Shown here: piece by piece, positions 1 through 4,443 of the stretch | Layout of the letters: each line of letters opens with the position of its first letter | How positions within the stretch are numbered: position 1 is the stretch's first letter | Source: a virus | Taxonomy: Duplodnaviria; Heunggongvirae; Uroviricota; Caudoviricetes | Virus record (IMG/VR): IMGVR_UViG_2713896778_000022 | Length of the DNA stretch: 4,443 nt | Direction: 5' to 3' (one strand) | The notes under the pieces: generated by a model | Told to the model about the DNA's origin: nothing | Database searches by the model: none | The model's input: only the letters and a program-made list of their open reading frames with translations | Program-made: the position numbers and the translations under genes

Positions 1-576
1 CGGGAATTATCGCTGGCTGAATTATCCTGGTGGGCAGTCTGCAATCAGGTGGTGGACGCATTACCTGAGGCAGTATCGCGTCGTTCTCTGGGATTACCGG
101 CGGAAAAAATCCGCTCCGTATACCGTGAAAGCGACATCATACCGGGAGAACAGACCGCCACCAGCATACTGAAGCAGCGCACAAAAAATATTGCGCTACC
201 GCCTCACACCCACCAGCAACAGAACCCACCACAGGAAAAGACGGTGGTCAGCATTGCCGTTGATCCGGAGTCTCCGGAATCCTTCATGAAACGACCTAAA
301 CGTCGCCGCTGGGTAAATGAGAAATACACACGCTGGGTAAAGACACAGCCGTGTGCGTGTTGTGGTAAGCCAGCGGACGATCCTCATCATCTGATTGGTC
401 ATGGTCAGGGTGGAATGGGAACAAAATCCCACGATATTTTCACGCTACCGCTGTGTCGGGAGCATCACAACGAGCTTCATGCGGATCCGCTGGCGTTCGA
501 AGAAAAGCATGGTTCTCAGGTTGATTTAATTTTTCGTTTTCTTGATCACGCCTTTGCAACTGGCGTGCTTGGGTAA
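1..576 (+). CDS. DUF968-family prophage protein (YdfU-like), C-terminal part; 5' end lies outside the window
   Basis: The frame of ORF 49..576 stays open back to base 1 with no stop, so the GTG at 49 is probably internal. The translation carries a Cys/His cluster (PCACCGKP..DDPHHLIGHG..LCREHHNELH, about nt 352..479) that I recognise as the DUF968 signature of lambdoid prophages. Stop TAA at 574..576. It sits just upstream of a rusA-like gene, as in known prophage nin regions. Confidence 0.7.
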   Translation, partial: RELSLAELSWWAVCNQVVDALPEAVSRRSLGLPAEKIRSVYRESDIIPGEQTATSILKQRTKNIALPPHTHQQQNPPQEKTVVSIAVDPESPESFMKRPKRRRWVNEKYTRWVKTQPCACCGKPADDPHHLIGHGQGGMGTKSHDIFTLPLCREHHNELHADPLAFEEKHGSQVDLIFRFLDHAFATGVLG

Positions 577-588
577 AAGAGGTGACTG

Positions 589-905
589 ATGCTCATAGAT
601 TTGGTTTTACCTTACCCGCCGACGGTGAACACTTACTGGCGACGCCGTGGCAGCACATATTTTATCTCGGAGGAGGGAAAGCGTTATCGCCGGGCTGTGG
701 CGCTTATTGTTCGCCAGCAGCGGCTGAAATTAAGCCTGTCCNNNNNNNNNNNNNNNNNNNNNNNNNNNNNNNNNNNNNNNNNNNNNNNNNNCATGCGGAA
801 GTGCTCATTGATGACGAGCAGTTTGATGAAATCAATATTGTGCGCGGTCAGCCAGTATCTGGTGGACGGCTGGGTGTGAAGATTTACAAAATTGAGAGTG
901 AGTGA
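589..905 (+). CDS. rusA: RusA-like Holliday junction resolvase, interrupted by an N-gap at 743..791
   Basis: ATG at 589 is preceded by AAGAGGTG (Shine-Dalgarno-like). The N-terminal segment MLIDLVLPYPPTVNTYWRRRG..EEGKRYRRAV resembles the RusA N-terminus, and the segment after the gap (..VRGQPVSGGRLGVKIYKIESE, stop TGA 903..905) resembles the RusA C-terminus. The two halves are in different frames of the ORF track (589.. and 582..), which is what an arbitrary-length N placeholder would produce rather than a real frameshift. Confidence 0.75.
743..791. other. run of 49 N (assembly gap or masked sequence) inside rusA
   Basis: Unbroken N characters; the reading frame differs on either side. Confidence 0.95.
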
Positions 906-913
906 GCGTAAAT

Positions 914-1444
914 ATGATATATCCGGAAATTACAGGCAAAAGCGGCGAACATTTACGCCTGAACACGCTGGAAGCAGTCTGGATCCAGGGGAAATTACGG
1001 ATGTGGGGGCGGTGGTCGTATATCGGTGGGGGTAAATCCGGAAATATGTTTAACCGGTTACTGGTTTCGAAAAAGCTGACGAAAACAGCAGTTAATGAGG
1101 TTTTACGCAGCATGAAGAAATCCGGGCTGGAAAAACCGGAACTTGAGGCATTTTTTCGGGATATGACCAGAGGGAAGCAGAAGAGCTGGTTGTCACATTG
1201 TACAGACACAGAGGCGTTGATTATTGATCGCGTTATCAGTGAGGTGCTTGGGGAATATCCCGGGCTAATCAATATTCTCCGGCAAAGGTACGAAGGACGG
1301 GGAATGAGTAAGAGAAAAATGGCAGAATGTTTAAATCGTACTCACCCGGAATGGTGTTTCAGCACATGTGAGAAACGTATTGCAGGTTGGTTAGCCGTGG
1401 CTGAACACATGCTTTATGTACCTATGCACGATTCATTTCGATAA
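914..1444 (+). CDS. phage late-gene antitermination protein Q (QuuD/phage-82-like family)
   Basis: The ORF runs 902..1444, beginning with a GTG that overlaps the rusA stop (GTGA); the first ATG is at 914. The N-terminal motif LEAVWIQGKLRMWGRWSYIGGG resembles the ..ERWGAWA.. motif I recall in QuuD-type Q proteins. It lies directly after rusA and directly before an intrinsic terminator, as expected for Q. The exact start (902 versus 914) is uncertain. Confidence 0.65.
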   Translation: MIYPEITGKSGEHLRLNTLEAVWIQGKLRMWGRWSYIGGGKSGNMFNRLLVSKKLTKTAVNEVLRSMKKSGLEKPELEAFFRDMTRGKQKSWLSHCTDTEALIIDRVISEVLGEYPGLINILRQRYEGRGMSKRKMAECLNRTHPEWCFSTCEKRIAGWLAVAEHMLYVPMHDSFR

Positions 1445-1540
1445 AAAAAGCTTGCTTTTTTACGCAGAAACAGCTTGAATTCCTGTAAGCTTCGCAAAGC
1501 TGTATCGCGAGGCGAAATGCAAGTTTTTTCGCACAAGGAA
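1445..1540 (+). promoter_or_regulatory. candidate late promoter (PR') and Q-utilisation region
   Basis: Position only: a non-coding stretch between the Q stop and an intrinsic terminator, where lambdoid phages place PR'/qut. Hexamers such as TTGCTT (1452..1457) and TTGAAT (1475..1480) are present, but I could not pair any with a convincing -10, so the promoter is not located precisely. Confidence 0.3.
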
Positions 1541-1562
1541 GCCACCGGAAGGTGGTTTTTTT
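1541..1562 (+). terminator. Rho-independent terminator (candidate tR')
   Basis: GCCACC-GGAA-GGTGG hairpin (5-6 bp GC-rich stem, GGAA loop) immediately followed by seven T (1556..1562). Confidence 0.6.
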
Positions 1563-1685
1563 GTGTCCGTAATATACAGCAGCGCAATAAATTCGCTGGT
1601 GGTTATTAATACCGTTCTTTCAGCTTGCTGGCTTTTTCGACAAGAGTTATTGGTGTGTCACGTTAACCGAAAAAGGGAAAAAGAC

Positions 1686-2000
1686 ATGCTGAAACAGCAG
1701 GATATGACAGAAACCGCCAGAGTGGTGTTTAATGAATTAAGCGTCACCGAACCGGCGACAGTCGGGGAGATTGCGCAGAATACTTACCTTTCANNNNNNN
1801 NNNNNNNNNNNNNNNNNNNNNNNNNNNNNNNNNNNNNNNNNNNATTTGTGGTAAATGGGCGGCTGGTGGGTGTTAGGGGCACTCACCAGCCATCTGCTCA
1901 TGCGTTGGGGTCACAAGCAAACCTCAGGCCCATCTGCTTTGCGCAAAAGCGGTATGAGCCTATCAGAGAAGTGCTTATTGATCTATGGCTAATACTGTAA
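1686..2000 (+). CDS. small hypothetical protein, interrupted by an N-gap at 1794..1843; 3' end overlaps the methyltransferase start
   Basis: ATG at 1686 is preceded by AAAGGGAAA about 7 nt upstream. The first 36 codons read MLKQQDMTETARVVFNELSVTEPATVGEIAQNTYLS. After the gap only one frame stays open, ending at TAA 1998..2000, which overlaps the ATG at 1985. The ORF-track extension back to 1563 has no ribosome-binding site and overlaps the terminator, so I take 1686 as the start. Whether the part after the gap belongs to the same protein cannot be shown. Confidence 0.4.
   Translation: MLKQQDMTETARVVFNELSVTEPATVGEIAQNTYLSXXXXXXXXXXXXXXXXXFVVNGRLVGVRGTHQPSAHALGSQANLRPICFAQKRYEPIREVLIDLWLIL
1794..1843. 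other. run of 50 N (assembly gap or masked sequence) inside the small ORF
   Basis: Unbroken N characters. Confidence 0.95.
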
Positions 2001-3061
2001 AAATATCCAGTTGTGAGTTAATCAACGCCGACTGCCTGGAATTTATCCGGTCATTACCCGAAAATTCTGTTGACCTGATAGTCACGGACCCGCCGTACTT
2101 TAAAGTGAAGCCTGAGGGCTGGGATAACCAGTGGAAGGGCGACGATGATTACCTGAAGTGGCTGGACCAGTGTCTGGCGCAGTTCTGGCGGGTGCTGAAA
2201 CCTGCCGGAAGTCTTTACCTGTTCTGTGGTCATCGCCTGGCATCTGATATCGAAATCATGATGCGTGAACGCTTCAATGTGCTGAACCATATTATCTGGG
2301 CGAAGCCGTCCGGACGCTGGAACGGGTGCAACAAGGAAAGCCTGCGGGCGTATTTTCCGGCCACAGAACGCATTCTGTTCGCGGAACATTATCAGGGGCC
2401 GTATCGTCCGAAAGATGATGGCGATGAGGCGAAGGGCAGGGCACTGAAACAGCATGTGATGGCCCCGCTGATTTCTTACTTTCGTGATGCGCGTGCTGCT
2501 CTTGGGATAACGGCAAAACAGATTGCAGATGCCACAGGAAAGAAAAACATGGTGTCGCACTGGTTCAGTGCCAGTCAGTGGCAGCTACCGAACGAAAGCG
2601 ATTATCTGAAATTACAGTCGCTGTTTGCCCGGGTGGCAGAAGAGAAACATCAGCGGGGAGAACTGGAAAAGTCCCATTACCAACTGGTCAGCACATACAG
2701 TGAGCTGAACCGGCAGTATATGGAACTGCTGAGTGAATATAAAAATTTGCGGCGGTATTTCGGTGTGACGGTGCAGGTGCCGTACACCGATGTGTGGACG
2801 CATAAACCGGTGCAGTACTATCCAGGGAAACATCCGTGCGAAAAACCGGCAGAAATGCTGCGGCAGATAATCTGCGCGAGCAGTCGTCCGGGTGACCTGG
2901 TGGCGGATTTTTTCATGGGTTCTGGCTCAACCATAAAAGCAGCTATGGCGCTCGGGCGTCGTGCAACTGGTGTTGAACTGGAGGCAGAACGTTTTGCGCA
3001 GACCGTTAAGGAGATTAGTCACATCCTTACATGCTCAATTGATGACGGGAAGGATGGATAA
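1985..3061 (+). CDS. beta-class DNA methyltransferase (N6-adenine/N4-cytosine family; DPPY favours N6-adenine), orphan
   Basis: Intact 358-aa ORF. Catalytic motif IV, VTDPPYF, is at aa 33..39 (nt 2087..2098 encode DPPY). The AdoMet-binding motif I, FFMGSGST, is at aa 309..316 (from nt 2909). The order motif IV, then a long variable region, then motif I is the beta-class arrangement. Stop TAA at 3059..3061. No restriction endonuclease candidate is present in the window. Confidence 0.85.
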   Translation: MANTVKISSCELINADCLEFIRSLPENSVDLIVTDPPYFKVKPEGWDNQWKGDDDYLKWLDQCLAQFWRVLKPAGSLYLFCGHRLASDIEIMMRERFNVLNHIIWAKPSGRWNGCNKESLRAYFPATERILFAEHYQGPYRPKDDGDEAKGRALKQHVMAPLISYFRDARAALGITAKQIADATGKKNMVSHWFSASQWQLPNESDYLKLQSLFARVAEEKHQRGELEKSHYQLVSTYSELNRQYMELLSEYKNLRRYFGVTVQVPYTDVWTHKPVQYYPGKHPCEKPAEMLRQIICASSRPGDLVADFFMGSGSTIKAAMALGRRATGVELEAERFAQTVKEISHILTCSIDDGKDG

Positions 3062-3172
3062 AGATATGGTCAGTTCAGGCTGTGAAGCAAGTAGACAGAT
3101 AAGGCTGCAATAAAAACTGACAATAGTAAAATAGCTTTTTCCCAGGTAGTCATGAATACGATCTCTTAAAGC

Positions 3173-3192
3173 GCCCGCTGATACCAGCGGGC
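3173..3192. other. perfect GC-rich hairpin (8-bp stem, 4-nt loop) without a clean U-tract
   Basis: GCCCGCTG-ATAC-CAGCGGGC. On the + strand it is followed by AATACATA; on the - strand by GCTTTAAGAG. It lies about 110 nt downstream of the methyltransferase stop. It could be a weak terminator for either strand or an RNA stability or processing element. Confidence 0.3.
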
Positions 3193-4282
3193 AATACATA
3201 CTGGCATTAATGTTAAGTTCAGGGATAATTCATCGTATTTTGTGGTACGACGCTATCAATATTAATAAACAGTATTTTTCATGTAAAATTTCTGTTTTTT
3301 TTGATCTGATTCTCGTTTCCTGGGTTATGATGTTGTTGTGAACCATGCTGTTGAATGATAATGTTCGGGTATAAAATTGTTGCTGATATGTAGCGCAGTG
3401 AGCGGGTGGTATTTCTGTTGCTGAGTGTACGGATACAGTGCTTCCCTCCCTCAGCGGGGGGGCAGGTGTGCTGTGGTTTTAGAGACACCGGAAACGAGAA
3501 TGATGCGGGTTTGCTGGTGCCGGGATAGAGTCGCCGGAGGTCATGACATAGAGCAAAAAAGGAATGTGCATGCAAATACACACCTCTTCGGAGAGCTCTT
3601 CTTTATATGGATGAGCCTCAAGGTCAATAGTTTATCTGTTATGTATTCATATGTTGTTACTTATATAATCCATACGGGCATATCATCAGTACACACATAC
3701 TATTATGGCATTTTATTTTTGTTTTAACTGAATTCCCGGGGCACTCTTTTTGATTTCTGATAAGGAACCAGAATTTTCTGTTAAATGGTGTCACGTTGTA
3801 AATGGTTAATGGAAGCAGCTTATTATCCATAATCACACCTGAGTTAACAGGTGTGAGAATACTTCCGGGTGGCAGGAACACATCTGACTGATACCAGATT
3901 ATCAACTTTATTTTACACCATACAGTTGAAAACGTTATTCCGCTTGATGGGCATATCACTGTGTCAATAACTATCCATTCCATCTTTTAACCTTCTCGGT
4001 ACACATTGCTTTCGATTGTTTTGCTAAAAATCATAGTCAATAAATCAGTGTAACTCATTGATAAAGATCGTTTTCTTTGTCTTCCTGGGGGTTTCTTTTC
4101 TAATTTTGTATCACTTTGGTTCAAGTTGTTTCATTTTTTGTAATACAAATTAGCAGGATGAGCGGGAATATAAAAAAATCGGATGTTTTTGTAATGGATA
4201 TTATTTTTTGTAAAATAATGTATTTTTATTTAAATCTCTATCAGAAAAGAATTTATTGTTCCTTTATATGGTGGAAAAGGTC

Positions 4283-4443
4283 ATGGTATTTAAACACTAC
4301 GATGTGGTCAGGGCGGCATCGCCGTCAGACCTTGCTGATGCACTTGCGCAAAAAATTCGTGAAGGATGGCAACCATACGGTGGGCCGTTTTCTTCGTATA
4401 CGGATGATGGCGCAGCACTTATTCAGGCGATTGTCGCAGAAGG
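4283..4443 (+). CDS. small phage late-region protein (DUF1737-like), N-terminal 53 codons; 3' end lies outside the window
   Basis: ATG at 4283 is preceded by GGAAAAGG. The translation MVFKHYDVVRAASPSDLADALAQKIREGWQPYGGPFSSYTDDGAALIQAIVAE has the ..GW.PYG..dg..QA.V pattern I associate with the small DUF1737-type proteins found beside lambdoid lysis cassettes. The family name is from memory and not verified. Confidence 0.55.
   Translation, partial: MVFKHYDVVRAASPSDLADALAQKIREGWQPYGGPFSSYTDDGAALIQAIVAE

Follow-up and report, generated by a model that had tools for sequence, protein, structure and literature searches.

A predicted phage 21-type late-gene control cassette downstream of the DUF1133 gene of an Escherichia coli lambdoid prophage

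What is encoded in the short interval between the stop codon of a putative late antiterminator gene and the terminator that follows it in an E. coli prophage? The question is raised by a stretch of viral DNA of 4,443 nucleotides (IMGVR_UViG_2713896778_000022; hereafter the window), in which the interval of about 118 nt between the stop of a DUF1133 'Q' gene and an intrinsic terminator occupies positions 1445-1562. A first-pass annotation had described it as a leader with mutually exclusive hairpins ahead of the terminator, located where lambdoid phages keep PR', the Q-binding and pause elements and tR'.

The window belongs to an E. coli lambdoid prophage. A 411-base query across the interval matched O121 strain RM8352 at 100% identity and several O157:H7 genomes at about 99%; matches were present in 2417 of 5426 complete E. 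coli genomes, in 750 over at least 80% of the query. The genes of the window are arranged in the order DUF968, RusA, DUF1133 (914-1444), the interval, a small ORF, a DNA methyltransferase, iraM on the other strand and the start of a DUF1737/DUF6645 gene. The parent genome has holin and lysozyme genes about 5.5 kb downstream, on the strand that carries Q; the small ORF, the methylase, antisense iraM and a DUF6645 pseudogene lie between the terminator and these lysis genes. Given this gene order and the downstream holin and lysozyme genes, the interval sits at the position of a lambdoid late promoter. The features considered in the following, with window coordinates, are:

914-1444, plus strand: gene of the DUF1133 protein, a Q21-related putative late antiterminator ('Q'), assigned by Pfam, profile comparison and fold; the same CDS is present in RefSeq.
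1443-1449, plus strand: A-tract directly 5' of the -35 hexamer, read from the sequence and identical with the 5' arm of an AT palindrome.
1452-1457, plus strand: TTGCTT, -35 hexamer of the predicted late promoter; its TTG is invariant in 43 of 43 distinct relatives.
1458-1473, plus strand: spacer and, by position, candidate Q-binding element, composed of TTTTACGC (1458-1465) and AGAAACAG (1466-1473).
1475-1480, plus strand: hexamer 1, TTGAAT, the predicted -10; all relatives have TTnAAT/TTAACT here, at a fixed 17 bp from TTG.
1486-1492, plus strand: hexamer 2, TAAGCT(T), predicted sigma-dependent pause element (SDPE); the hexamer equals that of the annotated phage 21 SDPE, TAAGCTG.
1496-1501, plus strand: AAAGCT, a second -10-like hexamer 10 nt after the first, read from the sequence.
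1486-1516, plus strand: conserved start of the predicted transcript, TAAGCTTCGCAAAGCTGTATCGCGAGGCGAA, defined by identity among relatives up to a mosaic junction at about 1516.
1517-1540, plus strand: variable U-rich linker, which holds the 3' arm of the second proposed hairpin and is replaced by unrelated sequence in other relatives.
1541-1562, plus strand: intrinsic terminator (tR'-like), GCCACC-GGAA-GGTGG plus T7, recognized by its hairpin fold and T run.

Some observations concern the surroundings of the interval. Two masked runs of 50 N lie at 742-791, within the RusA gene, and at 1794-1843, within the small ORF after the terminator. The AT-rich 1.2 kb at 3062-4282 carry no plus-strand gene and gave no Rfam match and no tRNA; iraM, which encodes an anti-adapter protecting RpoS, is found in this part at 3657-3983 on the minus strand, that is inside the expected late operon and convergent to late transcription. 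A tRNA scan of the entire window was negative. From about 1585 on, beginning with the small 'TrmB-like' ORF (about 1585-1790), the window is 88-96% identical to many Stx2 phages and to phiP27, which possess other Q/PR' modules and thereby point to a second mosaic junction just past the terminator.

The protein encoded by 914-1444 matched Pfam DUF1133 at 1e-110 and, in addition, PF06530 (Phage_antitermQ) at 35.2 bits, above the cut-off of 26. Q21 itself, the antiterminator of phage 21, matched PF06530 at 8.8e-25 and DUF1133 near threshold. When a profile of DUF1133 homologues was compared with Q21 by hhalign, the two aligned over 135 columns with a probability of 86% and an E value of 5e-6. A Foldseek search of the PDB with the predicted structure returned Q21 for all of the best 12 matches (E about 1e-3, TM 0.5-0.67), and the next match had an E value above 1; the predicted structure has low confidence (pLDDT 59.6) and serves as supporting evidence only. 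The two proteins thus have a fold and a Pfam family, PF06530, in common, whereas identity is as low as about 17-24%, the DUF1133 protein has an insertion of roughly 30 residues and it is filed under another family name. We regard it as a diverged Q21-family protein and a putative antiterminator.

The organization of the late promoter of phage 21 has been described in detail (Yin et al. 2019, bioRxiv 10.1101/651190; Shi et al. 2019, PMC6606751). In the phage 21 record OL657228, Q is followed by the -35 element TTGACA, the Q-binding element (QBE) with the 8-bp subsites ATTGAGCA and AATGAGCA in the spacer, the -10 element AACACT, the start site and the SDPE TAAGCTG, and the terminator ends about 50 nt after the start. 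The paused polymerase is held at two places, by Q on the spacer and by sigma region 2 on the -10-like element (bioRxiv 10.1101/651190; PMC6606751). The comparison with phage 21, which had been proposed in the first-pass annotation, revealed the same succession of predicted elements in the window: Q stop, -35, candidate Q-binding spacer, -10, start, -10-like pause element and a terminator within tens of nucleotides. The pause hexamer TAAGCT and its distance from the upstream subsite are identical in both phages. Unlike in phage 21, the -35 and -10 hexamers of the window are moved 2 bp towards the pause element, and the -10 reads TTGAAT instead of AACACT. Due to this 2-bp shift, the predicted start, A1487, falls inside the pause hexamer. 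Further differences are the terminated RNA, which comprises about 50 nt in phage 21 and a predicted 76 nt or so in the window, the conserved transcribed block of 22-30 nt, which has no counterpart in phage 21, and the genes after the terminator, morons (the small ORF and the DNA methylase) in the window and tRNAs in phage 21.

To evaluate conservation, we assembled 109 loci that carry DUF1133 homologues (45-100% identity), drawn from IMG/VR and from the genomes of many enterobacterial genera; besides E. coli, the homologues occurred in Salmonella, Citrobacter, Klebsiella, Enterobacter, Pantoea and other genera. Their distinct upstream regions, 43 in number, shared the gap-free layout TTG-N3-N14-(TGn)-TTnAAT-N5-TAnnCT, and the 17 bp between TTG and hexamer 1 were constant in all of them. 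When IMG/VR was searched with the transcribed block alone, 122 matches were obtained, and TTG occupied the -35 slot in 121 of the 121 that could be scored.

As a promoter, TTGCTT-17 bp-TTGAAT is weak, with 3/6 and 4/6 consensus matches (7/12 in total) and no TG; AGC stands in the window where most relatives have TGn, an extended -10, immediately 5' of hexamer 1. The predicted -10 has T and not A at position 2, and a consensus scan of 1300-2100 reported no promoter for this very reason. There is a precedent for T at position 2 in the -10 of the trp promoter, TTAACT, and some relatives carry exactly TTAACT as predicted -10. The constant geometry suggests that the two hexamers act as a promoter. 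The A-run at 1443-1449 is moderately conserved at its position in class-1 relatives, even where it is coding, and resembles the UP-element consensus AAAAAARNR, so that it is possibly a proximal UP-element-like sequence. The AT palindrome that had been noted here, AAAAAAGC/GCTTTTTT at 1444-1451 and 1454-1461, is present in the sequence, but as a secondary structure it is no better than chance: an inverted repeat of at least 8 bp arose in 5.6% of shuffles, which is frequent because of the A and T runs. It is better read as the -35 hexamer with its flanking, UP-element-like A-tract. As a separate observation, the core AGCT is repeated four times within 55 nt (1449-1502), as AAGCTT (1448-1453), CAGCTT (1471-1476), AAGCTT (1487-1492) and AAGCTG (1497-1502), each copy at or beside the -35, the -10, the pause element or the second -10-like element.

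The spacer 1458-1473 occupies positions -28 to -13 relative to the first T of the pause element, the register of the phage 21 subsites QBEu and QBEd. In an alignment anchored on hexamer 2, the third base of the upstream subsite was T in every relative, and this invariant T is 26 bp away from the pause element, as in phage 21. Two relatives have exact phage 21 QBE 8-mers in the upstream slot with the register kept, ATTGAGCA in L104 and AATGAGCA in L103. The subsites of the window itself match those of phage 21 at 3/8 (TTTTACGC) and 2/8 (AGAAACAG) positions and form no direct repeat, and because of this we infer Q binding to 1458-1473 from its position.

Hexamer 2 starts with T in 42 of the 43 relatives and has A2 and T6 in all 43, while positions 3-4 are variable, a pattern that is the signature of a sigma-70 -10-like element. 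TAAGCT (1486-1491) would be the pause element, and the predicted start at about A1487, 7 nt after hexamer 1, places the pause element at -1 to +5, which is 2-3 nt more upstream than in lambda or phage 21. Among 22 distinct class-1 relatives, AAAGCT (1496-1501) never varies at its G, C and T and hardly at its As; this hexamer is possibly a second pause element. Together, they belong to a block that is more conserved than its neighbourhood: identity over 1486-1507 was 82-95% in relatives whose Q genes were only 57-66% (DNA) and whose spacers were 54-61% identical. The block is combined with two types of Q-binding-like spacers (those of L090, L096 and L109 versus that of the E. coli group). The simplest reading of the conservation of the first 22 transcribed bases beyond that of the Q gene is a pause module, which would consist of the pause hexamer, AAAGCT 10 nt later and the hybrid and downstream contacts of the paused complex. 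The sequence of the block was contained in no paper found by a literature search. In the adjoining linker, the T-run is 6 to 8 long among close relatives. A small ORF from an ATG at 1518 to 1609 (30 codons, GAGG 5 nt before the ATG), which crosses the terminator, was rejected as a gene: many close relatives have ACG in place of the ATG, and the module is swappable. Its position is reminiscent of orf-64 across tR' in lambda.

The cassette is closely linked to Q. A DUF1133 gene was found upstream on the same strand in 117 of the 122 matches to the block; the other five comprised four with too little upstream sequence and one Q remnant. However, linkage is not to the stop codon as such. In 16 IMG/VR matches, and in two of the genome loci, L087 and L091, the cassette is displaced by 860-1470 nt from Q, in L087 by an inserted isrK/C4-antisense/antirepressor module. 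Therefore, the cassette stays with the late genes rather than with the stop codon of Q. In class-2 relatives (e.g. L089, L098 and L107), the coding sequence of Q even extends over the -35 and the spacer and has its stop codon within hexamer 1. These have a different conserved block at about +3 to +28 with a well supported 5' hairpin, GCUCGG...CUGAGC with an inner CGU/GCG stem and z-scores of -2.4 to -4.4; one-sided and possibly compensatory changes in this hairpin were seen in L098 and L107.

The sequences that follow Q are diverse among the relatives (L072 2397-2547, L082 2392-2542, L083 2789-2975, L092 2239-2430, L089 2555-2955 and L091 2199-2347). The terminator is followed by pairs of tRNA genes, an arrangement shared with phage 21 and Stx phages, or else by the sRNA STnc100 or a cspA thermoregulator. 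L091 has the sok antitoxin RNA in the stretch that separates Q from its displaced cassette. In the Shigella/Salmonella loci L086 (2075-2276) and L087 (2075-2268), isrK comes right after the stop of the DUF1133 Q gene and is followed by a1b1 targets with the C4 antisense RNA (P1/P7 immI type) and by an antirepressor gene. One viral contig, L188, contains two copies of the cassette 3.8 kb apart (733-750 and 4542-4559), identical in block, terminator and following sequence and different in the upstream spacers.

The terminator proposed in the first-pass annotation, GCCACC-GGAA-GGTGG-T7, proved to be real. With flanking A/U pairs the hairpin has -12.4 kcal/mol and is followed by T7; it also drives the z-score of -2.5 for the fold of 1487-1562. 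A scan tool listed the stem (1542-1555) on the minus strand only, while T7 plainly follows on the plus strand. In nearly all of 53 unique relatives, an intrinsic terminator follows the predicted start at a distance of about 62-83 nt; for five of them, the finder chose a stronger, more distal hairpin at +101 to +152. These terminators have at least six unrelated stem sequences. Such conservation of position without sequence is good evidence that termination at that point matters. From the positions of start and terminator, a terminated RNA of about 76 nt is predicted, in agreement with the very short transcript that had been anticipated.

Altogether, the interval is most probably a late-gene control cassette of the phage 21 type that serves the DUF1133 putative antiterminator: its elements, their geometry, their conservation and the linkage to Q are observed, and its activity is predicted from these. 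The earlier proposal of a PR'/Q-binding/pause/tR' interval is supported by homology to the annotated PR' of phage 21 and by conservation across many relatives; the promoter and the pause element had not been placed in it. Host sigma-70 polymerase would start from TTGCTT (1452-1457) and TTGAAT (1475-1480) at about A1487. Sigma region 2 would then re-bind TAAGCT (1486-1491) and the polymerase would pause some 15 nt downstream. In the absence of Q, it would resume, stop at 1541-1562 and free the RNA of about 76 nt. Once Q has accumulated, it would bind the spacer 1458-1473 and load on the paused polymerase, which would ignore this and later terminators; after the expected read-through at 1541-1562, the Q-modified polymerase would transcribe the downstream morons and the lysis genes.

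Other explanations of the interval were weighed against this scheme. The first-pass annotation had suggested that two hairpins sharing the arm GCGAA form alternately, and an attenuator or riboswitch-like leader in which they control the terminator would follow from it. All of its strings are in place, and both hairpins can be drawn with the shared arm, TTCGC (1491-1495) with GCGAA (1512-1516) and GCGAAA (1512-1517) with TTTCGC (1527-1532). Perfect stems of at least 5 bp numbered 13 in the region versus 6.1 +/- 4.2 in shuffles, a count reached by 7.5% of these. The leader without the terminator (1487-1536) had no excess of stability over shuffles (z -0.19, 82 of 200 shuffles at least as stable), and its minimum-energy fold uses another register, GCUUCGC (1489-1495) with GCGAGGC (1507-1513). 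Compensatory changes were absent from three candidate helices in 22 distinct relatives, where 13-20% of the cells were unpaired. The second hairpin has its 3' arm past the mosaic junction at about 1516, where relatives carry interchangeable modules, and most terminator modules lack this arm; of 74 folded leaders, only 15 pair GCGAAA with anything downstream. As the terminator stem is overlapped by neither hairpin, the two cannot work as an attenuator switch, and the leader matches no Rfam family. The mutually exclusive hairpins are thus not upheld, lacking thermodynamic excess, covariation, conservation across terminator modules and overlap with the terminator, and we regard an alternating leader as extremely improbable. 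A different, long-range pairing was likewise discarded. AAAAAGCTTGC (1445-1455) is complementary to GCAAGTTTTTT (1519-1529) over 11 positions with one G-U and is paired in the fold of the whole of 1445-1562; the upstream arm is absent in relatives with an 88%-identical Q.

The hairpin and T7 might instead simply end the early-right (Q) operon, without any promoter in the interval and with the conserved block as a 3'-UTR element of the Q mRNA. The proximity of the terminator to Q (97 nt past the stop codon) and the negative consensus scan would fit, but this is very improbable in view of the -35/-10/pause geometry, conserved and homologous to PR' of phage 21, the displaced copies, in which block and terminator stand just before the late genes, and the overlap of promoter elements with the Q coding sequence in class 2. 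A variant of the preferred cassette, with TAAGCT (1486-1491) as the -10 of the promoter, the start near A1498 and the pause at AAAGCT or further downstream, is also improbable, if less strictly so. It has in its favour that TAnnCT contains the A2 and T6 of a true -10, which hexamer 1 does not, and that many relatives have TGn directly 5' of hexamer 2 (all of class 2, and TTGCTATGCT in some of class 1). However, no -35-like element is located 16-18 bp upstream of hexamer 2, it is hexamer 1 and not hexamer 2 from which the invariant TTG is 17 bp away, and in phage 21 TAAGCT is the experimentally based SDPE just past the start site, with the register of the QBE to this hexamer preserved.

Whether the RNA of about 76 nt is also a trans-acting sRNA of the Hfq type, with the conserved 22-30 nt of its 5' end as a functional domain (seed or 5' stem-loop), is a related issue, and we consider such a role doubtful. 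Conservation of the first 22 nt above that of the Q gene, and their joining to more than one QBE-like spacer type, are consistent with it, as is the common predicted fold, a 5' stem-loop from +3, an A/U-rich single-stranded linker and a U-tailed terminator. StxS (PMC7547250) and the 6S RNA of lambda are precedents; lysogens contain the latter, and Hfq RIL-seq recovered it in chimeras with target RNAs (bioRxiv 10.1101/2024.10.31.621285). For StxS, the first-pass remark on early-terminated PR' transcripts of Stx phages as regulatory sRNAs holds true (PMC7547250). On the other hand, the 5' hairpin reaches significance neither in the window (z -1.24) nor in divergent class-1 members, the conservation from -1 to +21 can be explained entirely by the pause module, and an Rfam sRNA family match is lacking. 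Searches of the whole window with E up to 1 placed no family on the leader, those of 1430-1600 with E up to 10 gave sub-threshold matches only, and 19 relatives had nothing on the leader. It is a tentative suggestion, with rather low odds, that the first 22-30 nt are the functional 5' domain of a widespread, constitutive family of PR'-derived sRNAs, produced by DUF1133-Q prophages across Enterobacteriaceae, that would act in trans in the lysogen in the manner of StxS. The 5' region of the transcript has several matching places, up to 8, per E. coli genome.

Several known RNAs were examined as identities or precedents of the leader and set aside. STnc50 scored 17.7 bits versus a gathering score of 55 and was treated as a chance match. 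HnrS (EcOnc10-12), a multicopy prophage sRNA of 66 nt, is found elsewhere in the prophage, on the opposite strand of Sp12 in the stretch from the endopeptidase to the terminase gene, and EcOnc33 is antisense to the 3' end of a sialate esterase gene in Sp6. The list of orphan Hfq sites (EcOnc) of EHEC Sakai by definition has no peaks less than 100 nt from a genomic feature (PMC7547250). IsrK/IsrJ was dismissed as well: isrK and C4 match the inserted module only (L086 and L087), and nothing was found at the block of L087. PreS (LPR1) of lambda is no precedent for a PR' transcript, as it derives from tL2a (bioRxiv 10.1101/2024.10.31.621285).

Compared with other systems, the cassette would resemble PR'-6S RNA-tR' of lambda in a constitutive late promoter right after Q, a -10-like pause at the transcript start where Q is loaded, and a short terminated RNA made in lysogens. 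It differs in that Q of lambda belongs to another protein family, the lambda RNA has 194 nt and there is no sequence similarity. StxS of Stx1/Stx2a phages is likewise a short tR'-terminated RNA of a lambdoid prophage in pathogenic E. coli (PMC7547250). Unlike the predicted RNA of the window, StxS arises from a 258-nt precursor, which RNase E trims to 74 nt, and it has a demonstrated function (PMC7547250). The IsrK/C4-antisense/antirepressor module of Gifsy-type Salmonella prophages (RF01394, RF01695) also adjoins DUF1133 Q genes, in L086 and L087, but there it is an insert between Q and the cassette and it is absent from the window.

The cassette would thus be an ordinary kind of element that serves an uncharacterised but widespread branch of the Q21 family. 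Annotations list DUF1133 proteins under unknown function, yet they are widespread in E. coli genomes. The proposed assignment would extend the Q21 system to a diverged branch in which the distance from Q binding to pause was kept while the promoter hexamers slid by 2 bp. A further outcome is a candidate prophage RNA, constitutive and about 76 nt long, whose 5' end is unusually conserved. Since many such prophages reside in Shiga-toxin-producing strains, the predicted promoter, pause and terminator positions provide a concrete and testable map of their late switch.

Follow-up and report, generated by a model that had tools for sequence, protein, structure and literature searches.

Positions 1554-3012 of the window (the whole 4,443-nt stretch of viral DNA analysed here) probably form a mobile late-operon module of lambdoid prophages. 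Its product would be an anti-restriction methyltransferase that depends on Q, is silenced at several levels and has its translation gated by a structured leader RNA. The fold of this leader is real, as shown by covariation. The module and its setting comprise the following features.

914..1444, + strand: Q-type late antiterminator gene, DUF1133 family (PF06576, 1e-110; phrog_753 'anti-termination protein Q-like'; weak PF06530)
1531..1566, + strand: tR′-like intrinsic terminator (16-bp hairpin, then U7), marking the 5′ edge of the mobile module
1624..1661, + strand: conserved block CTTGCTG-N13-(C/A)AGAGTTAT..TGTGTCAC, about 25-60 nt upstream of the small ORF
1686..1843, + strand: small winged-helix gene, 65 aa (WP_000917767.1), of which the first 36 codons are visible (1686-1793)
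1855..1984, + strand: conserved structured leader RNA of about 130 nt; the covariance-model match spans 1843-1999
1985..3061, + strand: orphan beta-class N6-adenine DNA methyltransferase of the M.EcoGII/M.EcoGI family (WP_000024329.1; PF01555, 5.6e-43)

Late-operon setting

The Q-type gene is context and defines the late operon. The preliminary description had placed the cassette in this operon between Q/tR′ and the first late gene, and the placement stands, with the Q gene and a terminator on the 5′ side and lysis genes or tRNAs and stx2AB on the 3′ side. The order of elements is strong terminator, 38-nt block, 65-aa winged-helix gene with its hairpin, leader RNA and methyltransferase. Related loci carry other Q families at the Q position (PF06530-like quuQ, PF06323, PF03589) with the same module downstream. 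Homology to Stx2a-phage copies begins at window position 1554 and stops at 3012, within the last 17 codons of the methyltransferase gene. Stx2 phages have the same cassette directly 5′ of tRNAs and stx2AB; in non-Stx loci it is followed by holin, endolysin and spanin genes, which start a median of 142 nt past the methyltransferase stop. No tRNA or tmRNA was detected in the window itself. At least part of a 1856-nt query spanning the cassette is matched by 2495 of 5426 complete E. coli genomes (about 46%).

The terminator hairpin at the 5′ border has a minimum free energy (MFE) of -23.9 kcal/mol (z -6.23), and none of 200 shuffled sequences folds equally well. A strong hairpin with a U-tract occupies the tR′ position in every related locus, its sequence differing between loci. 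Downstream of it, the block at 1624-1661 is kept from Escherichia to Plesiomonas despite differing flanks, and a regular expression built on it matches the + strand in 187 of 266 loci and the - strand in two. The block may act as an operator, or as a promoter that is weak or needs an activator; a sigma-70 consensus scan called no promoter there. Together with the hairpin and U6 that follow the small ORF, it could fit a moron, an autonomous unit with its own promoter and terminator, although the block fails that scan. Nor did consensus scanning find a canonical sigma-70 late promoter between Q and tR′, so that PR′ is not located.

The methyltransferase

The methyltransferase ORF is intact and encodes 358 aa, and its assignment to the beta class in the preliminary description is borne out by Pfam and by the catalytic motifs. 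PF01555 (N6_N4_Mtase) is matched over residues 29-340 with 147.9 bits, against a cut-off of 26.7. The motif order is that of the beta class: D35-P-P-Y38 is N-terminal, an insert at about 120-265 corresponds to the TRD, and F309-F-M-G-S-G314 (FFMGSGST) is C-terminal. Neither DPPY nor FxGxG varies among 11 homologues, the most distant of which has 61% identity. The PDB holds no close structure for this protein, the best matches being 8urk/9c3u (E 1e-25).

The enzyme was also correctly described as an orphan. No restriction endonuclease gene lies in the window or is annotated within 9 kb on either side in the complete genome, and no conserved partner gene follows the methyltransferase in 34 related loci, where holin, endolysin and spanin genes are found instead. 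The locus thus lacks the adjacent cognate endonuclease of a type II restriction-modification system.

Over its full length the protein is identical to M.EcoGII at 322 of 350 positions (92%), the M.EcoGII sequence being taken from SUPREM Table S1, a machine-read PDF. M.EcoGII and M.EcoGI, from prophages of E. coli O104:H4 C227-11, share with it the beta-class order, the prophage location and the orphan state (Murray et al., 2018; PMC5778455). The window protein is nine residues longer than M.EcoGII (358 versus 349 aa), and the C-terminal 17 codons differ, with a recombination breakpoint at 3012. The homologue in phage 1720a-02, which is named in the M.EcoGII paper (PMC5778455), is 91% identical to the window methyltransferase and has the same small ORF and leader on its 5′ side.

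M.EcoGII methylates adenine non-specifically; its native lysogen does not express it, and constitutive expression does harm (PMC5778455). Homologues of 92-93% identity in O111 STEC have already been labelled 'nonspecific' after REBASE (PMC6602927), and an EcoSal review pairs M.EcoGII with Mu Mom as 'silent in lysogens and toxic' (PMC12707154). Whereas the target site had been considered unreadable from the sequence, the 92% identity to M.EcoGII leads one to expect that the window enzyme methylates adenine in any sequence context; this is an extrapolation to an allele in which 28 residues and the C-terminus differ. The text of the M.EcoGII paper contains no occurrence of 'antitermin', 'upstream' or 'ribosome', and Q, the upstream ORF and the leader are not mentioned in it (PMC5778455).

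The small gene and the sequence gap

A lambdoid prophage of E. coli O121:H19 matches the window with 100% identity, and nine complete-genome records do so at 99.9-100%. Compared with complete genomes, the run of 50 Ns at 1794-1843 conceals 100 nt, so neither length nor reading frame is preserved across it. In the complete sequence used for the gap (NZ_CP027454.1, locus L001), the ATG at 1686 starts a 65-aa ORF (L001 9242-9439). The remaining 29 codons, the TGA and a terminator-like hairpin, in whose loop the stop codon sits, all lie under the N run. A 151-nt spacer separates this stop from the methyltransferase ATG, and the frame after the gap is a different one. The small ORF that the preliminary description saw ending at TAA 1998-2000, across the methyltransferase ATG at 1985, is therefore an artefact of the gap, and the translational coupling proposed for the two genes loses its support.

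The encoded protein is a minimal 64-aa stand-alone winged helix with no dimerisation domain. A PDB sequence search gave no close structure, and Pfam gave no match to PF10122 or HTH_3. Its predicted fold resembles both DNA-binding domains (MarR/ArsR/BlaI) and domains that bind RNA or Z-nucleic acid (SelB, Z-alpha), and the fold alone cannot separate DNA from RNA binding.

Across 34 species-level loci gathered via the small ORF, with one locus in which that ORF is broken (L030) left out, 32 have the small ORF followed on the same strand by the methyltransferase, 134-153 nt further on. The other two loci are truncated or partial. In phages of the Vibrio, Photobacterium and Serratia types the position is taken by distant homologues of 75-100 aa (hhalign probability 93.7%, E 2e-7). 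A winged-helix gene is missing, however, from about 16 untruncated loci that do have leader and methyltransferase, and the winged helix is thus no obligatory specificity subunit. The partner postulated in the preliminary description accordingly survives as a separate small gene for a 65-aa winged helix, though not as an obligatory specificity factor.

Behind the small ORF lies a weak hairpin (-8.9 kcal/mol, z -1.8), which is followed by U6. By inspection it is present in about 26 of the 34 loci, with a good U-tract only in some lineages, and it is missing in the Proteus and Providencia relatives. Its role as a universal second terminator holds only in part.

A structured leader RNA upstream of the methyltransferase

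The stretch between the two genes, which had been read as coding, is a structured RNA that the preliminary description missed. Four elements make up its fold. P1 pairs AUGGGC with GCUCAU, P1a is a 12-bp hairpin, and P2 is a long-range helix joining GGGUCA..AAGC to GCUU..UGAUCU and ending at position -1 of the methyltransferase AUG. In the window, the 5′ strand of P2 lies at about 1913-1923 and the 3′ strand at about 1973-1984. P3/P4 form a hairpin inside P2. The calculated MFE is -63.4 kcal/mol (z -4.45). The sequence is non-coding, its ORFs being unconserved over 35 loci.

Evidence for the fold comes from several comparisons. When 35 sequences are aligned with MAFFT, 82.7% of cells are paired, against 28-50% when the partners are slid. 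The covariance model (R1) gives exactly one match per locus, always at the same place, in 100 loci (510 kb), and matches the window with 153.5 bits (E 1.4e-38). Compensatory changes occur at 33 of 42 base pairs across 96 distinct sequences, including all ten pairs of P2 (helices 3 and 4), and the covariation score is 0.324 versus 0.05-0.09. Invariance greater than pairing demands is seen at the junction nucleotides and in the AUGGGC and GCCCA(Y) segments. Many matches to a first sequence pattern for the RNA, which specified 15 bases, were due to chance: the model confirmed 49 of the 80 loci read. In 45 of these 49 leaders, which were located without reference to any protein, the methyltransferase ATG stands at the exact position expected from the model. 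A second pattern gave several matches inside unrelated coding sequence.

The leader is apparently undescribed. Rfam 15 gave no match at E<=1 on 3.6 kb, and a 200-nt slice gave only hairpin-level matches, the best at 18 bits against a gathering threshold of 36. The lambda Q-S interval was likewise without an Rfam 15 match, and membership of a known RNA family was rejected at these permissive thresholds.

P2 pairs nucleotides -1 to -6 and -9 to -12 of the methyltransferase start, and no Shine-Dalgarno sequence is visible in the -1 to -12 region. P2 is thus predicted to sequester the start of a modification gene, as RNA structure does in Mu com-mom, and the pairing suggests that occlusion of the start site represses translation of the methyltransferase. 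An alternative conformer pairing AUGGGC with GCCCAY costs a median of 3.6 kcal/mol relative to the MFE and makes the start region only modestly more accessible, which makes a two-state switch through this pairing a weak lead.

Leader variants before other genes

The same model matches upstream of holins of several families and upstream of a C5-cytosine methyltransferase (PF00145, 1.5e-41). The holin-type matches are weaker (20-49 bits). Phage lambda has a reduced copy upstream of S, at 45014-45111 (E 4e-6), without P3/P4. The fold is kept in 12 holin-type sequences, with 94.4% paired versus 30-44% when slid. P2 is invariant in this type, and covariation is therefore uninformative there. Two partners are available to the 3′ strand of holin-type P2, GGAUUUGUUC: GAACAAA on its 5′ side, or a downstream GAACAAAUCC, which overlaps the CCCC arm of a CCCC..GGGG hairpin over the Shine-Dalgarno sequence. 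The downstream partner varies in sequence by lineage and complementarity is kept. In lambda, the pairing at issue is GGAUUUGUUC/GAGCAAAUCC.

The leader RNA reaches Proteus, Plesiomonas and Vibrio-type phages. Vibrio-type relatives (L161, L162, L165, L173, L181) have an ORF for a Com-like zinc ribbon between leader and methyltransferase. P2 contains the AUG of this ORF, and the Shine-Dalgarno sequence of the methyltransferase is covered by a second hairpin. The best matches of this ORF are phrog_13819 'gpCom control of modification' (1.4e-5) and phrog_6417 'translational regulator' (1e-5), with PF10122 as the top Pfam match. Com-like ORFs were found only in these relatives.

Proposed silencing and alternative readings

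In the lysogen, transcription from the late promoter would stop at tR′, and in this phage it may be halted again at the hairpin after the small gene. RNA that reads through would fold with its start region occluded, keeping a harmful enzyme silent. After induction, Q-modified polymerase would pass the terminators, and the leader would then open or be opened by some factor, for which the winged-helix protein, the methyltransferase itself and a metabolite are candidates. The methyltransferase would be made just ahead of the lysis genes; phage progeny would carry DNA methylated by it and so be shielded, in the next host, from adenine-sensitive restriction. Expression confined to antitermination and an anti-restriction use, both suggested in the preliminary description, are plausible, and the authors of the M.EcoGII paper are of the same view (PMC5778455). 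Several observations count against this explanation. The hairpin after the small ORF is weak and has no counterpart in Proteus and Providencia, and the consensus scan yields no late promoter. The leader structure might serve mRNA stability or processing instead. Moreover, the leader is not specific to methyltransferases, and its variants before holins and in lambda mean that its primary role may concern the whole late operon.

These variants allow the tentative proposal of an undescribed class of phage cis-regulatory RNA, a sensor that would gate the first cistron of lambdoid late operons. The cistron so controlled would encode the promiscuous DNA methyltransferase in this phage, either a Com-like regulator or a C5 methyltransferase in relatives, and a holin in other phages, with a relay onto the sdi hairpin in holin-type phages, including that of lambda S. 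The covarying domain and its varied downstream arrangements may reflect a riboswitch-like design, with weak energetic backing for the alternative conformer.

In a related and rather doubtful reading, the leader would serve the late operon as a whole, mainly as a riboswitch-like or protein-binding sensor and not as a methyltransferase-specific silencer. A conserved, putative ligand- or factor-binding domain (P1/P1a, P3/P4 and the junctions) would be closed by P2 as a switching helix. P2 would be wired to the start codon of the methyltransferase, the Com-like gene or the C5 methyltransferase or, through an alternative hairpin, to the 'sdi' hairpin that sequesters the Shine-Dalgarno sequence of holins, including lambda S. 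The matches before holins, before the C5-cytosine methyltransferase and in lambda speak for it, as do the fold retained in the 12 holin-type sequences, the second partner available to GGAUUUGUUC and the segments invariant beyond pairing needs. Against it stand the low holin-type scores, the loss of P3/P4 in lambda, the absence of a covariation signal in the invariant holin-type P2 and the energetic cost of the alternative conformer.

The winged-helix protein is an unlikely candidate for the opener of the leader. It would act in trans by binding the mRNA and exposing the methyltransferase start, as Mu Com does with another fold, or alternatively would be a DNA-binding regulator of the block at 1624-1661. 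The pairing of the two genes in 32 of 34 loci, the constant position of distant homologues and a fold resembling both DNA- and RNA-binding winged helices are consistent with such a role. The loci with leader and methyltransferase alone mean that it cannot be the universal opener, and its status as an obligatory partner of the RNA was rejected on the same ground. Vibrio-type loci carry the winged helix together with the Com-like gene, so it does not simply replace Com. The protein has no dimerisation domain, and its fold does not tell DNA from RNA binding.

That the leader is an element for mRNA processing or stability, or a transcription terminator or antiterminator, with no translational role, is improbable. 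Its place at the start of a very long late transcript, the GUUUUG that follows P1a in lambda and the hairpin with U-tract immediately 5′ of the leader in this phage fit this account. The methyltransferase-type P1a, however, is followed by AUCUGCUC and not by a U-run, and the helix with the strongest covariation adjoins or includes the start codon of the next ORF, an arrangement for which a pure stabiliser would have no need.

Finally, the idea of a single small ORF that bridges the gap and, being translationally coupled, supplies the methyltransferase with a specificity subunit or partner is already refuted by the identical complete genomes. Its sole support is the frame 1563-2000, which is open only by reading through the N run, and the spacer evolves through compensatory base-pair changes. 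The frames that overlap the methyltransferase ATG (1855-1992 in the window, 9415-9606 in L001) are not conserved as ORFs: from a conserved ATG they run for 4 to 45 codons in 35 loci, with stops scattered over many places, and a coding upstream ORF coupled to the methyltransferase was rejected.

Relation to known systems

In Mu com-mom, a toxic late DNA-modification gene is under translational control that involves a small gene and an RNA structure occluding the start. The module resembles this system in that its DNA-modifying enzyme is late and, if it behaves as M.EcoGII does, silent in the lysogen and harmful. A small gene lies directly 5′, RNA structure is predicted over the enzyme start, and Vibrio-type relatives encode a Com-like zinc ribbon. 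It differs in several respects. The enzyme is a SAM-dependent methyltransferase and not Mom, and the upstream protein is a winged helix 151 nt away, whereas the zinc-ribbon gene of Mu overlaps its target. No Com zinc-ribbon activator lies just 5′ of the modification gene in the window. Where Mu has a single stem-loop, the window has a multi-helix RNA domain of about 130 nt, and no Dam/OxyR or C-protein layer is evident. The small protein, as a winged helix, is also distinct from the Xre-type (HTH_3) controller (C) proteins of restriction-modification systems.

The 'sdi' element of lambda S is a structure-directed initiation hairpin that controls the S107 and S105 starts. Holin-type leaders, including that of lambda, end immediately 5′ of the CCCC..GGGG hairpin over the S Shine-Dalgarno sequence, and their alternative pairing overlaps the 5′ arm of the sdi hairpin. 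The window leader differs in preceding a methyltransferase and in having no sdi hairpin. In the literature searched, no description was found of lambda 45014-45111 as part of sdi control.

Other non-coding RNAs are known from the Q-to-lysis interval of lambdoid prophages. StxS and lambda 6S RNA are short PR′-tR′ transcripts (PMC7547250). Pas sRNAs from EPEC prophages are reported to be restricted to Escherichia and Shigella, and PasD1 is reported beside a PF03589 Q gene and the holin operon (bioRxiv 10.64898/2026.05.13.724894). PasD1 shares this reported neighbourhood with the holin-type leader. StxS and 6S end at tR′, 5′ of the module, while the window leader lies past tR′ and is linked in cis to a start codon. 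Its range beyond Escherichia and Shigella, into Proteus, Plesiomonas and Vibrio-type phages, sets it apart from the Pas sRNAs.

Implications

M.EcoGII is a standard reagent for chromatin and RNA footprinting. The locus offers a layered control that can be tested directly, consisting of terminators, a leader predicted to bury the start and a conserved winged-helix companion. In Stx2 phages the cassette is immediately 5′ of stx2, which puts leader and terminators within the Shiga toxin transcript. Should the link to holins and lambda hold, the best-studied phage would have an unrecognised structured RNA upstream of S, with a bearing on how lysis timing is set. If the leader is a sensor, a single signal read by the RNA would govern both DNA modification and the timing of lysis.

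Source sequence and the small gene

Nine Escherichia coli O121:H19-type chromosomes match window 1445-3300 at 99.9-100% identity, and the corresponding locus of one complete chromosome (L001; NZ_CP027454.1 2503938-2523843) served as the reference. The window segments separated by the two 50-N runs map onto L001 with offsets of +7513, +7556 and +7606, so that the first run hides 93 nt and the second 100 nt. ORFs read across either run are unreliable, since the runs do not preserve length and shift the reading frame.

Features of the window
742-791: first N run, inside rusA
914-1444: gene for a DUF1133 Q-type antiterminator, preceded by genes for DUF968 and then RusA
1531-1566: 16-bp hairpin followed by U7, tR'-like (-23.9 kcal/mol, z -6.2)
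1624-1661: conserved 38-nt block CTTGCTG-N13-(C/A)AGAGTTAT..TGTGTCAC, 5' of the small gene
1794-1843: second N run, spanning the end of the small gene
1843-1999: match of R1, the leader covariance model (153.5 bits)
1985-3061, plus strand: methyltransferase gene
3657-3983, minus strand: iraM
4283-4443, plus strand: start of a nanS-p-like sialate esterase gene

The preliminary description had the small ORF end at a TAA (1998-2000) overlapping the methyltransferase start, with the two genes translationally coupled. The complete chromosome supplies the 100 nt hidden by the second run, and the frame differs after the gap. A 65-aa gene (L001 9242-9439, WP_000917767.1; MLKQQDMTETARVVFNELSVTEPATVGEIAQNTYLSRERCQLILTQLVMAGLADYQFGCYRRLPQ) starts at the ATG of window 1686; its TGA falls among the hidden nucleotides, in the loop of a GCCUUC-CGCAGU-GAAGGC hairpin followed by UUUUUUAUUU. 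In L001, a 151-nt spacer separates this stop from the methyltransferase ATG; the coupling was an artefact. The 358-aa methyltransferase ORF itself is real.

A structured leader RNA

Searching genomes with the small protein as query yielded 34 loci, in Escherichia, Salmonella, Klebsiella, Kluyvera, Citrobacter, Enterobacter, Buttiauxella, Proteus, Providencia, Mangrovibacter, Mixta, and Plesiomonas. A same-strand methyltransferase homologue (58-98% identity) follows the small ORF in 32 of them, the exceptions being one contig end and one partial ORF. Despite three upstream Q types, the spacer measures 134-153 nt in all loci with an intact small ORF, and its sequence is strongly conserved. A coding function was rejected, as ORFs from the invariant ATG span 4-45 codons with scattered stops.

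The spacer is instead a structured RNA. The architecture of this leader (window 1855-1984) comes out the same from RNAalifold, from a hand model, and from MFE folds of single sequences:

P1: AUGGGC paired with GCUCAU
P1a: 12-bp hairpin
P2: long-range pairing of GGGUCA..AAGC with GCUU..UGAUCU, the 3' strand ending at -1 of the AUG
P3/P4: hairpin within P2

The L001 leader has an MFE of -63.4 kcal/mol (z -4.45). In a MAFFT alignment, made independently of the structure model and without fitting, 82.7% of cells are paired against 28-50% with the partners slid, and 13 pairs have changed on both sides. An example of compensatory change is found in Proteus, where GGCUGGUGGGUG/CACUCACCAGCC becomes GACUGUAAAAGUG/CACCUUUACAGUC. 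Run over both strands of 100 loci (510 kb), R1 matches each locus exactly once, and every match ends about 14 nt inside the methyltransferase. The R1 alignment shows compensatory changes in 33 of 42 pairs and a covariation score of 0.324 against 0.05-0.09; it was fitted to the model and is hence biased towards it, and the unfitted MAFFT result points in the same direction. No family in Rfam 15 matches the leader, nor was a description of it found in the literature. The leader alignments contain no Shine-Dalgarno (SD) sequence within 12 nt of the methyltransferase AUG; the nearest purine-rich run read from them (GAG, or AAGG in some lineages) lies 14-19 nt 5' of the AUG.

Genes behind the leader

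Scans seeded with divergent enzymes place the leader 5' of methyltransferases down to about 60% identity. A protein-free pattern scan returned 49 true matches, 45 of them with the methyltransferase ATG exactly at the expected position. One leader precedes a decayed copy, internally deleted to residues ~283-348 (viral contig L288, 2134-2443), another a C5-cytosine methyltransferase (PF00145, 1.5e-41) whose AUG lies inside P2 (AUGACC:GGUCAU), and two lie directly 5' of holins.

Leaders followed by other genes (L-numbers, compared loci)
C5-cytosine instead of N6-adenine methyltransferase: L270 3299-4464; L391, L393, L412, L416
Com-like 38-41-aa ORF, then methyltransferase (Vibrio-type): L161 1058-1183; L162, L165, L173, L181, L335
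Holin (holin type): L281, L290, L392, L399, L408, L410, L411, L413, L417, L423
Lambda variant, between tR' and S: NC_001416 45014-45111 (L424 1215-1312); R1 32.1 bits, E 4e-6

At the C5-cytosine loci, the first codons of the N6-adenine gene (..AAUACUGUA) persist 5' of the new ATG, which points to an exchange of genes behind a leader that was kept. In the Vibrio-type loci, P2 contains the AUG of the Com-like ORF (for example MTKLIELRCHKCGAKLCEFIGTVSIKCKRCKTLIKESAKSA). This ORF matches best to phrog_13819 'gpCom control of modification' (1.4e-5) and phrog_6417 'translational regulator' (1e-5), and its top Pfam match, under the gathering score, is PF10122 Zn_ribbon_Com. A second hairpin (AGUGCC..GGAGGCACU), 3' of this ORF, covers the methyltransferase SD. 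Placed between leader and methyltransferase, the Com-like ORF and SD hairpin connect the module with Mu com-mom-type translational control by evidence beyond analogy.

A second pattern scan placed variant leaders directly 5' of holins that belong to several families, one of them lambda-S-like (L408, MKMPEKHDLL...). The fold is kept in 12 holin-type sequences (94.4% paired against 30-44% with partners slid); P2 is invariant among them and so provides no covariation evidence. The P2 3' strand, GGAUUUGUUC, can pair with an upstream GAACAAA or with a downstream partner, GAACAAAUCC (GAGCAAAUCC in lambda; AUCUGA..AUCCC in L392). Because the latter overlaps the CCCC (5') arm of a CCCC..GGGG sdi-type hairpin over the holin SD, the alternative pairing is suggestive of a relay from the leader onto holin translation. 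Among the Pas sRNAs, PasD1 is reported to adjoin the holin operon and a Q gene of the PF03589 family, and PasA and PasC a holin (bioRxiv 10.64898/2026.05.13.724894); judged by these locations, one of them might be a holin-type leader.

The small protein and the upstream block

The small protein matches phrog_331 ('function unknown'), with weak matches to TrmB, MarR, and DprA_WH, and forms 334 clusters across Enterobacteriaceae. Its AlphaFold2 model (pLDDT 93.2) has three helices and a beta wing. Phages of the Vibrio, Photobacterium, and Serratia types have divergent homologues of 75-100 aa at the corresponding place (hhalign probability 93.7%). Present in 226 of 263 loci and absent from about 16 untruncated loci with leader and methyltransferase, it is a frequent accessory, probably nucleic-acid-binding and regulatory. 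A role as methyltransferase subunit was rejected.

Block 1624-1661 is conserved from Escherichia to Plesiomonas, with 187 loci having its pattern on the plus strand and 2 on the minus strand. No sigma-70 promoter was called at the block. Many loci outside E. coli have the octamer CAGAGTTA again in the leader junction.

Module borders and neighbouring genes

Homology to Stx2a phages covers window 1554-3012 (92.4%); the module's 5' border thus falls in the U-tract of tR' and its 3' border 49 nt short of the methyltransferase stop. The tR'-like hairpin, having a 5' A-run and a 3' U-run, could terminate in both directions; a promoter/terminator scan reported it on the minus strand only. Stx2a phages carry the small ORF and methyltransferase ahead of three tRNAs, stx2AB, iraM, and yjhS, in that order. 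An AT-rich stretch of ~600 nt within 3012-3656 occupies the position of the tRNAs and stx2AB, and contains no tRNA, Rfam match, or convincing ORF. The iraM product is an anti-adaptor stabilising RpoS, and iraM and nanS-p-like genes are typical Stx-phage morons; the window prophage carries both yet is without stx at that site. The annotation of the complete genome lists the nanS-like gene as a pseudogene, interrupted by an internal stop, and the lysis cassette lies beyond it.

The earlier view of an orphan methyltransferase heading the late operon is supported. No endonuclease is annotated near it in L001, and the conserved genes downstream in the 34 species-level loci are holin (13), endolysin (15), and spanins, the holin starting a median of 142 nt past the methyltransferase stop (13 loci).

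The methyltransferase

The enzyme matches PF01555 (E 5.6e-43) and has DPPY (residues 35-38) and FFMGSGST (309-316) in beta-class order; its closest relatives among solved structures are distant only (8urk/9c3u, RsrI, CcrM). It is identical to M.EcoGII at 322 of 350 positions, using the machine-read sequence from Table S1 of the SUPREM paper (PMC11551740), and 91% identical to the phage 1720a-02 protein. M.EcoGII, a non-specific methyltransferase that modifies adenine whatever the sequence context, is prophage-encoded and silent in its native lysogen; its constitutive expression gives slow-growing, unstable cells, and it is part of 'a very large family', in which phage 1720a-02 is included (PMC5778455). 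In O111 STEC, 92-93% homologues are listed as 'nonspecific', and lysogens showed no extra methylation (PMC6602927). On these identities and this listing, neither the enzyme's family nor its likely target (any A) is new, and the earlier statement that the target is unreadable from the sequence is not supported. We infer the activity of the window allele from its sequence. The methyltransferase is a known kind of enzyme; the control architecture, chiefly the leader RNA, is the new, testable part of the locus.

Follow-up and report, generated by a model that had tools for sequence, protein, structure and literature searches.

An iraM-family gene beside a probable STnc100/PasD-type sRNA gene relic in the cargo slot of a lambdoid prophage

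The stretch of viral DNA analyzed here (4,443 nucleotides of a caudoviricete, IMG/VR record IMGVR_UViG_2713896778_000022; hereafter, the window) raises the question of what occupies the 1221 bases (positions 3062-4282) between a DNA methyltransferase gene (1985-3061, plus strand) and a gene starting at 4283, the product of which contains a DUF1737 domain (Pfam PF08410, E 1.6e-13). In a preliminary description made from the sequence alone, this interval was said to contain no ORF of plausible composition preceded by a ribosome-binding site, and it was accordingly interpreted as a non-coding RNA locus, a decayed moron, or a regulatory or nucleoid-binding spacer. The compositional part of that description holds. 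In most 200-nt segments of the interval, the GC content is 0.25-0.39, compared to 0.48-0.575 in the methyltransferase gene; a GC-rich island, where the GC content reaches 0.535, is present at 3401-3600; and hairpins and short repeats were found as described, for example, a hairpin at 3173-3192 that folds at -17.4 kcal/mol and three copies of TTTTTGTAA, detected by a repeat search at 4135-4152, 4186-4203 and 4203-4218. The non-coding character, however, applies to about 890 bp only, and the other 327 of its 1221 bases form an intact gene of the iraM family on the opposite strand. Overall, we consider it very likely that the interval is a cargo slot that holds an intact iraM-family gene together with what is left of a decayed sRNA gene of the STnc100/PasD type.

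No tRNA was detected in the window, and the Rfam scan that the preliminary description had called for identified no family at E<=1 in the window; at permissive thresholds, the only Rfam matches were to MicF and sR40, with E about 10, that is, at chance level. No intrinsic terminator was found in 2900-4443. A megablast search of the interval against phage records produced no match, and in a sensitive blastn search against these records, the match was confined to the iraM coding part.

The cargo slot of a lambdoid prophage

The interval is the cargo slot of a lambdoid prophage from Shiga-toxin-type E. coli, namely, O121:H19 and its relatives. Lambdoid prophages of E. coli O121:H19 are 100% identical to the window over the interval, and prophages in O111:H8, O103, O39 and other strains show 98.9-99.9% identity to it. 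Among 5426 complete genomes, 44 contain matches to the interval, and in 28 of these, at least 80% of the interval is covered. For the analysis of variation, we aligned 13 distinct, near-identical copies from IMG/VR (hereafter, variants).

In the RefSeq annotation of two genomes identical to the window, the order of genes is DUF968, RusA, a DUF1133 Q-type protein (902-1444, plus strand), a small hypothetical protein and the DNA methyltransferase, followed by iraM in the opposite orientation, then a DUF6645/DUF1737 gene (starting at 4283, plus strand; a pseudogene in the O121 genomes), holin, lysozyme and terminase. The same order is found in Stx-converting phages, where Q is followed by a small wHTH gene, a DNA methyltransferase, cargo, a DUF1737-esterase-like gene, holin and lysozyme. 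In these phages and in lambdoid phages related to them, the slot that separates Q from the lysis genes is filled with stx2AB, the tRNAs ileZ, argN and argO, and the nanS-p esterase; stx2 of Stx2 phages is found at this position, with the Q/methyltransferase region on one side and the esterase-like and lysis genes on the other. In the relatives of the window, the slot contains tRNAs, STnc100 or stx2, and some Stx2 phage records have both stx2 and iraM annotated in this region. Unlike in the Stx-converting phages, the slot in the window contains neither stx nor tRNA genes, only iraM and the sRNA relic.

The flanking genes are all on the plus strand, downstream of the Q-type gene, and therefore, late transcription must cross the interval, as the preliminary description had proposed for Q-antiterminated transcripts. 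Downstream of Q, a hairpin followed by seven T residues, read from the sequence at 1542-1562, resembles tR'. The suggestion of a decayed moron was correct in that the interval is a cargo (“moron”) slot, but the moron gene itself is intact, and it is the adjoining, probable sRNA gene that has decayed.

The iraM-family gene, its product and its upstream region

The gene at 3657-3983 on the minus strand, with 108 codons and a stop codon, is an intact lysogenic-conversion (“moron”) gene that is antisense to the phage late operon, an orientation shared by the prophage iraM genes in all loci compared. Its product matches the IraM family model (NCBIfam NF007393/PRK09919) with 144.2 bits (E 1.6e-42), above the curated cut-off of 121 bits, and the match spans residues 1-107 of the protein and positions 1-110 of the 114 in the profile. 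The alignment with IraM of E. coli K-12 (108 versus 107 aa) covers the full length of the proteins without gaps, with 55% identity over 106 aa and with the four C-terminal cysteines retained. The structure of IraM (PDB 8TWD, chain A) was matched by phmmer at E 2e-29 over query residues 1-77, indicating homology to the solved IraM core, a PmrD-like beta-barrel of residues 1-78. In the 100% identical genomes, RefSeq annotates the same bases as iraM (WP_001443281.1). A protein scan over one genome per species yielded no confirmed relative of the IraM-like protein.

A Shine-Dalgarno sequence, GAGAAGG, can be read at 3991-3997 (minus strand), 7 nt upstream of the ATG (3983-3981), and its AGAAGG part is kept in the related prophages L004, L022 and L023; thus, the view that the interval lacks an ORF with a ribosome-binding site has to be abandoned. 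The gene evolves under purifying selection, with dN/dS of 0.11-0.17 in comparisons with five prophage homologues (63-83% protein identity). In the 13 variants, the 327-bp coding sequence contains no variable sites, compared to 20 SNPs and many indels in the 894 bp of flanks. The preliminary description had named a frameshifted known gene as a possible outcome of a translated search; a known gene was indeed found, but it is intact.

This gene had been set aside as one of three overlapping ORFs of about 100 aa that seemed suspiciously rich in Cys and Trp. For the product of 3657-3983, however, this suspicion is misplaced: Trp22, Trp30 and the four C-terminal cysteines are invariant in the IraM family alignment, by which the Cys/Trp content is a family trait, and the ORF shares merely 71 nt with one of the other two. 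Those two, at 3279-3581 (minus strand) and 3425-3727 (plus strand), were rightly considered unconvincing. Neither matches any family, and we do not regard them as genes because both cross a poly-G run (3455-3461, 7 G in the window), the length of which ranges from 6 to 11 G among the 13 aligned variants. Changes in the length of this run and of a variable T run, which is crossed by one of the two ORFs, shift their reading frames in near-identical prophages, and in two of these, L014 and L018, a 60-bp deletion (3402-3461) removes the poly-G run along with part of both ORFs. A further minus-strand ORF, at 3035-3199, was also rejected as a gene, its differences from L004 being mostly non-synonymous.

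IraM (also YcgW/ElbA) of E. coli K-12 is an anti-adaptor of RssB that is induced by Mg2+ starvation. It binds both domains of RssB and the linker between them and blocks the RpoS-binding face, so that RpoS escapes ClpXP; 14 IraM residues, in clusters I-III, contact RssB (PMC10844676). In the alignment with K-12 IraM, 9 of these 14 residues are identical in the window protein, and the other five changes are conservative. Cluster I, which contacts the receiver domain of RssB, is identical in all five positions (Ile4, Ile6, Trp22, Lys26, Ile42); beyond it, Phe18, Trp30, Ile61 and Tyr62 are identical, amounting to two of the five residues in cluster II, where Thr13Ser, Cys14Ser and Leu75Ile distinguish the window protein from the K-12 one, and two of the four in cluster III, where the changes are H63N and I64V. 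Judging by its homology to K-12 IraM, the protein encoded in the window would bind the ClpXP adaptor RssB and keep RpoS from being delivered to ClpXP, which would raise RpoS and general stress resistance in the lysogen.

The divergence from K-12 IraM has a precedent within the family. IraL of the uropathogenic E. coli CFT073 and of Shigella is an IraM paralogue (58.9% to IraM) located on a horizontally acquired island, and it stabilizes RpoS via RssB under conditions other than those of IraM (PMC4045071). As described in that study, IraL is encoded on the potB island and binds only RssB's N-terminal domain, whereas the window gene is located in a lambdoid late region. The window protein is as far from K-12 IraM (55%) as IraL is (the 58.9% figure of PMC4045071), a divergence that leaves room for an altered specificity. 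Conceivably, the IraM-like protein retains the PmrD-like fold while its target has changed to another response regulator or to a phage or host factor, with no role in RpoS stability. Such retargeting would fit with an identity to K-12 IraM of merely 55%, with the PmrD-like connector fold of IraM (PMC10844676), with the already diverged RssB-binding mode of IraL (PMC4045071), and with the changes at three of cluster II's five positions. We nevertheless consider it unlikely, given the conservation of all five cluster I residues and of the core of cluster III, the score above the curated cut-off of the IraM subfamily, the strong purifying selection, and the action of both tested family members on RssB. 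The literature search brought up no paper in which a prophage-borne iraM allele was tested.

Action on RssB remains the preferred reading, but the DNA upstream of the gene differs from that in K-12. The K-12 gene, which is H-NS-repressed, also adjoins prophage DNA, with the e14 feature ending about 270 bp away in the RefSeq record; in one study, K-12 iraM is placed on e14 itself (PMC4045071). Unlike the K-12 gene, the window gene occupies a cargo slot in the late region of a lambdoid prophage of the inducible type, antisense to the late operon, and its promoter region is unrelated, so that PhoP/Mg2+ control is not implied. The DNA homology to K-12 iraM ends at 3989, 6 nt upstream of the ATG, and therefore, the PhoP/H-NS regulation of the K-12 gene cannot be transferred to this locus. 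A homologous promoter with a PhoP box, which characterizes IraM sensu stricto (the K-12 orthologue with PhoP-dependent induction at low Mg2+), was not found here: the PhoP box search gave PhoP-like matches at chance frequency (18 found versus 13.4 expected), and the weak PhoP-box-like direct repeat at 4067-4051 (minus strand) has 3 mismatches.

The 5' region of iraM (3984-4131, minus strand) is 78-79% identical to those of L004 and L022 up to about 4131-4132; in L023, the similarity extends only to 4083. It contains a -10-like TATGAT at 4035-4030 (minus strand), about 45 nt before the iraM ATG, and this hexamer (TATGAT/TATACT) is kept in all prophage iraM homologues compared. Combined with a poor -35, this makes the element a candidate promoter. 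Between this region and the DUF1737/DUF6645 gene, an AT-rich spacer (4132-4282; about 25% GC), which carries the three TTTTTGTAA repeats, shows no homology to either L004 or L042, the relative that lacks iraM; it is lineage-specific, and the lengths of its homopolymers are polymorphic among the 13 variants. The earlier idea of a regulatory or nucleoid-binding spacer is plausible for the AT-rich 300 bp upstream of iraM, which, judging by composition, might serve as a promoter or as H-NS-type regulatory DNA; H-NS binding in 4132-4282 is a reasonable guess from the composition.

In the lysogen, iraM could be read from its own promoter since late transcription would end at tR', upstream of the interval; after induction, Q-modified polymerase would read iraM in antisense. 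RssB binding, RpoS stabilization, use of the promoter, and control by H-NS or PhoP are all inferred here.

The GC-rich island and the conserved non-coding module

The identity of the GC-rich island is suggested by the loci of more distant relatives. All diverged prophage iraM loci, with 62-83% protein identity to the window IraM, contain STnc100 (Rfam RF02076, 83-146 bits) on the late-gene strand, convergent with iraM and with its end roughly 20-50 nt away from the stop codon of iraM. In L004, the order is methyltransferase, tRNA-Thr/Arg/Gly, STnc100 and iraM, and in L042, a close relative without iraM, it is methyltransferase, tRNAs, STnc100 and DUF6645. PasD and STnc100 are real sRNAs that are expressed from this slot (PMC8550237; 10.64898/2026.05.13.724894; PMC12370729). 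STnc100 is located 75 nt downstream of the stx2 operon in Stx2 phages (PMC12370729), and it has been related to PasD, the location of which is upstream of the sialate esterase gene (preprint 10.64898/2026.05.13.724894). The reported locations, of STnc100 after stx2 and of PasD before the esterase, both agree with the slot studied here.

We aligned the window with five STnc100 copies and with PasD1 and PasD2 (EcOnc13) of EPEC E2348/69, the coordinates of which were taken from table S6 of PMC8550237. The window is colinear with the STnc100/PasD family from about 3430 to 3612, and the features that line up are a C-rich/G-rich 5' hairpin (CCCTCCCTCAGCGGGGGGG versus CCCCCTCAGCGGCGGGG), the GCGGGTTTG...CCGGG core, and the terminator region, in which 3583-3609 is homologous to the STnc100 terminator of L004. 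An nhmmer search with an HMM of 7 sequences gave E 0.019 over 3448-3606; a second profile, of 10 sequences, found no match, either with or without the terminator. When 3319-3582 was aligned alone, the local alignments beat 498-500 of 500 dinucleotide shuffles for four of the ten family members and were unremarkable against shuffles for the other six. The position is that of STnc100 and PasD, in the same slot, on the late-gene strand and convergent with iraM, and the island-derived feature (3448-3609, plus strand) ends about 48 nt short of the stop codon of iraM, a spacing in keeping with that in the relatives. Because these modest statistics, that is, a marginal E-value and pairwise alignments that surpass shuffles, coincide with exact synteny, we consider the island to be probably homologous to the STnc100/PasD sRNA gene, with a statistically marginal similarity. 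An alternative origin of the island, as a tRNA remnant, was discarded given that it aligns with the sRNA but with none of the relatives' tRNAs. An ORF antisense to PasD1 in E2348/69, considered as a possible relative of iraM, proved to be none.

Unlike STnc100 and PasD, the sequence in the window has decayed. The Rfam covariance model of STnc100, which has a gathering threshold of 47 bits and assigns 83-148 bits to the relatives, gives no match on 3250-3700 (451 nt) even at E<=10. At the aligned -10 position, the window has TGTTGCTG instead of the TGTTAAAA of the family; the sigma-70 promoter (TTGACA/T ... TGTTAAAA) that precedes the 5' end GCATGGTG was not recovered, and GCATGGTG itself is replaced by GATACAGTG. 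Only 13 of the 27 consensus base pairs can form, versus 22-27 in seven family members, and the GCAUGGUG/CACCAUGC closing helix, conserved in the family, is gone. The terminator is reduced to a 3-bp stem (-2.3 kcal/mol), compared to the 8-bp stem (-17.3 kcal/mol) in L004. In a structured-RNA test of 3300-3600 on both strands, the folds were no better than those of shuffles (z -0.34 and -1.63). Furthermore, the island tolerates indels, including the 6-11 G variation of the poly-G run and the 60-bp deletion, in prophages that are otherwise nearly identical.

These observations also bear on the possibility that an active non-coding RNA locus makes up the main part of the interval, with the island (about 3430-3610) encoding a functional, Hfq-dependent sRNA of the STnc100/PasD type. 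The colinearity with the family, the syntenic position on the right strand, the expression of PasD and STnc100 from this slot, and a 5' hairpin, CCCTCCC/GGGGGGG, that is still present in the island (-16.6 kcal/mol) could all be cited in its favor. The failure of the covariance model, the altered -10, the missing closing helix and reduced pairing, the crippled terminator, the unremarkable folding and the tolerated indels make an active sRNA quite improbable. Most likely, the island is a decayed STnc100/PasD-type relic rather than a member of the family, given that the -10 of the promoter and the closing helix are missing and the terminator is no longer functional. Thus, the non-coding RNA locus of the preliminary description stands only insofar as the island resembles an sRNA gene; that gene is decayed, and the main content of the interval is an intact protein gene.

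Between the island and the preceding module, the segment 3319-3447 has no detectable homologue outside this prophage type and occupies the position of the tRNA genes and of the STnc100 promoter in the relatives. The blastn search of the whole interval against phage records gave no match in this segment, and the query 3300-3600 was found solely in 29 genomes with this prophage type. The homology of the window to L004 covers 3062-3318 and resumes at 3583, inside the STnc100 terminator, and the 264 bp between 3318 and 3583 are confined to this prophage type.

The module that directly follows the methyltransferase gene (3062-3318) is non-coding and conserved. It is 83% identical to L004 (blastn), and when 3040-3330, a stretch that begins with the final 22 nt of the methyltransferase gene, is aligned by MAFFT, the mean column identity is 91%. 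Within it, a block of ~75 nt (about 3146-3223) is invariant in four prophages whose flanks show 77-83% identity. This block contains a five-codon mini-ORF (3152-3169) directly before an 8-bp GC hairpin (3173-3180/3185-3192; z -4.1), which has a weak U tract on the minus strand and none on the plus strand. The module is present in 42 of the 5426 genomes, and the records listed annotate nothing there except for one “hypothetical protein”. Together, the mini-ORF and the hairpin (3152-3192) might constitute a cis-regulatory element, not described so far, by which entry into the cargo slot is controlled.

A further possibility, which we regard as speculative and rather unlikely, is that iraM and STnc100/PasD form a conserved, functionally linked convergent two-gene cassette at the stx position of lambdoid prophages and/or that 3152-3192 is such a cis-regulatory element. 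The link may consist in the sRNA terminator serving as the 3' end of iraM, or in an antisense or co-regulatory coupling onto RpoS and the stress network. If the cassette is real, this lineage has kept the protein half under selection after losing the RNA half.

The least likely of the explanations considered, in which the entire interval including iraM is silent, decaying cargo or a spacer bound by nucleoid proteins, without a present function, is consistent with AT-rich DNA of the kind that H-NS silences, with the decay of the adjoining sRNA gene and with the pseudogene status of the downstream DUF6645 gene in the O121 genomes, but is at odds with an iraM ORF that is intact and free of substitutions in 13 of 13 variants while its flanks vary, with its low dN/dS, and with the conservation of its ribosome-binding site and -10 element.

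Implications for prophages of pathogenic E. coli

As a discovery, the gene carries little weight, being already known through its RefSeq annotation and belonging to a characterized family. Its detection shows, however, that AT-rich reverse-strand ORFs rich in Cys and Trp in phage cargo slots are not to be dismissed by eye. The decayed STnc100-like sequence adds a small data point on the turnover of prophage sRNA genes, the subject of the 2026 preprint on Pas sRNAs (10.64898/2026.05.13.724894). Only two points might repay more work: the repeated occurrence of iraM and STnc100 as convergent neighbors, and the invariant block with the hairpin. For the biology of the hosts, the locus means that, in O121, O111 and O103 STEC, non-Stx prophages of the lambdoid type carry a homologue of an RpoS stabilizer at the position where Stx phages carry the toxin. 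If the protein truly raises RpoS in lysogens, it would help these food-borne pathogens to tolerate acid and stress.

STnc100 genes next to iraM in related prophages

In all diverged prophage iraM loci that we examined, the gene for the IraM-family anti-adaptor is accompanied by an intact STnc100 sRNA gene (RF02076), which is convergent with iraM and separated from the iraM stop codon by roughly 20-50 nt. Among the related loci compared with the window, intact STnc100 genes are present in L004 (6050-6257), L025 (4360-4572), L041 (3378-3588) and L042 (3474-3681) and, likewise, in L022, L023, L028 and L034. We found no mention of the iraM/STnc100 pairing in the literature consulted. STnc100 was also found in relatives without iraM. 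In locus L004, the STnc100 promoter and 5' hairpin occur a second time, as a partial copy (5416-5486; nhmmer E-value 2.7e-13), about 30 nt 5' of the cluster of tRNA-Thr, tRNA-Arg and tRNA-Gly genes; it is placed as though the module drove these tRNA genes as well.

Sequence variation and repeats in the cargo slot

The poly-G run at window positions 3455-3461, within the probable STnc100 relic, varies from 6 to 11 G across prophages that share about 99% identity elsewhere, and in two IMG/VR contigs, L014 and L018, it is taken out by a 60-bp deletion (window 3402-3461). The length variation and the deletion fit neutral decay; the variability of the run is high enough that it could also represent a sequencing-error hotspot.

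The same part of the slot contains an inverted repeat (3309-3325/3485-3501) with 17-nt arms that are complementary at 15 of the 17 positions and separated by 159 nt. The left arm coincides with the breakpoint of homology with L004. No mobile-element signature was found, and by our own estimate, the probability of its occurrence by chance is roughly 1 in 10. Closer to the late gene, three copies of the sequence (A/G)TTTTTGTAA (4135-4152, 4186-4203 and 4203-4218) are located within a spacer of 25% GC that extends from the iraM upstream region to the start of the DUF1737 gene; these could form a binding-site array or be mere AT-rich low complexity.

Elements flanking the methyltransferase gene

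Shortly 3' of the methyltransferase gene, in the region 3146-3223, about 75 nt are invariant in four prophages, with flanks that are only 77-83% identical. This block encompasses a mini-ORF of five codons (3152-3169; MNTIS, or MNAIY in L041), in which the differences between copies are mostly in third positions, and the end of which abuts an 8-bp GC hairpin (3173-3192; -17.4 kcal/mol). In relatives, tRNA genes are found 100-500 nt downstream of the invariant block.

The short region 3' of the Q-type gene (1445-1565) terminates in the hairpin CCACCGGAAGGTGG followed by T7 (1542-1562) and is likely to be a pR'-tR' unit. In Stx phages, the pR'-tR' unit yields a short StxS/6S-like RNA. The RusA gene is partly hidden, as is the end of the small gene 5' of the methyltransferase gene, by two runs of 50 N in the window (742-791 and 1794-1843).

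Decay of the prophage and mobility of its cargo module

In the O121 genomes, an internal stop or a frameshift makes a pseudogene of the late gene beginning at 4283, which has a DUF1737 N-terminus and an annotation as DUF6645; the corresponding coordinates are 7207-9165 in L001 and 7222-9167 in L002. Several lysis genes of L001 are frameshifted, too. Thus, decay is under way in at least some of the copies of this prophage, with iraM still intact. The window segment 3040-4443 is present, with 99% identity, in L014 and L018, which lack both the methyltransferase gene and the small gene upstream of it, such that the segment abuts the tR' region almost directly. The retention of this segment without the methyltransferase gene indicates that the cargo module is mobile independently of the methyltransferase.

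Follow-up and report, generated by a model that had tools for sequence, protein, structure and literature searches.

A GcvB-R1-like motif in a lambdoid prophage of Shiga-toxin-type Escherichia coli is probably an incidental look-alike

Introduction

Prophage-encoded anti-sRNAs directed against GcvB do exist, as the original prediction for the DNA described here had stated. One of them is AgvB (EcOnc01a/b) of E. coli O157:H7, which stems from a moron locus whose architecture yields convergent Hfq-bound sRNAs, this GcvB sponge being one of them (Tree et al. 2014, PMC4104026). As a primary transcript, AgvB is 60 nt long; its seed lies 5-18 nt from the 5' end, and a conserved 3' domain of about 42 nt ends with GCCCGAACCCAUUCGGGCAUUUUUU. 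For the 3' region of AgvB, AsxR and EcOnc03, the pattern AGUAUCUCAUGCnnUUGCCCGAACCCAYUCGGGC(A)UUUU (~42 nt) was used in searches. The anti-sRNA family is characterised by transcripts of 51-60 nt, in which a seed complementary to a core sRNA is located within the first 14-18 nt. Its members originate between the moron CDS of a lambdoid prophage and the conserved ORF downstream of it, convergently with an sRNA of the plus strand, and they are abundant, bound by Hfq and less stable when Hfq is missing. A GcvB sponge of another kind is SroC, which is derived from mRNA by processing of the gltIJKL transcript; experiments have demonstrated both its processing and its function (Miyakoshi et al. 2015, PMC4474525). 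All these RNAs have to be compared with GcvB itself (Rfam RF00022), whose R1 seed region is attributed to Sharma et al. (2011), as cited in PMC5286369, and whose published target consensus is CACAACA (PMC4104026, PMC5286369).

Here, we describe a GU-rich motif resembling GcvB R1 in a 4,443-nt stretch of a tailed-phage genome (IMG/VR record IMGVR_UViG_2713896778_000022), which is hereafter called the window. The complementarity to GcvB is genuine and the predicted pairing is as good as that of the validated sponge. The motif is nevertheless probably an incidental look-alike, located in lineage-specific and compositionally biased spacer DNA.

Genomic context of the motif

The window represents the late-regulatory region of a lambdoid prophage, and the prophage is of the Shiga-toxin type that is carried by non-O157 STEC/EPEC strains of E. 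coli. Over the intergenic stretch 3062-4280, the identity to E. coli O121 RM8352 is 100%. From left to right, the window contains DUF968, RusA, a Q-type antiterminator, a small ORF, a DNA methyltransferase moron, 1.2 kb of non-coding DNA harbouring iraM, and a DUF1737/DUF6645 ORF. The features that allow a comparison with the AgvB locus in Sp10 of the Sakai strain are the following:

902..1444, plus strand: Q-type antiterminator (DUF1133/Phage_antitermQ), which marks the lambdoid late-regulatory region
1985..3061, plus strand: DNA methyltransferase, a moron CDS downstream of Q/PR'
3553..3606, plus strand: remnant of the plus-strand partner sRNA, terminator-proximal part, with 80% identity over 55 nt to Sakai Sp10
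3657..3983, minus strand: iraM, encoding a homologue of the anti-adapter protein IraM, which fills the AgvB slot of Sp10
4283..4443, plus strand: start of the DUF1737/DUF6645 ORF (MVFKHYDVVR...), homologous to ECs_1961, which lies downstream of AgvB in Sp10

In Sakai Sp10, the moron is followed by a plus-strand sRNA, by AgvB on the minus strand and by ECs_1961, and it is this plus-strand sRNA, the counterpart of the remnant at 3553-3606, that faces AgvB. In the intergenic part of the window, the methyltransferase gene is followed by a minus-strand sRNA-like gene, the spacer with the motif, the plus-strand sRNA remnant, iraM and the DUF6645 ORF. The motif is found on the far side of the remnant relative to the AgvB slot that is occupied by iraM. 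A cmscan search of the whole window matched no Rfam family, and no tRNAs were found in the window. The spacer itself has the following elements:

3309..3320: left arm of a perfect 12-bp inverted repeat, ATTCTCGTTTCC, which brackets the motif block
3490..3501: right arm of the perfect 12-bp inverted repeat, GGAAACGAGAAT
3319..3552: larger block, for which no homologue was detected in STEC299 or Sakai Sp10
3323..3363: lineage-specific segment of 41 nt, which holds the motif and a minus-strand TATCAT (3360-3355)

The arms of the inverted repeat form a stem in the predicted folds. A MITE or another mobile element bounded by this repeat was considered and rejected, because the region is present in one copy per genome except for a single genome with two copies (30 places in 29 genomes).

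Match of the motif to GcvB R1

On the plus strand, positions 3322-3344 read GGGTTATGATGTTGTTGTGAACC and are GcvB-R1-like, whereas the minus strand reads GGTTCACAACAACATCATAACCC and is CA-rich. The motif had originally been extended to position 3345, but this A lies one base too far. The E. coli GcvB sequence that served as a query was confirmed in the genomes: it was matched with 100% identity over 186 nt in 5426 of 5426 E. coli genomes, in which gcvB is located between gcvA and ygdI. The R1 region reads GGUUGUGAUGUUGUGUUGUUGUG, and the seed given in the original prediction was correct.

Two overlapping runs make up the resemblance. Positions 3323-3336 of the plus strand, GGTTATGATGTTGT, are identical to GcvB nt 63-76, GGTTGTGATGTTGT, at 13 of 14 positions, and positions 3331-3340, TGTTGTTGTG, are identical to GcvB nt 76-85. 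The single mismatch in the former run becomes a G.U pair in the duplex between a minus-strand RNA and GcvB. Given the match at 13 of 14 positions, the minus strand could form a 14-bp helix with one G.U pair:

3323..3336, minus strand: pairing segment ACAACAUCAUAACC, 14 contiguous bp possible with GcvB nt 63-76, one G.U pair

The CACAACA target consensus is present on the minus strand at 3340-3334. Outside the motif no similarity to GcvB was detected, and the resemblance stops at the motif ends. The GcvB covariance model was not matched (cmscan of the whole window, E<=1, 0 hits), GcvB-type hairpins or a terminator are not found around the motif, and the genomic context is unlike that of gcvB. 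The motif is not a GcvB homologue, and a captured gcvB fragment was likewise rejected.

The likeness to AgvB goes further. Both sites lie in a lambdoid prophage locus downstream of Q/PR' and a moron CDS and upstream of a DUF1737/DUF6645 ORF, both contain CACAACA, and in each of them the longest contiguous helix with R1 comprises 14 bp with one G.U pair. Of the traits of the anti-sRNA family, the seed complementary to a core sRNA is present (CACAACA and the 14-bp helix with GcvB nt 63-76). By analogy with AgvB, the motif, if expressed, would act by occluding R1. However, a short transcript of 51-60 nt with the seed in its first 14-18 nt is not predicted at the motif, and the AgvB/AsxR 3' domain has no match in the window at <=3 mismatches; among 24 loci, its pattern occurs in Sakai Sp10 only. 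Since both the 3' domain and the 5'-seed architecture are missing, the motif is not a member of the AgvB/AsxR family. AgvB itself was also rejected as an identity, because the published (Sakai) AgvB sequence is absent from the window, as is its 3' domain. Moreover, unlike the situation at AgvB, no strong promoter immediately precedes the motif in the window, the closest hairpin, at a distance of 130 nt, is part of another gene, and iraM occupies the AgvB slot.

Two further origins were examined. The stretch ...CATTATGATGTTGTCAGG... of Sp10 and STEC299, which encodes HYDVV, suggested a 5' remnant of the DUF6645 ORF, but it shares 12 nt only and the flanks are unrelated; this similarity was regarded as a coincidence. 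A coding explanation was also discarded. The motif is overlapped by small ORFs of 43 aa on the plus strand and of 38 aa on the minus strand (ATG at 3346), neither of which has a Pfam match or is conserved in the relatives. The plus-strand ORF is broken in STEC299, as read from the alignment, and the minus-strand ORF lacks a counterpart in the relatives because its start falls inside the lineage-specific segment. A GcvB target site formed by the CA-rich run at the beginning of the 38-aa ORF is hardly credible: the run would occupy codons 2-8, which is a typical position for a GcvB target, but there is no Shine-Dalgarno sequence upstream, and the missing Pfam match and counterpart speak against a gene.

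Pairing strength compared with chance

The strength of the pairing was assessed with two measures. A raw RNAduplex scan with 30-nt windows told little, since G.U pairs brought many GC-rich coding sites to -28 to -35 kcal/mol, and it was replaced by a contiguous-helix test (>=14 bp with <=1 G.U pair against GcvB nt 58-98) and by an IntaRNA-like, accessibility-corrected score, which is the sum of hybridisation and opening energies. In about 90 kb of fetched prophage DNA, the contiguous-helix test retrieved two sites only, the motif and AgvB itself. A helix of this quality with R1 was obtained in 3 of 300 dinucleotide shuffles of the window and in 7 of 1000 shuffles of the intergenic region, which corresponds to a chance of p ~0.01 per window. 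The excess over chance is thus modest.

The accessibility-corrected energy of the motif with GcvB was about -14 to -15 kcal/mol in three assumed transcripts, equal to or slightly better than that of AgvB with GcvB (-13.1 kcal/mol by the same score). The motif is the best site of the window; other, unrelated sites reach -13.1 and -12.8 kcal/mol. The original prediction had named a pairing no better than that of shuffled controls as grounds for giving up the idea, and the energies came close to this: 26 of 200 local dinucleotide shuffles (13%) equalled or surpassed the motif (z = -1.26). The consensus CACAACA occurs in the window at chance level, with 2 occurrences against 0.97 expected.

The excess over chance can largely be attributed to the local base composition. 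The motif is embedded in a non-coding tract of about 200 nt, which is rich in G and T on the plus strand and in C and A on the minus strand. On the plus strand, the GC skew over 3280-3480 is +0.26 to +0.49 and the AT skew -0.2 to -0.45. The block 3319-3552 as a whole is GT-rich on the plus strand and C-rich and G-poor on the minus strand, with a C/G ratio of about 3, and between 3533 and 3323 of the minus strand this ratio reaches ~3.0-3.4 when taken over 78 nt at a time, which ranks in the top 1% of the window. The GT-rich tract, the 26 of 200 shuffles and the energies of the other sites together make thermodynamic prediction non-discriminating for this GU-rich seed.

The composition also invites another reading, namely that positions 3533-3323 of the minus strand are a rut-like Rho-loading region, which would end or silence untranslated iraM read-through and antisense transcription and of which the GcvB complementarity would be a by-product. 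The C/G ratio displays the compositional trait of such regions, the tract comes directly after the stop codon of iraM and is devoid of conserved ORFs, an intrinsic terminator is not predicted, and little structure is predicted for the RNA at the motif. However, this evidence is purely compositional, and the block is lineage-specific, with the relatives doing without it. A role in Rho loading is decidedly unlikely.

A neighbouring sRNA-like gene

The hairpin at 3173-3192 had been proposed as a possible 3' end for a minus-strand transcript across the motif. Its distance of 130 nt downstream of the motif on the minus strand was correctly given, but the hairpin belongs to a separate, conserved sRNA-like gene, outside of which the motif lies, and predicted transcription starts at ~3252 and ~3225 intervene. 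This gene and its promoter are as follows:

3165..3252, minus strand: conserved sRNA-like gene with a 5' stem-loop CGUCGUA[CCACAAAA]UACGAUG, followed by a linker and by a 3' part that is invariant and ends with GCCCGCUGGUAUCAGCGGGCGCUUU
3259..3306, minus strand: predicted promoter of the sRNA-like gene, TTTACA (3287-3282)-17-TAATAT (3264-3259), with an upstream A-tract

Three divergent prophage lineages (STEC299, 2012C-4221 and SHP24) share the region 3120-3318 with ~80% conservation, and the minus-strand core AACTTAACAT.AATGCCAGTATGTATTGCCCGCTGGTATCAGCGGGCGCTTT is invariant among them. The 17-nt promoter spacing (TSS ~3252) is also kept in the three lineages. The predicted RNA would be ~88 nt long and has a 5' stem-loop with a variable loop. 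The closing pair of the stem is A-U, G-U or G-C across the three lineages; this suggestive covariation was rejected as evidence, because four sequences carry no statistical weight. The tail of the hairpin 3173-3192 consists of UUU only. The motif is located at about -70 to -92 from the TSS ~3252 and upstream of the predicted promoter, and it is therefore not part of the sRNA-like RNA. svsR (PMC12803456) was dismissed as well, since it belongs to a different locus, the 3' end of cI.

Lineage distribution

The motif region was found in 29 of 5426 complete E. coli genomes, with all copies >=98% identical (~99%). The carrier strains include E. coli O121 RM8352, O121:H19 16-9255 and O111:H8 1056-1, and a carrier copy is available as NZ_CP028110.1, positions 1088150-1089368. 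All 20 copies from the window lineage have the 41-nt segment 3323-3363 in identical form, and STEC299, 2012C-4221 and SHP24, the three divergent relatives, lack it. In IMG/VR, the motif is present in the same 18 contigs as the hairpin-core pattern, and in metagenomes searched by the hairpin-core pattern, the region was found in one of the three contigs recovered. It was not found in GTDB representatives or in the records of a phage collection. Neither independent occurrences nor motif-bearing divergent homologues were detected in IMG/VR, the GTDB representatives, the metagenomes searched by the hairpin-core pattern, the phage collection and the 5426 E. coli genomes. As the distribution is limited to one lineage, it offers no evolutionary depth for testing selection on the motif.

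AgvB is much more widespread (652 genomes vs 29), and at least four of the motif-bearing genomes also hold authentic AgvB with 100% identity. Sakai, the strain of the CRAC/CLASH studies, is not among the 29 motif-bearing genomes.

Predicted transcription across the motif

For the minus strand, a single promoter was predicted upstream of the motif:

3355..3383, minus strand: weak promoter GCAACA-17-TATCAT, TSS ~3348

Its score of 3.7 corresponds to about the 99.5th percentile of all positions, and its -10-like TATCAT (3360-3355) is part of the lineage-specific segment. The best minus-strand promoters are predicted between the motif and the hairpin, with starts at ~3252 or ~3225. The only evident source of minus-strand read-through across the motif is iraM. 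Its terminator candidate is weak and lies at about 3590-3553 of the minus strand, within 3553-3606, and no consensus intrinsic terminator was found in 3000-4443; read-through of iraM over the motif is therefore possible. In the minus-strand folds, the motif is predicted to be unpaired (ED 0.3-2.3 kcal/mol).

These observations bear on the possibility that the minus strand encodes a functional GcvB decoy or sponge, which would not be homologous to AgvB and would present CACAACAACAUCAUAACC unpaired to R1 nt 63-76. The decoy could be a ~185-nt sRNA running from the TSS ~3348 to the hairpin 3192-3173, or it could be the long 3'UTR of iraM or a fragment processed from it, and, like AgvB, it would relieve transporters of amino acids and peptides from repression. 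Several points argue for such an RNA, among them the 14-bp helix with one G.U pair, which equals that of AgvB, the energy of -14 to -15 vs -13.1 kcal/mol, the rarity in window shuffles (p about 0.01) and the accessibility of the motif in the minus-strand folds. Moreover, the locus is a hot-spot for anti-sRNAs (PMC4104026), TATCAT is a candidate -10 element, and iraM and the motif have no strong terminator between them. An A-rich tract, which follows the motif on the minus strand, could bind Hfq, by analogy with the ARN-type distal-face sites of AgvB. However, the upstream promoter is weak, the conserved promoter that separates the motif from the hairpin is stronger, and the tail of this hairpin is just UUU. 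Furthermore, conservation is confined to one clone-like lineage, the energy is matched by 13% of the local shuffles for a match that was chosen post hoc, and at least four carrier genomes already possess authentic AgvB. Overall, a functional decoy appears unlikely. Of the complementarity to GcvB suggested originally for the minus strand, the pairing stands, with 14 bp as in AgvB, while the sponge is not supported, given the missing family domain, the lineage restriction and the weak promoter.

If the motif is expressed at all, the most plausible route, a putative mRNA tail from the iraM 3' region, would be reminiscent of SroC. In contrast to SroC, conservation of the motif is confined to one lineage and the motif is known here from sequence alone.

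For the plus strand, a GcvB-like seed transcript had also been suggested. This RNA would act as a GcvB mimic on CA-rich mRNA sites and could arise from its own promoter or by processing of a Q-dependent late transcript. Indeed, promoter-like sites were predicted on the plus strand with starts at ~3296, ~3338, ~3371 and ~3384, the identity to R1 is 13/14, and the 12-bp inverted repeat could close a structured domain. However, the last three of these starts fall within the motif or beyond it, and a search of 3000-4443 gave no terminator on the plus strand. The Rfam GcvB family was not matched either, and the sequence is not conserved. In the plus-strand folds, the GU run is partly paired and no structural signal emerges (z = -0.2 to -0.5). 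Such a mimic is very improbable, and this part of the original prediction was not borne out.

A probable incidental look-alike of GcvB R1

The explanation that fits best, and which we consider probable, is that of a genuine but incidental look-alike. According to this model, the compositional bias of the ~200-nt GT/CA-rich spacer would have given rise to the resemblance to GcvB R1 in the 41-nt segment. There is probably no dedicated transcript that starts just upstream of the motif, and minus-strand RNA covering it would arise only by read-through from iraM or from the weak promoter at ~3348. In such an RNA, the motif would be unpaired and could titrate GcvB passively; nothing indicates selection for this titration. 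The absence of the family domain, the downstream promoters, the lineage restriction, the composition, the shuffles, the redundancy with AgvB and the non-coding nature of the region make the look-alike the most likely reading. Against it stand the ~1% rarity in shuffles, the helix shared only with AgvB, the rank as the best site of the window and the single-strandedness of the motif. The sRNA hot-spot (PMC4104026) and the lack of a strong terminator after iraM are further points against it, and a transcript starting at ~3348, if this modelled promoter were used, would place the CA motif at its 5' end, as in AgvB.

Implications

As it stands, the result is a cautionary one. The GU-rich seed of GcvB pairs well with any CA-rich stretch, and complementarity of the length seen in a sponge can therefore arise in biased spacer DNA. 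By predicted energy, AgvB, at -13.1 kcal/mol, cannot be told apart from unrelated sites of the 4.4-kb window, at -13.1 and -12.8 kcal/mol.

It is rather unlikely that non-O157 STEC/EPEC strains of the O121, O111, O103 and O39 groups possess a second GcvB sponge, distinct from AgvB, that originated from a 41-nt insertion in the same moron locus and is expressed as an iraM tail or a ~185-nt sRNA. In E. coli K-12, the induction of iraM is reported to be PhoPQ-dependent and to occur at low Mg2+. If the sponge were real and the prophage iraM were induced like that of K-12, the stabilisation of RpoS by IraM would be coupled to the GcvB-dependent derepression of peptide and amino-acid uptake. An expressed decoy would also mean that phages have reached GcvB antagonism at least twice, with unrelated sequences at one hot-spot, and would thus represent a case of convergent evolution. 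This would strengthen the case for the rewiring of amino-acid and peptide uptake as a selected function of prophages in attaching-and-effacing E. coli.

The block around the GcvB-R1-like motif

The GT run that resembles the R1 seed of the host sRNA GcvB lies in a lineage-specific block downstream of iraM on the minus strand, with these features in and around it:

3309-3320 / 3490-3501: perfect 12-bp inverted repeat, arms ATTCTCGTTTCC / GGAAACGAGAAT
3323-3533, minus strand: C-rich, G-poor tract (C/G ratio near 3, which ranks in the top 1% among 78-nt windows)
3657-3983, minus strand: prophage iraM homologue (NCBIfam NF007393, E = 1.6e-42)

The arms of the inverted repeat, which are separated by 169 nt, enclose the block with the motif and form the closing stem in the minimum free energy folds of both strands. 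A repeated mobile element bounded by these arms can be ruled out because the repeat occurs only once per genome. On the minus strand, the C-rich tract lies just past the iraM stop codon, and its composition is similar to that of a Rho utilisation site. The region upstream of iraM is AT-rich and contains a promoter-like site at 4195-4167. In the Sakai prophage Sp10, the anti-sRNA AgvB fills the slot that is occupied by iraM in the window. Among lineage copies that are otherwise about 99% identical, a T-run (3293-3301) and a G-run (3455-3461) differ in length, the latter being part of the hairpin CCCTCCC-TCAGC-GGGGGGG.

Related loci and other R1-complementary sites

Relatives of the prophage region carry tRNA arrays between a conserved module and iraM/DUF6645 (L004 from STEC299, 2959-3188; L005, 2769-3075; L006, 2960-3112), which consist of Thr/Arg/Gly, Ile/Arg/Gly or Arg/Gly tRNAs. 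The lineage of the window has no such tRNAs. STEC299 has two copies of the module TGCATGGTGAATCCCCCTGTGCGG.GGGGCATAATGAC, one preceding the tRNAs and the other the plus-strand sRNA. Downstream of the STEC299 tRNAs lies a further feature:

L004 3244-3330, plus strand: small hydrophobic ORF (MLALAMIVIGFLGTCLFVYYIFVDN)

Ahead of this ORF stands CACACAACAAC, whose 10 nt are perfectly complementary to GcvB R1 and form a more conventional candidate GcvB target site. The longest R1-complementary helix among the fetched loci (20 bp with three G.U pairs, GCAAGCACAACAACATAATA) is found on the minus strand of L006 at 4064-4083. Since this site is antisense inside the DUF6645 coding region, coding sequence alone can yield such R1 matches.

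The region downstream of Q

1541-1562, plus strand: GCCACCGGAAGGTGG and then a run of seven T, a strong intrinsic terminator

This terminator is located about 100 nt downstream of the antiterminator gene Q, the position expected for tR', and a short PR'-derived RNA of the StxS/6S type is plausible here. Two runs of masked sequence (N; 743-791 and 1794-1843) fall inside the RusA gene and a small ORF downstream of Q.

A conserved sRNA-like gene beside the methyltransferase

3165-3306, minus strand: conserved sRNA-like gene, immediately after the methyltransferase gene

The predicted minus-strand promoter of this gene (TTTACA-17-TAATAT) has an A-tract upstream. The loop of the 5' stem-loop is CA-rich and differs between lineages (CCACAAAA, UCGCACGA or UCACACGG), as does the closing pair (A-U, G-U or G-C). 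The 3' part, which includes an 8-bp GC hairpin, is invariant and shows a loose likeness to the AgvB/AsxR 3' domain (CAGUAU..UAUUGCCCG..CGGGC.UUU). A search of Rfam gave no match for the gene. It may be a previously undescribed relative of the anti-sRNAs encoded by prophages.

Follow-up and report, generated by a model that had tools for sequence, protein, structure and literature searches.

STnc100 is a multicopy small RNA (sRNA) of lambdoid prophages. EDL933 carries 11 copies, one of which has been verified by Northern blotting (PMC5331693), and in Stx2 phages there is a copy downstream of stx2B that overlaps with the Hfq-binding sRNA EcOnc27/sRNA103 (PMC12711010). The EPEC sRNAs PasD1 and PasD2 share ancestry with STnc100 (bioRxiv 10.64898/2026.05.13.724894; PMC8550237), and PasD is Hfq-dependent as judged by Northern blotting and RIL-seq (PMC8550237). 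Expressed, Hfq-associated transcripts are known for other copies of the family as well (PMC5331693, PMC12711010, PMC8550237). PasD1 and PasD2 (EPEC E2348/69; homologues of EcOnc13) constitute a sister branch of STnc100; the two are not linked by BLAST. Members of the family are Hfq-binding RNAs, as shown for EcOnc27 and PasD, and lambdoid prophages encode them in the moron region that follows the antiterminator gene and precedes the lysis genes; each gene has a sigma-70 promoter and an intrinsic terminator of its own.

A precedent for degraded prophage sRNA genes that lack essential expression signals is provided by PasA-3, a variant of PasA without a terminator, which Zhu, Shabalina and Storz have suggested may be a pseudogene (bioRxiv 10.64898/2026.05.13.724894). 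PasA-3 is a member of an unrelated sRNA family, and the rest of its sequence is the same as in the functional gene; the copy described here, by contrast, is degraded throughout. That copy forms a G+C-rich island in the window (the whole 4443 nt stretch of DNA that was analysed). We consider it, with a probability of roughly 0.7, to be an eroded sRNA pseudogene of the STnc100/PasD family and not a new structured RNA.

Genomic setting of the island

The window represents the late region of a lambdoid prophage of Escherichia coli. A prophage in the chromosome of E. coli O121 strain RM8352 matches positions 3062–4280 with 100% identity, as do other STEC and EPEC strains. The gene order, according to RefSeq, is DUF968, RusA, DUF1133, a small ORF, a DNA methyltransferase, iraM (on the minus strand), DUF6645, DUF1378, DUF826, holin, lysozyme and an Rz-like gene, and in that context the DUF1133 gene occupies the position of the late antiterminator (Q). 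The genes on either side of the island are as follows.

1985–3061: DNA methyltransferase (RefSeq annotation)
3657–3983, minus strand: iraM, anti-adapter protein IraM, 108 aa (RefSeq WP_001443281.1; ORF list)

A G+C-rich, hairpin-dense island within an A+T-rich spacer had been pointed out in an earlier note on this DNA. The compositional difference is real, with G+C contents of 0.56–0.58 in 3401–3550 as compared with 0.28–0.39 in the flanks. The island lies in an accessory ('moron') segment of the lambdoid late operon, directly 3′ of the convergent iraM gene, whose stop codon is at 3657–3659.

The island was found in 29 of 5,426 complete E. coli genomes, with identities of at least 98.4% and with iraM adjoining in every case; window-type copies from IMG/VR and metagenomes were about 98–100% identical. 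The carriers of this type belong to serogroups O121, O111, O103 and O39. Sequenced phages (INPHARED, searched in near and distant modes) contained no island-like sequence. In O111:H8 strain 8E, homology to the window begins at 3040 and the genes upstream are different ones (a cytosine methyltransferase, a HEPN nuclease and DUF262), from which it follows that the island moves with iraM and not with the methyltransferase.

Several other elements of the window were observed. A clean intrinsic terminator, GCCACC-GGAA-GGTGG followed by T7, is situated at 1541–1562 (plus strand), approximately 100 nt 3′ of the DUF1133 (Q-position) gene, and is likely to be the tR′ of the late promoter region. In related phages, tR′ is the place of origin of short late RNAs of the StxS or 6S-like type. 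Both the RusA gene and the small ORF past the late terminator are partly masked, by N runs of 50 bases each (742–791 and 1794–1843). A perfect 8 bp G+C-rich palindrome, GCCCGCTG-ATAC-CAGCGGGC, is present at 3173–3192, about 110 nt beyond the methyltransferase stop codon; as minus-strand RNA it folds with –17.5 kcal/mol (z –3.4), and a good U tract follows on neither strand.

Relationship to the STnc100/PasD family

Searches of the window against Rfam gave chance-level matches only (P26, Trp_leader, mir-1994 and sR40), all far below their gathering scores, that to Trp_leader being attributable to the palindrome at 3173–3192. There was no match to STnc100 at E≤10 anywhere in the window, the gathering score of that family being 47 bits, and nothing credible, STnc100 included, when the 311 nt from 3330 to 3640 were searched alone at the same limit. 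ARAGORN found neither a tRNA nor a tmRNA.

The family becomes apparent at homologous loci. A search of IMG/VR with the IraM protein led to prophages whose IraM is 82%, 79% and 63% identical to that of the window. All of these have, just past the iraM stop codon and on the opposite strand, a canonical terminator (GCCCCTC-loop-GAGGGGC followed by a T run), with the motif GCATGGTGAATCCCCC some 150–180 nt upstream of it. The elements beside these divergent iraM alleles were identified by Rfam as STnc100 (RF02076), with scores of 83.5–140.9 bits. In loci L028–L031, bona fide STnc100 is present at the position and in the orientation of the window's island, convergent with iraM. The island shares with STnc100 its lambdoid late/moron niche and its orientation with the late operon, and the arrangement matches that of loci L028–L044.

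To this synteny can be added direct sequence comparison. A family profile was made from 139 copies gathered from IMG/VR through the 5′ motif, and its sole nhmmer match in the window was 3448–3602 (plus strand; E 1.4e-4, 12.6 bits), covering model positions 14–166 of 167. A covariance model of our own (R1; 22 diverse members, 34 consensus pairs, of which 8 show compensatory changes) matched best at 3440–3603 (plus strand), over model positions 1–173. In blastn searches with the island, 3504–3593 matched L177 (E 2e-7), 3553–3604 matched L149 (79% identity, E 5e-7) and 3492–3537 matched L162 (78% identity, E 1.4e-6); these closest relatives are of STnc100 types and not PasD. By nhmmer, blastn and the covariance model, homology to STnc100 members extends over the whole gene, including hairpin 1, a central segment (CGAGAAUGAyGCGGGUUU), the tail and the terminator position. 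G+C content is likewise similar, that of the relic being 0.54 within a family range of 0.47–0.60. The copy can be described as a core segment like that of L162 and L199 (CGAGAATGAyGCGGGTTT) joined to a tail like that of L119, L149 and L177 (AAAAAGrAATGTGCATGCAAA).

Taken together, homology and identical synteny establish, at the level of sequence comparison, that 3436–3605 of the plus strand descends from an STnc100/PasD-type sRNA gene; the homology statistics by themselves are modest (13 bits for the covariance model, 12.6 for nhmmer) and lean on the synteny. The features recognized on this basis are listed below.

3436–3605, plus strand: relic of an STnc100/PasD-family sRNA gene, from the family 5′ end to the terminator vestige (own covariance model, nhmmer, blastn, synteny)
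3402–3468, no strand: region bounded by the 7 nt direct repeats GCGGGTG (3402–3408) and GCAGGTG (3462–3468) (blastn against L004, alignment)
3444–3462, plus strand: vestige of hairpin 1, CCCUCCC-UCAGC-GGGGGGG, homologous to CCCCU-GUGCGG-AGGGG (alignments; –14.8 kcal/mol)
3456–3462, no strand: hypervariable poly-G tract, here G7 (multi-copy alignment)
3505–3532, plus strand: remnant of the central hairpin (GGGUUcaG...CugAACUC in the family), where conservation with L162-type copies is highest (blastn, covariance model)
3534–3547, plus strand: truncated CCGGG-AGGCA-CCCGG hairpin, then the mutated 3′ strand of the outer helix, UCAUGAC (alignments)
3553–3583, plus strand: 3′ tail module related to the tail of L119, L149 and L177 type (AAGAAAAAGAAUGUGCAUGCAAACAU) (blastn against L149, alignment)
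3584–3608, plus strand: degenerate terminator with a 4 bp CUCU/AGAG stem, UCGG loop and interrupted U tract (folding, alignments)
About 3555–3589, minus strand: hairpin followed by U6, candidate terminator of iraM (–11.8 kcal/mol, z –2.65)

Intermediates between the window type and intact copies were sought in IMG/VR, in the GTDB species representatives and in JGI metagenomes, and none was found in these collections. The scan of IMG/VR with GCGGGTTTGNTNGNNCCGGG returned window-type copies, L031-type copies and chance matches only. The GTDB representatives and JGI metagenomes were scanned with CGAGAATGANGCGGGTTT, a 17-base pattern that is too short for collections of that size; the matches were mostly due to chance, apart from a single copy of window type (99.4%) and some 30 intact copies of L162 type, those from metagenomes being 90–100% identical to one another. 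Matches of 20–30 bits to the covariance model at other loci were considered as intermediates and rejected, as they proved to be mostly phage tRNA genes with terminators, none of them window-like; one in this range, L094, is a truncated STnc100-like copy. The DNA preceding the relic (3062–3440) showed no detectable similarity by blastn or tblastn to DNA upstream of family members, and its interpretation as the remnant of a DUF3927 gene or of the family's upstream region was discarded.

The STnc100 family itself is modular, in that a nearly invariant 5′ core (GCAUGGUG...CACCAUGC) is joined to any of several 3′ tails and terminators, which are unrelated to one another and have been shuffled among copies; this pattern suggests that seeds are swapped by recombination. 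Two or three STnc100-like genes occur in tandem in L096 (3150–3792) and also in L105, L106, L115, L128, L162 and L165. The middle copy (e.g. L096 3374–3521, 42.5 bits) begins GAUGUGAUG, and its core ends CAUCACAU; it appears from these sequences to be a further sub-family, in which the closing helix has changed on both sides.

Retained and lost features of the copy

Against the covariance model, the window scored 13.0 bits, as compared with 77–169 for intact copies and 42–44 for PasD1 and PasD2. It retains 28 of 50 invariant columns, 49 of 80 nearly invariant columns and 20 of 34 pairs, where the lowest pair count among the family members is 30 of 34.

The motifs named in the earlier note were all found in place: CCCTCCC at 3444–3450, G7 at 3456–3462, GACACCGG at 3484–3491, CCGGAGGTC at 3534–3542, and CTCT-TCGG-AGAG at 3584–3595 followed by CTCTTCTTTATAT. 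Among the hairpins that they were proposed to form, only CCCUCCC/GGGGGGG is reasonably stable (–14.8 kcal/mol, z –1.8). It corresponds to the family's hairpin 1 (CCCCU-loop-AGGGG), with the length-variable G tract as its 3′ arm. On sequence grounds, the hairpins of that note are best taken as vestiges of hairpin 1 and of the family terminator.

The remaining helices are in a different state. The invariant 5′ motif GCAUGGUGAAUCC reads (A)CAGUGCUUCC in the window and its partner CACCAUGC reads UCAUGAC. As both strands are altered, the 8 bp closing helix would be unable to form; about four of its eight pairs are broken in the covariance model alignment, in columns that are invariant in the 22 family sequences. 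In the central hairpin (GCGGGUUUGCUGG...GGGAUAGAGUC), where columns 83/106 and 87/102 covary within the family, some pairs are kept and others broken in that alignment. The nearly invariant CCGGG-AGGCA-CCCGG reads CCGGAGGUCAUGAC, its 3′ arm having been lost through a gap of about 8 nt, and the columns of 3534–3547 are also invariant or nearly so across the 22 sequences.

The claim of a structured RNA holds, accordingly, only in part. Descent from a structured sRNA gene is borne out by the Rfam STnc100 matches at the same position in homologous loci, while most of the covarying helices are lost and the predicted folding energy is at the level of shuffled sequences. For 3360–3615, the minimum free energy was –77.7 kcal/mol, versus –76.6±4.5 for dinucleotide shuffles (z –0.24), which does not bear out the hairpin density, and the minus strand gave z +0.09. 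Unusual thermodynamic stability was therefore rejected, z being close to 0 on both strands.

The expression signals were compared in the same manner. The plus strand had been called correctly, as had the 3′ boundary, since the weak hairpin at 3584–3595 and the U-rich run after it (3584–3608) are homologous to a real intrinsic terminator of the family, GCCCCUC-UCCG-GAGGGGC-UUUUUU. Its standing as a terminator was not upheld: the stem has four pairs, as against 7–9 G+C-rich pairs in the family, with –2.3 kcal/mol (z –0.47), 69 of 200 shuffles were equally stable, the tail reads CUCUUCUUUAU, and a terminator scan of 3000–4443 was empty. The corresponding values for the L177 terminator are –18.4 kcal/mol, z –4.4 and U5. 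With regard to the promoter, family copies have TTGTCT-17-TTAAAA directly upstream of GCAUGGUG, the –10 element TTAAAA ending 7–8 nt before the start. When 3366–3435 of the window was set against a consensus of the DNA upstream of 33 family copies, no –10-like element (TG-n-TTAAAA) could be aligned. TTGTTG (3333–3338) and GATAAT (3357–3362), proposed as a promoter pair, are present with their 18 nt spacer; they match the consensus at 8 of 12 positions (TTGTTG at 3 of 6), which is below the threshold of the scan, and that scan reported no promoter-like site on the plus strand between 3290 and 4188. A structured RNA of about 240 nt delimited by this pair is likewise unsupported, as the family start GCAUGGUG aligns at about 3436, approximately 65 nt downstream of the start that such a promoter implies.

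The window thus differs from STnc100 in the absence of the GCAUGGUGAAUCC motif, the 8 bp closing helix, the 3′ arm of CCGGG-AGGCA-CCCGG and the –10 TTAAAA, in a terminator stem of 4 instead of 7–9 G+C-rich pairs, and in the gain of a slippage-prone G tract. With PasD, likewise a late-region prophage sRNA, it shares the absence of the CCGGG/CCCGG hairpin, the 3′ strand of the closing helix coming right after GGGAGG in PasD, much as in the window. In PasD, however, the 5′ end still reads GCAUGGUGAAUCC, the closing helix is preserved, and there are a TTGACT-17/18-TTAAAA promoter and a strong U8 terminator; the window possesses none of these, and both the PasD seed UGUGAG and the 5′ GCAUGGUGAAUCCUCC are missing from the window in alignments with L061 (2261–2433) and L062 (2158–2329). 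As the defining features tested for both were not found, the copy is not filed as a member of STnc100 or of PasD; it is a degenerate derivative that Rfam-based annotation misses.

Most simply, these observations can be accommodated if an ancestral STnc100-type gene beside iraM lost its expression signals and core fold. In this lineage, decay would have removed the –10 box, the 5′ motif and 8 bp closing helix, one arm of CCGGG/CCCGG and most of the terminator stem, and the relic would then have spread recently with the iraM moron among STEC and EPEC prophages. The island would be G+C-rich because it has kept the composition of an ancestral structured-RNA gene inside A+T-rich accessory DNA, and such a relic would account for that composition, for the two recognizable hairpins and for the weak 'terminator' with no new function. 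Judged by its sequence, the window copy would no longer give rise to a functional sRNA. A discrete transcript is probably not made from it in lysogens, and during lytic growth it would merely be read through within the late transcript. The odd compositional island is, in that event, explained with no new class of RNA, and the locus is a relic, unannotated and invisible to Rfam, of an sRNA family that is widespread in prophages, and is of use for annotation and for understanding how accessory sRNA genes die.

Some features run counter to decay. Preservation is fairly good in hairpin 1 and in the tail segment AAAAAGGAAUGUGCAUGCAAA, and the functional relative PasD also lacks the CCGGG/CCCGG hairpin. 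The identity of about 98–100% across several serogroups shows recent spread and not decay in progress, constraint and youth being inseparable in these data. It is conceivable, but improbable, that the island encodes a divergent sRNA that is still functional, forming a new branch of STnc100/PasD, driven from a new upstream promoter (TTGTTG-18-GATAAT or a TATAAA box near 3370), ending at the 3584–3595 hairpin and using the tail as its seed. Its strand and 3′ end agree with the family, hairpin 1 folds stably (–14.8 kcal/mol), the tail shares 79% identity with that of L149 type, and PasD demonstrates that the superfamily tolerates large remodelling, the loss of the CCGGG hairpin included (bioRxiv 10.64898/2026.05.13.724894). 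These points are outweighed by a promoter candidate that lies in A+T-rich DNA and matches 8 of 12 consensus positions unreported by the scan, by a terminator hairpin at chance level with an interrupted U tract, and by a folding energy no better than that of shuffles. In addition, complete genomes, IMG/VR and metagenomes yielded no diverged window-type relatives that might display constraint. If the copy is expressed, it would extend the STnc100/PasD superfamily by a third branch, one that is strongly remodelled; otherwise it is ordinary and would not surprise a specialist.

Variation between strains and the minus strand

The poly-G run is the only hypervariable site in the region, the copies, which come from different E. 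coli lineages, being otherwise approximately 99% identical. In 39 loci (some of which represent the same contig twice), its length was G6 in 6, G7 in 21, G8 in 2, G9 in 5, G10 in 1, G11 in 3 and G12 in 1; record lengths among the complete genomes are consistent with this. The tract aligns to an interrupted run in the family, GCGG(A/C/U)GGGGC (GCGGAGGGGC), and the window has G at the interrupting base. This alignment points to fusion of GG and GGGG into G7 through replacement of that base by G, the direction of the change being the part that we infer.

A second type of variant is a 60 nt deletion between the two 7 nt repeats, the first of which reads GCAGGTG in most other strains. The deletion removes hairpin 1 together with the G tract; its junction was seen in L004, L020, L024, L052 and L056, and O111:H8 strain 8E is among the carriers. 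In strain 2014C-3599, finally, IS600 is inserted at 3598–3600 (L003 4345–5501) with a 3 bp duplication, between the terminator vestige and iraM. That strains tolerate an indel-prone tract of G6–G12, a deletion of hairpin 1 and an IS600 insertion is supportive of decay and argues against a functional sRNA.

The changes in tract length (G6 to G12, in a background of about 99% identity) might also be viewed as the mark of a contingency switch, i.e. phase variation of something nearby. This is highly unlikely: the tract lies outside any conserved ORF, is not flanked by recognizable –35 and –10 elements, is situated 195 nt past the 3′ end of iraM and more than 800 nt from the start of DUF6645, and is wholly deleted in some prophages, while differences of ±1 could in part be homopolymer errors of long-read assemblies. 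Very doubtful as well is a remodelled sRNA of the superfamily whose 5′ hairpin, with its slippage-prone G6–G12 arm, would make structure, stability or target access dependent on the clone; if true, it would be a phase-variable prophage riboregulator linked to the RpoS-stabilizing iraM moron. The tract bears on coding capacity too. Open reading frames of 40–100 codons do exist in the island (3425–3727 and 3406–3528 on the plus strand, 3279–3581 on the minus strand), and a small protein could in principle be encoded there. All three contain the G tract, the length differences of which are not multiples of three, so that the reading frames are not maintained from strain to strain. GTG is the start codon in each case, one frame runs antisense into iraM, and none has a Pfam match at E≤1. 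A protein product is hardly credible on this evidence, and coding was rejected.

A reading that is compatible with the relic, and on its own merits rather unlikely, is that the right part of the island serves iraM, on the minus strand, as 3′ UTR and terminator. The minus-strand hairpin lies 68–102 nt beyond the iraM stop codon, is predicted to fold with –11.8 kcal/mol (z –2.65) and ends in U6. Moreover, at every prophage-borne iraM locus examined, the STnc100 terminator is located directly downstream of iraM, from which it may be reasoned that the convergent genes share one termination zone. On the other hand, the hairpin is built into an sRNA tail of L119/L177 type, its U tract is partly sequestered in a predicted stem, IS600 parts iraM from it in strain 2014C-3599, and iraM of K-12 has no such minus-strand element. 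Within the pseudogene reading, the hairpin and U6 may help to end iraM transcripts, according to the folding predictions, and this is the sole plausible residual role of the relic.

The comparison of iraM loci gave one further observation. Prophage alleles 63–82% identical to that of the window (L028–L044, IMG/VR) are consistently followed by a convergent, intact STnc100, prophage-borne iraM normally being accompanied by such a gene, with a termination zone common to both. A remnant of STnc100 was sought at the K-12 iraM locus, which shows no trace of one; the chromosomal gene there (L208, K-12 1211413–1212003) adjoins icdC and the icd terminator instead.
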